Shown: positions 1 to 64,000 of the stretch, one piece after another
Layout of the letters: each line of letters opens with the position of its first letter
Position numbering within the stretch: the stretch's first letter is position 1
Assembly: GCA_010093605.1 (NCBI GenBank)
Contig: MU004185.1
Coordinates: 1,571,334-1,635,333 of the forward strand
Length of the DNA: 64,000 bases
Direction of reading: 5' to 3'
Origin: Lophium mytilinum
Lineage: Eukaryota
Translations under genes and position numbers: made by a program
Notes under the pieces: model-generated
What the model saw: only the letters and a program-made list of their open reading frames with translations
Database searches by the model: none
Told to the model about the DNA's origin: nothing

Positions 1-409
1 TTAAACTGAAGTTATATAGTTGGATCTGCAAGTCTTTCTTCTTAAATTGACCAGTACGACTGCATTATACGCCCTCTCCGCGTTGACACCAAAGTTGATA
101 GAAATTCCTTTCAGGCGGTTCAATATGTAGCTCTTTGCTTTTAACGAAGACGACACACCACGGCCCTACTCAGCGCCCACCCAACTAGAACTAATACTCA
201 CGCGGTTCGATCTGTCACTCTTTCTTCTTAAACAAGACTAATGCCCGTCAGAATCGACTAGAACGTCGAGGGGCACGCGTTCGCGACGTATTGGTCAGAT
301 AAGCTGCAAAGAGTACTAGATCTGACCACGTGAGCCAAGTTTTCCTCAGACACGGAGTGTTATGTTGAAAGACACGCATTGCCTAGTAATGTTGGAAAGA
401 GTCCCATAT

Positions 410-754
410 CGAACCGCATAACTTCAGTTTCGTTGATCTCGATGGGGACGAGGAAGGGGCCGTAGTGTCAATCCTCCATCGGACGCTACCTCGAAATACT
501 GGCCGGCCAGAATGATCATGTTTCATATTGTCAAAAGTTCTCAAAGGACTCTCAAAGCGCTCCGGACCCGCGCGGAAGCAGAGACAGTGCGCCAGAGTAT
601 CAGCGCGCACGCATATCTACAGTGTTCCGCGGTAACGAATGAAGGGCTTCGCGATGTGTTCGAGTGGGCGGCGAGGTATGCGTTTGTAGTTAACCCAGGG
701 AAGGCGAAGCAGAAGATGAGAGGATTGAGGAAGCTGTTTGGGGCCTCTTCTTGA
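410..754 (+). pseudogene. Degenerate Rho-family small GTPase fragment (C-terminal part)
   Basis: ORF 512-754 contains AHAYLQCSAVTNEGLRDVFEWAARYA, matching the Rho G5 region (YLECSAKTNEGVREVFE.A.R.A). Upstream HNFSFVDLDGDEE in another frame is a weak G3-like remnant. No P-loop or CAAX found. Confidence 0.55.
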
Positions 755-1091
755 GTTTGAGAGGCTGAGCCCGCTTGTCTTACCTGTGTCATATCTCCAT
801 CTACAAACATCTTTCTTTGGAGGCACTTCCTAGTGCTACTACACATTTGAATTTACTCTGCGTATCTCTTTCTTCGCTTTCACAATGGCTCTGGTACTCA
901 GGCTCTCCTCCGTCATTCGCCCCCACCCATTTCCAACCACGACACCTGCGCGATACCACACCAAAGCCCTTCTTCTACAGCAATGTCCCATTCGAAAACG
1001 TGCCCTTCCGCCATCGCCAGATAAAAACGATGGCCTCGAACGCAACTTCTAAGTACTGGTTCCTGCGATTCCCTCACTTTCTTTCCGACCA

Positions 1092-1950
1092 CAGGCCCTA
1101 GATCAGGTGCTTGTTAAGAGGATCAAAGAAGGCTGCTGGAGCACCTCTGCCCATTCGAAATAATGTCCAGTTGCAAGTTATTACGGAATCAACCACGCAA
1201 GAGGAAATTACTGGACGCGGAGGGGGTACGCCGCGTGCCCGCTTTTTAACTCGAAAGCAACGGGCCTTAAATTAGGCACTTGTTAAGAGAATCAAATAAG
1301 GCTGTTGGAGCACCTCTAACTTTTAGAATTGAAGTCTAGTTGCAAGTTGTTACGGAATCAACTGCGCAAGTGGAAAGTACTGGACGCGGATGGGTACGCC
1401 GCGTGCCTACTTTAGTAACCGGTTTTCAACCCGGAAGCAACAGGCCCTAAATCAGACTATCGGCAAAAGACTTAAAGATAGCTGCTGGAGCGCTTCTACT
1501 GATTAGATTTGGAGCCCCGGTTACAAGTTGTTACAGAATCAACCGCGTAAGAACCGTTTTAGTAGACGCGGAGGGGTACGCCTCGTGCCAATTTTAATAG
1601 TACTTTCTTTACCTAAAAGCAACGAGCCCTAAATCAGGCCATGGGAAAGAGGATTAAGAGTAGCCGCTAGAGCATCTCTGCCTATTAAATTTAGAGCCCG
1701 GTTACAAGTCGTTACAGAATCAACCGCACTAGAGCTTTTTTAGTAGACGCGGAGGGGTGCGCCTCGTGCCATTTTTAATAGCACTTTTCCAATCAAGAAG
1801 CAATAGGCCCTAAATCAGGCCGTCGCCAAAAGGCTTAGGAAAAGCTGCTGGAACACCTCCGCGTACCAGATCCGAAGACCGGTTGTAAATTCTCACGGAT
1901 CTAAGCATGTAAGAGTTTTTCTTTTGAACGCGCAGGGGTACGCAGTGTAC
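1092..1950. repeat. Tandem array of five diverged ~170-182 bp units
   Basis: Unit starts at 1092, 1261, 1441, 1623 and 1804. Shared blocks: GGCCCTAAATCAGG, GCTGCTGGAGCAC, CAAGTTGTTACRGAATCAAC, GACGCGGAGGGGTACGCC.CGTGCC, AAGCAA. Confidence 0.95.
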
Positions 1951-4900
1951 CTCTACTATACCCCTTTATACCCTACGAGGGGTTAGTTAGAGCTGCGATA
2001 TTCTAAAGGTTGAGTAACGTGATGCCCGCCCAACTCACGTGCCTCTTACTAATAACTCCCCTTTCTTTCGACTCCCCTACCTATATAAACCCAGCACCCC
2101 TCCACCTTTCTCTTCCGTTCGACAGGAGGAGTTTGGGGACCAGCCCAGTTAAGAATGGTATACAGAGACAGTGCATGGCTGGGCTGGATTGGACTGGGCT
2201 TTAAAAGCACTGAAGCCGCCGCAGCGTTATGGCTGTTTGGGTGGTGGATTAAAAAGAGGGTATCGGTCTTTCTATGGCGTGAGCTGGGAGGATGAGGAGA
2301 AATAATATTGCAGAAGACCCTGTGGGATTGGGCTTCGAGAGTGGTGAGAACTCAACAAGGTTGAGGAAGAAGCCCAATGGAGTAGAGGAGGCGGTGGGAA
2401 CGTGATGGTGCACAGCTTCACCGAGCTGTGAATACTTAGAAGTGGTAATAATATACGAAGTCAGTGAGCACTCTTTTATCATTGTGAGAGACTTTATAAG
2501 AAGCTAATGCTGTAGCCCACCTTAGATCCAGTAAATGGAGGACATCACGTAGCGAGAAAGATACTTATCATCACTCCCCTCTAAATCCTCCCTCTCTCCC
2601 CATCGTACACGGTGGTTCTGGTTGTTGAACCCCTCCTCCATCCAAGCTCTCTCATAAGGCGTTGAAGGCCTGGTTTTTGACCACACCCTCCGCCCACGTC
2701 CTCCCATCGCCCTGGCTGAGTGGTATTTTCGAATCCGCTCTCCACCCACGTCCTCCCACGGGGCAGTGAGGATCTGAGTTTTTGAACACCCTGCCCCCAC
2801 ACCACCTTGAAGAAAGAAATGTCAAAGTCCGCAGCGGGCTGAGGTTTTATACCCCCGGGAGAAAAGATCTGGGAAGATGAGTCAGCGGCACGTGACTGCG
2901 GGCCGAATAAGGGGGCGACTGAAGGTGACATATGAATAATCGGGGAGATCTCTAAGACTACAACCTCATGACTGGAGCGGGAGTAGACACGTGCGGGGAT
3001 GTTTTGCGGCTATATAAGACTTCGGTTTTCTTCGATTCTGAAATTCGGCAGAAGAAGGACTGCGGTCCTTAGGGATGCAAAATGGCCGATTCGCGCATCC
3101 CATGTGGCGAAGCAAAAAATTTCATGTTTCCCCGGAATGGAGGAGTGGAGAGGGGAGGGAGGATCAACAGCCAGACGACTGGACTCAATGGCGTGATTGG
3201 AACCAACCAGGGCGTGGTAATGCGGCGCTTCGTTTCCTCCTTTCAATGCGCGAGAGTAGTAGAGGCTAACGCTAGTAAGGAGCATCTTACGTTACTACTG
3301 GACATGGATAGAGGTATCAGACTTATCTGCTATCTATCAGAGGTGATAAAGACGGGTACTAATAGAAGACGGTACTCACCACCATCACCCTATAGAGTTC
3401 CTCCACCCAACTCCTTCCACCACTCGACCCATAGGATGGTTTTCAAAAAGATTTTGAACGCCGTCCCTCCACTCTCAACACCCATTGTGTATGTCGTGGC
3501 GAAATTTGACACAGCGCACGACCCGCGCCAGGACCTGCTTTTCCTTGCTAGTTTTACTCCCCAACCGCCCATGGTCTTTCTCCTTCCATCAGTTGACATC
3601 TCCCACCGACCGCACCATTGTGATTCCTTCTCGGTTGTTTTGCTCCTCCTCTCCTCACCTACCCTGAGGAACAAAACAAAGATCGAGGAGGGAAGAGCTT
3701 TTATACCCTCCAGCAGTAGAAAGAATCTGGCGATTACTCAGCGCGCACATGACTAGCAACGATAGAGCGTGACGACAGCGTGACGACAGTCGAGTTCTCT
3801 TGCCTGGGGTACAGAGCCAATCGAGCTGACTAACCGTCTGGATCACGTGGCTGTCCTATTTCTTTCGTATAAAAGAGGTCCTTCTCTCGGTCTTCGAGCT
3901 CGGTAGTGAGGAGGATCACATCCGGGGTGTTCAAAGTCACGGCGTCTATCCTACATGTGGGAGAGTAATAAGAACCGACGACGACGCGTATGTGGAGGGG
4001 GAAGGAGGAGGATCAACAACATCCTACGAATCACATGCACGTGGAGGGGAAGGGAGGAGGACCAAAACATACGCACCTGTCGTCATTATGGAGAGGTGAT
4101 CGGAGCGGCGGTACACGGACTTTCATAACGATGCCGATCGTCTTTGAAAGTGATGGAGCTTGCGAGTAGTGCTTGACTGAAATTACAAGGAGAGATCGAG
4201 TCATGGCCGTGATGATATCTAATACTGATCAGAGCGGAAGACAGATAGTATGAACAGAAAAGGATGCTCGCTATCATCACTGCCAAATCCCCCACCTCCC
4301 CATCGCTCTCTTCCCCGCCTGGTGCTCATGGATTGGTATCGTTACCGATTTTGAACAGCCCCAACGCCCCAACACCCACCACCCATGAATGCTCTGCGTG
4401 CGTAGGTTGACGCCCCAAACCCAGCGCGCAGCATTGCGTGACAATCGGTTCAGTTTTCATCGTCCCAGTGTCAACTCCTCTAGAGAAGAAGCCTGGAGGA
4501 CGGCAGGCGGGGCTTTTATATGCGTAGTAAGGGAGGAAGAGTGAGCAGGCACGTGAGTAAGGGAAGATCAGGTGGAACCAAAAGGCACATCCGAGATGAG
4601 ATGAAAGAAGAAGCCAGCAAATGAAGACGGGATGGAAACCCTTCAAAGCGTCATCAACACGAACAACATCACACACAAGCCCAGACTACCATAACAGTCT
4701 CAATTATAATCTCAGAGACAGTTCGGTAAAAGAACCTACTTCGCACCATCATCCCTCCTCCCCCTCGCTTTCTCCAATTAACTAAATCGCTACTCTGTCC
4801 CGAATAAATGTGTGGAAAATGCAAGACATGACCCTTTTGCCCCCCCTTTAAATGAAGAGAAAGTGTGTGATATAGAACCAGATAAACCCCCGGAAATAAG

Positions 4901-5133
4901 AACCGCCGGGACGCTAGAAAGAAGGAACGAACTGGATCAAATGGTAGACGCGCTCGCTGTGTATGCATCGAAGGGAGTGTGGTATAGAGGAGTGAGTCGT
5001 GGGTGTGATATCGATATCGGCGTGGACGTCGAGGTCCTCGCGGGAGGATGTGTACGGGAAACCTCCGAGATGTGACTCGCGGTTGCTAGGAATATGGAGA
5101 GACCTAGATCTCGAGCCTAGGGGTGCTGGTTGT

Positions 5134-6108
5134 CTACAACACGAGTGCGAAGCCAGCGAAGAGCCCAGAAAACACGATGGCAAGACCGTAGCTGCTGCCA
5201 ACTTGCATGGCACTCGCAGCAGCACCCTTCTTCGCAGATCCAGTGCTCGTGGCCGCTGCTCCGCCGAACCCAGTGTAGACGGCGCCGGTGGCGGTCGTTT
5301 GGGCGTTAGTCGCAGCAGCGCCGGTGCCGGTGGGCTTGGAGGTTGCGGAAAGGGTGCTGCTATTGGCTTTTACGGGGCTCTGAGCACCGCAGGGGTGGTT
5401 GGCTCTGTGAAGAAGTTAGATTGAGGTCTCAAAGGCCACCTTGAGGGTTGCAAATCGGGGAGTACGAACCTGCAATCATTGGAGCAAGCGTTGTCCTGTC
5501 CACAGCCAGCGACGCACTGGTTACCCCATTCCTGGCAGATGTAGAAGGGCACGGTCTGCGAGTACTCGGTGACGTTGGGTGTTTCGCCTTGTTGGCAGAC
5601 GCAGCTGAAGGTGAGGGAGGCCTGAGAGATGTTAGCTGATGAAGAGACTGAGACCCAAAGCTTGGGTTATGAACACAAGGAAAGCTTCTGGGTTCTAGAA
5701 ACTGCTACCCGATGCTTCATCGACGCTACTGTTGCCTGCAGGTATATCCTTGTATCTTCTGTACCGGATACGAGAAGGACCCGCAGGCGGACAAGGTTGT
5801 CGAACAGCTTCATCGAGTAACCAGATCCCTCATAGAAGTTTCTGAATGGATTGTGCTTACGGGATCGCAGGTGTTCGACTGAGTCGAGGCGGAGTTCTCG
5901 GGGTATTGGAGACAGATTAATGGGCACTCGCTCGTTTGCTGGTTACACCAGAACTCTGCCAGGTGTTAGAAATGTTTCAGCTGATATTGCACAAGATGGA
6001 CTCACGCCTGAGGGATAGGGAGACGGAGTCGGGATCGATGGTGTATTGCTCTTGGGAGTAGGTGGAGCTGACGAGGGCGAGCACGCCGAGGGCAAGTGTC
6101 GAACGCAT
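5134..6108 (-). CDS. Secreted Cys-rich, Ser/Thr-rich, probably GPI-anchored cell-wall protein (4 exons)
   Basis: Signal peptide MRSTLALGVLALVSSTYS. Spliced Cys-rich domain FWCNQQTSECPLICLQ...CDP|..FSCVC...YSQTVPFYICQEWGNQCVAGC...CSNDC|..HPCGA, then an S/T linker and a hydrophobic C-terminus ending in TAG at 5134-5136. Confidence 0.85.
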
Positions 6109-6983
6109 GGTGGTATTAATGTGAAGTTGGGGGTTTGTACTGAAGCTGGAGAGTGTTGTTAGCAGGTGTTGGCAGCTTGAAAGGTTGAAAGGTCCAGGAG
6201 AATGGGCTCGGGAGGCCTGAGTGGTTGCCGGGGAGTTGAGGAATGAAGAGCTCACTTTGTTGCTGGCAACGATAGCACGGCCAGCAGGCACGGACAACGA
6301 CAGTGGAATGAAGGGGATATTACAAGAGGATACGGAGAGCTGCTGAAACAACGAGAGGTGGTGACAAGAAGAAGAAGAAGTAGCTGCACAGGGGGTCGAA
6401 GCACCAAAGCGAGTGTGGTGGTGAATGGATGGGGTGAATGGAGCAGACGGCTGGGAGTTTAAAAGGGAGGTGGGTTTGGGTAGCGCCTGATCGATCGCGC
6501 ACCCTTGCTTTGGCATTGCAGTCTGAGTCGCCCTCAGCGCGCGCCATGATCGGTCTGTGGTCTTTTTCTCCGCACCCTAAAGCACAGCGGGCTGGATGCG
6601 AGGCGCCACTGGCCGCACGGGGCTAGCTGCGGTGGTGGAGAGTGGCCGGCCATGGTGCTTCGGTTTGATGCTGCTCGGCACGAGGCCCCTTTGGACGCCG
6701 TACAGCTGTCGAGAACACCAATTGCCCAATCAGCGGGCCGCCTGAATCGTCGAAGCCACCCCGGCGCGCATCGATATTTCCAGGGTCTGCCGCTCTTGAC
6801 CCTATCGCGACAAGCGGCACGCAGCTATCCCGAAGGGTGGGCCGTGGTGGTGATGTTTCTTTGTCGCCGCCGAGCTGCATGCCACCACCTCTGCATCCAT
6901 CCCACCGCTCAACATCCCGTATCGCGGCCCCGCAGCTGCATAGATAATAGCCATACGCCGGTCTGACGCGTTCCACTTGATGG

Positions 6984-7843
6984 ATGGAGTCTGCGGGCTC
7001 TCACACCCCGCCGCAGAGCCGCCACGCTGGTCATGGCGCGCCCCAATCCTCCCTGCCATCCGACCAGGCGGGCATCGTGATCCCGCCCTACTGGCAGCAG
7101 CATCAGCGGACTACCAGCAATGTGTCCGTCGACAAGGCCCAGTCCGCCCAGATCACCCTGGAGGACCACACCGACGAGGGCTCCGAGCAGTGCAAGGCCC
7201 TGTGGGCAAAGCATGTGTCGATTGACGACTATGTCGTCGTCAGTGGCACCACTCCGGGCGTGGGAGCCTATGTTGTCTGGAACTGCACCGTCGAGACCCT
7301 GGATGTGAGTGGACTCCTGCTGCCCTCTGTGCGTTTTGATAGCGTCCGGGGAAACGCTATATATATGCAACTCGCCTCCGTGCTAACCAGCTGCAGGGCG
7401 GCCCCATGAAGATAATGAAGAGGTATAGAGCTCACCATCCGTCTGTCTCACCGTTGCCTCGACTCACGTCCCTAGATACTCCGAGTTCGACGACCTGCGC
7501 AACAAGCTGGTGCGAACCTTCCCACACGCCGGCGCTGCGATGCCGCCTTTGCCACCCAAAAAGTTCATCTGTACGGACTGCCACCCTTTTGCTCCACCCC
7601 TCTCCCCCCACTTGCCTGAACAGGCCAATCTAATGTATTGGAACACAGCACGCTTCCGCCCGCGGTTTCTGGAGCGCCGGAAAGCTGGCCTTTCCTACTT
7701 TCTCAAGTACATGCCCTTGGCCGCCGTTGCCGTGATATGCGGCTAGCGATATCGATGCATCCCCGCTGACTATAAATAGCTGTGTCTTGCTCAACCCCGA
7801 GTTCTCTGCCTCTCCCGTGCTCAAGGAGTTTCTTTTCTCATAA
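6984..7843 (+). CDS. YPT35: PX (Phox homology) domain protein, Ypt35-like (5 exons)
   Basis: Spliced reading ...GAYVVWNCTVETLD|GGPMKIMKR|YSEFDDLRNKL..FP.....PPLPPK..|RFRPRFLERRKAGLSYFL|NCVLLNPEFSASPVLKEFLFS*. RYSEF and PxLPPK are PX motifs. Confidence 0.85.
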
Positions 7844-8565
7844 TCCTTCCTGTCGATAGTTAATACGCGTGTGAGCGAGAGCGATACCATTAACTTGTAA
7901 TTTAACATGACCGTTGGATAGGGCTGGGGGAATGCCGCCACTGTCGATGGACTGACAGACTGACCGTTGATGTGCGACACGAGTCTGTGGAACGTGTCAG
8001 GATGATCCGAGGGCACGATCAAACACGGCTGGATGTCTCACATGAACAATAATAGTCGACTGTCGGTAAAGTTGTGTTGTGGGGAACAAAGTATATATAT
8101 CAATGACCAGCCCAGATGTTTTGCGCAGACCCATCTCACATCACACCAGACGTGACCTCAATTTTATATTAGGATGCATCTCAATTTGGTGGCGGCTGGT
8201 GGAGCCGAAAAACTTGCCTCGTCTTCCCCCGTTGATCAATGCTTCTATGGCGCTCCAAAGTCACCGCTAGCCGTGGTGTTGATCCCAGCACCTCCAGCAG
8301 CGCAGAATTGCTGCAACAATCTGGTGTGAATGCTGAGTTCGGTGAAGACGTAGATGAGAAGATGTGTGAACTGCCACTGTGACGCAGCGAAGCCTCCAGC
8401 TTCCTTCACCTCCTTTCGCCTACTGCCTCGCTCCCTACCTACGCCCAGCGTAGAGGGAGCCCCTAACGTCCCATCGCCGAACGGGCCCTTCAAGCCAAAC
8501 ACGACCCAATTGCCGGGTCCCTCGCAGGCGTCGCAGTAAAATGCCCCGTCCAACACAACATAACC

Positions 8566-10246
8566 ATGACAGACGAGTCCCGGTCGTCGCGCAGAGTTGC
8601 GAACTCTGCTCCTAAACCTCCCGCGCCGGATTCCCACGCACCCACGCCGCTATCCACCTCGACCAGCACCACCACGACGGCGCCGCGACGCCCGCCCAAG
8701 GGCAAGACGCAACGGACGCTGGAAGAGACGCTGGCGCCGCGAGCCTCCAACACGGTCGCGCAGGTCCTGATCCCCACGCGCAACAATGCCCGCAAGCGAC
8801 CTCAGCCCTCGCTCGACGCGCCCGCCGGCCGCTCGAAACCACCCACCAAGGTCTCCGTCGCCCAGCCTCACACGGGGCTGCTGCAGACGACAAACGGCGT
8901 GCAGACTGTGCTCCCGCTACGCGACGATGACATTCACTCTGGCCGCTCGACGCCGCAGACCAATGGCGAGGGTAGCCTGCTCGCGGTGCCCTCGACATCA
9001 CGCAACAAACAGGACAAGCGCACGCTGAGGTCGCAAGACGGCGGATCACGTCTGAAGAGCGACCTCAGCATCTACTTCCCCAACTACGACGACATCATTG
9101 CGGACGCGCCCAAGCAGCCCGGTACGCCTCCTTCGCGCTTCCGTCTGAAGTCCGTCACGCTGACAACGCGCAGAATTCCTCGAGCCAGACTCCCCCATCT
9201 ACATCGTCGATGAAGCCCTCAAGACCCCGAAAGCGCGCAATGCGAGCTCGACACCCGCGCCCAGGACCTCGATTAGCCCGGCGAGGTCGCGGAAGAAGTC
9301 GATTACCTCGCTCCCGAATGGCGTCGCCGGAGCCGCGTCCTCGAGTAAACAACCGCCTGATCGCACCTCGACCCTCTACCAAGTCGTCGACTACACCGCC
9401 AGCGACCGCCATGCGCCTAATGACCCTGCGGCCGACCCCCTCGCCGACACGCACTTCTTCACCGCCCACCGCCGCGCCGAGCGCAAGGAGAAGCAGCTCC
9501 GCAACATCGAGAAGGAGCGCGCCATGCACGAGAAAGTCCAGCTCGAGCGCCTCCTCGAGGGGCTGCAGGGCCCGGACTGGCTGAAAGTGATGGGGATAAC
9601 CGGCGTTACGGACGGCGAGCGGAAAGACTGGGAGCCCAAGCGGGACTACTTCGTTGCGGAGGTGAAAGCGCTGGTGGACAAATTCCGCATCTGGAAAGAG
9701 GAGGAGAAGCGGTTGAAGGCTGAGCGTGAAGCCGCTTTACTCGCGAGAGAGGAAGAAGAGGAGGCGAACAGCAACGAGGACGGCGACAGCCCAATTGAGA
9801 GTGCGGCGGTCCCAAATTCTTCGGATGTTGATGCGTGGGCGGCGCTTCAGCTGCAGACTGAGGCTGCGGCGACGGCGTCGTCGTCGCAGCCGCCGACGAA
9901 ACGGAGTCGGAGACCGGCACATCAGAATTCTTCTTTACTTCTGCCGCCCCCGCCTCTGGAGCCTCCGAAGCCCTTTACGAGCTTCTACGCGAAACCGCAT
10001 CTGCGGGAGGCGGCTATGGGGAAGAGTCGGCATGGTCGAAATGTCACGGCGTTCGGGCAGCCACTACCAGAACCACAGGAAGAGGAGTTCGCGCTACCAC
10101 CAGACTACCTAACCGAAGAGGCGTTGAGAGCACATGCGCGAAAGCGAAGGCGGGTGCGCAGAGACCGAGACAGCGTAGGCGGCAGCGCAAGTACCCCAGT
10201 CGGGAAAGGCAAAGAGAAGGCATCGGACGGAAAGGGGGGTGGATAA
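8566..10246 (+). CDS. SAS4: SAS4-family subunit of the SAS histone acetyltransferase complex (intron ~9122-9172)
   Basis: RTLRSQDGGSRLKSDLSIYFPNY, then DPL.D..F..AHRRAERKEKQLRNIEKERAMHEKVQLERLLEGLQGPDWLKVMGITG, typical of the fungal SAS4 domain. Confidence 0.85.
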
Positions 10247-10699
10247 GGGGTGGGTGTGTGGGTGTCTATGTCATCACTTTGGAGTACGGCGTTCTGGCTT
10301 CGGCTCTCGCACTGAGGCCTGGTTTGCTTGAGGGGATATCCCATGGCGTATGGGCGGTCATGTGTTCAAGAGCGTGTGGATGGAGCCACGCTAGCTTTTC
10401 TTATACCTCTATGAGGGAGCGGAGTGCGTGCTCTGCCTCCGCCGGGGGTTGGATCCGGCATTTTGGTATGGTTGCGCTGTATTATAGGTGCTAGCACGGA
10501 TATACTGAGGCGTCGCCTGGGTTGGGCGGTGTGAAAGTACTACTTTTTTAACCCTTTGTTTCGTTCTCTTCTTAGCCTGGGTTTCTGTCTATGATGCTGA
10601 TTACGCGTGCTCTCGTTTTCCTTCTCATGTTTGCCGGAATGCAGGCAAACTCAAGCATCACATCCCAAGCCCCTCGTCAACCCTCTTTCCGCTTTCAAA

Positions 10700-10947
10700 A
10701 CAAACTTCACGATCCACCGTCGAGCAGCCTCCCTTTTCGATCTTCAGACCTCAGCTGTACTAGCTTCCCTCTCATCCGCCCCTCCCGAGCTGTGCGAGTC
10801 GGTAGCCCCGTATAATCAGGTACGTCTCCCCCAAGTTCCGCCTTCAACACATTACGACCACACGCTGACCTTGGTGATGGTACCGTAGTGTCCTCGAACC
10901 TGGTTCAGACGAAAGCTGCCCCTTGGTTTGTATGCTAGGGGTAGCTG
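10700..10947 (+). pseudogene. Possible decayed F-box-like gene fragment
   Basis: SLSSAPPELCESVAPY resembles an F-box start, followed by a canonical-looking intron 10820-10888 (GTACGT...GCTGAC...TAG). The frame closes soon after. Confidence 0.2.
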
Positions 10948-11520
10948 AACGCGGGTATGGGGGTACGCCTGCATATCCGTAGCTTTGGAAGTTGGTCGGG
11001 GTTTGGGTGTGGGTTGGGATAGGTGGCGTCTTGCGGTCGCTGTGTGGGAGTAGGATGGAGGAGGTGTGCCTGGTGGTATTGATACCTTCTCCTTCAGATT
11101 ATTCCAATCTAGTTTGCGATGTTCGTGGGATGGCATGATGATCTGGGGTGTTATCGGGATGATGTTTCCAGGAATCCGATTGGTGGCCTCATGGGAAGGT
11201 ATCCTCGAGAGGAAAGTTTTGTTTGGATATAAAGCAAAAAGGTTGTGCCCGAGCCATGGGATCAGGGTAGAAGTTGGCCGAAACGAGGAGTCTGGTTCTA
11301 GGAACATCGATCGCAGGATGGAAGTCTTGAGAGAAAGGTATGCGAATCTGAGTGTATCTTATGCATGCAGCATGCCTACTGATGCATGTTGCTGACTAAC
11401 AGCTGTGTCCTCCAAGGCTGCCAGCACACCTCGCCGCACACACAACACCAGACCTACACACTGTTTTCCCGCTCTATGGTTAGCATATCATCGAAGTAAG
11501 CTCACAGCCATCTCACCATC

Positions 11521-14385
11521 ATGAGTGAGACTTTCCATTGGAGTCTCCCAGGCCTTGACAGAGCTCACTTCACGGCTCTCGCTAACCTCCTCTCCCTTCG
11601 AAATGGCGGGCAAGTCGAAGATGCCCCGCTGCCCGCCGATTTACTAGAAGAGCACGATGAAGACGAGTCAGATGTGGCTAGCGTTAGAACTGCGAAAGCC
11701 GATCAAATTGCTTATTCTGGGCACGATGGCCTAAAAAGGAAGTTTCTGGATTGCCTAGCTGAATTTGCAGCGAACAAGAAAGGCGGGAGGACTGTTGCAA
11801 CCACAGCTATGAAAGAGTCGGAGGATAGTGTGACCTTATGGATTTCACGGAATGAGGGGTTTCCGGAGCTCGACAGATCAGTTTATGATAACTTGAGCGA
11901 GCTGCTGGGGAGGTTGGCCAATAGCAAGGGTAAGCAAGGTACCAAAAAACCACTTCAGAGAACTCGGAGCGATACTTACGTCTGCATGCCTAGGAGATGA
12001 AATTGCCAAGGAAGAACTCTGGAATGAGATGCTCGCATATCATCAGGACCGTATCCAGAGTGACTACATTCCGAGTTTGAGAGCAGATTTCAAGGCTGTG
12101 GGGAACGATGTGCCGATCGACTACAAGCTCTCAGCTTTGCAGCAGCTGGTTTTCGGCGTCGTGAATCCAGGGCAATCTACAATCAACCACTACAGCAAGC
12201 TTATCACAGCCGCTTACGAGCTGCGAATAACGAAGACAGCCGAGGAAACAATGCACATCTCGCCAAATGCTACCTCGAGAACGAAGAAACTATGGGTGGA
12301 TATATGCCTGCTCGCCAGACTCCGAGTCGCCCTCCAAAAGTTTGTAGAGACTGCACACATACTCCCGAGTTTCCACAATGTCACCATCACTCTGCTCGCC
12401 CGAGGCTCGGTTTCGGTCAAGCCTTCTGAACGCCCTCTAGGCTTGAAGCAGATTTTTGATATCCTCAGGCTCGATCTTGATGACTCTACCGTCAAGAGCG
12501 TGATGAATCAAACGTGTACACTCAACCGAGTTCGTCAAGAATTCTCAACACGACAGAAACAGAAGCTCAACGTCCACGCTGAGGTCCAGATGCTGCTGTT
12601 TCTGTGCAGTAGCGAGCCGGCGAATCGGGCTTCATTGCCATACTTTGGATGCAGCAAGTACTGTTGCTTCATGTGTGCGAGATTACTCAAATTTCATGGC
12701 AAGTTTGCGACGAGAGGATGTCATGGGCGCCTCTTTAGGCCATGGACTGTGCCTGAGGCAGCAGGACTTCGGCTTAGTCAAGCTAACCGATTAGTGAGAA
12801 GCTTGATACAACTACAGGAGGACGTCGAGAAAGAACTGAAGTCCAACTTGAAGAGAATCATACGTCAAAAGAGAACTTCAGCTGTTGGTGGGAGCAGCGT
12901 TCAGGCCTACCAAGCTGGAGACACGCGAAAGCGGTCGGACATCCAGCGTCGAGAGCGTGATGCTGAGCAGCAAAGGGTTACTGAGATGTTCAAAAGGTAA
13001 GCGGATACACATGCCCCATGAAGTTACCAACTAGAGAGCAGTTTCATTACAGGGCTAAACACACTAATAGAATGTCCGTTGAAGATACCCAGTCTGTTTC
13101 CCATAGGTCAACTACCACGCGTTCCTCGGAAAACCCCTACGCGGACGATCATCAAGAGCTCGATGACGAACTTGGCGAGTGCCAGGAATGCCCTAGACTG
13201 ACCTCCCGAACGTGCAGCTTTTGCAACAGAGATCTCTTTTGCAGTGAGATCTGCGAGCAGAAGAGATCCGGACCCCACCTCTACACGTGTACCAAGCGCC
13301 CTCTCACGACCGCCGACTCCCTATACAGAAGTCTTGGCAGTGACGTCCTCCCCACAGACGCGGACGTCCTGGAAGACTTCGGCTTCAACCATCTCCCGTC
13401 TTTCGCCGACCAATCCAACCTCATGGGGCTTTACAAAGGTCTATATCTTTCAGACAAGGTGACCGAAGAGGATCTTCACAATTGGCGCACCGAAGGAACC
13501 CTCGTCGCCAACATCAAGGCCTTCTTCTTCCGCATCCCGGAAGCCTATCGCGGCGGCTACTTCCCCTGGTTCTTGGAGCACACCCACATCCTCGAGAAAC
13601 CCCTATCCGGCAAAGAAGCAACCGAGAAAATGGTCGCCACGTTCTTCGACCAAGCGAATTCCTACCTAACCCCCGAAGACCAGGGCAAGAAGCCGCAAGA
13701 ACTGAAACCGGACGCCAAAGCCGCATGCTACTTTATGCTCGCGGAGGTGCTGCACTCTGCGCATCCGAACCCTGTTGAGGAGAACTGGTACACCTTTGGT
13801 TTTTGCACATGCCTTGACGACTATGAAGAAAGGACACTTGGAGGACTGTATCAGAAGCTCCTCATTGGCGACAAACTCTTCCCCGGTGCTGGGTGGAACC
13901 GTGTTTTCAAGATACCCACATTCACAGAATTCTGGCAAGCGTTCGAGGCAGGCTCCCTCATCGAGCTCATGGACTCCTGTGGTCTGAAAGAGGACCAATC
14001 CTCTTTCCGACACCTCGAGTCTTTCCTCTCCACCCCGGCTTCACACCCGTCTGTGTGGGGTCTGAAACAATTTCTAGTAATTAACCAGCCCGCAGAGCAT
14101 CCACCTAGTCCAGCACTGGCAGTTGATTATGGATTCATGAATTGCAGAAGCTTTGAGGAGACGTGTACGCTGATGGAAATATACAAGCGGCTGCTGCAGC
14201 AAGCAGACCCGCTGGATTTGCAGAAAGCATGCCTAGCTGGGAAGCTGTTCGAATTTGCGGAGAAGTATAGTACGATGAAGCCGGAGTGGAGGAGGTTGAT
14301 GGGGAATGTATATCCGTTGCAGGATTTCAACTTAAGTGCAGGACGAGGGTTGGATGGCCCTAAGACGGGAGGATGTTGGAGATGA
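11521..14385 (+). CDS. OTT_1508-like nucleic-acid deaminase fused to a MYND zinc finger and a C-terminal triple-repeat domain (3 exons, ~910 aa)
   Basis: Intron 11930-11993 (phase 1) and intron 12997-13052 or -13070 (phase 2) join ORFs 11521, 12029 and 13018 in frame. Deaminase motifs HAEVQML and FGCSKYCCFMC; MYND CQEC-x7-CSFC-x5-CSEIC-x7-H-x3-C. Confidence 0.85.
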
Positions 14386-14650
14386 AACCACACCATTAAG
14401 CAAGGATGAGGTCCACCTGACGCAAAAGTCAATTCCTAGCTACCGTTCTCTGAAGGATGGATATGTGAATAACCACGGGCTCTGTTAATGCTTTCATATT
14501 TCAATCCTTTCCGATTCTTCAGCTTCCGGGACTGCAGCTCCATCCCCCGCCTCGCGCACGGTCCGGAATGATGACGGGCGCAACTTTTCAGTTTCCCCCC
14601 AATCGTCCTATGGGATTCTAGTCTAAATGTGCGACCGAAATGCCTCCCAA

Positions 14651-15045
14651 CTAACTAACAAGCAACGACAACCTCTTCAAGCAGGAGTACGCCTAATACA
14701 CCGCCCCAGAGCCCGACCCATCGGGCGGGACACCACTCCAGTTCCCATTCGTAGCAGCAAGCATCCAGTCCATATAAACCAGCATAAAGAAGAAGAAAAG
14801 ACCCACAGCCACCGTAATCCACTTCTGGGAAACATCGCGCGAACCTTCACCGCAGCACACATCCCACTGCATCGAGGTACCAGGCCTGGTCGTGCAGACT
14901 GCGAGGAGCAGGCGAGCACCTGGCGGGACCAGGAAGGCGAGCGTGACGGTGCGAACGGCGGGGATGATGTGCCAGAACGTAATGGCGATTTTGAGGCAGG
15001 CGTGCAGGCCGAGGCCGCAGCCGGCGAACCAGATATTGAGAAAAT
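14651..15045 (-). pseudogene. C-terminal remnant of a multi-pass fungal membrane protein, with a premature stop and interrupted by the MITE
   Basis: ...WITVAVGLFFFFMLVYMDWMLAATNGNWSGVPPDG....VY*AYSCLKRLSLLVS*. The TAG at 14693-14695 sits where W is expected in a DW.L....N..G.P...YW.YF..KRL ending that I recall from uncharacterised fungal proteins. Confidence 0.6.
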
Positions 15046-15395
15046 CAGCGAGGGCAGTAATCCGGCCGCTTGAGTTCGAGGGCCTGGATTGGATTGGATT
15101 GAGACGGTTAATTCTAAGATTGATTAAATTAGAATGCAGGTGGATTGATAAATACTGCCAATACCTCCCAAAGCAGTATATATAGTACGGGGCAAGTGGG
15201 GTAAGAACTGGGGGGTATAGTGGTGGCACGGACCAAAAACAACGCGTAAAAGACGTGTTTTCAATCTACCGATCCGATTGAGATTGATTGAAGATTGAAC
15301 GACCTGTGGATTGATTGATTGGATTGACTTAGGGTGCGGATTAACCGCCCGCCCGATGGACGGATTGAGGTTTGGACGGATTACTGCCCACGCTG
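15046..15395. mobile_element. Non-autonomous hAT-type element (MITE), 350 bp
   Basis: Left end CAGCGAGGGCAGTAATCCGGCC versus reverse complement of right end CAGCGTGGGCAGTAATCCGTCC (20/22). Perfect 8-bp TSD GAGAAAAT at 15038-15045 and 15396-15403. Interior rich in GATT/GGATT repeats. Confidence 0.93.
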
Positions 15396-15452
15396 GAGAA
15401 AATTGCCGCATTCGACCATACTCATTTTCTGATTGTAAGAGACGACAACTTC

Positions 15453-17311
15453 TCACTCATACCTCGCCAAGATTCTCTCGAGAGGCTCCACCACCTCAGA
15501 GTATACTGCCTTCCTCAACTCATCTTCATTGAGATCTTGCTTCGCTGTCCCAAAATCCCCATGGATGCACCGGTACGTCAAATTGTCCAGATCAAGCCCA
15601 CCCTCTTCGAGAGCCTGTTCCTGCCATTTCTGTGCTGTGTTAAATCTTGTAAAATCATTCTCAAGTCCGTCAGGACCGAGGTATTTGGACCAGAAGAGAC
15701 ATGTGTCCATAGACATATTGAACCACATTTCGAGTATAAGGATTCCTAGGGACAGAAGCGACGACTTGGTACGTTTACGGTTCATATTTGATGTTGTTGG
15801 AATAAGCGCTGCAGTTGTTGGTGGTAAGCTGGAGGGATAGAAGGTACTATCCAGAGATAAAGACCCAAGATCGACTTTGCCTTGTTTGTCGCGGAAGAAA
15901 TATATGTCATCCTTCGTCCAATCCTCTTTGAGCCAAGGACAATGATATAGCTGCAGAACAACTTTTGCCATTGTCAGCGCAATCTCCAGTCTTTGCTGAC
16001 GACGTAGTCCGTACGAGGTAGGATTATTGGTGGACAACGGTGTATCTTGACGGATGAGATCCATGAGCGTGACACTATCGTGCCATTGAGTGTCAACAGC
16101 AATTGTTTCCTGGGAGTGATACAACGTATGGCAGTCGTTGCCATCACTTCGCAGGTACCCTAGGTGTGGTTTGATCGGATCATACTCCTTCAAAGCCGCA
16201 CAGAGGTCTTGAATCTCGATTGCATCTTTTGGTACCATGGACGCGCTTGACAATCGTCTGCTTGTTTCTTGTTGAAATGACACATTTCGGCTATTTCGAT
16301 TGGCGTCTATGGTGCCGATACTTGGTGCCCTCGTTGGACTGGTTGCGGCAACGTCGGGAAGGCGAGACGTAAGTGCCATGTTCTCATCCAGCTCCGCCAT
16401 CTCGATATCAGCAGCGTACCAGTCATCCTCTGGGCCGACGAGGGTGTGAGAGTTTGACCACGATCTCAGTTTTCGCGGAAAGTAGACCTTGAGTTTAAGC
16501 GACTCTGTTGTGGTGTTCCCACTGGACGATGAATACAGGTGGGTTTCTGGTAAGAACAATTTCGAAGAATGAATGGAGGAGCAGTCGCACTGTAAGGACC
16601 GGTAGATAGCGTTGTGTAGGCTAGATGCCTGTCTTCGGAAATGTTCAAACAATGCTGGGACAGTGGTGTTTCGCTTACGCCGCGTAGGTTGGAGCCGATC
16701 GCTGTTCCCAAGAAGCTGTTGTAAGTTGCTGTTGTATCGCTCGAGCGTATCCATAAGGCGCGCCCTCCGTTTCCTATCTAGAACGTAGACAACTCTCTTA
16801 TACTCGAAGCTCAGACGTGAGAGTCCTTTCGCCCTGCTTTGGGACCAATGCGGCTAATAGACGTGTTAGTCTTCTGAACGCTTCGGCCAATCTACATGAT
16901 AAATAGTACAGGACTGACCTTGTCGTCGGTAATGCTCAGCTTCTTCCGAATCTTCTCCAAAATGCCGAGAATGGCTGGTACAGTAATCATGTAGCTTTCG
17001 TACTCCTGCTTTCCTGGGAGTCGTCTCTTTAGCTTTCCTTCTAGATCGGAGTTTTTCCACTGAGGATCATCCGGATCATCTAGCATGCATCCCATGTGGT
17101 AGTCAGAGTCGACGACTGTAGACAGTAGATCTTCAATATGTTGACGGAAGAATATCTGCTGTCGGATGAAGTCGTTGAGAAACCCATTGAAGTCAGTTCG
17201 AAACCTAACCCATTCCTGCATGGTCTCCAAGCCTTCTCCGTAGTGTTCCAATGCGCTAATGATGAGTGGGAATGATCCAAGAATGAGACCCGCAATCTCC
17301 ACGCCTGACAT
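15453..17311 (-). CDS. HeLo-like N-terminal domain + DUF7580-type kinase-C-lobe-like protein (2 exons, ~597 aa)
   Basis: Start MSGVEIAGLILGSFPLIISALEHY. Intron 16854-16918 joins in frame to ORF 15453-16754. C-terminal RLEIALTMAKVVLQLYHCPWLKEDWTKDDIYFF...LLSLGILILEMWF...RCI..DF; no intact kinase catalytic motifs seen. Confidence 0.8.
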
Positions 17312-18290
17312 GTTGACAGCAACCCGATGTTTGCCTTTACTTAGTGGTCTGTCAAAGCGTTCCACTATCAACGGAAGTGCTTGTTGGGCTAAGAAAAGAT
17401 GAACAATCAATCAAGATTCAAACACTGCAATAGGAACACAACTAGAGTGACAAAGGAGCGTATGTAAAATTGTCGTGAACGTGGAGTGCAAAGACAAGGC
17501 GGATGTGTAAGTTTGACAGACAAGGCGGGGGTGGATGTTCGACGGGAAGAGCGGAAGGTGACTGGGGGCAAAAGACATGGACAGCAACCTTAGGATTCGA
17601 CGTGGCGCTACGTCTGACCTGTTTGCTCGTACTATGCTACATTTGAGCCTCTTTCTTATCTCTAGAGTAATACGATGACTTCTCAGGTGCAGGGTTTTCA
17701 GCTACACCACGGAAGACGTATATCCACTGACCACTTGGACATCCTAGGGAAGCGCCTTGTACCACCTCGTGGCTTTTCTGCCTTTACCGGTGAGCTTGAT
17801 TTCCGCAATGATGGATTTGGATGCTTCAATCAACACGGTCGCTAACGCGTTCCCGCTAGCATGTCTAAAGGTTTCAGCCAATCCACGTTGCCCGCTTTAT
17901 CTACTCTACGTTGTATCTCCTGAGTTTGAGCGCCCTAGAAGCTGCATTCGATGTCGTAGTCGACGCTAGTAAGAGAAGCGAGAAGAAAAGTATGGTCCGA
18001 GGGCGCCAAGATTAGAGAGCTTTAGCTTATTTTCGAACAATCATACTAGTACGGTATACTAATATCCCTACCTATGTTTGCCCCGCCTTCATCAACTGAA
18101 CGACAGCCATCAAGGGGCCCAATCTCTGCTTCTTAAGAGCCTCACATATAGGAATCGCGCCCCCACCAACCGAGTGGATTGATAATCGAATGCCTCCCGC
18201 TCTACAATAGTCCCAACTAGCATCAGTCATTTCGATATTAGAAACGTCATACTTCATACTTGATCTTTGAAAACTCAAGGAGCCTGTACA

Positions 18291-21200
18291 ATGACAGAGA
18301 CAGCTCAATCGAATTCAACCGTTGCTACTCTATCCTTGCAATGCACTCAGCGCTTCACAAGCATCAAAAAAGTGATTTCCGAATCATCTACATCCAGCGC
18401 ATTGTCTTTGCCTGAGGGCTTCGTGGCGTCTGCCTTCCTAGATGTGGTGGCGCGTTTTCGAATCTGGACAGGAAACATTGGAGCACTTCAACAAGGAAAA
18501 GCTTCTTTGGACTATCGTATTCGGCATACTCATGTCCACAATGAAGTCATGCGACTCCTCGGCCAAGCTGTACTGGCTTTGAGAGATTGTAAGGTCTCCT
18601 TCACGGATAGCATACCTTGACTTAAAGCGCTGACGGCTTTTGCAGTGGCAGCCATTGTGAACGGGAGTAAAGAGCAACAAACGTGGTATGAAGGGGAAGG
18701 CATAGCGACCGAATTCACCGATAGCGATATTGATAGCGACAGCGATAGCAGCTCGGTAGGGTCGGATGGTATACCTACGCCTGAAGAAGAAGACCCGCGG
18801 CTTGTCACTGAATCCAGTCAGTTGGTAGTGATGTTGGGTGATTTGGTCAAAAGTCTCCTTAAACTATCTATCGTTATTCAGAAGTCTTCACGACGAGGTA
18901 AATTTGCGCGTTCTTCCCGCGAAAAGGCATACGACACGACCTTCGATATTTTCCATACTTTGGAGTCCTTTCCGTACGCTGCCAATAACAGACCTCTTCT
19001 CGAAAAATTGGGAAAAGCAAACGCCCAGCGTCGACAATGGTTGTCGTATCGACGACGGCATCGCGATAGGCTTTCCTCCCATGACGGGTCAACGTTCGGT
19101 CACTTAGAAGACTCGAGTACGGAACCAGCGGAGACCAGGAGTCGGCTGCCAACGGATCTTGCCTCCACCACGTCCTCTTCTTCCCATCCAGCGTTCAGTT
19201 ACATGACTGCAGATAACTCGACTACAGCTACAACATTTTACGACAGCAATAGAGGTACTGATCCACAATTCGGTACTGACGAAGGGTCCTCCGAGATCTC
19301 ATTTTCCGCGTCTTCAGTTTCTGGTAGAGAGAAGACGCCTTTGCAGATCCCTAGCCTTCCTTCGGAGGCAGCCTCAGGGGATCCTTTCGAGTGCCCATTA
19401 TGTTTCGGCATCATAGCTGTTCCAGGATTGCAGTCTTGGATGTAAGTGCTTTACCCTGGAAGTGCGATAGTAAGATTGACTATGCCTTAGAAAGCATGTG
19501 CACGCGGATTTGGCTTCCGACGTTTGCACATTTGAGAACTGCGCTTCTCCACTTTTCGAGAATCGGGTTCAATGGTTTGAGCATGAGATGCAAAGCCATC
19601 GGAGAGCGTGGAGCTGCGTTTTCTGTGATCTATGGACAACCAACTTGAACGACCTCGAAAGTCATTTGCAGGACTAACATGCTGACCGTATTCCTACTGG
19701 AGAAATGCGAGCAATAGCACGTCAGGGGAGCCTTCCGCTGCAGCGTCTATCAGCATCTTGCCCGCTCTGCGACTACGACGCAACGCTAAGAAGTCGCTTA
19801 GAGACATCGGACCTTCCCGAGCAGGTCACAATTAAGGCAGAACAACTACGTAGCCACTTAGGACGTCATCTCGAACAGCTGGCTCTCTTTGTTCTTCCTA
19901 AGAGCGCATTGATGCACGATGGTGAGAACGAGGAAGATGATCAATACTCCAATCCGGGAGACTTGGACTCTGGAGAGCAGGAATATGAACCCCGAGGACT
20001 GGACTTCGAGCTCGACGAAAACTCATACGACATTGCAAGTATTCTTGCCTCTCACTCAGAAAGTACGCCCCATGTGTTACCAGTCGCTCCTGCGCTAGCA
20101 TTGGGCTGGCAGCCGCCTCATGATTTCACTCCTCCGGCGACATACTTCGAAACAGACGATGAAAATCTTACTCCTCGGCGGGAAGAATCGACATTTGGAG
20201 GTGATCTCTTTACCCCCGGCTGGGTAAGAGGCTATGATAGGAACAAGGAAGGGTATTGCGCCCGCTGTGAAGTTGGACACTGGGTGAACATCCCAAGCGG
20301 AGAATACGAGTTCCATCTAACCTATTTACACGGCCTGCCGAATACAGGACTCCCCCTTCCGAGGCCTTCTGTCATCCGGGAGGTGAACGACAGCCCAGGA
20401 ACCTGGGAGGCTTTTTGCGATATATGCTCTGGGTGGCGTATTTTGAGGAAAACTAAACGAGGGTGGAACTGGTGGCGACATTGTCTTACTGTACGTTGAC
20501 AAGAGCCCCTTCTCATAACAATGACTAACTATGTTTCTAGGAACATGACGCAATAATCAGTGCTGTTTCCGTACTCTCACCAAGTGCCCCCGTCATAACC
20601 TTCTCCCCTGAAGGGGAAAGGATGAAAGAAGCCATCGCGGGCATACGCAAATCTGATCTTGAAGCGTTGAAAACGTTGATCCAAAGGGATCCAGCCATCA
20701 CAACCCAATATGACAGCGACTCCAAGTACTTACTGCATTATGCAGCTGAAGTTGGGCAATCTGACTTCGTTCGACACATTTTGGAAATAGTGCGCAGCTT
20801 GGACTTGGCTCATGGACTTTCAGGTGTCTTAAATGCACAGACTATGAAAGGATCTACTCCGATGATGCTCGCAGCAGAACAGGGAAATCAAGAAGTAGTG
20901 GAGTGTTTGCTTCGAGAAGGCGCCCGTCTTGACATCGCTTCCAGGGACGGCAAAAACGTCTTAGACTACGCGTCCCATGCCGGGTACACTACGATTGCAG
21001 ACTTACTGATCCGGAACGGCGCTCAGGTCAATGATTCTAGAACATTCCGTAAGGTCTACCTAGGTTGCCTCGATGACCCACTGCTCAGCAAGCCGCATCT
21101 CCAAATTGAACCACGATCAGAGAACCTAACGCTCTCTTGGAACGAATTAATGGACCTTGCGTCACGAAACGACGCCACCGGGATACGAGAATGTCTCAAA

Positions 21201-21992
21201 AAGGACATTGACGTTGAAGACACAGCGAAAGACGGGAGCACTGCTTTGATGATCGCTATGTCGAAAGGAAACACTGATGCGGCCGAAGTTCTGCTTGGAA
21301 ACGGAGCCAACCTGAATGCCACGAACTCGAAAGGATGGACGGCACTGATGACAGCAGTCCGCGATGGCAATCTGTCGGTGGTGGACTTTTTGCTGAGTCA
21401 CGGTGCAGATGCTAACCATCTGTCGCCTGATCACTGGACCGCATTGGCGGAAGCCGCGCAAAGTGGACACATCGATATTTTGAAACTGCTGCTTGAGCAC
21501 GACGCAGATACCGAGGCTCGATCGTCTCATGATTGGACCCCTCTGATGCATGCATGTTATCGAGGCGACAAAGCTTGTGTCGACAAGTTGCTTGATGCAG
21601 GCGCTGAAATGGAGAGCGGGTCTCAGCGCGACGAGACTCCGATGCTCTTAGCTGCTGCTGGAGGACACTTTGAAATAGTTCGAGCTCTTCTTGAAGCGGG
21701 CGGTTTGCCCGATGCTGCTTGGGCGCGCAAGATGGTTCCATCAGGATTGCATGTCCATCAAACGACAGATTTTATTGAACGCACATATCAGCTAGGTTGG
21801 ACACCTCTCATGATAGCTTGTCAAAACGGGCATGAAGATGTAGTACGGCTGTTGTTGGAGGCAGGCGCGAACTGCGAACCACGGAGTCCTTTGAACAGGA
21901 CCGCCATGGAGATTGCAAAGGAGAACGGCCGAACTTCGATTTTAGTTGTTTTGGAGTCTCTTCGCTCGACCAGCTCAAACATCTTAGGATAA
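18291..21992 (+). pseudogene. Multidomain gene (helical N-terminus + C2H2 zinc fingers + Rua1_C/DUF4451 + ankyrin repeats) with one in-frame stop
   Basis: Introns 18589-18645, 19442-19490 and 20491-20540 join four ORFs in frame. Motifs: RFRIWTGNIGA...SLDYR; FECPLC...W.KHV..DL...VCTFENC...WFEHE...H; GDLFTPGWVRG...KEGYC..C; about 10 ankyrin repeats (e.g. GWTALMTAV). In-frame TAA at 19675-19677. Confidence 0.8.
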
Positions 21993-22606
21993 CATGCGAG
22001 AGGTATGCGACTTTCCCCAAAGAACTATCGCATCAAGTCCCTGCCTAAGGGCTGCTGTATGAAATCGCAGCTGAGCTTCGCGCATGGTTTCCTAGTCAGT
22101 GCTGTATGTTCAAGTCATGCTGTTGATATGTTGAAGAACCTATCCTTAGCTTTTAATTAATCGTAAACATCATATAGAGCTTCACTCAGCCTAAGTTCTC
22201 AACAATCAGTTCAATCAGTCTGCGGAGGGTGAATTGGATTCAGATTGAAGTGCGGTTTGACGTACGCATCGACAGCGGCTTGCAGGTTTGAGGAGCGCTC
22301 GAGAGCAGCATGAAACGAGTACCAGCGGGTAACTAGTGGCTTCCGGCGGCATTATAGCGAGAAAGGTAGCGTAGAGGCGCGGTTTACAATAAAGGCGTGG
22401 TGGATGGAAAACAACGCGCTGGGACCACGCGAAAAAGAATCGATTAATTCAATCAGGCAGGTCATACAGATTTGTTGTTGACCAGTCTGTACTCAGGCAT
22501 ATCAAGTCTTGGTAGTCAACAGAGAGCATGTGACTGAGGTGGCCGTTGATTCATTGCATACATATAGTGCATATGGACAGACAATCCCCGAGGGTAGAGC
22601 CCGGCA

Positions 22607-24649
22607 CTACTGGATCCCAGCCGTTTTCAAAATCCCGTGAACAATCTTTCCAATTGCCCAGATCTTCTCTTCCTCGAACTTCCTCGCGACTATTTGAACG
22701 CCTACTGGAGCGCCATCATAGATTTCAGCGTCATCTAGCGTAGAGCTTTGGTCAACTTTGGCGTCATGGTTGATGCTCGGTAATACTAACATGCTTTCCA
22801 GTTTTTAGCATCCACGTCATTAAGCGGCGTGTAATTGGGGTCCGCCTTGTCGATGGACTTGTTGGCCTTGGTGACTGGAATTACAACAACGCTGTAGTCC
22901 ATCAAATTGATGACTTCAGTATAAGCTTCAAAATGTCAGCGTCTAGTTTTCGCCCGATCTTCTCAACTCACCTGTGTGATAGAACTTTCCTGGGATAACT
23001 GCGGCATGTGGAGCGACGGGCATGATTACTGCATCAACAAGCTGCCCTTGTAAGCTGTTAGTGGTGACTTCAAGAAAACTCCATCTGGAAGAGTCTCACT
23101 TACCATCATCATCCGCAGTGGAATTCCAATAGTCTGAGTATTTTGCTTCGTAATCTCGTCCTTCGATAGTCAAACTCTGATAAGTAAGAAGTGACATCGG
23201 ATCCTTCAGACGGAAAGTTTCTCGAAGAGGCGCCACGAGAGGTTCTCCAGAGAGATCAAGCTGCCGGTGAATGTCGTGGCCTCCGTCTGCCTTCAGAAAC
23301 GCCAGCTATTTGTCTGTGAGCTTCAAATGATGGTTATCGTGATGTATGGCATCTGCACTTACATGAACCCGTTTAGCAGTCTGCTGATCCGGGGGTTTCC
23401 ATTCTACGACCTGGTGAGAAAACTCCTGTAAGCGCAGTTCCCAAAATCGGACTATGACTGGTTCTTTTACCTGATGGCCAACACTTTTGACAGCATCTAC
23501 CACAAGTCTGAGCCCACGCGCAATTGGTGGTTGAGGGGTAACCACGCCGTCAGTCCACAGGATTCCAAGCTTGAGTGGTTTATTGTCATTGGCTTTTCCA
23601 TCCCCTGCTGCTCTTGAAATAGTCTCTTCAACACGATCCTCCCGCCAAGGCATCGGTACCACGTTCGGATCTCTGAGCCACGGCTGGGTCAGCACGATTG
23701 AACGAAAAACGAGATGTATAGCCTCCAGAGAAGTGCCCATAACCCCGACGGTAGATGCATATGTCGTTTCTCCTGGAATCACGTTCGCCACGTCTCGATA
23801 CGATAACCTCGTGTGAGTTGGTTTGAGAGAGAATATTCCGTTGAACGCTGCCGGAATTCTCAGAGATCCCCCAATATCAGTTCCAAAGCCCACAACACTG
23901 CCTCGCAGAGCTTGAAGGGCTCCTTCTCCTCCAGAAGATCCCCCACATGATAGGTTCTGGTTGTTTGGGTTCAGAGTCTGGCCTATGAGATTGTTGACGG
24001 TTTCACCAAGGAGGAGCGTCTGGGGTAGACTAGTCTTGCAGTACAAAACTGCCCCCAGACTAAGGAGCTCGGACACAACCTGACTGTTGACCTTGTGTAT
24101 GAGCTCCTTGTCCTTGCGGCCTTCATAGGTATCGATCCATCCAATGTATCCCATTGTGGTGTCATTGCCTTCGACGTGGAATTGGTCCTTGAGACTGATT
24201 GGAAGCCCATGGAGTGGCCCCATGGTTTTTCCTTTTTCTTTGTAGTACTCGTCTAGCTCCTTAGCTCTTTCAATAGCCTGCGAAAAGAATATCTCGTGCA
24301 AGCAGTTGTTCTATTTAAGTAAGCTTGAGCAAAGAGGAGCAAGAATGGGGTGCGATCGGCCTACAATCTGATGCGCAATGGCTGCGGCTTTACAGAAGGC
24401 CAGTGTGGTTTCCATCGCACTGAGTTCTCCTCTCTGCACTTTCCCGACAATACAAGTTGCATCTTGCCGTATTATATCGATCTCCTGAGCCTCGAGATAA
24501 TGGTCGAAGAAGGCACCAGTGAGGTCCCTTTGCTTAGCAGCTTTGGCTAGCTCGATTTCCGATAAACGCCATTCGGGAGCTATTTTGGCTAAAGTTTCGC
24601 TCGTCTTCTTTTCGGCCTTAGCCTTCCATGAGTCTTTAGGGACCAGCAT
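22607..24649 (-). CDS. Amidase-signature family enzyme (acetamidase/general amidase-like), multi-exon
   Basis: GPLHGLPISLKDQF, CGGSSGGEGAL and GFGTDIGGSLRIPAAFNG motifs; C-terminal GAPVGVQIVARKFEEEK. Confidence 0.93.
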
Positions 24650-25179
24650 TGCGTTTTTCACTGACGCAGCTGAGATCTCGTAGAAGGTGGGGTTTGTGTG
24701 TATACCTCTGCGAGGTTCAGGCTGGCCTGCAAACACTACCTAGGTACTGCAAACCCTCACTTATTTTCCGGTGAGCAGGTAAACTAAGCGACGAAAACTC
24801 AGTACCGTGGCTGCGCACGCTGCGATAATTGTCTCTCGAATATACCAATGACTGGGAAGATACATTTAATACCACATCATTCCAACGGGGCGGAACCGGG
24901 TGCATCAGGCAATCAGCCTGCATAATGGAGTGATCTCGGCGCTCATTCACATTGGCCTTGCTGGCCACAAGCCAATCTTGATTTATGGTGCCATGAAAAC
25001 GGTCGAATAATTGGTTGACAAGCAATCAGACTGCGGTTCGCTACCCCCGCGGTAGAACATGTTACTTTTGCCAGTCAATTAACGGTCGATGGCAGATAGC
25101 TGTCTACGTTAACAGGAAAGCAAAGATCGCCCTAACTGCCACGATGGCGCGCACTCTAGGCTTTCTATCGCCCATGCAA

Positions 25180-26270
25180 CTGCACCCCCCTAAACACCAA
25201 TCAAGGATTATTATTAATTTTCGCCGATTATTAGCAATTGGGAATAAAATTAACTAATTATTTTAATATTAGCTAATGCTTAATTATTAGGCTAATTAAG
25301 CTAATTAGTAAATAGAGGGTAGTATAAAACTCTAATTACTAATTAGAAGAGGATATTTACCTTCTAAATATCTACTATATCTAAAATATACTTAGCTAAT
25401 TTACCTAGAGATATATATTAGTATTACTTTTAACTTATAGAATATACTATTACCTACTTATAATCTTATACTTCTCTTCTAATTACTAAATAGAGACTAT
25501 CTTATATCCTTTCTTTTAATTACTAATTAGGGGCCTACTTATACTACCTTTTAATTAGTAATTAGGGGGTTATATAGCCTTAAAATTCTAGTAATTAGCT
25601 TATATTCTCTTCTAATTAGTAATTAGAGGTATATATAACCTTAATTATTAGTAATTTTTAGCTTATATAACTCTATTTAGTAATTAGAGCGCTGCCCCCC
25701 TATTAAGTAATTAGCTAATATTAAAATAATTAGTTAATTTTATTTCTAATTAGTAATAATCTATAAAAATTAGTAATATTTCTTAATTAGTATTTAGAGG
25801 TATATATAGAGTATCTCTAGAGTATATAGTCTACTTATATAGTAGGTTTTATATAGTTATATATATATATTTATTATAGTATAATAGGCATATATTATAT
25901 TATAACTTTAAGATTTAAAAATTAATACTATATCTATAAAAGTTTAAACGCCTTATAGGTAACCTTTTTTACCTTTTTAGTCTTTTTAGACTTAGGCGCA
26001 CTTCTAGCCTTTACTATAGGCTGCGGCGGGGCCTTTTCTATCTATAAATTTAATAGCCGCTACTTAGAAATACTTAACTTATCTATTTTATATTTCTTAT
26101 CTTTCTCTAGAATAGTAGTATTTATAAAACTTAAAGATATACGGCCTATAAGGTAAAGAAGAAAAAACTAATAATTAAGGTTATCTATATACTAGGTAAT
26201 AGGGCGTATAAGCCTTTAGAGATAGCTAGTATATTAGGTTTTATATTTTAAGACTGTAATATAATATACG
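25180..26270. mobile_element. RIP-mutated AT-rich transposon relic containing ~100-bp inverted repeats (25186-25284 / 25701-25800)
   Basis: Abrupt drop in GC with many TpA steps. AATAAAATTAACTAATTATTTTAATATTAGCTAAT in the left arm is the exact reverse complement of the right arm; flanking mismatches are mostly C/T and G/A. Confidence 0.85.
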
Positions 26271-26340
26271 CACAGCGTAATAGAGTTAGCTGTGGGGGAT
26301 AGAATATACGCAGACGTGATGCAATAAACGCGTGCATATG

Positions 26341-26389
26341 ACTGTACGAGACCTACTGTACGAGAGTTACTGTACGAGCGGACTGTACG
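26341..26389 (+). repeat. Four ACTGTACG(AG) direct repeats at 13-14 bp spacing
   Basis: Copies at 26341, 26355, 26369 and 26382. Confidence 0.85.
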
Positions 26390-26832
26390 CTCCGGAGACA
26401 CTCCGGGGCGCACACAACTGATACAGCATAGGGTTATGACCAGGGTGTACGGCGTACAAGGTCAGCTGGCGAAAATGCGTCGATTGAGGCTCTGCAATCA
26501 TCGGCAAAGTAAGTTTGTCTCTCCATCCACGTGTCACCTCCGTGATGGATCCGGCGTAAGCACCTGGGGTCATAGAGGGGGCGTGTGATCAGCAAGCCCG
26601 TTGCCTTGGCTTCCGCAAACGTCAGTTCGATAGATTGCAATGCAGCCACACTTCATCGTTGTCCTGTCACAGCGGGTCTGCTCTGCATGAGCAAGAACAT
26701 GGGCCAATCGAACCGCAATTGCCAGTTTCGGCTCTCTCACAATACTGATTGGCCGGCAGATGGTTGAGCCTCATTACCATCAGACAGATGATGTCCATAC
26801 TTGCGCACATACAGAGTCCATCGGTATAGAGC

Positions 26833-28299
26833 ATGGGCAGCTTAATGATAGACCGTCGAGTTGCAATCATCGGTGCCGGGACGTCGGGTCTGGCAGCTGC
26901 AAAGTAATGTCCAGCCTAATTTCTGGATAACAATAATCTCCTGACTGGGACTTTTAGATCTCTCATCGCAGAAGACTACTTCTGCACCATAGATGTCTTC
27001 GAGCAGCGAGGATCTATTGGCGGGCTGTGGAACTATACTGCAGCGGCAAATGAAGAGAACCACGAAACGAATATTCCCGAGGATTACGCCCACGTCGATA
27101 TTCCTCAAAGCTTCACGCTGAAAAATGTTATCTCTCCGATATACGAGGATCTAGAGGCGAACATACCACGTACGCTTATGCGATACTCCGATTTTCCGTT
27201 CCCGGATGATCTGCAACTGCTACCGCAGCACCATCAGATTCTTAGCTATATCCAGGCCTATGGCCAAGAAGTGCTGGATAGGGTTCGCATGAGCATGCTG
27301 GTCGTACAAATCAAGCCTGAAATAGAGGGATGGGAGATTAAAAGCTGTAGTCTGGCTACCGGTACGACTACTCGTGAGCGATATGGAGCCGTCATCATTG
27401 CTACAGGCCAGTATTCGGTGCCTTGGACGCCGGACTTACCTGGTCTCAGAGAATGGACCGTATCGCACCCTGGCACCATCATACATTCGAAGTGCTTCAG
27501 AACGGCCGAAAACTTTATCAAGAGAAGAGTAATTGTCGTCGGTTCTGGTGTATCTGGTCTTGACATCTCCAGCCGCATTCTCCCATTATGTAATAAGCTA
27601 TATCTCTCGAGTAGGCGCAGCCCACAACTTCTGGAAGATTTCCCAGTAGACCTGCTAGCTAATCTGCGACCCCCGATTGCGCGACTTTGCCCTGATAGAA
27701 GAGCAGTTCAGTTTGAAGATGACACAGAAGCAACAGATGTCGACTGTATAATCTTCTGCACCGGCTATCTTCATTCCATGCCCTTTTTGAGGAAGCTTGA
27801 ACCGAATCCGATCGAAAGCGGGCATAAAGTGAATCACACATATCAGCACTTATTCTACGCGCCGAAGCCGACTTTGGCCTTCCTTGCGTTACCGAGAATA
27901 ATTGCTTTCACGGTGGCCGAAGCACAAGCCGCTGTTGTTGCGCGAGTGTATGCAAAACGATTGCAACTACCGTCTATACATGAGATGCAAGCTTGGGAAA
28001 CACCAACGAGCGAACGAACAAGCGAACGAGATCCCGATGCTCGCCGCTTTCATCATTTTCAGTATCCCGAAGATGCGGAATACATAAAAATGCTCATTGA
28101 CTGGGCCTCGCGGGCTGAGATTCGACCGGGCTTAGACAATAATGGAAAAGGTAGATTACCAAGGCCATGGGGGCCGCACGAACATTGGCAGAGGGCGCGA
28201 TCGTTCGCAATTAGAAGAGCATTCAAGGAGCAGGGCAAGGACCGAGTCAATGTCAAGACACTTGAAGATCTGGGGTTCGAAGGACCAATAACAAAGTGA
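26833..28299 (+). CDS. Flavin-containing monooxygenase (fungal FMO1/thiol-specific monooxygenase-like; intron 26904-26957)
   Basis: VAIIGAGTSGLAAAK (FAD binding), FEQRGSIGGLWNY, IIHSKCFR (FMO motif region), VIVVGSGVSGLDI (NADPH binding), IFCTGY. Confidence 0.92.
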
Positions 28300-28786
28300 C
28301 TTTGGAACATAAGGATATTAGCAGTGGCGCACCTCCGAGGTCGAATTAGTGTCGAAGCTGGTGGTGATTTCATCCTCTTTCTCTTTTGCTACATGAGCGA
28401 GCAGCAGAGAGGTGTATGGTCCCCGGGCGGGTGTCTGGGAATGTGCATGAACTTTGTGACGACAAACTCCCTAGTGTTTGAGAAGGCAATCAAGATAGCG
28501 TTTTAAGGGTAGAATAGTGGCCAGGTTTACATTGCAGCTTAAAGTATAGTGAGCCTCTTTGAAAGGTTGTAAAATGGTGTTTGGACTTTGTGGAGGATCT
28601 TATAATATATTTCTTTCGGAAACCCGGAATAAAGAGCTGGATAAGATATGGTAACACACTCTACCTTTTCTCTCTTGAGGCCACCCGGTAATTTTTCTTG
28701 AATTCTGATACTATGATAGCCGATTCATTCTAATTTCCCATCGTTGGTCGCATTTCTCGTATTCATATTGCGTTTCTTTCTTTCTT

Positions 28787-29190
28787 TTGAAAAGAAATCT
28801 AGCACCTCCTTTGGGGCAGACCCCATCCATCGCCCGCCCCGGTCCCTGCCAGACCGACAGTTAGATGCAGGGTCCCATTAATACTAAGAGATTGAAAAGA
28901 AATCTAGCGCCTACCTTTGAGGCGGGCCCCAGCCATCGCCCGCCCCGGTCCCTGTCAGACCGACAGTTAGATGCAGGGTCCCATTCACATTTAGGCATTG
29001 AAAGGAATCTAGTAATCACCTTAGAGCGAGCCCCATCCATCGCCCGCCCCGGTCCTTGCCAGCCGACAGCTAGATGCAAAGTCCCATTACTTAATAATAG
29101 AAAGGAGACTTAGAACCTACCTTGGAGCGAGCCCCAGCCATCGCCACACTCCGGTCCTTGCCAGCCTACAGCTAGATGCAGGGTCCCATC
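28787..29190. repeat. Tandem array of four ~100-106 bp units
   Basis: Starts at ~28787, 28892, 28998 and 29098. Conserved core CCCCAKCCATCGCCCGCCCCGGTCCYTGCCAG(A)CCGACAGYTAGATGCAGGGTCCCAT. Confidence 0.95.
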
Positions 29191-29313
29191 TACTATGGTG
29201 ATGTGGTGGGGAGTAGAGGGTCTACGGGTGTTCAGAGCGTTAGTGGGTAGAATAGGAAGGGGGGGATAAAGAGTAAGGTAGGGCAAGAGCAGGACAAGGG
29301 TGGGAAAGAATAT

Positions 29314-29409
29314 GGGAAGGGAAGGGTAGGGAAAGGGTAAGGGAAAGGGTAAGGGAAAGGGTAAGGGAAGGTAGGGGAAAGGGTAGGGAAAAGGGTAGGG
29401 GAAGGGGGG
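29314..29409 (+). repeat. G-rich purine tract of (GGGAAAGGGTAA)-like units
   Basis: More than ten GGG runs separated by short A/T linkers. Confidence 0.85.
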
Positions 29410-30718
29410 ATGGAAAGTGGATATATATTTGAGAAAAGGTAAGTGGGTGCGGTGGTGTGGTGGTGATGGATTCGATTTGGTGCGTGATGTTGAGAATGTG
29501 CTGTGAAGGAAGAAAGAGGGGGTTTAAATAGTGCTGCCGGGGCGGAAATTGAGGAACAGGGTGAATGTAAAGCGTAGTGTCAGGCAACATTGAATGCCAG
29601 GAAACTGCGCGGTGGCGTAGCCGGTTGAAGATGGCGGTTGAGGCGAACGGTGAATGCGAGAGAATCGGTTCAATAGAATGCGCGGCATCAAGGCATACAT
29701 TGTGAAATAAGATAGATTTAACTGCTCGTGCTCACTACCGAGCTTGACACCATTCCATGTCGAATGTTCCATTGCCCGCTATCTCATCCCAAAGAAGAAG
29801 AAAATGCAAAAAGAAAACTAACCTCGCGCCTCGAACTAACGACCTTGGCGTAGCGCCGAGAAGCAAAACACCACCCTCCCAAAGGAGGGTGTAGCCACCT
29901 CTTGTGAGGTTTCTTTCATCATGAAACTGACTGTGAACCACCGGCCGCATTGGCTTGGCTTGGTATTGCTACATACTGGATCCGAAGATACAGGGCAAAG
30001 TCCGATTCTTTGTTGAGTTTATGGTGAAAAATGCCAGAAAATAAATGGCTTATACACTTGACTTGGGAATCTGGGCATTTGCATAAGTTATGCGGTTATG
30101 CTGTTATGCCCGGGGATGCTTCCGTTGACTTTCCACGTGGAAGCGCCCACGAATATCCCTCGCACCTCGTAATCCATTCATACCACGCGACTCCGAGCCT
30201 TCTCTGCTTAAGGTATTCTGTCGTATTCATTGGCGCCAGGACAAGGTTTGACTTTTCACCTCACTAGCTCCATAGGATAGGCAAGGTCTGAGGCCGTCTG
30301 CCAAACTTCACTTCCTATCCCACAAGCGCGAGGAGCCCATCTGTCGCCACACCGCGCTCGAAAGATTCGCTGGTCCGAAGCCATGAATCTGAAACCATTC
30401 GGGGTGTCGAGTCGACTCTGACAGCGTTCTAATGGCTCCAATCGTTATCGCGTTCTCGGGCTTCTGTGCTTCGGCCTCGGATCAAGGAAGGTAATCGGGG
30501 AGGACTACACCACGTACACGAGGCGGTCGATGCCCCTGGAAACAAAGCGGGTGGAAAAGCGGATTCAAATGATGGCCTCGTGGAATGGAGATCGAGTATC
30601 TTTTGAGGTCTCAGCGGCGAAGCGCAAAAATAGTGGGTGAGGGTTGAACTGTGTGACGGACGTCACCGACGTAGGTTTCGAGAGTTCCAGCAAGTGAAGT
30701 GCTGGCACGCGACCTCTA

Positions 30719-31582
30719 TCAGGTTGCTTTGCTGTTGCCGGTATGATTGGTCAAGTTGCTCAGAGTGCTCCTGATGCTTTTAATCCTACTGATCTGGCTG
30801 TTTCGGCTGCTCTGGTAGGTGCGCATCGAATCGCCACTCCTTCGCTTTAATTCCGAACGGTACTTTGGGCATAGCTCGTAGGGCTGGTTCTGATATTCTT
30901 TATTCTTCCAGAATGTACTGGGCCCATCGGGTCGAATCGAGTCGAAGTACATTGGGTCAAAGCGGAGGGCACCAGCCATTCCGTGCTCCTCGAAGGCACA
31001 TGATGGTGTGCGCTCTTGCGAAGTTTGCTCTTGAGTCTCCTTTCTAATCCCGAGCTTCTTCAGTGCATCGTACACAAAGTTGGTAATTGCGATTGTATAT
31101 CTGCGTGGGGCATCTGCTAACGGCTTGGGAACGGTTTGAGCTAAAGTCGGCAAAGATTTCGCCCGCACACGATTCGGGAGATTGTCCGTAATCAAGGCGT
31201 CTTGCTCATACACTGCAAGTGGGTCTCCGTTGCCCAAGGGATCTGGTATCACGGTCTCGACGCCATCCTCCATTTTGGCCTTTCCCTTCCCCTTGTCCAT
31301 CTTGGGGCCGAGGACCCATACGCTTGCTCGGCGACGGAAGGAGGTTTTCCTCCGTTTCGGGCTCGGCGCCTTTAACCATGGATCGGTATCTGGGGTGTGT
31401 AGGGAACGAGCTATACTGGGTCGTTCCGCTCGCTGCGAGTCGAAGTCATTTCGTAATGGCAGTCTGGCGATTGCAGTATCGCGTTTGGCGATTACGGAGT
31501 GCGCGGGAGAGTTTGCTGGAGATTTGTCTGCGTCAAATAGGTCGTCCATGATCCGTTGTCGTTTTGCATAAGACACAGCCAT
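30719..31582 (-). CDS. Hypothetical protein (287 aa, low complexity, basic)
   Basis: Open ATG-started ORF with protein-like composition; no family recognised. Upstream exons are possible. Confidence 0.55.
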   Translation of the reverse strand: MAVSYAKRQRIMDDLFDADKSPANSPAHSVIAKRDTAIARLPLRNDFDSQRAERPSIARSLHTPDTDPWLKAPSPKRRKTSFRRRASVWVLGPKMDKGKGKAKMEDGVETVIPDPLGNGDPLAVYEQDALITDNLPNRVRAKSLPTLAQTVPKPLADAPRRYTIAITNFVYDALKKLGIRKETQEQTSQERTPSCAFEEHGMAGALRFDPMYFDSIRPDGPSTFWKNKEYQNQPYELCPKYRSELKRRSGDSMRTYQSSRNSQISRIKSIRSTLSNLTNHTGNSKAT

Positions 31583-32560
31583 GTTGTGAGAGTGATCTTA
31601 TGAGATGGTGCAGTCGATGAGTTAAACTGAGACACAAAACTTTCTTGGGTTATCTTGAGAATACAGTAGAAGGCACACATGGGGGTTAGAAGTAATGCTT
31701 TTGAGTGCGAGAATACAGGAGGTTGGGACCAGCGCCAGTGATGCTACTACGTCGGACTCGGACGCCAACGAGACCACTAAACTGTGGCCAGTATGTATGC
31801 CAAGTACGCACAAATCTTTAAGCGAAATTCTGGGAGGTAGATGGACGGTTTGTCGACTCAGTTTCATACGTATCCACAGGCATGTCAAGAGCCAAATGAT
31901 ATTAAGATTCCTAGGGATGCAGGTTCAAATGACACCTCTTCACATGAGATCATAGTTTTTTCCCGCTATAATGAACCTTGAAAGTACTCAAAGAGCATCC
32001 CGCAACTGCAAACTCCAGACGCGGGGAAATTTGGAGTTGTGGGTTTGCCAAGTGCAGTTTTCTGGGTCGATGATGGGGTTAAGGTTCCGGACCGAGCCAT
32101 TGAACCAAACATGCACAACACTTACACACTACTGGGTGTATTTGACGTAGCTGTTCGAGCCATTCGTCCAAAGTATTCGGTCTCTTCAGGGATGGTTGTC
32201 TGAAGGCCTATTCGACGTCTTCTTCGGCGTTGCACCTGGATTCCAGACGTTGTCATCGTAGAAAAGTTCCACTTCCAGAAGGAATTTAGAAGAACCCGAC
32301 CGAGAAACTCAAGTCCGGTCTTGTTCCCTACTACGCAAGGGGGGCTGGAAAGCCCAGAGTAGCTCGAGCAAGTTGAAATCTGAGGTGTCATGCTGAATAG
32401 AGATGGGATGAAGTTGGAGGTATATTCTACGGCGTACTAGAGAAATGAAGCTAGCAATTCGTCGTCCGAGCTTCAACTTCCATGACACCACCAAACCACC
32501 AAGCCTCTTGTGAAGCAACTTACCCCTTCCACCAATGAACTCTACTCAATTGGGCTTGTA

Positions 32561-34201
32561 ATGCCGCCTCGAATACCTGTCCGGTTACATGAGCCCCTCC
32601 GCGCATTAAAGGCTGTCCGGATACGCAGCTATGCGACTACAGCGGCGAACCCGGAGCTTTACGACGTAGTGTGTGTAGGTGGAGGCCCAGCTGGCTTAAG
32701 TTTACTTACAGCGTTGCGTATGTAATTTTCAGAGTGGAAAATCATTCATCCGATGTACTAGTTTTAATGGCTTTCAGGCGCCTCGAAAACAACCTCAAAC
32801 CTCAAAGTTGCACTCATTGAAGGACAAGACTTGCAGAACAATCAACTCAACAATGCTTCGCCCGATGCATTTTCGAATCGTTGCAGTTCCCTTACCCCAG
32901 CTTCTGTCAAGAACTTGCAAGGTATAAGAAGCTACCCCTTAAATACTTGTTCATGGGTGCTAATGTACATTTGTTTGATAGACATCGGGGCATGGTCGCA
33001 CGTCGACTTATCACGCGTCCAGCCATACCAAGAGATGCAAGTTTGGGATGGTGTGAGCGACTCTAGAATCTCATTCGACTGGGACACCGCACGAACGCCG
33101 TGGAAACCACGAACGCCTTCACAGCCTACCACGATTGCGTATATGATCGAGAACATTAATACCACCACCACACTCCTCTCGCGGCTTTCGGAGCTTGGGG
33201 GCGTCACAACACACTCCCCAGCGCGCGTCGAGTCGATCGAGCTTGGGCAAGAGACACCTGAACTAGACTTGCGGTCATGGCCAGTGCTGACATTGAGCAA
33301 CGGCAAGACGCTAGCAGCACGGCTTCTGGTGGGTGCTGATGGAGCGAACAGCCCTGTCAGGACATTCGCAGGAATACCAAGTCGTGGATTTGATTACAAT
33401 CGACATGGCGTAGTCGCATCATTGAAGCTCGAAGGCCTAGGCTGGGGCGGAAAGGACCACAAAATCGCGTACCAGCGCTTTCTACCCACTGGCCCGGTTG
33501 CTATGCTCCCTCTTCCGGGCAACATGGCTACGCTTGTGTGGTCGACAACACCAGAGCGAGCTTCGAAGTTGAAGTCGTTATCTTCGGCAGACTTCATAGC
33601 TATGGTGAACGCGGCGTTTAGGCTTTCGACCGTGGATCTGGATTATCTTCATACACTACCGGAAGGCCAGCAGGACGAGGTCGCGTGGCGGGAACAACAT
33701 ACGCCTATTAACAATGGGAATGTTCCTATGAAGGTCTTGAACGTTCAGGAGGGCAGTGTCGCTAGTTTCCCTCTGAAGATGAGGCATGCTGACACTTATA
33801 CCGGAGAGAGGGTAGCTTTGGTCGGGTAAGTTCTTCTTAAACTTACCATTAAGACAGATTAAAGCTAACAGATAAAATGTAGAGACGCTGCCCATACCAT
33901 CCATCCTCTCGCTGGCCAAGGCCTCAACCAAGGTCAAGGCGATGCCGCAGCTCTTGTACGCACAATCGAGACCGCAGTCCTGCACGGCCAGGACATCGGA
34001 TCTGTTCTCTCACTAGAACCGTACAACAGTGAGCGCTATGCAGAGAACAATGCTCTGCTTGGGGTGTGCGATAAGCTACACAAGCTGTACAGCGTACAGT
34101 CTGGCCCTCTCGTCCCACTGAGGAGTCTTGGGCTTTCAGCAGTCAACATGATAGGACCACTAAAAGGATTCCTCATGCAGAAGGCTGCGGGGATAAGGTA
34201 G
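32561..34201 (+). CDS. COQ6: Ubiquinone biosynthesis monooxygenase Coq6 (4 exons)
   Basis: Mitochondrial-type leader, YDVVCVGGGPAGL, FSNRCSSLTP, LLVGADGANSPVR, AYQRFLPTGPVAMLPLP, RVALVG|DAAHTIHPLAGQGLNQG. Confidence 0.95.
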
Positions 34202-34863
34202 CCGCGCATGTGCCCCTCTCAGCCAGAGCCAATTGGTATCCAATTTCGGTTCAAGCACCTCGATGAACTCAGAAACTTAATCTGTACATATATATTTGTG
34301 AACATACACACCTGAACAAACACGGAGAGAGGGATCGTTCAATTGCTATGCACGCTTCTTCCATTTGATTTAGAAGCTGCTCAATTTCATACTGCCTTGC
34401 TCAAAGTCTCGCAGCCAGTGTCTACATTGAAAACAGTCCTTTCCACATACCAGGGCATTCCCCGTCCCGTCAATCGCTTCGATAAGACCTGACTCATCTG
34501 GCCCGTATACGAAACGCCAAAACCGCCACTCACCTGACCCCGCGCATACGCGTCGCCTATCACCGCTCCGAAACCTGCATGATGGCGCGTCGCTGCCCCT
34601 CACAACAACTCCGCTAAAGCAGTCCAGCTGAACTATCGTCCCACGCTGCACGCCTCAGAAACATCCCTAAAAATCAAGGCATTTATCGAGCTCCATTCAC
34701 CGGTAGCTTAATCTCCCCATGGGTATAAAAAGGCAAAGAAGGCAGCCTCAGCCTTCCTCGAACCACCACCGCCCTGCTCCGCCTCACTCTTCTTCCTTGC
34801 CTTCTCCCGCTCTTTGAATAACCCTCTCCCTTGTCCATAGCAGCAGATACAGATCCAGCAAAT

Positions 34864-35389
34864 ATGGCCGACACCCCAGCTGCGACTCCCGCTGCGTCCA
34901 AGACGTATAAAGGCAGCTGCCACTGCGGTCTCGTTGCCTTCACGGCGACTCTCTCCCCGCCCCTCGACGACCCCGCGCAGGCGGCTATCAGCTGCAACTG
35001 CTCGATCTGTGTGCGGAATGCGTATTTGCTTGCTGTGTGTCCGAGCAGCTCGGTTGAGTTTAGTAGTGGGGAGGATAAGATGACGGTATGCACCCCCGGC
35101 CTCTGGATGTGTGGATGTGGAGTGGTAGTGGTATAGATAAGGCTGATGTTGATCGCTGTCACAGGAGTACAAGTTCGGCAGTGGGAAATTTCCGCATTAT
35201 TTTTGCCCAACGTGTGGGACGAGCTTGATGTGTGCGACGGGGGATATGAAGGCTGTTAATGTGAGTGCTTGCCCCGGTGATGTTGATGATGATGGGAAGG
35301 AGAGGCTAATGGGGTGTTAGGTGAGGGCGTTGGAGGACGTAGATTTGAAGAGCTTGACGTTGAAGGAGATGGATGGGAAGAGTGTCTAA
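34864..35389 (+). CDS. GFA/CENP-V (Mss4-like) zinc-binding protein (3 exons)
   Basis: YKGSCHCG...SCNCSIC...|EYKFG....HYFCPTCGT...AVN|VRALEDVDL..L.....DG. Confidence 0.9.
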
Positions 35390-35559
35390 ATCTCGAATCT
35401 GGCCTTATGAGAAAAGCGGAGGCTTTGAAAGAGGAGCAAGGTTGTATGTGTACGGGCATGGAAATACGTGGTGGAGCTTAGCTCATGCACGGTGTAGCCA
35501 GCTTTCTCTTATATTTATCGCTGTCCTGGCTAGAATCAGAGCCACACCCCTGATATCTA

Positions 35560-37332
35560 TCAGGCTGTCGTATCATCAAGCGGAATGTCACGATGGTATA
35601 AGCGGGACTTATCATCATCCCACCCCTCGCAATATACGCCATTCTCTTCCCTACATTCTCCCTCTCCATTGCACCAGCACACAACCTTCCTAGGCATCGG
35701 CACAGAGTCATCCGGAAACCTCAATCCCCCACCCTCCCTCCTCCCATAATCTCCTGTCGTAACGGTCAAGCTGTTCACCTTGCTCCCCACCCTTCCCAAA
35801 TTCAAAAGCATGTCTTTGGCGTTCGTTAGGGTAAGGCGCGGCTCCGCGAGTGCCGCTACCAGTGGGCACTCCCTCGGATCCTCGTATCCAGCCTCCCTTG
35901 CCTCACATTTGGTGTTCCGCACCTGCTGGCCCCGATCCTCGAGGTCAAAATGCATATGCAGCTCGCGTAGGGCTTCAAAGCGGGCCAGCTCCATCGTTGG
36001 GTTAGGCCAGTCGGAACGGTCACGCAGGAAGTCGAGTTCAAGAGTGTGCAGGTCCGGCGCATGTTCATGGATCCGATCTAGCTGATGAACGAGGGAGGGG
36101 CGCGTGCGATTGAAACAACCGCCCTCGAACTCGTGGATACTGAGTTTACGAAGCGTGGCGCCGTGACGCTCTAGTATTGAGATGATGTCGAGGTGTTCGC
36201 CCATGCCTGAAACGCTAAGTTCGCCCAGGGGACGTAGGGAAGTTATGAAGGAAGTGTAGTTTGCGCGGAGTTGATGTGCTTCGTCGTCGAAATTGTAGAG
36301 GGTGGTTTCGTCGCCCCAAAACCCCCATTTGGGGCGGAGGGTTAGGGAGTCAAGGCTCTGGAGGATATCCTCGCCTTTGAACGCGTTCAGGAATGAGTTT
36401 GGAGGCAGGTCGATGTTGAGAGTTCGCAGCTTGCTCCAGTCCATGTGGTTCTTCCAGGCCGCTGTGGATCCTTCTTCGTTTCGCGTCGTGTCGTCCCAGT
36501 TATAGCCGGATAGCTCCAAGTGCTCTAGTGCGTGGAAGGTGTCGTAACCGTGAAAATTGAAGGACCAGGGATTACTCCCAATTGAGCACCCGCCTTGTGT
36601 GATGGAAAGCGACAGTGATTTGACCTTCGGACAAGCAGTGACAATATCGTAGACTTGATCGACTACAGATAGCTCATCGTGATTGGTATCGTAAGAAGCG
36701 CTTACTCTCAAACTGCTGGGGCATTTCCTCAAGGGGCGTATCTCCTGGTCGACTATCTGTGTGATGACGGTCGGCTTGTGGATTTGAGCCCAATGTGTGA
36801 GGTCGTCCATGACGGGGCGGTTCCACGACGACCAACTAATGCAGCATTAGCATCAGTATCTGTTGAAGAACTAATCTCATAGGTAGTCATACCTGACAGT
36901 CTCCAAGTTCGGTAAAACATCCATGATATTTAGCAAGGGCGTCAGGTCATCCCGAGGCGCGCCTGAAGATGGAAAAGCGACCTGAATGTGTTTTATGCGC
37001 GCTCTTGTTCCCAAGGCCTCCTCTCTTGCTATACATGCTGCAAGTTCGAGTGCACCGGTGGTAAAAGGTTGCACACCGAAGGGATAGATGATCGTGTGGA
37101 TTGTTTGTTGAAGCCATTTAGTACAATTCGTGGATGGTGAGAACGAGATCGGCGTCCGCAAACCTGGTGAACTCAAATAAGTAAAGGATGGGCCGAAAAT
37201 GTAGAGCTTGAAGGAGTTGTAGCTTTGTCTCATGCGGATATAGCCATGCGAAGGGTTTGGGATGAAGGTCACGCATAGCAAAATTGAAGCAAGACCGAAA
37301 ATGAAACATCCCCAGATTAATTGAGGAAGCAT
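35560..37332 (-). CDS. Hypothetical protein with N-terminal hydrophobic anchor and RNI/LRR-like repeats (intron 36836-36892)
   Basis: In-frame splice of ORFs 36877-37461 and 35560-36810. LxxLxL segments such as LEHLELSGY, MDWSKLRTLNI, LRKLSIHE. Confidence 0.7.
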
Positions 37333-37640
37333 TACAGCGCAGAGCCGAAAAATGAAAATAGGAAGTATCAAATAGAGCGGATTTCGAGGATGAACAACGC
37401 GTATGAAGACTTGTGAGATGAAATACCAACTCAGATATCCGTAATTCGGAGAAGGTTGCACATTACCTTAACCTAACGAACGACGATATATATAGAAGAA
37501 TCTCGTTCAAGAGACGTGGCAGTTATCAGGTATAATACTGCTGCCTTGGTTGCAGAGCGAAGGATTCGTTAGCCTGGAGGCCTGAGCTGGTACTCTAGTC
37601 TTGGCAGGACCACATGCTATATATGAAATGTAAAACTGGT

Positions 37641-38847
37641 CTACTGCTGGACCAACACAGCCACGAAATCATCGCGGAAATTCTTGCGGAAATCCCTTTC
37701 GGTCTTCTGAGATTTCCAGCCCAGCTCCCTGATCTTAAGGGCTCTGCTCCGAGAACTGAAAACCAATCCGTTAGCAATCGAAATATTCGAGGGAACACAA
37801 GAGCTTACTTGGAAGCATATGACAGCTCAAGAACTGGATTACTTAATCCGTAGCCTACCTGAACAGCCTCTTCCAGTGTGATGGGCTTGAGTTCATTGGT
37901 CTTGAGAACTCCCAGCTCCTTTCCAGCATCAGCAATTCCTTGCATGAGATCTCTCCACGCATAATACCCTGTTTCTGAGAAATATATCCCCTCTTTGCCC
38001 GATGGAATATCATCCCCATCCAAGATCTTCGCAAGCATGAGCTCAAACATCGTCGACAGGTCGGCAATATGGATATAATCCCACACAGCCTTCCCATCAC
38101 CAAGCAGCAATGCTTGCCCAGCTTTGATAGCCGCATGCATCAGGACTGGGATTTGGATAGAAGTCTTGCTGAAAAAGCCAGTCCCGATGCCATAGATCGT
38201 TGGTGACTGGATCATGTACGTTTTGACGCCGAGTTTGAGGCCTAGTTGAGGAATCACGAGAGTGGTGGTTCGTGGTGCGTATTCTTCTGCTGCATTGCGC
38301 TCCTGTAGATAGCTATAGATGTCGTCTTTGTCAGAGAAGACGCGGTCTTCGCGGTAGGTACCAGTTACGGGGCGGTCGGCGATGCACGAAGTTCCACTTT
38401 CCTGTGATGGTTTAGTTAGTTGATACAAGGGACGTGGATATTGCTGACCTGGATGAAATGCAGCTGCTTGCCAGTCTGTTTGGCTCGGTCACCGAGACCG
38501 CGGAGGAGAGCCTTCGCGGCTTCGGTCTGGAACACAAAAGCAGGATTGATGATAACTACAGGGGATATATTAGAGGGATCCACTCTGGAAGTGCAGAAAA
38601 GCACAAACGCGAACCTACCATCATAGTTGCTTGCAATCTTGCGAAGTAGATCCAAATCCTCAATTCCCTGGATAATCTCGGGCTCGATACCCTTGCTTCT
38701 TAGTACTGCGGCATTGTTTTCGCCGCGCACCAGTCCTGCAAGTTTGATATTCTTGAGAGATGGGAAATGGGTTTCGAGTAAGGTGCTCAGCACCGACCCT
38801 CCGATAAATCCTGTCACACCGGTAATAAGGACTTTGGTAGACGCCAT
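37641..38847 (-). CDS. NAD(P)-binding atypical SDR / epimerase-dehydratase family protein (4 exons)
   Basis: KVLITGVTGFIGGSVL Rossmann motif, SGTS, PTIYGIGTG, WDYIHIADL, terminal exon SRSRALKIRELGW. Confidence 0.9.
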
Positions 38848-39536
38848 TGAATAATGTAAGAAATTGATCTTGAACGATTGAGAGATTTGAGGGAAATGAG
38901 TGTCAATCAACGAGGTCGAGAATGCTGGTTCGCGACTGGATTGATAAACTGTGATGCGGTGGTGTTAAGCAACGAAATCTACCTCCTTATACCGCATCTT
39001 CCGAGCTTGAGACTGTCGATGAGCGTTATTTTTGTAACACCTTCAAAGAGCGAAGCGCGGGCGTGTTTTCTGGCATTATTCAGCGCCGCATTTCTAAGCC
39101 TCTATGGTTCTGCGCCATTGGACCATTGCAAGAACTTGGAAATGAGTTTTGCTGCAAAGAACCTGTTTTAAGGCGTGACTAAAACCGCATCCTGTTGGTT
39201 TGATTGACTGTGATAGGAAGTAAAGCTCTTAGCGTTCGGCCTGGTCGGGGGGATCGGGATTGCCATACCCCCATTGGGATTAGAGCTTTTCCACTTGCTC
39301 TCGGCGCTGGATCATCGCAGGCTCCAAGAGTTTAACGATAGAAGGAATTGACCCCAAAGAACGGTGTAGAACCTTGCTGGTTGTCGTGATAATAGGTTTA
39401 AAGGCATTAAAGTGTGAGTGCGGAAGAGAAGAAAGGTTACGAGGAGCTTTTCCTTGACTGAAAGTGGGAAGCTGTGCGACAGGGATATAATCGAACGGAA
39501 GGATTGGTTATCAATCAAGCCTCCCAAGCTATTCTA

Positions 39537-40331
39537 CTAGCTCCGTACACAGGACCATTGCGACTTCTTACATATGTCTGCTACAAGTAATTGCTTATAC
39601 TCGTCTCCAAGACGACGGAATTCCGCGACCCGATATCTCGCTGACGCACTGGAGTACGGCACGCCTCTTCCCATTCCCCAGAACACAAACGCTAGCGAAA
39701 CGTTCTCCAGCCCTCTCATAGCATGTACAGGTTTCAACAACCATGCGTAGATCTTCGAAATATCTTGAGGACGTAGGCGTAGGTTATGGAGCAATCGTGG
39801 CGGTAATTCGACTCTTATATGAAACTCCCGTAGCCGGCTCTCCTGATGGCTTAGCCATTTGACCAGGGTTGGTAAAACCTCTTCTACTAATGCGCAATCA
39901 TTTGGATCTATTCCTTCCAGGACTTTCAACACCGGCTGAGTCGGGAGTACGATATGCAGTCGCAATGTTTTCATCTTCCGCAGGCCTGGATGAGGCGAGG
40001 CCAACCCAGCGTGAATTGCTGCAGTCCGGATCACCGTACGCGGATGAAGCCCTATAGATTCATTGCACGCAAACATCTGGTATTCAACCCCGCCGTACCA
40101 TTCCCCAAGAGCTTCGTTGTAGATTGTCCGGCACACGCGAAGGATGACTGGATGGCATTTCTCTCCGTCGTCTCGGAGCGGTTTTGGGTTATAGATGGTC
40201 CATGGTTCTACTGGCTTGTTGGGTGCCAGGAAGCGGTATATGTGTAGGCGAAGCTCCACGGGTAGTTCTAGTAAAGGGAATGAGGCGGCTGCATGCTGCG
40301 TTGCAATGGAATCTGGCCCTTCGCAGGGCAT
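39537..40331 (-). CDS. F-box-like hypothetical protein (264 aa)
   Basis: FPLLELPVELRLHIYRFL and ILRVCRTIYNEA motifs, common in fungal F-box-like/DUF7730-type proteins. Confidence 0.7.
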   Translation of the reverse strand: MPCEGPDSIATQHAAASFPLLELPVELRLHIYRFLAPNKPVEPWTIYNPKPLRDDGEKCHPVILRVCRTIYNEALGEWYGGVEYQMFACNESIGLHPRTVIRTAAIHAGLASPHPGLRKMKTLRLHIVLPTQPVLKVLEGIDPNDCALVEEVLPTLVKWLSHQESRLREFHIRVELPPRLLHNLRLRPQDISKIYAWLLKPVHAMRGLENVSLAFVFWGMGRGVPYSSASARYRVAEFRRLGDEYKQLLVADICKKSQWSCVRS

Positions 40332-40850
40332 CTCTCGTGTCTTGGGTTATCTACCTAGATAGTATTAGCATTGGCCTTCGGCGCACGATTAGGAGTGCTA
40401 CTTACGGTATCCAATAAGTTCAGTACCTGTGGTGTTGCGTGAAGAAGGCCGTGGAGGGCTGTGGTGGTTCAAGCTGTGCCGCACTTGAGGATGTTACAAT
40501 TCCTCCCTAATTTGGACCCTGAACTCTTTCATTACAAACGCACTTCAGCTGATATCACAAGGTAGTCTGACAGTCAACAATAATCAATTCGAGCTGCGCG
40601 TTTCACTCCCACAGAAACTGTAGAGCTTGGGCTTGCATCAAAGTATTCTATCCTCGGCGGTAGCGTCATATGATAGGATCTACGGTGATCCTACGTATTC
40701 TAACTCGTTTCGGATTCACTCCCGACAAGCATGTTGGTGGTACATTTGTAATTATTCGAGGCATACGCGATTGTGCTACTTTCTTTCGTTCCACCAGCGC
40801 GATTTCAACCAACAAGACCTCCCAGTACACAAGTTTAACAGCCCGAAACC

Positions 40851-41228
40851 ATGATTCTCGAAACTTTCACGCGGATATTTGTCAACCAAGACGCGTTGCA
40901 AAGCACCATCGAGCTCTACACCTCGCTGCTATCAGGGCAACAAACCCTGCGTTTCTCGTATCCGGAAACGGGACTCGAGCTTGCCGCAGTTTCTTCCAAG
41001 CACCTCAGCGTCCTAATCATTGCTGGCTCCTCTGAGCAGATTGCATCGTTCACGGAGACTCGTCTGACTATCAAAGTCGACCATCTGGAGCCTTACGTGG
41101 ATATCCTCACAAAAGCTGAGGCGACCCCGCTAGAGCCGATCCAGAAGACGCCCGTCGGCAGGAAGATGCGATTTCGACATGCAGATGGGATGGTAGTTGA
41201 GTATGTGGATCATGAAGCGAAGAAATAG
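40851..41228 (+). CDS. VOC/glyoxalase-bleomycin resistance superfamily protein (125 aa, intronless)
   Basis: TRIFV......IELY..L.....LRFSYP..GLELA.V...LIIAG...TPVGRKMRFRHADGMVVEYV pattern. Confidence 0.8.
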   Translation: MILETFTRIFVNQDALQSTIELYTSLLSGQQTLRFSYPETGLELAAVSSKHLSVLIIAGSSEQIASFTETRLTIKVDHLEPYVDILTKAEATPLEPIQKTPVGRKMRFRHADGMVVEYVDHEAKK

Positions 41229-41510
41229 CGGGATGTAACTGTATGCATTCGATAAGTAGAATCTGCGTACCCCTTCATGACACTGTAGTTGCTTTCTTCA
41301 TGTCAAACCGTACTTCCTCGTAAAACAACTCAGTTCAAAGAACAGGCCAGCGTTTATAACCATTCTCCGCTTCAGTGGTCGGCAGCCCGAGGTATTATCG
41401 TTGACAATGATTTCTCAAACTTCACTTCTCCACCCATTTGCGGACGCCCTCGCCGTGCGACGAGCTGCTATAGCACAAGTCAGCTTCCCGGCAACCTTCT
41501 ATAATCTATA

Positions 41511-41990
41511 TTAGTAGAACATACCTTCTTGGGCAGCCATCTGCCGTTGATACCGCTCATACCCCCTCATCTCCGCCTCATGGTCTCTGGCCCTCTTCCT
41601 GTCAGAATACTCGACGGCCTCTCGATGCCTAGCAGCCTCTACCCTATCCTGCCGCTCTCTCGTCATCTTCCTCTGCTTCGCCGAATCCAAGTCTCGCTTC
41701 AGATGCTGAAGCGAATCTCTATCACGCCCCTGCGGCGTATATCGCGGCTCCCTAGACTCCCCGCCAAGCTTGGACGCAACGGCAGAGAAGAACCCGATGG
41801 ACTCGCCAGCAGATTTCCCCGCGCCGTACGCGGTGGATTGTTGGGAGGCTGCGTTGACGCTCATGTTTCCGTAGTTCTGGACCACGTGACCGACTTGCTT
41901 CGCGCTTGCTTTCTTGAGACCGACCGCTGCGGTTTTGGAGAAGCCCCATTTAGCGCTGAGACCTGTTGCCGCGGTGAAGGGGTCGATCAT
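41511..41990 (-). CDS. Hypothetical protein (159 aa) with charged coiled-coil C-terminus
   Basis: ATG-started ORF with C-rich 5' and G-rich 3' halves, like neighbouring genes; no family recognised. Confidence 0.55.
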   Translation of the reverse strand: MIDPFTAATGLSAKWGFSKTAAVGLKKASAKQVGHVVQNYGNMSVNAASQQSTAYGAGKSAGESIGFFSAVASKLGGESREPRYTPQGRDRDSLQHLKRDLDSAKQRKMTRERQDRVEAARHREAVEYSDRKRARDHEAEMRGYERYQRQMAAQEGMFY

Positions 41991-42532
41991 TTTGGCTAGA
42001 AAGAGAGAAATGAGGACAGTATGTTGAGAATGGTGCGCGAGGCTGGTGGTTTGTGGGCCGCCTGGGACTCGGAGGAGGGTATCAAGCAGGATTTATGCTT
42101 CCTTTCAGCTCAGCCTTCCGTTCAACTGTACAGGGTACGGAGTATCTTAGTCTTTGCTCTTATTGGGTTCTGATGTACGTTCGCGTAACTTGAGCCTTCT
42201 ATTGGTGTTTCTCTTGCAGGAGGGTGTAGCGGGGTATTCGCCAGACCCAGGAGCTCATGGCCCAAGACCTCAGACGCGAAGACAAGGGATGTAGGCTGCC
42301 ATCTCAGCCTTGTAAGTAAGTCTGCTTTCGACTGGAGATTGAAGCAAGGCACATATGCTACACGCAGGGAAGCTTTTCAAGCCATTAACCAGGGGTACAA
42401 GGGTACGCATCGCATCCGAGGAGGAGAAATACAGAATATTTGCAGACAAGTATATTACGAGATCCTGAGCTGATCTAGCGAAACCTAAACCAACATCCCA
42501 AACGAAATTAGGTCGCTCCTACTCGATACCGT

Positions 42533-44916
42533 TCATCTCATTTCAAATACCTCCGCTTTGATGTCATGGTCATTCTGATACTTGATGGCCTTACCGTCCA
42601 TATAGCCATGGACATAGCACTCTCCAGTGAGCTGATAATAGACGCCTCTAGCCTTATCCTTCTGCTTTGACTCATCGTCATCTTTCTTTCGTTTCTGTTG
42701 CACTGGCTTCGAGCTGGGTTTCGGTTTTAAAGGAGGAGCAGTCTTCGGCCCAGCCGCAGCTTTCGGTGCTGATCCATTCATATGCGGCACAGGCATCTCC
42801 GTCGTCCTTCCCATGTCTTCGAGAGGATCCCTCTTCCGTTTCCGACTCTCCCTGAACCCTCGCTGGATCTTAGTTGCAGCGATCTCCCTCTGTCTCGCGA
42901 GTTCTTCCTCGTCTTCCGCCTGCTCCTTCGCCATCTCCTCAGCCGTCTTCTCAAACCTCCTCAAAACCACAGGAACACTGCACCCATACAAGATGCAAAT
43001 CAAGTCGCCCTCTTTGGCATCTTCATGCACAATCCCCAAGTCACTACTCTTCGTCCGCATCAGGCTCCTATTCCAAATCACCGCCTGAACTCCCCGGAAA
43101 AACTCTGCAACAACCGAACACCGCCCATCATTAATCAGCTCCGTCGTATTCAAGCTCCCACTCGTCAGCCCCTTCGTAACACTCTCCTTGCACGCCCTCG
43201 CATAATACGTCGGCGGATTCCTGCCAAGCCTCCCTCGATCCGCTACCAAAGTGCGCCAGAACTCCTGCGGCGGGTCGTCCTCAATGTCCTCCCAGCCGCC
43301 CTGGGAAATCCATTTCTCAGGAATATTGCCAGACTACGACGCCATCGAGACCTTGCCGACTTAGTCGAGCACGAAACCGAGGACATACATGCTGAAATGG
43401 CCCTCCCGCTTCCGGAACCTGAGAACATCCAGATCGACTTCCCGGTTCTCGGCAGCGCTGTAGTTCCGGTGGCTCAGGCTGGGGAGGCCAACGAGGGGAT
43501 CCGCGTTCTGGCGGCCCATTTTGAGCTCGCCATTAGGGTGCGTGTACATAGCGTAGGCGGCGCCGAAGAGTTTAGGGATCCAAGAGGGCATGGCCTGGTC
43601 GTCTTCGACCTTGCCGGGGACATCGTCTGGCTTGCTGTGGCCTTTCCGCTTGACAGTGGCTTCTTGATTTTCTTCTGCTTCCTTTGGGTCGGGGTGGGCG
43701 CCCACGGCCTGCAGATGACGTCGAGAGCTTGGGTTTTGTTCTCGGACTGGCGGATCGAGAAAAGGATGAATTCTTTGCAGATGGCGATGAAGGGAAGGCT
43801 GTGGTCGACTTTATAGGGCTTGGCTTTCATGTTGCGGTACGCCCATGCGTTCAGCTGGGCCTTCGCTGGGGTGGCGCTTGAGGCCGTGTTTCCGTGGATG
43901 ACGGCGACTGGGGCGGTGTCTTTGGCGATTGCTAAGAGCGAGTAGATCGTGTCTCTCGGTTCTGTTGCCTGGAACACAGACAGTGTGGACACGAGGTACT
44001 CCAGACTGAGCAAAGGCTGCCGTTTCTGACGCTTCGACACCCGGAACAACGTCCCCGTAGCATCAACGAGCAAGCTCGCACCAAGCGCAGACACATACTC
44101 GAACCATCCCGGCACATGATAGAACTTCGGATCCATCTTCATCACCTCCGAAAGCCTGTGCGTCGCCGTCTCAACCTCGACGAACAGCTGCACAGCATCC
44201 GAAAAGTCCTTCCACGGGATAGAATCATTGCCGCAGTATATAGCCGCTTCGTTCGCCAGCGCAATCTCCTGAACCACCCAGCGCCGCGAGAAACACGGCC
44301 GCTTCATCAGGTTCAGCATTGCGCCCCACTTATGGCTGGAGGTAGGATCTTCGCACAGCTCATCGAAGCGCTCCAGACGAAGCACTTCGTCCTTGATAAA
44401 GTCGAGCGCGATCTTGCTGTCTTTATCTACCTCCCCGATCCAAACACACACACTACTAGCGCAGCCGTAGATCTTCGACATCATAGGCACCTGGCGATTC
44501 TTCTCGTTTGTATTTTTCTGATTCATGCAGATCGCGTCCACCCAGAGCACGCGTACATTGCGCCGGTCGCGGAGCGCTTTCAGTGCGGCTGCGAGACTGG
44601 GAGGGACGAGCTGGTAGTAGTCTTCGCCTTTGTGGCTGACGCGGATCTTTTGGTCCCAGGGGAGGGTTCCCCAGTTCCAGGACAACGCTTCATACTCCGT
44701 CTTCTTGTTCTTAGATTTGTCGGCTTTCTCGGCGTCGTGCCAGTCAAGGTCCTCTTCGACGAGGTCGCAGACCACTTCTCCGGATTTCCGTCCGCCGGGT
44801 TTGAGTTTTAGGAGACGGATGGAATTGGGCTTCTCGAGGTCGCTGTATTTGTATTCATTTAGTTCTTCTTCTGATTCTTCTGACTCGCTTGTAGTTTTCT
44901 GATCGCGTCGGGGCAT
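42533..44916 (-). pseudogene. HET-domain (HET-6-like) heterokaryon incompatibility gene, disrupted
   Basis: IRLLKL, YEALSWNWG, LWVDAICMNQ...EKNRQVPMMSKIY, FSRRWVVQE, GDLICILYGCSVPVVLR, GECYVHGYMDG. Frameshift near 43695 and in-frame stops at 43361-43363 (TAA) and 43334-43336 (TAG). Confidence 0.88.
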
Positions 44917-45823
44917 GATTACGGTACTGTGGGTGAGTTTACAGGGTGTAGTAATGTTTGGAGAATCGTTCGATGAAATACTCCATACTTATGTCCCCCA
45001 CCCCCGTGCGGCTGAAGCCAAGCTACAATATTGGCACGGCTTGTTTTTCTGACAGTTCTTGAAGTTCACCAATGAAGCTTGTGATCATCCCTCCATACCA
45101 AAAGATGTGGAGCCTGAATGCGGTTCGACATCCGCCAGCCTGCTTCCAGCCTTGCTGCAGCCACATCTCAAGAGCGCTTAGTAGGCCCCTTACCTCTTTT
45201 AACACCTTCCTGGAGCAGACTGTGCTGATGTCCCCGATCTGTCATTGGCCGATAATCAGCCCAGCAGCTGGGGGGCGTAGGTTGATAAGGGGGCGAGAGG
45301 GTTCCGAGCTGGTGAAGGCGCGACAAGCTTTACCGAGTGGATCCTTTTTGGCCAAGGCTGAGAGACGCTAGCGGGCCGACCCCTTGTCGCGCCGTGAACA
45401 CATGGGGACGCAGACGAGGCTGAAGGATGGGGGCTGAGATTTAGAATGGATGGTTGGTAGATAGCAATCAAGTCTGGGAGATACCAATCTAAGACTTACT
45501 CCACACATGCCTGAAAACTGAGCGATTGTGAAATCCAACCACAAGGAATCAAAAACCACTTCACCTTGATAAATTTCACCCCTGGATGTTTGCTAACACG
45601 TAAGCACATCCAACTATGTTTGAAAGTGTTTATGATATTTCAAAGGCGTAATAGTAGTACAGACGTCCTGTTTAAATGCACCTTGTAGCTGGATGGTATC
45701 TGGAAGAGCATAGCCGACCCAACTGAGAAAAAAAGGAAATCCGTGTCACATATATGCACCGTCCTGCGCCCTTTTCCGAAGCACGACCAAATAGTGAAAA
45801 GCACGGTGCTACCGTTGGTATCG

Positions 45824-47876
45824 TTAAATAGAGGTAATTCGTCCCGAGTAGTTGGTTCTTTGTGGCCGAAGATTTATCACAGACTCCAGCTCTTTCATCA
45901 TATTGTTGCTTGCCTCTCTCTGCTCTCGGAGTGAGACTTGCCGCGCGCGATCTTCCTGGATTTTCACCATTCGCTCTTCGCGCGAGAGTGTCTTTCGTGT
46001 GCGAGGTATCGCTATAGCCTCAAAGATCTCGTCATCGGAGTTGCTGCCAGAAATGCTGGGAGTGGTTGAGTGTGCTGGTGATGCGCCAGTCAAGGCCCGT
46101 AGAGCGTCGGACGGGGTGCCCTCTTCCACCACGGTAAGACCGCCTAGGCTGGGTACAGGTGAGCGCATGCCGCCTGAAGACGCCTGGGAGACACGCCGTT
46201 CGTGTCTGTCGATGTTTAACGCTAGCGAAGCTTTACCAGTTTCCCAGGCCGAAACGAGACTTTTCAGATCCGCACCGATCGAGTCGTACTGAGTCATGAG
46301 AGTAGTACCGAGTTCTGAGATGTCTTCAGACTCTTCTAGACTCTTGTTGGATTCTTCCCTAAGAATCTGCATCTTGGCTTGGAGTCCTCTGATGCCTTGA
46401 GATAGACCACTTAGCTTCCGGACCGAAGCGCGGAGCTTTTCGCGCCCTGGATTCGACTGAATCTTGATTGGGGAAGGTACCACGAACTCTGAAGATGGCA
46501 TTAGCTCAGTAATAATAATTTGTGGATGAAGACGCATACGCTCTTCCTCTCCTAATGTGCGATTTATTTTGTCGCTCCATTCTCCGGTAGGGATCGTAAC
46601 TTGCTCGATCGCCTGGATAGCCACACGCCACCGTGTGAAGTCATTTTTCCCACCATCTGCTTCTAGCGCTAAAAGTGAACAGAGCAATAGTCGCCGTAGC
46701 GTGGCAAGACGGTATTGATATGTGCGGAGAGCTTTTAGAGTTTCTTCGTCTTCGAATTCCGACTCGGAGTAGCCTAATTGCGCCTCTTGAAGGTCTGGGT
46801 TATTGATATCATACACGTCCAGGTATTTCTCCAAGTCATCCTCTTCAATAAGCTGTCGTAGAGTGGCGCATTGCTCCGCGAGCAATGGTATGGTGGCTGC
46901 GAACGCGCTCTTGAGGCTTTTACGTAGTCGGTGGCACCGCCGTGTTTGTCCTTTCTCCTCGAGTCGTGTGATTGGTGGAAGTGGACTGCTACTGCCACAT
47001 AGTTAGCACAACTCGTTCCAATTGCAATCAAAACCTTACAGTCGATATCCTCGCGAGACTAGTTCCACTTCTTGGATCAACGCTAAAGCTGAAGCGGTGG
47101 AGGCATCGAATGCCTGCAGGTTGGTGATAAGGTTCGAGGCGCCATCCACCGCCTGTTGTCTCAGATATTGAAGCCAGTGTCGCCTCATGTATGCGTAGCA
47201 TATTGTTGCAACCACCGCAAACACCAGGAATACGAGTAGCAGCCTCCCTTTGCTGAAGCCCGACGACCTGCTTCGGGACCAGTGTAGTAGCCATACCAGT
47301 AAAAAAGCTGTCGCTCCGGTCACAGCTGCTCCAGTAAGTTTTATACTGCCAGCCTTGAAGTTCGGTGCCTGGGATTGCTTGTCGAGACCAAAGTTTGGGA
47401 TTGCTACGGTTCTGAAGCTGCTTTGCCCAGTATGCTCGCTGAGTAGTTGGGATGCGACTATGAGGTATCGGAAGTGTTCGATGAAGCGCTGGTTGTCTGC
47501 TCGTCCGAGTCGCGAATTGACTGCCCGCTACAATGCCCAAAAGTCAGCCCTGATCTGCCTCCGCTTCTGGCCGCAACTCACCGAACAGGTCGTATGTATC
47601 CGCGCAATAGGTCCATTCTTGGGAATCGGGATCCGCAAAGGCCGCGGTAGCCTATCTCGAATGCGGGACTGTAAGGTGGAGGGCCCTCGGGGAGCGAAAC
47701 TGGTGGTCCTAGGTGACGACGGCGGTGTGGAGGCTGCCGGAGACGAAGCCCTGCCTTGTCCCTCACCTTCACAGGGTATTAGCCTGCGAGATTCCATGGA
47801 GTCTTGAGGTCGGGAATGCTGCTATACCCTCTAGATACTCGGCCAACGGCGAGTCCTCATAGATAATGCTCTCCAT
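45824..47876 (-). CDS. Vezatin-like (myosin-binding domain) membrane protein, multi-exon
   Basis: MESIIYEDSPLAEYLE start, F.EHFRYLIVASQLL, two TM segments, LIQEVELVSRGYR|.SSPLPPITRLE, C-terminal ELESVI. Confidence 0.88.
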
Positions 47877-49061
47877 CAAATGATCATGGTGGTGTGGTGC
47901 GGAGGTCTCGCGCGCAACAGCGGGTTGTTCACGAGACGTAGGTTTCACTGCGGTCTCTCAAACTAGCATATCTGTGCGCCCACGAAAGTAAGTAGATATA
48001 TAGGGGATGTTCGGAGGAGCCAGATGTCAGGAGTGAGGCCCTAAGCAACGCGCACAAGCCCGTGTTTGTCTAGATGGAATAGTAGGCAAGGGGTGTTAAT
48101 CCTGGTAGTGATTCGGGGCCTAGGTGTCCTAGCGCGCGCTTCGCTTCGTGGATGTTTCTTCGTACACCAGAGTCTCCCAAAACTCAACCACATCTGAAAC
48201 AGCACATGACAGCTGGCGAATCCGGGCTGTTGGTGAGAATATGCTGACTTCACGTCTTGCTGGGTCATTGTTCTCACGGACCTCTAGCACCCCCTTCTTA
48301 TAAAGGATGACTTGTTCCTTCAACCAAGTTACGCACCTGCAAATCCTTCTATGTAGTCTTCAGTGTCGAACTTCGATCGTTATGGGTTCTCTTCGGAGCA
48401 AGGATAGCTCTGACAGCTTATTTGTCGATCAGCTCTAGGACTCGGTTGACGAACTCCCAATTCCCACCCCCGCAACTTCACCACCAGGACCGTCGCATTT
48501 CGAATAGTTGAGGGGGGCCTCAGCAGGTGATCCAAGTTCACAAATCACACGCATATCACGCCGATTTCCACATTGTAAAGAGTTCTAAGCCGCAGTTCAT
48601 TAGATACCGCTCACACGCTCGCTTCGTCTACCCAAAGCCCAGAGTATACACAGCCGGGTAAGCCAGCAACAAGCAGCCAGCGCACCAGCTTCCGCCGCGC
48701 CGTCAACCTCATGAGAATCGTAGAGCAACTCCCATGCCCGCCCCCCGCCATTAACCCCGGAGAAAAGAGAAAGTTGACCCAGAAAGTGTGCACAAGAAAA
48801 GAACCGAAAATAAAGAAGTAGAAAAAGAGAAACCGTCGCAAAATGCAACAACGGACGCTAAGGCCCATTTCTAAAAAGGGGGGAGGCGGCATCCACCCAC
48901 ACGAACGCCCAGTGCTGAAAACCCCTTGCAACAAAAACCGCAAGGTTCCGATCAAATATATCCCCCGTACCTGGTATCATAGTAATAGGTTAAGGAAAGG
49001 GCTCAAGGCTGTTCTAAAGATGGGAAGTTAGATCTGTCGGACTCCTAGAGCTTCATAAAGG

Positions 49062-51804
49062 CTATCGGCCGAACAGGGCGCTGCCGCTACCGACACTGAC
49101 GGCACCGAGACTGTTTCGCTGCCCGAGCGGTGCTCGCCCCGGGTCGGTGCGTGGGTCCTGAGCTCGTCCGGGGGGAGGGGCGGCGGCGGTGAGGTGGCGC
49201 ATGCCGGCTCCATTCCAGCGGGGCGCGACAGAGGCGGCGTGGGTCGGTTCGCGCTCGTCGGGGGTATGCTCAGCATGGACGCCGGCTGGACTTGAGTAGA
49301 GGTGGTGGTTGTTGTTCTGGTAAGCCTCTCGCGAGATGGCGGCGAAGGAGTTGAGTCGGTGGTCGTCAGGGCTAGGAACGTCAGGTCGGCCAGCATTTCG
49401 CTTCATCTGCATGACTGGGGAGTCTGCCGGGGTCCTGTCATGTCCTCCTTGGCCTTGCGCGGCGGCTGAGGAGGGAGGATTTGACGCCATGTCAATGGTC
49501 GAAGCTGAACCATTAGGGACGTGTACGTCGATCATGCGCCTTTGGCCTGCCGGAGTTTGGTATGTCTGGCTGATATTCCGCGATGCCGAGGCTGGAACGG
49601 CCTGGTAATGGGCTTGGTGGTCAGGGTGTCGTGGATTAGCCCAAGGAGTCTGCTCGATGAACTGCTCTTCAGCAGCCGCCTCATCAGCTCGTGATGGTCG
49701 ATACGTTGGGCGAAAAGTGGGTGGAGCTGGTCGAACGGGTATCTACGCCGATTGAGTCAGCACCATGCGATGTGGCTGGGAGATAACGCAGTCTACCTTC
49801 ATGGCACGGAGATCGTCATCAATATCAGACGACCGAGCGGGGGTGATGTTGGGTGCAGCAGGAAAGCCAACATATTTGGCGATGCCAGAGAGAACCGACA
49901 CCTCGTGGTTGTATGCGGTTTGATGCTGGACTTGAGTAGATCTCTTCTCTGGGAAGGCATAGGCGTAGACCGTCTCGTCGACGCCCATCTGTCTGCGACC
50001 CTTCTGGAGTTGGTATATGCGCTCGTTGCACTCCGAGATGAACTTCTCCCTGATCTCGCGGACTGCTTGGAAGTACTGGCCGTGTAGTTGATGGCGTTCG
50101 GCCATGCTCCTAACGTTGAGAGAGTTCTGCTTGAAACCAGCAAGCCTCTTTTCATAGTCTACCTTCGCATCGCGTCTCTCGTCCACGCATTGTACCATTG
50201 TTAGGTACTCTGGATGTGTGCAATGGGGCTGCTTGAGCAATTCTAGTTCTTTGGTTATTTGCGCCAAGCTTTCATCGCAATATCTGGTGAAATGTCAGCA
50301 ATTCCGGTCTACTGCATGATCCACAGATGCCGGGGTGGGGCTGCTCGCTTACTTCTCTCGGAATATCTTGAATTTCTTCTCGATCTCGGCAAGGGACTCA
50401 ATGGCCGTTTTCTTCTTGTTCACTGTATAATAAAGTCAATGGCATGTTCAAAACTTCTGTAGCTGGACATGTCGACTTACGCTCTTCGTCCATGACGCCT
50501 CCGTCGTCTTCGTCGTGCTCCCCCTCCACGTGCTCAGCGCCATCCTCGGCATTCGTTGCCAGTTCTTCGGCGGAGTCATTTGCAGGCTTTCGGCCTTTCC
50601 TCTTCCCCCCTTTGCGTGTCTTAGGAAGTTTGGCGACAGCAGCTAGTTCGTTGACTGCTTCCTCCGCCACGTCGGCAATTGTCTCTTCTATGTCCAATTG
50701 TTGCGCAGCAGTCGGCACCGCCGGCTCTTCTGGGGTGTCGCCTTCTTCCTCCAAATCTGCCTGGTCGGAGTGGTCGGCGTTCGAGGCCTGCTCGGCATTG
50801 AGGGGGTCCTCCCTACCGTTGTCGCTCCGTTTTCTTGCGGGCTCCTCAGCTTCCAGCTCATCGTCGGAGCTATCGTCGCTTGCACGTTTCCGCTTCTTGC
50901 CAGCCATATCGGCAAGACTGTCTGTTGAGGAACCGACCACTTCGGCAAGCTTCAATGACACAGAGTTCATATCCGTTTCGCCGTCCGCTATATCCTTTGC
51001 GATGCCGTCTTCGACTATAGCCAATGGAGACGGCGGCCCAGACTCGTCCTGATCTAGCAAAAGCGCATTGGAGAGCTTGCTTGGTGTTCGTTCCACGATT
51101 GTTTCTGACGCTATTGTGGTGTTCGTGCCCGTGCGGACCAGTTTCCGCGGCGTGCGCTCGAGTCGCTCGGTCTCAGCCTCTGAGTCGTTCTCCTCGTACA
51201 ACGAAGCTGGGTCAGCTATAGGAGTTGGCTCATCCTGGTCATCCAAGCCATCTGCAAGCTCGCTGAGGCTGCTAGACCGGTTGTCGCTCTGGTCGTCGAA
51301 GTGGTCTTCGCCGGACGCGGCATCGCCATTGATTTGGACAAGTCCGACCGGCAAATTCGCCGCAGAAAGTGTTTCTAGCATGCCTGCGGTGATTTTGGCA
51401 GGTATTTGGGGGTTGTTCTCGGAGGAGAAAGTGTGCGGGGTGGCTCGCTGGGTCGAAGCTGGGGTTTCGGTGGAGAGAGGGCGGGTCGACGTCACAGGGT
51501 GCGTCCCTATAAGTTCAGCGTTAGCTTCTTATAGACTTGTTCTCGTAGTGAGAGATGTTGTGGGAGACGCGGGAGGGTGCTGCGCTCTCGCGATCGTTTT
51601 CAGTACGGTGGGGACTGCCAGCGGCTCCACATCACCACGGCGCGAGATCCGGGCGATCTAGCATGCGAAAAGGAGCAACATAGGGGACAGGGCCCTCTCT
51701 GATGGTGTAGAGGTGTACGACTTACCGTTGAAGCCCGCGTGGTCACCGCTGGTGTCGGGGGCAGTCTTGGACCTGCTCCTGCTGGTCCGCTGGAGCGCGC
51801 TCAT
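49062..51804 (-). CDS. DEP1: Sds3-like family subunit of the Rpd3L HDAC complex, Dep1-like (multi-exon)
   Basis: DSEAETERL acidic region, HPEYL.M..CVDERRD.K, Q.AYN.EVSVLSGIAKYVGFPAAP, EEQFIEQTPWANP. Exon 1 (51804-51726) splices in frame to ~51507; the start is less certain than the rest. Confidence 0.82.
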
Positions 51805-52267
51805 GGTGCGCCCAGGCTAAAAATCGTATCCAACCGGACCCAATGCTGTCGACGGGTGATATGATGGTGGTGACAAGTGTTTCTGGCGTGGAAACGGAGC
51901 AGCTGGCTGAGTAGGCGGCCAGAGGGTGTGCGCGTTGGGGGGTTGGCAGGTTCCGCGGCTCGGTGGAGTGGGCACGCTTCTTGGAGAAGTTCGACGAGGA
52001 ATACAGCTTGCCGGACACTGCTGCGAGTAGGAATGAGGGTCGCGTGCGTGGCAGAGACAGCGGAGAAGGTGGTAGACGTGTGCTGCTGCGTAGGAGTGTA
52101 TGCCGACCGACAACCTCCTCCACCCGCCGTTTTGCGCGCAGGCAATCCGATGACCTGCCGGCCGCGCTAGCTGCTTTTGGGTGATCGCGGATCAATTCCA
52201 TTGCCGACGCCGACGAATTTCTTCACGCTTTTTGCTGCAGCAACCAACCGAAATCACCAACGTCACC

Positions 52268-54051
52268 ATGGCCAAAAAAGAGAGCAATCGCGTGAAGAAA
52301 GCCAAGCCTGAAAAGGCAGCCAAAGGCGGCTCGTTGTTCAACGAAAGCAAAACGGTCGACCCAAGCTTGGCATCGTTATTTGCTAGTAGTGTGAGTTTTA
52401 TGCGGCATCTGCAGCGTGCAAACATCAGCTAATGGGTATAATTTTCAGCTGGGACCAGTCGTAGCTCCACCCAAATCACGGTACCGCCCTGCAGCTATAA
52501 AAGAACTGAAGGAACTGGCAGAAGATTCAGTGGATGAAGATTCTGGGGACGACGAGGCCACTGGCGCACAAGCAAAGCAGGCGCAATCCGCAGCAGATCT
52601 ACTGATCAGCGGGAAAACAGAGCGCTCGGAAAAAAAGAGGAAGCGTGGAGGTGACGACGAGCCGGAAGCCGAGCTGGAAGATGTCTACATGCGCAAGCTG
52701 GCCAGGGAAGAAGCACGAGAGGATGCCAAGCAAAAGATAGAGAAGGGCAAGAAGCGTCTAAAGACAACAGACGAGGAGGATGAGTCTGCTAGCGACTCGG
52801 GATCAGGTTCCGAAACTGAGGCAGAGGGCAGTGGTAACGATGATGCATCGGAGCAAGAGGAGGGGTCCGAAGCTGAGGACGAAGCCACAACACCATACAC
52901 ACCACCAGTCCACGAATCTCTAGCGCCCTCTTCAGATGCTATAGAGTTGGAGAAAGCAGCCCGGACTGTCTTCCTCGGCAATGTCTCCAGTACCGCCATC
53001 AAATCCAAGTCGGCCAAGAAGACCCTCCTCGCTCACCTTGCCTCCTTCATCCCCAAGCTTGCACCGCACACGCCGCCGCACAAAGTAGAGACGATCCGCT
53101 TCCGCTCTACTGCGTACGCTGGTGCTATACCTAAGAAGGCAGCGTTCGCGCTGAAGGAAGTCATGGACGCCACGACAAAAAGCACAAATGCCTATGCCGT
53201 GTACAGCACGCAGGTAGCCGCACGGGAAGCAGCGAAGCGGCTGAACGGGACAATCGTGCTAGATCGACATTTGAGGGTCGACGAGATTGCACATCCGGCA
53301 AAACAGGACCACAAGCGATGTGTGTTCGTCGGCAACCTCGGCTTCGTGGATGACGAGAGCAATATCCAAGCAGTAGAAGAGCTCGAGAACGGGAAGCGAA
53401 GTCGTAAGCAGAAAGCTCCCAGTGACGTGGAGGAAGGGCTGTGGGTTCAGTTCAGTAAAGCTGGGCCAGTTGAGAGCGTGAGGGTCGTGCGAGATGCGAA
53501 GACACGCGTGAGCAAAGGCATTGCTTACGTGCAATTTCAGGTATGCTAGAGACTACTCCTCACCCACTTGCATCACACTAATTGAATATTAGGATGAAAA
53601 CGGCGTTGAGGCAGCCCTCCAGTTCAACGACCAGAGATACCCACCCCTCCTCCCCCGCAAACTCCGCGTCGTTCGCGCGAAGGCTTTCAAGCGGAACGCA
53701 AAGCCCAATACATCCTCATCTGCGAAACCAAACTCGACAGGTGGTTATGCGCCCAAGGTCTCCGCCGAGGAGAAGTCGATGGCCGGGCGCGCCAAGAAGC
53801 TGCTCGGTCGGGCTGGTGCGGCACAGGTCCGGAAAGGACAAATTTCGCTCTCTGGGAACAAGAAGCAGGATTTCCCGTCTGGCTTCAAGAGGCCAGAGCA
53901 GATCGTGTTTGAGGGCCATCGCGCAAGCATTAAGCAGGGTCACAGCGGGCTGAAGTTGGGCAAGACGATGAAAAAGAAGGGCGTTGGCAAGCCGACAAAG
54001 CATGGGAGCAAGAGGGCGTCGGCGTGGAAGGAAAAGGGAAAGGATGCATAG
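52268..54051 (+). CDS. NOP12: Nucleolar RRM protein Nop12 (3 exons)
   Basis: [85 protein letters not shown]. Confidence 0.93.
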
Positions 54052-54634
54052 TTTAGCCAGAATCAAGTAGTGCAGTCACGAATGCCTTGTATGAAAGGCC
54101 TTAGCATTGAGAGCTTCTTCACCTGCCGGCGAACTTCAATTGACACCTTCGATAACGCACTATGGATGATATCAAAATTGTGCCTTAGACTATTCGGTAG
54201 TGCCCCAGGACACCTTAATACCACTAGATATCATACAACATCTTCGCATCGAAGCTCAGCGATGTCTACAGGTCCTCCTCTTCAGCTCGACTGTATCCAG
54301 CCCGTCAAGCGACTAGAGAACCCTAAAATTTGAGCGGCGAGACATTAAAGAACCAACGCTGAAACAGCGATGCGCTTGCTTATATTGCGAGCGAAAGCTG
54401 AGGGTTATGCTTGGTTGAGTGCTGCTACAGTCGTCCTTGAGGCATGCTTACCGCAGTCTTCAAACATCACGTTTCATCAAGTGCATCAATATGGGTATGC
54501 ACAGGTTCGGAATTGCAGGCCGGTCATTTTGGCAACGACCATGGGATTGTTTGGGAAGGAGGGCATGAGAGTTTGGGGAGAATGGAGTGGTGTAGAAAGT
54601 AGAGGGCTTAGGGCGACGCTAAGGGACTTCGGTC

Positions 54635-54865
54635 ACAATATTTTATTAGTTTAGATAGTTTTTAACTCCATACTATCCTATCTAACTACTAAATATTATT
54701 ATATACTACTAAATATACCGGAATACTATTAGATAGACTAATACTACTAAATATACTAGAATACTATTAAGTATACTAAAATACTAGTAAATATACCGAA
54801 GTACTAGTAAATAACTGAAATACTAGTAAAATAGTTAAAAACTACCCTTGTATTAGTAAATATAC
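54635..54865. mobile_element. Small RIP-degraded MITE-like relic with terminal inverted motif and internal AATACTAGTAAAT-like repeats
   Basis: AT-rich island. TAGTTTTTAACT (54656-54667) and AGTTAAAAACTA (54833-54844) are exact reverse complements; ~20-bp internal periodicity. Confidence 0.6.
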
Positions 54866-55061
54866 TTACGCGAGGTGTATAAAACCTAAGTTGTTTCCCC
54901 CCAAGAGCTCAGTACGCTCACCTCTCAATTACCATCGCACATCAGAGTTGGGAATATAATATTCCTCTTACCTTCTCCAGCACTCAACTACTCATCGTGC
55001 GTATTCATAAGCTCGTCTTCGATTTACACGGGCAAGAATCAACCCCGCCCATTACACCAGC

Positions 55062-56126
55062 ATGTCGCCCTCCATCCTAACCTTCAACGTCTTTGCAAAC
55101 CTTCACAAAATATTTTCGGCTCCGTCTTCGATGTCACCCAGCAGTATGGCCTTTCCGACTCCAACCTGGGCCGGCTTCCCTGGCGAGCTTAAGAACAAAG
55201 TATATGCAGAGCTATTCTGCAACGACGACGAGTGTCTTCACGTACAATGGGACCCGAGGACGCTCAAACCTAAGCTGAGCGCTCCTATTGCTGTCGCATT
55301 GATGCGCACCAATCGGGAGACCTACCGTGAGGTGGTGTCGTTCCTCTTCGGAAACAACATCCTTCATCTCGACCTACCGCCTCATGAGGCTATCAAGTTC
55401 TTAGATAGTATACCAGCAGATGCGGCCGGCAAGGTCAAATCAATTACTGTAGGACCGCATTTCATTATGAACAACGGATGGGGATTTACGAATGCGCTGG
55501 CAAAGAAACTTGTGTCGATGGACTTGGACACGATTACGGTTCAGCTTCCTAGGAGCTTCGAACCATATGAACGTCATGTTGAGAATCTCTCGGAAGTCTT
55601 GTACGGGCTTACCCACGGGCTCATGGCCAACCGTTACAAAACCCTACGATTAGCTTACCCAGGTGTCTGGAAGAAAACTGCGGATATCGAGTTGTATTAC
55701 AGTATCAAGATGCTCCGTTCGCTAGGAAGTTGTAGAGAACCGTTCCTGAAGATCATAGATGACAGGATAAAGGACAGAACCACCCGCGCCTCAGCAGCAC
55801 AAACTAACAACGTTTTCGATCCTGCTGAAGCTCAGAGACTGGAACTCTGGAGAGAAGAAGCGATTGGCATTGCTAGGACGCTGCGGTTGGACTTTAAAGC
55901 TGCCTTTGGCGAGCAGTGTGCGGGAAAGGACGAAACTGTGATCGAGTTAACGAGCGGTAAACTTGACAGGTGTCCAGCTACAACGAACAAGCGCAAGTTC
56001 GAGGCTGTAGGTCTTTCTGAACAGGGACGTGTTTTGAAAGCCGCGAGGCGAGATTGTGCCAAACTTGCTGTGAAGATGGGTATGGTCAATCCTGTCACAC
56101 GCGCGATGGCTGAGATGGAGATTTAG
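55062..56126 (+). CDS. F-box-like hypothetical protein (354 aa; true start may be a downstream Met)
   Basis: WAGFPGELKNKVYAELF and LMRTNRETYREV..FLFGNN motifs. Confidence 0.7.
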   Translation: MSPSILTFNVFANLHKIFSAPSSMSPSSMAFPTPTWAGFPGELKNKVYAELFCNDDECLHVQWDPRTLKPKLSAPIAVALMRTNRETYREVVSFLFGNNILHLDLPPHEAIKFLDSIPADAAGKVKSITVGPHFIMNNGWGFTNALAKKLVSMDLDTITVQLPRSFEPYERHVENLSEVLYGLTHGLMANRYKTLRLAYPGVWKKTADIELYYSIKMLRSLGSCREPFLKIIDDRIKDRTTRASAAQTNNVFDPAEAQRLELWREEAIGIARTLRLDFKAAFGEQCAGKDETVIELTSGKLDRCPATTNKRKFEAVGLSEQGRVLKAARRDCAKLAVKMGMVNPVTRAMAEMEI

Positions 56127-56849
56127 GCGGATATTGGCTTGTACATGATGGGATATTGAACTGAAGTCTTCAAATTGGTCGAGAGGGCTCTTGATAGTTG
56201 GTCGTTTAGTAGTCGTCTCTTATCTCTTTTTGCTCTGAATTAGTCATTTTGCTGACTGCTACGCTGTAATTTCCTTAGCTCTTATATAGTTGAAAGTATT
56301 GCAGTATTTAATGTGTTAGTCTCGCATTTTTAGCTTGAAATATACTAGTCTTCAACCCAAATGAATTGCTTCCAAATTGATCAGTGACCAAAGCAGCATA
56401 GCGTCGCCGCGGTTCGGTCCTCGGTGCGATTACACGCGACTCCAACGACAACTCCTGCTTCTGCTGACATAACTTGACCTGCAGACCATCAAGACTTTGC
56501 TCACAGACATCCACTTCTGGACATCTCCAACAAGATCAGCACTCGCATTTCGGCACTCGCATTCCTAGACCGCTTATTTTCTCATTACCGGCGCCGAACT
56601 TCTTCGTTGACTCATCCATCACCAAATTATATACACCTCCACAGAGAGCACTATCCCAGGTAGATTCTCATGAATAGGCATTCGGTCCACGATTACTGAG
56701 GACCTCCTGAGTATCCACCGGATATGAGCTCTATTCATCATTGTCCACGCTTTCTCGCACCTCTCAACTCCAAAGCCTCCATTTTTCATCCACGAATTTC
56801 CTTTACGGCCCTCTCGCACTTAAGAACCTTTCAAAGCTCCCCATCAAAC

Positions 56850-57644
56850 ATGTCCTCCCCCCAAAAGAAAGACTGGAGCGCAACCCAATACCTCAAATTC
56901 GGCGACCAACGCACCCGCGCCGTCCGCGACCTCCTCTCCGCCGTCCCCCTCACCTCCCCCTCCCGCATAGTCGACCTCGGATGCGGACCGGGCAACAGCA
57001 CCGAAGTCCTCCTCGCCCGCTACCCCAACGCCACCATCACCGGCATGGACTCCTCGGACGACATGCTCGCAAAAGCCGGCGCCGCCCTCCCTAACATCGA
57101 CTTCGTCAAAGGCGACCTCACCACCTACGAACCAACCGCCGGCACCGACCTGCTCTTCTCCAACGCCGTCTTCCAATGGCTCCCCGGCCCGGCGCGCATC
57201 CCCACCCTCGCGCGCCTCATCAAGACCCTACCCTCCGGCGGCGTGATCGCGATCCAAGTCCCCGACAACTTCCACGAGCGCTCGCACCGCCTGATGCGCG
57301 AGACCGCCGCAGACGGGCCATGGGCTCCTATTCTCAGTAAGCTGAACCCGGAGCGCGACCCCATCGCGGCGCCGGCGACGTTCTACGATGCGCTGAAGCC
57401 GCTGTGTGCGAGTGTGGATATCTGGCACACGCACTATCAGCATGTACTTGAGGGGCCGCAGGCGATTGTGGAGTGGGTCAAGGGAACGGGGCTGCGGCCG
57501 TTTGTGGATCCGTTGGATGAGGGGATGAGGGAGGGGTTTTTGAAGGCGTATTTGGAAAGGATTGCGGAGGCGTATCCGAGGTTGGGTGATGGGAAGGTTA
57601 TGCTTACGTATCCGAGGTTGTTTTTGGTAGCTGTGAAAGCTTGA
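56850..57644 (+). CDS. tam: Trans-aconitate 2-methyltransferase-like SAM-dependent methyltransferase (intronless; upstream in-frame ATG at 56724)
   Basis: WSATQYLKFGDQRTRAVRDLL, IVDLGCGPGNSTEVL, DLLFSNAVFQWLP, IVEWVKGTGLRPF, YPRLFLVA: the bacterial Tam pattern. Confidence 0.9.
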   Translation: MSSPQKKDWSATQYLKFGDQRTRAVRDLLSAVPLTSPSRIVDLGCGPGNSTEVLLARYPNATITGMDSSDDMLAKAGAALPNIDFVKGDLTTYEPTAGTDLLFSNAVFQWLPGPARIPTLARLIKTLPSGGVIAIQVPDNFHERSHRLMRETAADGPWAPILSKLNPERDPIAAPATFYDALKPLCASVDIWHTHYQHVLEGPQAIVEWVKGTGLRPFVDPLDEGMREGFLKAYLERIAEAYPRLGDGKVMLTYPRLFLVAVKA

Positions 57645-58087
57645 GGGAGTAGGGTTGGGGAAGAGGTTGGGGACGAGGCTGGGGATGTGGTGGGTGGGGA
57701 TGTGGTGGGTTGGGATGCTGACTTTATTGGACGTTTTGATGAGCGTTTTTGGGGTTGAGAGCAGATGGCGGTCTGGAGAACTTGCACAGGTACCTATTCG
57801 CATTCGAAAGTCTTTAGTGCAATTCGCACTTTTCGGATTTTGCATCTCAGTTAAATCCTTATCAATGTGTTGGCGTGCCTCAAACGGCTGCAACATGTCT
57901 GCATAACCGTTTCTTAGGTATGTGAACGTCCAATTCTCATTTGCATCAAGTTGATCGAAATCATTCTCTACTCCAGTGTGTATCCGCTGACTTGACTCCT
58001 GGCCGAAATTTCCGAACATGTTTTCGAAGTTCGAAAGTGGCTCGAAGCACCCCAAGCAGCGGCGCAGGAGTGTCAAATAAAATTAGG

Positions 58088-58255
58088 ATGCATTGATGGC
58101 ACTGGTGGCGTGGGTTGCACTCCGTACACTCGTTCACGAAACGCATCTAGAATGTATTCCCGTACGGGCAATGTTCACAGCTAGTATCAAAACCAGGTGC
58201 AGCATCTATGCAAATGTAGCGCACTCCCTAGCAGAGACTACAAAATCCCGTGCCA
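58088..58255 (-). pseudogene. Decayed paralog fragment of the neighbouring RBR ligase C-terminal Cys-rich domain
   Basis: GFCSLC*GVRYI...APGFDTSCEHC.....*MRFVNECTECNPRHQCHQCI aligns with GHCGRCHGTRYI...RPGIDMRCQSC....LFYNECVRCGYRQCNDCI of the next gene. TAG stops at 58228-58230 and 58147-58149. Confidence 0.7.
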
Positions 58256-58976
58256 GCCCTGAACTTGGTCTCTGCTGGTGGGACCGGTGCCTGTGGAAGA
58301 GCTGCCATGCGTTGCTCGAAGAGTTCCAGTTCTAATTTATGCGGTACTGGCTAGGCTGGGAGTATAGCAGCAAGTGGGGCAGACGGAGGAGGAGACCGGG
58401 AGACTGCTTGTGCAGTTACAGGGTTGCGGTTGTTTGGCTGTGATGCTGACTCCTTTCAATTTCAGAAGGAAGGATTCGAGGAGAAGAAACCGTGACCTTC
58501 AGGAGAACTTACGTGACTTCATATATAAGCATTCGACGCCCCTTCGCCCTGTTCGCACTTGTAAATTCTCTTCGTCGTGTCCGCATTTCCGATAATGTGT
58601 TGGTACGACTTCGAATGGACTCAACCACGTGTACACAAACGTCGTCCAGGTAAACCATTCTCCGAATCTGTTCATTTCAGCCCTGTGAGTCTATACCACC
58701 GATTTTCTATCTACTCTCGTTCTGAATCTAGCTGATCTTTCGGAGCTAGGAAACTGACAACCAAACCTCTATTTCAAGCCTTCTTTCTGTCACCCCTTTA
58801 CACCGCATTCTAAAAAGTCAGCCCAACAGAATGCCCCTACCAAAACTTCCCAGTTAATACAAAATTCCTGGATCAAAGCAAGTCTATTGTGCCCCCGACT
58901 CTTGCAGTACCAAACTTTACATTTTCGAAGCTTCTTCTGAAGGATCCAAGTGTCGGCAAGTCAGTGCGAGCTGTTT

Positions 58977-60552
58977 TCAGCGAACTGGACCTCGTCCTCT
59001 AATGCAATCATTGCATTGTCGATATCCACACCGGACACATTCGTTGTAGAACAACAGCTGACGGTTATTGTAGCAGCTTTGGCATCGCATGTCGATCCCG
59101 GGACGAAAGGTGTGTCGAATATAGCGAGTCCCATGGCAGCGGCCGCAGTGGCCATCGCGAACAACAAACTCGACATGACCTGGTGCTCGGCCTTGTCTTT
59201 CGCGGGCTGCGATCACATCTGCCAGATTCTGGGCTTCGACATCCCGCCGCACAGCTTCTGCAGCTGCCATCTGCTGCAGGAACTGAAACCACATTGGAGG
59301 CTGTGGCATCGGATGCGGAGCTAGGAGGGGATGGTAGGGTTGTATGATGTAGTTCTGTGGGCCAAACAACGGACAGGAGCATATGTCCTGGACGTAACCG
59401 TTCCCGCACTGGTAGCAAAAGTCCGCCCCGCATCGGCAGCTACAAAAATGTTAGCAACTTTTCATTCTAGTTACCTCGCCGTCATTTGCATATGCATACT
59501 TGACTGCCACTGCTTATGGTGGCTCGAAGGCGAAGAAGGTCGTTTCATATCAAAGATATCGATCTCTTTCAGACCTCCGAACATGTTTGGAAGCCCCCAT
59601 AAGCAGCAGCTAGTCAGTGCGCACATGGTATGAAAGAAATAACTCACCGAATATGGTTACACCCGCTGGTTCGCTCGACCATGGTCTTGCAGCTCGGACA
59701 TGTCTGCCAGTTGTTCGCAGCTGCGACGTCCATCAAGCCTTTTGTTGAAGGGTCGTCAGGGCAAAGCCCCTGATGTCCATGTGCCTTGCACATCCTACAA
59801 GTTTCTCCGCGGCAGGCTGGACACCTCGCTAGATGTCCCTCGTAGTACTTCGGGGGGATGAACTGTCCGCAGCTCAGATTCGCGCAGTATGTTCGGTTTG
59901 GCGTGCCCACCTCGATCGTCTTCTTCTTGAATCGCTCGACGAATGCAATCGAAAAGAAGTGGTGGCAGACCTCCATAGGGATTGGAACCCTACAACATGT
60001 TGGAGGGAATGATGTCTTGTCCTCCATGGCATTTTCGAACATCTTCTCGAGACATTCGCGACAGTAGACATGCGGCTCCGGTCGACAGGCAAGCTGGACG
60101 ACATCGAATGCCGGTTTTTCGTATCCGCATGCCACGCACTCGATATGGGTAGCCGGCGCTTTTCCGCTGTTTGTAGACAATCTCAGAGCTTCCCCACCAG
60201 TCTTCCTCTCTTCAGGGGTAGGGTCGATCCCAGAATTCCCCATCGCGGCCGTGAGCTTGCTTCGGATCGATGGAGGCGGCTTTCCTGTGTCCGGCCTCTG
60301 CTCGACAGTGACCTCGCCTGGGCGACGAGTCAAAGTATGATTCTCTCTAGTCTGAACTATGTCATAGATGGTTTCGGCAATGCTCCTCCTCGCTGGATTT
60401 TCCGAAGATATCAGACGGTGGGCGAGGTCCAGCATTCGGCGATGCCTTTCCTGACTCCCTGGTTTTGGCTCCATGGCGAGCGGTCGCGGAAGGGAATTCG
60501 AGACCTGAGATCTGGTTATAAATGAACCCATGTCCACGATGCTGCCATACAC
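58977..60552 (-). CDS. RBR-type (RING-IBR-RING) E3 ubiquitin ligase (intron ~59440-59647)
   Basis: ECVAC...HVYCRECL...FPPTCC; TYCANLSCGQFIP...C..C...TC..CK...H...CP; WQTCPSCKTMVERTSGCNHIR|CRCGADFCYQCG. Start codon uncertain. Confidence 0.88.
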
Positions 60553-60581
60553 TCAGAGACTACTCACGGGAGCTGAAGGCG

Positions 60582-60890
60582 AGCGCAGCGCAAAAAGAGA
60601 TCTCCCTCTGGGCGGATGGCTCGGTCGAGAAAGGTGCGCGCGACGCAACAAGATCAGTGCGCGCTGATGGCGACGGAGTATAAGCCACAGCAGTACAAGC
60701 ACACACTGGTACAGCTCATGTGAGAGCTCAATACAAGCGCGGAGCCAGAAGATATCCCACTCAGGATGGGTGGCTCGGTCGGGAGAGGTCCGCGAGCGCA
60801 ACAGGATCAGTGCGAGCTGGCGGCAAATGAGAACAAGGTAGAACGGCACAAGTATACGCAGGTACAGCTCAAGTGAGAGCCAAAGCCAGT
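60582..60890. repeat. Diverged tandem duplication, ~154-bp unit
   Basis: TGGCTCGGTCG at 60617 and 60771; GCAACARGATCAGTGCG and GGTACAGCTCAWGTGAGAGC occur in both copies. Confidence 0.8.

Positions 60891-64000: not shown

What the first reader, a model, noticed from the sequence alone, without database searches (positions are those of the whole stretch)
11521..14385. Spliced fusion of an OTT_1508-like deaminase with a MYND finger: candidate fungal defence or editing enzyme
Seen: three apparently separate ORFs join in frame through two canonical introns (both candidate acceptors of intron 2 keep the frame). The product is ~910 aa with intact HAE and CxxC zinc-deaminase motifs followed by a complete MYND finger. 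Known: OTT_1508-like deaminases are related to polymorphic-toxin deaminases and expanded in fungi, mostly without known substrates; MYND is a protein-interaction module. Inference: a deaminase targeted or gated by its C-terminal half, possibly acting on viral or transposon nucleic acid or as a cell-death effector.
Basis: partly seen in the sequence, partly recalled or inferred. Interest (0 to 1): 0.75.

Follow-up and report, generated by a model that had tools for sequence, protein, structure and literature searches.

The report
Fungal deaminase fused to MYND finger
This is one real, transcribed three-exon fungal gene that joins an OTT_1508-type zinc deaminase to a MYND zinc finger and a conserved helical domain, an arrangement that is widespread in filamentous fungi and was already described by computer analysis in 2011.

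Summary
ATG 11521 to TGA 14385 is one gene of three exons (11521-11929, 11994-12996, 13071-14385) encoding 908 aa.

Exon 2 matches Pfam OTT_1508_deam at 67.7 bits against a cut-off of 27. HAE, GxxK and CxxC are intact and conserved across fused relatives. Exon 3 carries all eight MYND ligands, followed by an acidic all-helical domain of about 350 aa with no Pfam family and no structural match.

The fusion is not new. The public database already holds this locus as one 877-aa protein of Lophium mytilinum, with slightly wrong introns. Of 45 long relatives of exon 3, 39 carry the same deaminase. Iyer et al. (2011) noted MYND-fused fungal OTT_1508 deaminases.

Relatives in Neurospora (OLD-1/2) are reported A-to-I mRNA editors in an antiviral response. 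This gene lacks their adjacent C2H2 partner.

The most likely function is an RNA (less likely DNA) deaminase docked or regulated through MYND. The substrate is untested, and the deaminase fold check was inconclusive.

Verdict: a new member of a known kind, of modest interest.

The parts
11521..11929 (+). Exon 1 (409 nt), starting at ATG 11521. It encodes the acidic N-terminal 136 aa (pI 4.8) and has no Pfam family.
   Evidence: There is an in-frame stop at 11497-11499 just upstream. The start methionine is conserved in at least 90% of the 39 rows of A2. Pfam gives 0 families. pI is.
11930..11993 (+). Intron 1, 64 nt, GTAAGC...CCTAG.
   Evidence: It joins the exons in frame. It is skipped by an X1 contig, with joint 11928->11993 and cut +1. 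Six of 7 orthologues lack the two extra residues of the public model at this point.
11994..12996 (+). Exon 2 (1003 nt). It encodes a helical bundle followed by the OTT_1508-like deaminase domain and a basic linker.
   Evidence: AlphaFold2 model mde7f70c184a9: pLDDT 83.9, helices 2-128, then a strand-helix-strand-helix core. Pfam PF14441 matches.
12572..12757 (+). Match to Pfam OTT_1508_deam (PF14441), over the full length of the profile (1-64 of 64).
   Evidence: E 8.9e-19, 67.7 bits, cut-off 27. Residues 150-295 of exon 2 have pI 10.0.
12575..12583 (+). HAE: the zinc-ligand histidine and the catalytic glutamate.
   Evidence: H and E are invariant in 39 of 39 rows of A2. H, A and E are invariant in 83 of 83 rows of A3.
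12647..12676 (+). GCSK-Y-C-CFMC: the GxxK motif followed by the CxxC zinc ligands.
   Evidence: Found at aa 355-364. In A2 the S and the first C of CxxC are invariant, and G and the second C are at 90% or more. In A3 G, C, S, K and the last C are invariant. GxxK before CxxC is the clade signature given in Table 1 of Iyer 2011.
12997..13070 (+). Intron 2, 74 nt, phase 2, GTAAGC...CTAATAG. If the intron is left unspliced, the frame stops at once (AGG TAA).
   Evidence: It keeps the frame. It is skipped by an X1 contig, with joint 12994->13069 and cut +2. Of 104 database ORFs of exon-2 size, 73 end in ...F-x-(K/R/T/Q)-R at this same point, which suggests the intron position is conserved.
13071..14385 (+). 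Exon 3 (1315 nt including TGA). It encodes a disordered linker, the MYND finger and the helical C-terminal domain.
   Evidence: Model m1f22e26b094c: pLDDT 88.7, pTM 0.78. 855 representative relatives at E<=0.001.
13180..13290 (+). MYND zinc finger with eight ligands (C4-C2HC).
13306..14328 (+). Conserved all-helical domain of about 340 aa, acidic (pI 5.2), with no Pfam family and no convincing structural relative.

Best explanation
**Shown.** Positions 11521-14385 (+) are one transcribed three-exon gene of the ascomycete Lophium mytilinum, encoding a 908-aa protein. Its order is an acidic N-terminus, a helical bundle, a basic OTT_1508-like zinc deaminase with all catalytic and zinc-binding residues, a disordered basic linker, a MYND zinc finger, and a conserved acidic helical domain of about 340 aa. 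It belongs to an old, widespread Pezizomycotina family with this same architecture.

**Inferred.** The enzyme deaminates bases in nucleic acid. The most likely substrate is adenosine in RNA hairpin loops, as reported for the related Neurospora OLD-1/OLD-2 editors. The MYND finger is a module that binds short proline-rich peptides in other proteins. Together with the helical domain, which has no catalytic-type conserved residues, it likely docks the enzyme onto a partner protein or holds it in check. Activity would then be limited to a particular place or condition, such as infection or conflict.

Unlike OLD-1/2, it does not work as a pair with a neighbouring C2H2 zinc-finger gene.

**Confidence.** The gene structure and domain content are near certain (about 0.95). 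The stated confidence applies to the whole mechanism.
For: **Gene structure.**
- In-frame canonical introns.
- X1 contigs skip 11930-11993 and 12997-13070.
- The joined model is 908 aa with no internal stop.
- Five of 7 orthologues (P0151, P0152, P0154, P0155, P0157) run through the junction with the conserved AE-x-F-(K/R/T)-R segment and the MYND finger. P0153 keeps that segment but lacks the finger in the alignment.

**Deaminase.**
- PF14441 at 67.7 bits against a cut-off of 27, and present in 39 of 39 rows of A2.
- In A2, H, E, S and the first C are invariant; A, G and the second C are at 90% or more.
- The clade signatures listed by Iyer 2011 are present: GxxK before CxxC, and a conserved H plus aromatic-x-x-P after strand 4 (CHG...W-T-V-P). 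In A2, W250 and P253 are at 90% or more. In A3, H93 and W100 are invariant and P103 is at 90% or more.
- The domain has pI 10.0.

**MYND.**; UniRef's own name for the locus is 'MYND-type domain-containing protein'.

**Family.**
- 855 representatives match exon 3 at E<=0.001.
- Of the best 150, 45 are at least 600 aa, and 39 of those 45 carry PF14441 upstream of the match.
- Named relatives include Botrytis, Aspergillus, lichen-forming fungi and many Dothideomycetes.

**RNA editing by relatives.** OLD-1/2 are described as A-to-I editors with the same HxE...CxxC centre, preferring hairpin loops with U at -1 and needing unidentified cofactors (PMC12754623, whole text read).
Against: - No activity or substrate is shown for any MYND-fused member.
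- I could not place this protein relative to OLD-1/2, because their sequences and the primary paper were not available.
- The OLD hallmark is absent. An adjacent C2H2 zinc-finger gene with an in-frame TAG is not found: a six-frame scan of the whole window gives no C2H2 motif within about 5 kb of the gene (nearest single motif at 19615-19680), and no C2H2 cluster anywhere.
- On structural grounds, Iyer et al. grouped the OTT_1508 clade with AID/APOBEC and proposed cytosine deamination. That points to C rather than A.
- HAE does not tell A from C deaminases (my own knowledge).
- The fold comparison did not return any deaminase, because the N-terminal helical bundle filled the hit lists. The only solved deaminase seen by sequence is far below significance: T4 dCMP deaminase 1vq2, E 1.1, aligned on HAE.
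- RNA support rests on one run, guessed to be RNA, at depth about 5.
Confidence: 0.4

Rival explanations
1. A DNA cytosine mutator recruited to chromatin. The MYND finger brings the deaminase to chromatin-bound partners, where it makes C-to-U changes in transposons or other selfish DNA. This is the hypothesis of Iyer et al. 2011.
For: - Iyer 2011 (passages) unites the OTT_1508 clade with AID/APOBEC through the strand-4/helix-4 insert.
- The same paper reads MYND (with SIR2 in Magnaporthe MGG_12698) as pointing to chromatin.
- Solved MYND relatives hit by the family profile are chromatin or transcription proteins: ETO/CBFA2T1, DEAF1, SMYD2, ZMYND8.
- One of the 39 A2 members gives a weak APOBEC_N hit, E 0.031.
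Against: - The only experimentally studied fungal members, OLD-1/2, are reported to act on RNA adenosines.
- No SIR2 or other chromatin domain is present here.
- The helical domain is acidic.
- There is no experimental support for DNA mutagenesis by any fungal member in the papers found.
Confidence: 0.2
2. A conflict or cell-death effector. The protein would be a toxin-like deaminase kept inactive by its own C-terminal module, and released on non-self contact or infection to kill the cell, in the manner of heterokaryon incompatibility.
For: - The clade descends from bacterial polymorphic-toxin deaminases, and Iyer 2011 proposes a role in heterokaryon defence.
- OLD-ZAO activation causes severe growth defects and is read as altruistic suicide.
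- A basic catalytic domain next to an acidic C-terminal domain could allow self-masking (this is inference).
- The next gene downstream encodes a DUF7580 protein. I recall this family as accompanying fungal cell-death-type N-terminal domains; that recollection was not tested here.
Against: - Orthologues at 40-63% identity are spread across four classes, as read from the source names. I did not test selection, and I saw no local expansion or second copy in the window.
- Nothing here shows self-masking.
Confidence: 0.12
3. A housekeeping-type deaminase with another substrate (tRNA, a free nucleotide or a small molecule), with MYND serving only for assembly into a complex.
For: - Iyer 2011 predicts a tRNA role for the Leishmania member of the clade.
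- The gene is expressed at low, steady-looking depth in the single run. Contig depth is a poor measure of expression.
Against: - The family is patchy and absent from yeasts according to Iyer 2011, who describe it as 'primarily retained in filamentous forms'. That does not fit a core function.
- The domain is strongly basic, like nucleic-acid enzymes.
Confidence: 0.08
4. Two separate genes: a deaminase ending at TAA 12998-13000 and a MYND protein starting at ATG 13072. On this reading, the joined form would be a minor or artefactual product.
For: - The unspliced frame stops exactly at the exon 2 end, and an ATG opens exon 3 one base after the acceptor.
- Database entries for the MYND-helical module alone exist, for example P0014 (429 aa, an NCBI gene model) and basidiomycete proteins with the finger at their N-terminus.
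- Contigs cannot exclude intron-retaining transcripts.
Against: - A contig joins 12996 to 13071 in frame.
- Only 71 nt separate the stop and the ATG.
- 39 of 45 long relatives are fused.
- Orthologues read through the junction with a conserved segment.
- Many short 'stand-alone' database entries are exon-sized ORF calls from unannotated contigs, not true separate genes.
Confidence: 0.03

Closest known systems
Public gene model of the same locus: 'hypothetical protein BU16DRAFT_481792 [Lophium mytilinum]', UniRef 'MYND-type domain-containing protein' (P0001, 877 aa)
   Same: It has the same start, the same three-exon plan and the same fusion of deaminase and MYND module. It is 99% identical over the matched parts.
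   Different: The public model uses other splice sites. At intron 1 it has two extra residues (KQ). At intron 2 it removes 33 residues, which include the conserved AE-x-F-K-R segment. The X1 contigs and most orthologues support 11930-11993 and 12997-13070 instead, giving 908 aa.
Neurospora crassa OLD-1 / OLD-2 (OTT_1508-like deaminases of the OLD-ZAO antiviral editing module; Honda et al. 2025, seen only through PMC12754623 and PMC13327615)
   Same: They share the Pfam deaminase family and the HxE...CxxC centre. They are fungal and cytoplasmic/nuclear rather than secreted toxins, and are said to need unidentified cofactors.
   Different: The partner gene is missing here: no adjacent C2H2 zinc-finger gene with an in-frame TAG. 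This protein carries its own MYND finger and helical domain. I could not determine whether OLD-1/2 carry these, because their sequences and the primary paper were not available. Editing activity is untested here.
Magnaporthe MGG_12698 and other MYND-fused fungal OTT_1508 deaminases noted by Iyer et al. 2011 (PMC3239186)
   Same: A fungal OTT_1508-clade deaminase with an N-terminal accessory domain and a fused MYND finger.
   Different: The example in the paper also has a SIR2-like deacetylase, which is absent here. The roughly 340-aa helical domain after the finger is not mentioned in the passages I read.
Bacterial OTT_1508-like polymorphic-toxin deaminases (Orientia OTT_1508, Xanthomonas XCV4233 and others; Iyer et al. 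2011)
   Same: They share the catalytic domain family and the signature GxxK-CxxC and aromatic-x-x-P motifs.
   Different: The bacterial proteins are secreted toxin tips with delivery domains, often with immunity genes. This one is an intracellular eukaryotic protein with introns, no delivery domain, and a eukaryotic MYND finger.
MYND domains of ZMYND10, ETO/CBFA2T1, DEAF1, BS69/ZMYND11 and SMYD2 (solved structures)
   Different: The sequence is divergent: Pfam gives 11.2 bits for this protein, below the 22.7 cut-off. What follows the finger is a helical domain unrelated to the SET, TPR or coiled-coil partners of the solved proteins.

Membership tests
OTT_1508-like deaminase (Pfam PF14441; clade of Iyer et al. 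2011) | The sequence matches the family HMM above the curated cut-off. | tested here: met
   67.7 bits, E 8.9e-19, cut-off 27, profile positions 1-64 of 64.
OTT_1508-like deaminase (Pfam PF14441; clade of Iyer et al. 2011) | An HxE motif (zinc ligand plus catalytic Glu) and CxxC zinc ligands. | tested here: met
   HAE at aa 331-333 and CFMC within 355-364. H, E and the first C are invariant, and the second C is at 90% or more, in the 39 rows of A2.
OTT_1508-like deaminase (Pfam PF14441; clade of Iyer et al. 2011) | The clade signatures: GxxK just before CxxC, and a loop after strand 4 with a conserved polar residue (usually H) and aromatic-x-x-P (Table 1 of Iyer 2011). | tested here: met
   GCSK-Y-C-CFMC is present. 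The loop reads ...TRGCHGRLFRPWTVP..., with H and W-T-V-P. In A3, H93 and W100 are invariant and P103 is at 90% or more. In A2, W250 and P253 are at 90% or more.
OTT_1508-like deaminase (Pfam PF14441; clade of Iyer et al. 2011) | A three-dimensional deaminase (CDA) fold. | tested here: inconclusive
   - The model of exon 2 (pLDDT 83.9) shows strand, helix starting at HAE, strand, helix starting at CxxC, then strands and a helix. This order is that of the deaminase core.
- Foldseek (best E 1.7), VIA-align wide and VIA second look listed no deaminase. Their lists were filled by the N-terminal helical bundle (residues 1-130).
- The sequence profile gives only T4 dCMP deaminase 1vq2 at E 1.1, aligned on HAE.
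OTT_1508-like deaminase (Pfam PF14441; clade of Iyer et al. 2011) | Deaminase activity on a nucleic acid. | not testable with these tools
   This needs an enzyme assay.
MYND zinc finger (Pfam PF01753) | Eight zinc ligands with spacing C-x2-C-x7-12-C-x2-C-x4-6-C-x3-C-x7-8-H-x3-C (the spacing rule is recalled from my own knowledge). | tested here: met
   The pattern is found once, at aa 508-544. Seven ligands are invariant and the eighth is at 90% or more in 51 rows.
MYND zinc finger (Pfam PF01753) | The sequence matches the family HMM above the curated cut-off. | tested here: not met
   This protein scores 11.2 bits, E 0.41, against a cut-off of 22.7. Among the 39 deaminase-bearing long relatives, 18 match at E<=0.01 and 10 reach the cut-off. 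28 of the 39 rows of A2 match at E<=1.
MYND zinc finger (Pfam PF01753) | Similarity of the family to solved MYND domains, by profile and by model. | tested here: met
OLD-ZAO RNA-editing module (Neurospora; Honda et al. 2025 as described in PMC12754623) | An OTT_1508-like deaminase gene. | tested here: met
OLD-ZAO RNA-editing module (Neurospora; Honda et al. 2025 as described in PMC12754623) | An adjacent gene for a C2H2 zinc-finger transcription factor interrupted by an editable in-frame TAG. | tested here: not met
   A six-frame scan that reads through stops, for C-x2-4-C-x12-H-x3-5-H over the whole window, finds no C2H2 cluster. The nearest single motif is at 19615-19680, about 5 kb away and beyond another gene. 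The flanking genes are SAS4-like and DUF7580.
OLD-ZAO RNA-editing module (Neurospora; Honda et al. 2025 as described in PMC12754623) | A-to-I editing of mRNA, and induction by virus infection. | not testable with these tools
   No suitable RNA data: the one run is kept as contigs.
OLD-ZAO RNA-editing module (Neurospora; Honda et al. 2025 as described in PMC12754623) | Orthology to OLD-1 or OLD-2 in a tree. | not tested
The primary paper is not held. No Neurospora protein appeared among the named hits.

The most novel reading that the evidence does not exclude
The MYND finger plus the uncharted acidic helical domain may be a built-in sensor. In this reading it replaces the separate partner and cofactors of the Neurospora OLD-ZAO system. 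It would hold the basic deaminase shut until it binds a proline-motif protein, for instance one from a mycovirus or an incoming non-self nucleus, and would then release an RNA-editing or mutagenic burst. The same helical domain, which also occurs without the deaminase (855 representative clusters match exon 3 at 50% identity, with or without it), would then be a new, widespread fungal recognition module. Retention of intron 2, which ends the frame exactly at the domain border, could produce an unguarded deaminase-only form.
Probability: 0.08. Interest if true: 0.7.

Novelty: new member of a known kind. Interest (0 to 1): 0.3.

Why it matters
Fungal OTT_1508-like deaminases have recently become important. 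Two of them in Neurospora are reported to be a third kind of A-to-I mRNA editor, linked to antiviral responses.

The MYND-fused branch confirmed here is widespread: Dothideomycetes, Botrytis, Aspergillus and lichen fungi appear by the names. It is catalytically intact, lacks the ZAO partner, and has no experimental study that I could find.

It is therefore a reasonable candidate for asking how such editors are targeted, and whether they act on RNA or DNA. As a base-modifying enzyme with a modular docking part, it may also interest base-editor engineers.

Two practical by-products:
- The public gene model of this locus needs two splice-site corrections.
- A conserved helical domain of about 340 aa after the MYND finger has neither a Pfam family nor a structural relative.

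None of this is surprising to a specialist, because the architecture was described in 2011.

Tried and rejected
- **RNA runs.** One search listed a single holder, X1, which is not on record as RNA; no RNA holder on record was listed. Its contigs were usable for joints only. They say nothing on transcript ends, strand, level or intron retention.
- **Domain-domain contact.** Complex prediction, with exon 2 residues 1-295 against exon 3 residues 35-435, returned 'no answer' with score 0.00. It is no evidence either way.
- **Third protein search.** I used alignment A1 with lengths 'longer'. It searched only 1653-4720 aa and found nothing. This was a wasted call and is uninformative about fused forms or Neurospora relatives.
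- **ESM Atlas for the helical domain.** Best score 0.85, against 'MYND-type domain-containing protein' clusters of Basidiomycota. That is below the level where such hits count, so it is a lead only.
- **Other attempts.** No whole genome is held for the window, so paralogue counts could not be made. There is no second copy within the window. Earlier scan notes held nothing relevant. The Honda et al. 2025 primary paper is not held.
- **Readings rejected.**
  - Three independent small genes: rejected on the RNA joints and the homologues.
  - The 13053 acceptor: no contig shows it.
  - An OLD-ZAO pair: no C2H2 neighbour.
  - The many 333-336-aa 'proteins' as true stand-alone deaminases: they are exon-sized ORF calls.
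Full report
**Observation**

The region holds three + strand ORFs: 11500-12000, 11897-13000 and 12985-14385. From ATG 11521, which has an in-frame TAA seven codons upstream, a GTAAGC...CCTAG intron at 11930-11993 joins the first two ORFs in frame. From the GTAAGC donor at 12997, acceptors ending at 13052, 13070 and 13106 all keep the frame.

The model 11521-11929 / 11994-12996 / 13071-14385 is 2727 nt, giving 908 aa with no internal stop.

**RNA evidence**

The single sequencing-run search found one holder, X1. It is kept as contigs and is only guessed to be RNA. Laid on 9000-18000, its contigs skip three GT..AG stretches:
- 52 nt in the upstream gene;
- 64 nt at 11930-11993;
- 74 nt at 12997-13070.

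Depth ranges from 207 in the upstream gene, through about 2-6 across this gene, to 0 beyond 16525. That pattern is what RNA gives.

The deaminase exon is therefore spliced in frame to the MYND exon at 12996/13071. The 13053 acceptor was not seen.

Limits of this evidence:
- it is one run and one study;
- there is one contig per joint, at depth about 5;
- the second joint is flagged 'between: not known';
- contigs cannot show transcript ends or exclude intron retention.

**Protein content**

Exon 2 matches Pfam OTT_1508_deam over the whole profile: E 8.9e-19, 67.7 bits, cut-off 27. It carries HAE at aa 331-333 and GCSK-Y-C-CFMC at aa 355-364.

I built alignment A2 from the window's exon 2 and 38 fused relatives. 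These are all deaminase-bearing long hits except P0001, which is the same locus. In A2:
- H, E, S and the first Cys are invariant;
- A, G and the second Cys are at 90% or more;
- W and P of an aromatic-x-x-P motif are also at 90% or more.

I built alignment A3 from the window's deaminase region and 82 of the 104 hits, chosen as those of 300-370 aa. In A3, H, A, E, G, C, S, K, the last Cys, R-G, H-G and W are invariant.

These are the signatures that Table 1 of Iyer et al. 2011 lists for the OTT_1508 clade: GxxK before CxxC, and a loop with H and aromatic-x-x-P (passage).

Exon 3 has all eight MYND ligands with canonical spacing. Pfam scores this finger below its cut-off, at 11.2 bits against 22.7. 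Family-level evidence supports it:
- The ligands are invariant or nearly so in A1, which is the window plus 50 of the 150 listed hits that I picked for near-full coverage.
- The A2 profile hits solved MYND domains, from ZMYND10 at E 2.2e-7 to SMYD2 at 6e-5.
- The AlphaFold2 model superposes on DEAF1 and ZMYND10 MYND domains.

After the finger comes a confidently modelled all-helical domain of about 340 aa: model pLDDT 88.7, pTM 0.78. It has these properties:
- no Pfam family;
- no Foldseek match better than E 1.5;
- acidic, with pI 5.2 against 10.0 for the deaminase domain;
- conserved residues that are aromatic, Gly, Pro and aliphatic, with no polar catalytic-type position.

I read it as a binding or scaffold domain, not an enzyme. 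That is an inference.

**Is the fusion real and general?**

The exon 3 product finds 855 representative proteins at E<=0.001, of which 215 are at E<=1e-30. Of the best 150, 45 are at least 600 aa, and 39 of those 45 carry PF14441 upstream of the match. The six without it are P0008, P0037, P0053, P0056, P0067 and P0126, which are MYND-only or tandem modules.

The top hit, P0001, is this locus. It is held in NCBI and UniRef as one 877-aa protein of Lophium mytilinum, named 'MYND-type domain-containing protein' (taxonomy). That model differs from the RNA contigs at both introns. It carries two extra residues at intron 1, and it drops 33 residues at intron 2. The dropped residues include a segment, AE-x-F-(K/R/T)-R, that six of seven orthologues keep. 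The RNA-based 908-aa model is therefore the better one.

Named relatives come from many Dothideomycetes, Botrytis and other Leotiomycetes, Aspergillus, and lichen-forming fungi. The class assignments other than for Lophium are from my own knowledge.

The 105 shorter hits are not safe evidence for stand-alone modules. Many database entries from unannotated contigs are exon-sized ORF calls. Of 104 'near-length' hits to the deaminase region, 33 are exactly 336 aa. 73 end in ...F-x-(K/R/T/Q)-R, exactly where exon 2 ends here. That also suggests the intron between the deaminase and the MYND module is conserved.

Some stand-alone or repeated modules do exist as eukaryotic gene models: P0014, P0008 and P0037.

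**What is known**

Iyer et al. 2011 (PMC3239186; passages read) defined the clade. They noted its fungal branch with an N-terminal accessory domain and its expansions in filamentous fungi. [quoted passage not shown] They proposed chromatin-directed mutagenesis of selfish elements, or a role in heterokaryon or virus defence.

More recently, Neurospora OLD-1/OLD-2 have been reported as A-to-I mRNA editors. They correct an in-frame UAG in the adjacent C2H2 zinc-finger genes zao-1/2 and drive an antiviral transcriptional response. They favour hairpin loops with U at -1 and seem to need cofactors. My sources are the commentary PMC12754623 (whole text) and passages of PMC13327615 and PMC11169179. 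The primary paper is not held.

Full-text searches for the family name and for MYND with nucleic acid deaminase found no study of the MYND-fused branch beyond Iyer et al.. One search covered the OLD/ZAO gene names and returned only the commentary. Supplements were not consulted.

**Comparison with OLD-ZAO**

The window has no C2H2 cluster. The only C2H2-like motif within 10 kb is at 19615-19680, in a gene with Rua1_C and ankyrin repeats, beyond the DUF7580 gene. The flanking genes are SAS4-like upstream and DUF7580 downstream on the opposite strand. So this is not an OLD-ZAO pair.

I could not establish whether it is close to OLD-1/2 in a tree, or whether those proteins have the MYND module.

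**Mechanism**

Shown:
- one gene and its domain order;
- intact and conserved catalytic and zinc residues;
- a conserved MYND finger;
- a basic catalytic half and an acidic C-terminal half.

Inferred:
- a nucleic-acid deaminase, most likely acting on RNA adenosines by analogy with the only studied fungal members (about 0.4);
- alternatively a DNA cytosine mutator (about 0.2), a gated cell-death effector (about 0.12) or another substrate (about 0.08);
- MYND, known from solved complexes to bind short proline-rich peptides (my own knowledge; compare the titles of 5hda and 9de2), docking or regulating the enzyme together with the helical domain.

The direct test of contact between the halves gave no verdict.

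The fold-level test for a deaminase was inconclusive, because the N-terminal helical bundle filled the hit lists. The modelled order of strands and helices around HAE and CxxC fits the deaminase core. The only solved deaminase seen by sequence is far below significance: 1vq2, E 1.1, aligned on HAE.

**Verdict**

This is a new member of a known, computationally described architecture, of modest interest.

The parts worth noting are:
- the corrected gene model;
- the conserved intron at the domain border;
- the uncharted MYND-associated helical domain;
- the absence of a ZAO-type partner.

Noticed in passing
window 11930-11996 and 12936-13106: The public protein for this locus (P0001, 877 aa) uses different splice sites from those seen in the RNA contigs. 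It lacks a 33-residue segment that six of seven orthologues conserve. The locus annotation could be corrected to 908 aa.
   Followed up: yes
window 8467-10500 (+): The upstream gene has a SAS4 domain (PF15460, E 2.7e-34) and an intron at 9122-9173 that an X1 contig skips. Its contig depth is about 207, roughly 40 times that of the deaminase gene.
   Followed up: partly
window 10880-11338: A contig of similar low depth covers the region upstream of the deaminase start. It ends at a donor-like GGTATGC, and a branch- and acceptor-like CTGACTAACAG follows at 11392-11402. This could be a 5'-UTR intron or a separate small transcript, and remains unresolved.
   Followed up: no
window 15453-17407 (-): The downstream convergent gene encodes a DUF7580 protein (PF24476, E 1.6e-21). 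A further ORF at 16892-17407 has no Pfam match. Contigs cover only part of it.
   Followed up: no
window 18621-21989 (+): ORFs here carry a single C2H2-like motif (19615-19680, running into a stop, perhaps an intron), a Rua1_C regulator domain (E 6.8e-10) and a long ankyrin-repeat array (Ank_2, E 1.9e-67). They may be one gene or two.
   Followed up: no
window 23306-24739 (-) and 24001-26000: There is an amidase-family gene (PF01425, E 1.8e-69). Next to it is the most AT-rich stretch of the window, at GC 0.384 against about 0.5 elsewhere.
   Followed up: no
database hits P0184-P0287: Many 'proteins' of 333-336 aa from unannotated ENA, JGI or Logan contigs are exon 2 equivalents of fused genes: they start just after intron 1 and end at ...AEMF(K/R)R. 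Stand-alone counts for fungal families taken from such collections are inflated.
   Followed up: partly
P0008 (1186 aa, Leucocoprinus birnbaumii), P0037 (720 aa, Laetiporus sulphureus): Basidiomycete proteins carry the MYND-plus-helical module without a deaminase. In P0008 it occurs in tandem (three MYND stretches, four matched stretches).
   Followed up: no

Follow-up and report, generated by a model that had tools for sequence, protein, structure and literature searches.

Regulated cell death in fungi is currently explained by NLR receptors acting with HeLo or HELL effectors through amyloid motifs, and by pairs of a protease and a gasdermin. The incompatibility systems known from fungi are typically built of genes in adjacent pairs and of helical domains that target membranes (PMC12881547). 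For cation stress in Aspergillus nidulans, PMC4557415 describes a system restricted to Pezizomycotina, in which the pseudokinase protein SltB controls the C2H2 protein SltA.

The locus considered here lies in a stretch of 64,000 nucleotides of Lophium mytilinum DNA, referred to as the window. Its two divergent genes encode a left protein (L) and a right protein (R), and it is probable that the two proteins make up a signalling unit not described before. For the more specific reading, a cognate regulator/effector module with an MLKL-like layout that belongs to a large and ancient family in filamentous ascomycetes, the chances appear evenly balanced. L is a clear member of the family DUF7580 (PF24476) and orthologs of R are annotated with PF26082, both being families without known function. 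In the literature searched, no description of a PF24476-PF26082 pairing was found.

With MLKL and the plant MLKLs, L shares the order of an N-terminal helical bundle, linker helices and a C-terminal kinase fold lacking conserved catalytic residues. It differs from MLKL in that its bundle gave neither a sequence nor a fold match to MLKL, in that no activating kinase partner is evident, and in its dedicated zinc-finger partner encoded head-to-head, for which MLKL has no equivalent. HET-S/NWD2 pairs likewise consist of adjacent divergent genes, one product having a membrane-seeking helical N-terminal domain (putatively so in L) and the other a constant N-terminal module followed by a variable repeat or NTPase part, and NACHT-ankyrin proteins do occur among the paralogs of the R core. 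Unlike the members of these pairs, however, L gave no match above cut-off to the Pfam HeLo families and bears a predicted pseudokinase in place of a prion-forming domain, and the R receptor of the window has no NTPase. Moreover, a comparison of the L and R N-terminal domain profiles by hhalign gave a probability of 0.7%; the two N-terminal parts are not homologous, and thus a shared templating amyloid motif of the HET-S/NWD2 type is absent. SltA and SltB (PMC4557415) also combine a pseudokinase-containing protein with a C2H2 zinc-finger protein, but they belong to other families than L and R as far as compared, and SltB has a protease domain while the L family has none. A distant protein (P0332) carries DUF7580 together with Peptidase_S8. 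The slt genes are not known to be adjacent.

Structure of the gene pair

The head-to-head pair first noticed in a sequence-only reading of the window is real, and both genes are confirmed. The left gene spans 15453-17311 on the minus strand with one intron, the right gene 18291-21992 on the plus strand with three introns. Their features are:

17311..16919, minus strand: left gene exon 1, aa 1-131 (genomic sequence)
16919..17311, minus strand: N-terminal helical bundle of L, aa 1-131 (AlphaFold2)
16918..16854, minus strand: left gene intron, 65 nt, phase 0, GT..AG (sequence; the spliced product equals P0004)
16853..15453, minus strand: left gene exon 2 (genomic sequence)
16596..16853, minus strand: linker helices of L, 142-155, 158-181 and 199-217, within aa 132-217 (full-length model)
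15465..16646, minus strand: DUF7580 domain of L, aa 201-594 (Pfam PF24476)
15453..15455, minus strand: left gene stop codon (sequence)
17312..18290: divergent ATG-to-ATG spacer, 979 bp (sequence)
18291..18588, 18646..19441, 19491..20490 and 20541..21992, plus strand: right gene exons (sequence and spliced contigs)
18291..19073, plus strand: N-terminal helical core of R, including the intron 18589..18645 (translation, orthologs, X3 joint)
18685..18747, plus strand: alternative in-frame intron of 63 nt inside the acidic linker (joint 18684>18748, GT..AG)
19377..19902, plus strand: C2H2 finger cluster of R, including the intron 19442..19490 (read from the translation)
19675-19677, plus strand: in-frame TAA, codon 427 of 1181 (sequence, runs X1, X2 and X3)
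20203..20484, plus strand: Rua1_C domain of R (Pfam PF14616, E 6.4e-10, 39.8 bits against a cut-off of 27)
20491..20540, plus strand: right gene intron 3, 50 nt (X3 joint 20490>20541)
20724..21951, plus strand: ankyrin-repeat array of R (Ank_2 E 1.4e-67, Ank E 7.2e-60)

Splicing of the left gene yields a protein of 597 aa, which begins with MSGVEIAGLILG and is 100% identical to the Lophium mytilinum hypothetical protein P0004. DUF7580 is recognized in it at E 3.8e-21 (76.5 bits against a cut-off of 27) and appears in the precomputed annotation of all 78 homologs (78/78). Run X3, taken by guess to be RNA, gave spliced contigs that cover the right gene and the 3' part of the left gene and bridge all three right-gene introns exactly (18588>18646, 19441>19491 and 20490>20541); a single X3 contig at depth 2 backs the alternative intron. 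X3 leaves positions 16435-18023 uncovered, a region that takes in the left gene's 5' half and intron and the greater part of the spacer; this has no bearing on expression. The transcript of the right gene extends to at least 18104, with an X3 spliced contig covering 18104-18588, and the spacer is presumed to be a bidirectional promoter. The spacer sequence is not conserved in the related loci L001 and L002: in an alignment with their spacers, 133 of 1052 columns are identical and only a single block of 8 nt emerges. Further paralogs of L or R are absent from the 64-kb window.

The sequence-only reading had also implied a stop in the right gene that would have to be repaired, and one in-frame TAA is indeed found, identical in two DNA runs (X1 and X2) and in an X3 spliced contig over 19491-20310. 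Located one residue ahead of the second His of finger 3, it shortens R to 426 aa. In L001, the nearest relative, the codon reads CAG (Gln), and R orthologs feature Q, S, E, A or V at this position. The stop is a recent nonsense mutation in this strain. It spares the core together with fingers 1 and 2, which stay complete; because Rua1_C and the ankyrin array are removed from R, the module is probably altered or disabled in this strain.

Conserved head-to-head linkage

The pairing of L and R is far above chance. It was studied in 66 metagenome loci with an L relative, which fall into 43 groups when those with a nucleotide identity of at least 90% are joined; a group was regarded as testable if the N-terminus of L and at least 2 kb upstream of it were present. 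In 23 of 23 testable groups, a gene with the R core lies upstream on the opposite strand at a gap of 339-1319 bp, three shorter groups likewise have a divergent R-core gene, and no R-core match was found in 509,802 bases of other flanks. By HMM search, a divergent R core was detected at 44 of the 50 loci with an N-bundle. Five of the six exceptions (L004, L024, L027, L050 and L060) have only 221-1366 bases upstream, and L060 matches L solely from residue 203 onward, with a weak partial N-bundle match and no R core seen. Loci L057 and L059 match the C-terminal part of L only, their gene starts being unplaced and neither N-bundle nor R core being seen there, and L030 was initially missed and then found to be paired with more sensitive queries. 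In the sixth exception, L049, a single open frame on one contig encodes R-core fingers fused to the L bundle; the bundle begins there with ..PASGIEIAG.. and has no Met, the hydrophobic helix being internal.

Eight named species occur in the match lists of both L and R, and linkage is found in seven of them. Neighbouring locus tags are present in Calogaya (005028/005029), Vezdaea (000570/000571), Trichoglossum (004293/004295) and Alyxoria (007255/007253), and contigs of equal length carry L and R in Lophiostoma, Tirmania and Terfezia boudieri. The divergent neighbourhood of DUF7580 genes and genes with the RF.IW.GNIGA...SLDYR domain, proposed beforehand from the window only, is consequently recurrent. 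L and R are also the only families common to all 24 compared loci; a third conserved gene was not found among them, the next families occurring in at most 4 of 24. Several of these next-most-shared families merely consist of open frames that coincide in part with the L or R gene itself, some of them on the opposite strand. The pairing persists across paralog lineages of 22-35% identity. Orthologs of L, with 30-62% identity, extend from Pezizomycetes to Dothideomycetes and include AN8302 of Aspergillus nidulans, and R orthologs feature 35-43% identity. Proteins with DUF7580 and the N-bundle form 3967 clusters at 50% identity (E at most 0.001) in a library of 1.84 billion proteins.

The left protein

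A hydrophobic helical N-terminus followed by a kinase-like region without conserved catalytic motifs, in MLKL-like order, had been expected for L, and this architecture was borne out. For the N-terminus, AlphaFold2 predicted a helical bundle (helices 3-28, 34-63, 70-97 and 103-124) with a pLDDT of 87.8 and a pTM of 0.79 from an alignment of 28 sequences. The hydrophobicity of the first helix is of membrane-span grade: in 28 of 28 L family members, a Kyte-Doolittle window of 19 residues with a value of at least 1.6 begins within residues 1-8. The median of this window is 1.96, whereas the best window in the rest of the protein has 0.65. In the model, this helix is packed inside the bundle with a pLDDT above 90.

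The assignment of the bundle to HeLo or HeLo-like domains, by contrast, found no profile match above the Pfam cut-off (PF14479, PF17111 and PF17107 were considered). No Pfam family matched the bundle, the HeLo, SesA and PigL_N profiles gave no match to 8 full-length L orthologs up to E 10, and the HeLo profile matched one of 28 L N-domains at E 0.067, below any cut-off. In a language-model search, the N-terminal part of L adjoins a HeLo cluster (score 0.93, 180/256 features), which serves as a lead only. Foldseek against the PDB retrieved nothing at E 0.001 or lower, the best matches being Dps/ferritin-like bundles at E 1.6. With VIA-align against 48,161 chains, a designed helical protein scored best (Z 9.0) among generic bundles; the coiled-coil domains of plant CC-NLRs (9h2l_A and 9fyc_A) reached Z 6.0, level with many unrelated rows, and MLKL and HET-s are absent from the best 50 rows. 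A search of PDB sequences with the N-domain profile gave a designed claudin as best match (E 0.0058) and nothing relevant.

The DUF7580 domain is, according to structural modelling, a protein-kinase fold without conserved catalytic residues, i.e., a predicted pseudokinase. Its top Foldseek matches are PknB, BRAF and JAK2 at E values of about 1e-3 (best 9.4e-4). VIA-align gave Z 10-11 to TNNI3K (top Z 10.9, rmsd 4.2, 153 aligned residues), BRAF and the pseudokinases of RNase L and PAN3 (Z 10-10.5), with Z of at least 5 in 991 of 1000 aligned chains and exclusively kinases or pseudokinases in the best 50 rows. BRAF and TNNI3K, the best kinase matches, belong to the TKL group, as does MLKL. The positions of the HRD-Asp, DFG and the beta3-Lys vary over 23 L orthologs; the mapping is approximate, as it was derived from a non-significant HMMER alignment to the kinase 5xd6_A (E 1.8), and by it the HRD-Asp column holds D, N, E, A, T or V and neither DFG nor a conserved Lys is present across the 23 orthologs. 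The linker helices between bundle and kinase fold may, in the model, occupy the place of the MLKL 'brace'.

The right protein and its paralogs

R was found to be composed as described beforehand, with a helical N-terminal domain, C2H2 fingers, Rua1_C and an ankyrin array. Its core contains the RFRIWTGNIGA..SLDYR motif, an acidic linker and the LGKANAQRRQWLSYRRRH motif; across 12 orthologs, both motifs show little or no variation, and the core motif is also present in partner genes at distant loci. Three tandem C2H2 fingers with short linkers are accompanied by a fourth, the CPLCDY..HLGRHLEQLALFVLP finger, with Cys and His columns invariant or nearly so in the 12 orthologs. PF26082 ('acuF-like C2H2 zinc finger') stands on R orthologs in the precomputed annotation only and was not matched on those orthologs by a direct Pfam scan; one R relative in UniRef is named 'Oxidoreductase acuF-like C2H2 typ...'. 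The language-model atlas assigns the N-terminal part of R to unnamed clusters only, at 0.89.

The C-termini of R-core paralogs vary. Precomputed Pfam annotation includes NACHT, TPR, Pkinase, GTPase, Zn2Cys6, methyltransferase, BAG and more, and the R partners in paired loci carry Ank with Pkinase, a large ankyrin array, DUF7104 with Ank, BAG, GYF, ULD_2 with Ank, or TPR. By analogy, a constant core with varied C-termini resembles an adaptor on variable sensors. The earlier description of a module with no NTPase holds for the R gene of the window and its orthologs, from which NACHT and NB-ARC are absent, but not for the paralogs fused to NACHT domains (P0252, P0255 and P0288), with P0252 consisting of the R core, a Walker-A NACHT domain and ankyrin repeats. 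Kinase-bearing R partners were also considered as analogues of RIPK3 and rejected for now: the kinase-like domains of the two inspected paralogs are non-canonical (LRG for HRD and SFG for DFG; HGD and DFN), so that no activating kinase of the RIPK3 type is apparent.

Since tandem C2H2 fingers and Rua1_C are typical of transcription factors, R may act on DNA and not as a sensor. In this case, R would bind DNA, and L would be a pseudokinase scaffold associated with a membrane, by which R is retained, processed or set free in response to a signal, within a stress or developmental pathway that involves no cell death. This explanation is unlikely in our estimation, despite the three tandem fingers, fourth finger and Rua1_C of R and the many R-core paralogs that are either named 'zinc finger transcription factor ace1' in their source, names which are automatic, or carry Zn2Cys6, homeobox or Myb domains. 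The NACHT, TPR, ankyrin, GTPase, BAG and kinase-like domains of other paralogs do not fit it. The strong conservation of the ortholog pair from class to class would be expected of a regulatory pair with a housekeeping role more than of a non-self recognition locus, which evolves fast; nevertheless, 3967 clusters are unusually many for a single housekeeping pathway. The hydrophobic first helix of L could serve as a membrane anchor, yet its internal position in the L049 fusion and its packing within the bundle model argue against a simple signal anchor. A precedent is given by the pseudokinase-to-C2H2 pathway known from Pezizomycotina only (PMC4557415), whose sltA and sltB are, however, of different families as far as compared.

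Joint diversification and predicted binding

The L and R families diversify together. Their distance matrices correlate with a Spearman coefficient of 0.675, a value reached by none of 2000 permutations, and the nearest neighbour is the same for L and R in 18 of 24 loci. Complex prediction with predict_complex was performed for the Lophiostoma pair with R residues 1-260 and full-length L. The scores were 0.60, 0.60 and 0.64, whereas none of the 3 controls exceeded 0.00; the runs share at least 49% of contacts at a partner pLDDT of at least 66. Binding is favoured to this extent, the score standing exactly at the level graded as weak support and the output giving no interface. Of 78 solved complexes, 51 attained the mark applied, as did 2 of 108 mismatched pairs. 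Among scores of 0.60 or less, however, those attaining it were only 5 of the 78 solved complexes, but all 4 passing mismatches (of 180).

These data bear on the view that L and R are merely co-regulated neighbours, sharing a bidirectional promoter without any action of one product on the other. Divergent pairs with a shared promoter are common in fungi, and the complex prediction is weak; still, its 0.60 stands against 0.00 in the controls, L and R co-diversify, and the natural L049 fusion joins parts of both. That a conserved promoter block was not found in the spacers of the window, L001 and L002 speaks in favour of this view. Against it, the pairing outlasts a divergence of paralog lineages to 22-35% identity, with no other neighbour conserved. 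Mere co-regulation is hence quite improbable. Least credible of all, and very improbable, is a polymorphic incompatibility (het) pair under balancing selection, as proposed from the sequence beforehand, for which the adjacent genes and membrane-targeting helical domains typical of such systems (PMC12881547) and the null-like R allele of this strain may be cited, but against which stand the one-to-one orthologs of both genes conserved over several ascomycete classes, a slowly evolving pair that does not look like a het locus, and the identity to the window of all three runs covering the stretch, two of which may be its source.

Proposed function and implications

The two genes diverge from a short shared spacer, are passed on and duplicated together and, in one contig, share a single reading frame. 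For the cognate regulator/effector module, the following course may be envisaged. The R core would bind L, and the state of L would thereby depend on what the variable domain of R senses or binds. L would in turn act via a pseudokinase switch and a membrane-seeking bundle. As with MLKL and HeLo proteins, the output might be membrane damage and cell death, a suggestion made by the layout only.

A further-reaching proposal, tentative and somewhat unlikely, is that the R core constitutes an unrecognised adaptor domain of fungal innate-immunity-like receptors, plugging ankyrin, TPR, NACHT-ankyrin, kinase-like, BAG and other sensors into one dedicated MLKL-like executioner that is always encoded head-to-head. 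If this were true, thousands of pairs in Pezizomycotina would represent a second system of signalling in regulated cell death or defence, one that does not depend on amyloid templating and exists alongside the NLR/HeLo and protease/gasdermin systems. Two families of unknown function emerge as an obligate gene pair and as a candidate for the coupling of varied sensors to a pseudokinase switch, with AN8302 of Aspergillus nidulans offering an entry point in a model organism. Even if the output were ordinary transcriptional signalling, thousands of unannotated fungal genes would gain a partner and a first hypothesis.

Gene Models and Transcription

The left gene (L), encoding an N-terminal helical bundle followed by a DUF7580 region, and the right gene (R), encoding an N-terminal helical domain with C2H2 fingers (together the R core), are located in a region which proved to be fungal, with 979 bp between their start codons.

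Gene models and ordinary neighbours (window positions)
17311..16919, minus strand: L exon 1
65 nt between exons 1 and 2, minus strand: L intron, GT..AG
16853..15453, minus strand: L exon 2
18291..18588, plus strand: R exon 1
18646..19441, plus strand: R exon 2
19491..20490, plus strand: R exon 3
20541..21992, plus strand: R exon 4
9164-10246: SAS4 domain protein
23306-24310: amidase
26920-28299: flavin monooxygenase

The L product matches P0004, a hypothetical Lophium mytilinum protein of 597 aa, at every residue. In Aspergillus nidulans, the ortholog of L is AN8302. All three predicted R introns are skipped exactly in contigs of the public run X3, and R is thus transcribed and spliced as modeled; the run also spans the 3' part of L, so that L is transcribed there at least. 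One spliced X3 contig (depth 2) skips an additional in-frame GT..AG intron of 63 nt (window 18684-18748) in the acidic Asp/Ser-rich linker of R, which may represent an alternative isoform shorter by 21 residues.

The SAS4 protein, the amidase and the flavin monooxygenase are outside the module; the neighbor on the amidase side is common to the closest relatives only (metagenome loci L001 and L005), and no third gene is common to the 24 L/R loci compared. About 1 kb past the 3' end of L (window 11897-14385, plus strand), an OTT_1508-like deaminase domain (E 1e-18) is encoded by an ORF, after which comes an overlapping 466-aa ORF without Pfam match. Deaminases of the OTT_1508-like family are predicted toxin-type nucleic-acid deaminases which are expanded in fungi.

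Conservation of the Gene Pair

The two genes constitute a module of ancient origin that is inherited jointly and transcribed divergently. Scanning an L alignment over metagenome contigs yielded 66 loci in 43 groups at ≥90% nucleotide identity, 23 of which were testable in that the N-terminus of L was present and the upstream DNA extended over at least 2 kb. In all 23, tblastn with the Lophiostoma R ortholog revealed an oppositely oriented R-core gene at a distance of 339-1319 bp, and three shorter groups were likewise paired, with no R-core match in the remaining 509,802 bases of flank. With HMMs for the bundle and the R core, pairing was seen in 44 of the 50 bundle loci, so that the test for recurrent divergent linkage proposed by the sequence-only reading came out positive. 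Five of the six unpaired bundle loci have at most 1366 upstream bases. The sixth, L049, carries the two genes in naturally fused form:

2-3309, plus strand: L049 fusion, R N-terminus cut off by the contig start

Here, the R-core fingers, a linker and the L bundle are read in this order in a single open frame (691-1944) on one strand; the bundle is devoid of its own start codon (..PASGIEIAG..), and the DUF7580 part follows downstream in the same reading direction. The loci L057, L059 and L060 are uninformative on pairing: the former two match the C-terminal part of L only and the latter from residue 203, an R core is seen at none of the three, and a bundle is not seen at L057 and L059 and is matched weakly and partially at L060.

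Among named genomes, the match lists of L and R have eight species in common. The two genes carry neighboring locus tags in four of these and are found on contigs of equal length in three, and in the eighth they come from two different assemblies. L-to-L and R-to-R distances are correlated (Spearman 0.675; reached by 0 of 2000 permutations). For 18 of the 24 loci, L and R have the same nearest-neighbor locus. Shared species history must account for some of the correlation. Single metagenome assembly series contain clearly different pairs (e.g., L003/L040/L058 and L047/L051/L056), which suggests multiple paralogous pairs in single fungal genomes.

The Left Protein

DUF7580 (PF24476) is the sole Pfam match in L (aa 201-594, E 3.8e-21). 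The full-length protein was modeled by AlphaFold2 on an alignment of 23 orthologs (pLDDT 74).

Parts of L in the full-length AlphaFold2 model (residues)
3-28, 34-63, 70-97, 103-124: long N-terminal helices
142-155, 158-181, 199-217: linker helices
after the linker helices: mixed alpha/beta domain

Modeled alone on 28 diverse relatives, residues 1-131 fold confidently into a helical bundle (pLDDT 87.8, pTM 0.79), the first helix of which has membrane-span-grade hydrophobicity in 28/28 family members. The C-terminal domain falls among protein kinases in Foldseek (PknB, BRAF, JAK2; E about 1e-3) and reaches Z 10-11 against TNNI3K, BRAF and MerTK in VIA-align, where the known pseudokinases RNase L and PAN3 score similarly. 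Catalytic positions were mapped by a HMMER alignment to the plant kinase 5xd6_A which is itself not significant (E 1.8), and which sets 'PW-LKEDWTKDDIYF' of L against 'PHVIHRDIKSSNVLL' and 'SLLSLGILILE' against 'DVYSFGVVLLE'. According to this weak mapping, the column of the catalytic Asp is variable among orthologs, and neither DFG nor a conserved beta3 lysine is present in them. Owing to the kinase fold combined with these features, we call the domain a pseudokinase.

The layout of bundle, linker helices and pseudokinase follows the order of MLKL, as had been supposed. As to the supposed HeLo-like nature of the N-terminus, HeLo-type Pfam profiles did not match the bundle, and sequence and fold searches with it returned generic bundles only. 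The one favorable sign is the language-model neighbor of the N-terminal part, a cluster annotated as HeLo (0.93, 180/256 features), rated by the tool as a lead. Some fungal HeLo-like domains occur on kinase or pseudokinase proteins, according to a 2025 review (PMC12881547). Given this remark and the shared layout, we describe L as built like MLKL, yet assign it to neither the HeLo nor the MLKL family.

In a library of 1.84 billion representatives, 3967 clusters (50% identity) match the bundle profile at E ≤ 0.001. Among the matches listed, 57 representatives longer than 280 aa were scanned for domains, with 38 carrying DUF7580 and no other domain and 19, all below 500 aa, giving no domain match. 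In P0332 (Conoideocrella luteorostrata, 1990 aa), a precomputed annotation places a subtilisin domain (Peptidase_S8) alongside DUF7580, recalling SltB (pseudokinase and protease) and, likewise, protease-bearing regulators of fungal gasdermins.

The Right Protein

The helical N-terminal region of R bears two motifs, RFRIWTGNIGA..SLDYR and LGKANAQRRQWLSYRRRH, and is followed by three tandem C2H2 fingers, a fourth finger (CPLCDY..HLGRHLEQLALFVLP), Rua1_C (E 6.4e-10) and finally an ankyrin array. R orthologs, 1090-1263 aa long, are present in Dothideomycetes, Eurotiomycetes, Lecanoromycetes, Sordariomycetes, Geoglossomycetes, Arthoniomycetes and Pezizomycetes. Beyond these, very different C-termini are joined to the R core. 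Precomputed annotations of paralogs include ankyrin, TPR, NACHT plus ankyrin, protein kinase, GTPase, Zn2Cys6, methyltransferase, homeobox, Myb, BAG and MIF4G, and paired loci feature Ank+Pkinase, a 15-repeat ankyrin array, DUF7104+Ank, BAG, GYF, ubiquitin-like+Ank and TPR. In the database protein P0252, a Walker-A NACHT domain and ankyrin repeats follow the core. A protein-kinase domain continues from the core at locus L032 (6532-8067, minus strand) and in P0266, with non-canonical motifs (LRG for HRD and SFG for DFG in L032; HGD and DFN in P0266); either may represent an additional pseudokinase, or else an atypical kinase, that is partnered with the pseudokinase L. In-frame stops interrupt the reading frame at L032, reflecting either introns or decay.

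In the window, R exon 3 is interrupted by a single TAA (19675-19677) at codon 427 of 1181, one residue ahead of the second His of the third finger. Both DNA runs, from which the assembly may itself derive, show the stop, as does a spliced contig across 19491-20310 with zero differing letters. At the corresponding codon, the closest relative, L001, reads CAG (Gln), and the residue is Q, S, E, A or V in other orthologs. The 754 sense codons downstream are open, and similarity to the Lophiostoma ortholog amounts to 64% and 54% after the stop vs. 56% before it. Thus, the TAA is a recent nonsense mutation rather than an assembly error. The truncation spares the N-terminal core and fingers one and two, both complete, and removes the fourth finger together with Rua1_C and the ankyrin array.

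Possible Function of the Module

For the Lophiostoma pair, a complex of R residues 1-260 with full-length L was predicted. The scores of 0.60, 0.60 and 0.64 exceeded those of three controls (0.00 each) and received the tool verdict 'weak support', with at least 49% contact agreement between runs and a partner pLDDT of at least 66; an interface was not reported for this pair. In the benchmark, the mark was reached by 51/78 solved complexes and 2/108 mismatches, and at ≤0.60 it was met by 5/78 solved complexes and all 4 passing mismatches (of 180). Because the prior from linkage and fusion is high, the prediction raises the odds of direct binding modestly.

The R core would be the part that binds L, the variable part of R might sense or recruit something, and the signal could be relayed by L via its pseudokinase and membrane-seeking bundle. 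Cell death is a hypothetical output, suggested by the parallel to MLKL and HeLo proteins. The leading alternative makes R a transcription factor under the control of L, in the way that SltB regulates SltA (PMC4557415). The C2H2 fingers and Rua1_C suit this explanation, as does the strong conservation of the window's ortholog pair; nevertheless, paralogs with NACHT, TPR, BAG and GTPase domains fit it poorly. A het-locus version of the non-self recognition originally suggested is unlikely for the window's pair, which is conserved.

Fungal NLR/effector pairs resemble a signaling pair of L and R in that a constant N-terminal module is combined with variable sensor-like or protein-binding domains and one constant partner gene; unlike in those pairs, L and R have no common motif (hhalign probability 0.7%). 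Neither a mention of DUF7580 nor a published description of the L/R pairing was found in the literature searched, which lay mostly outside subscription journals. We rate the pair as kin to known effector/receptor gene pairs and to the MLKL-like architecture, with a reasonable chance of being a distinct signaling system.
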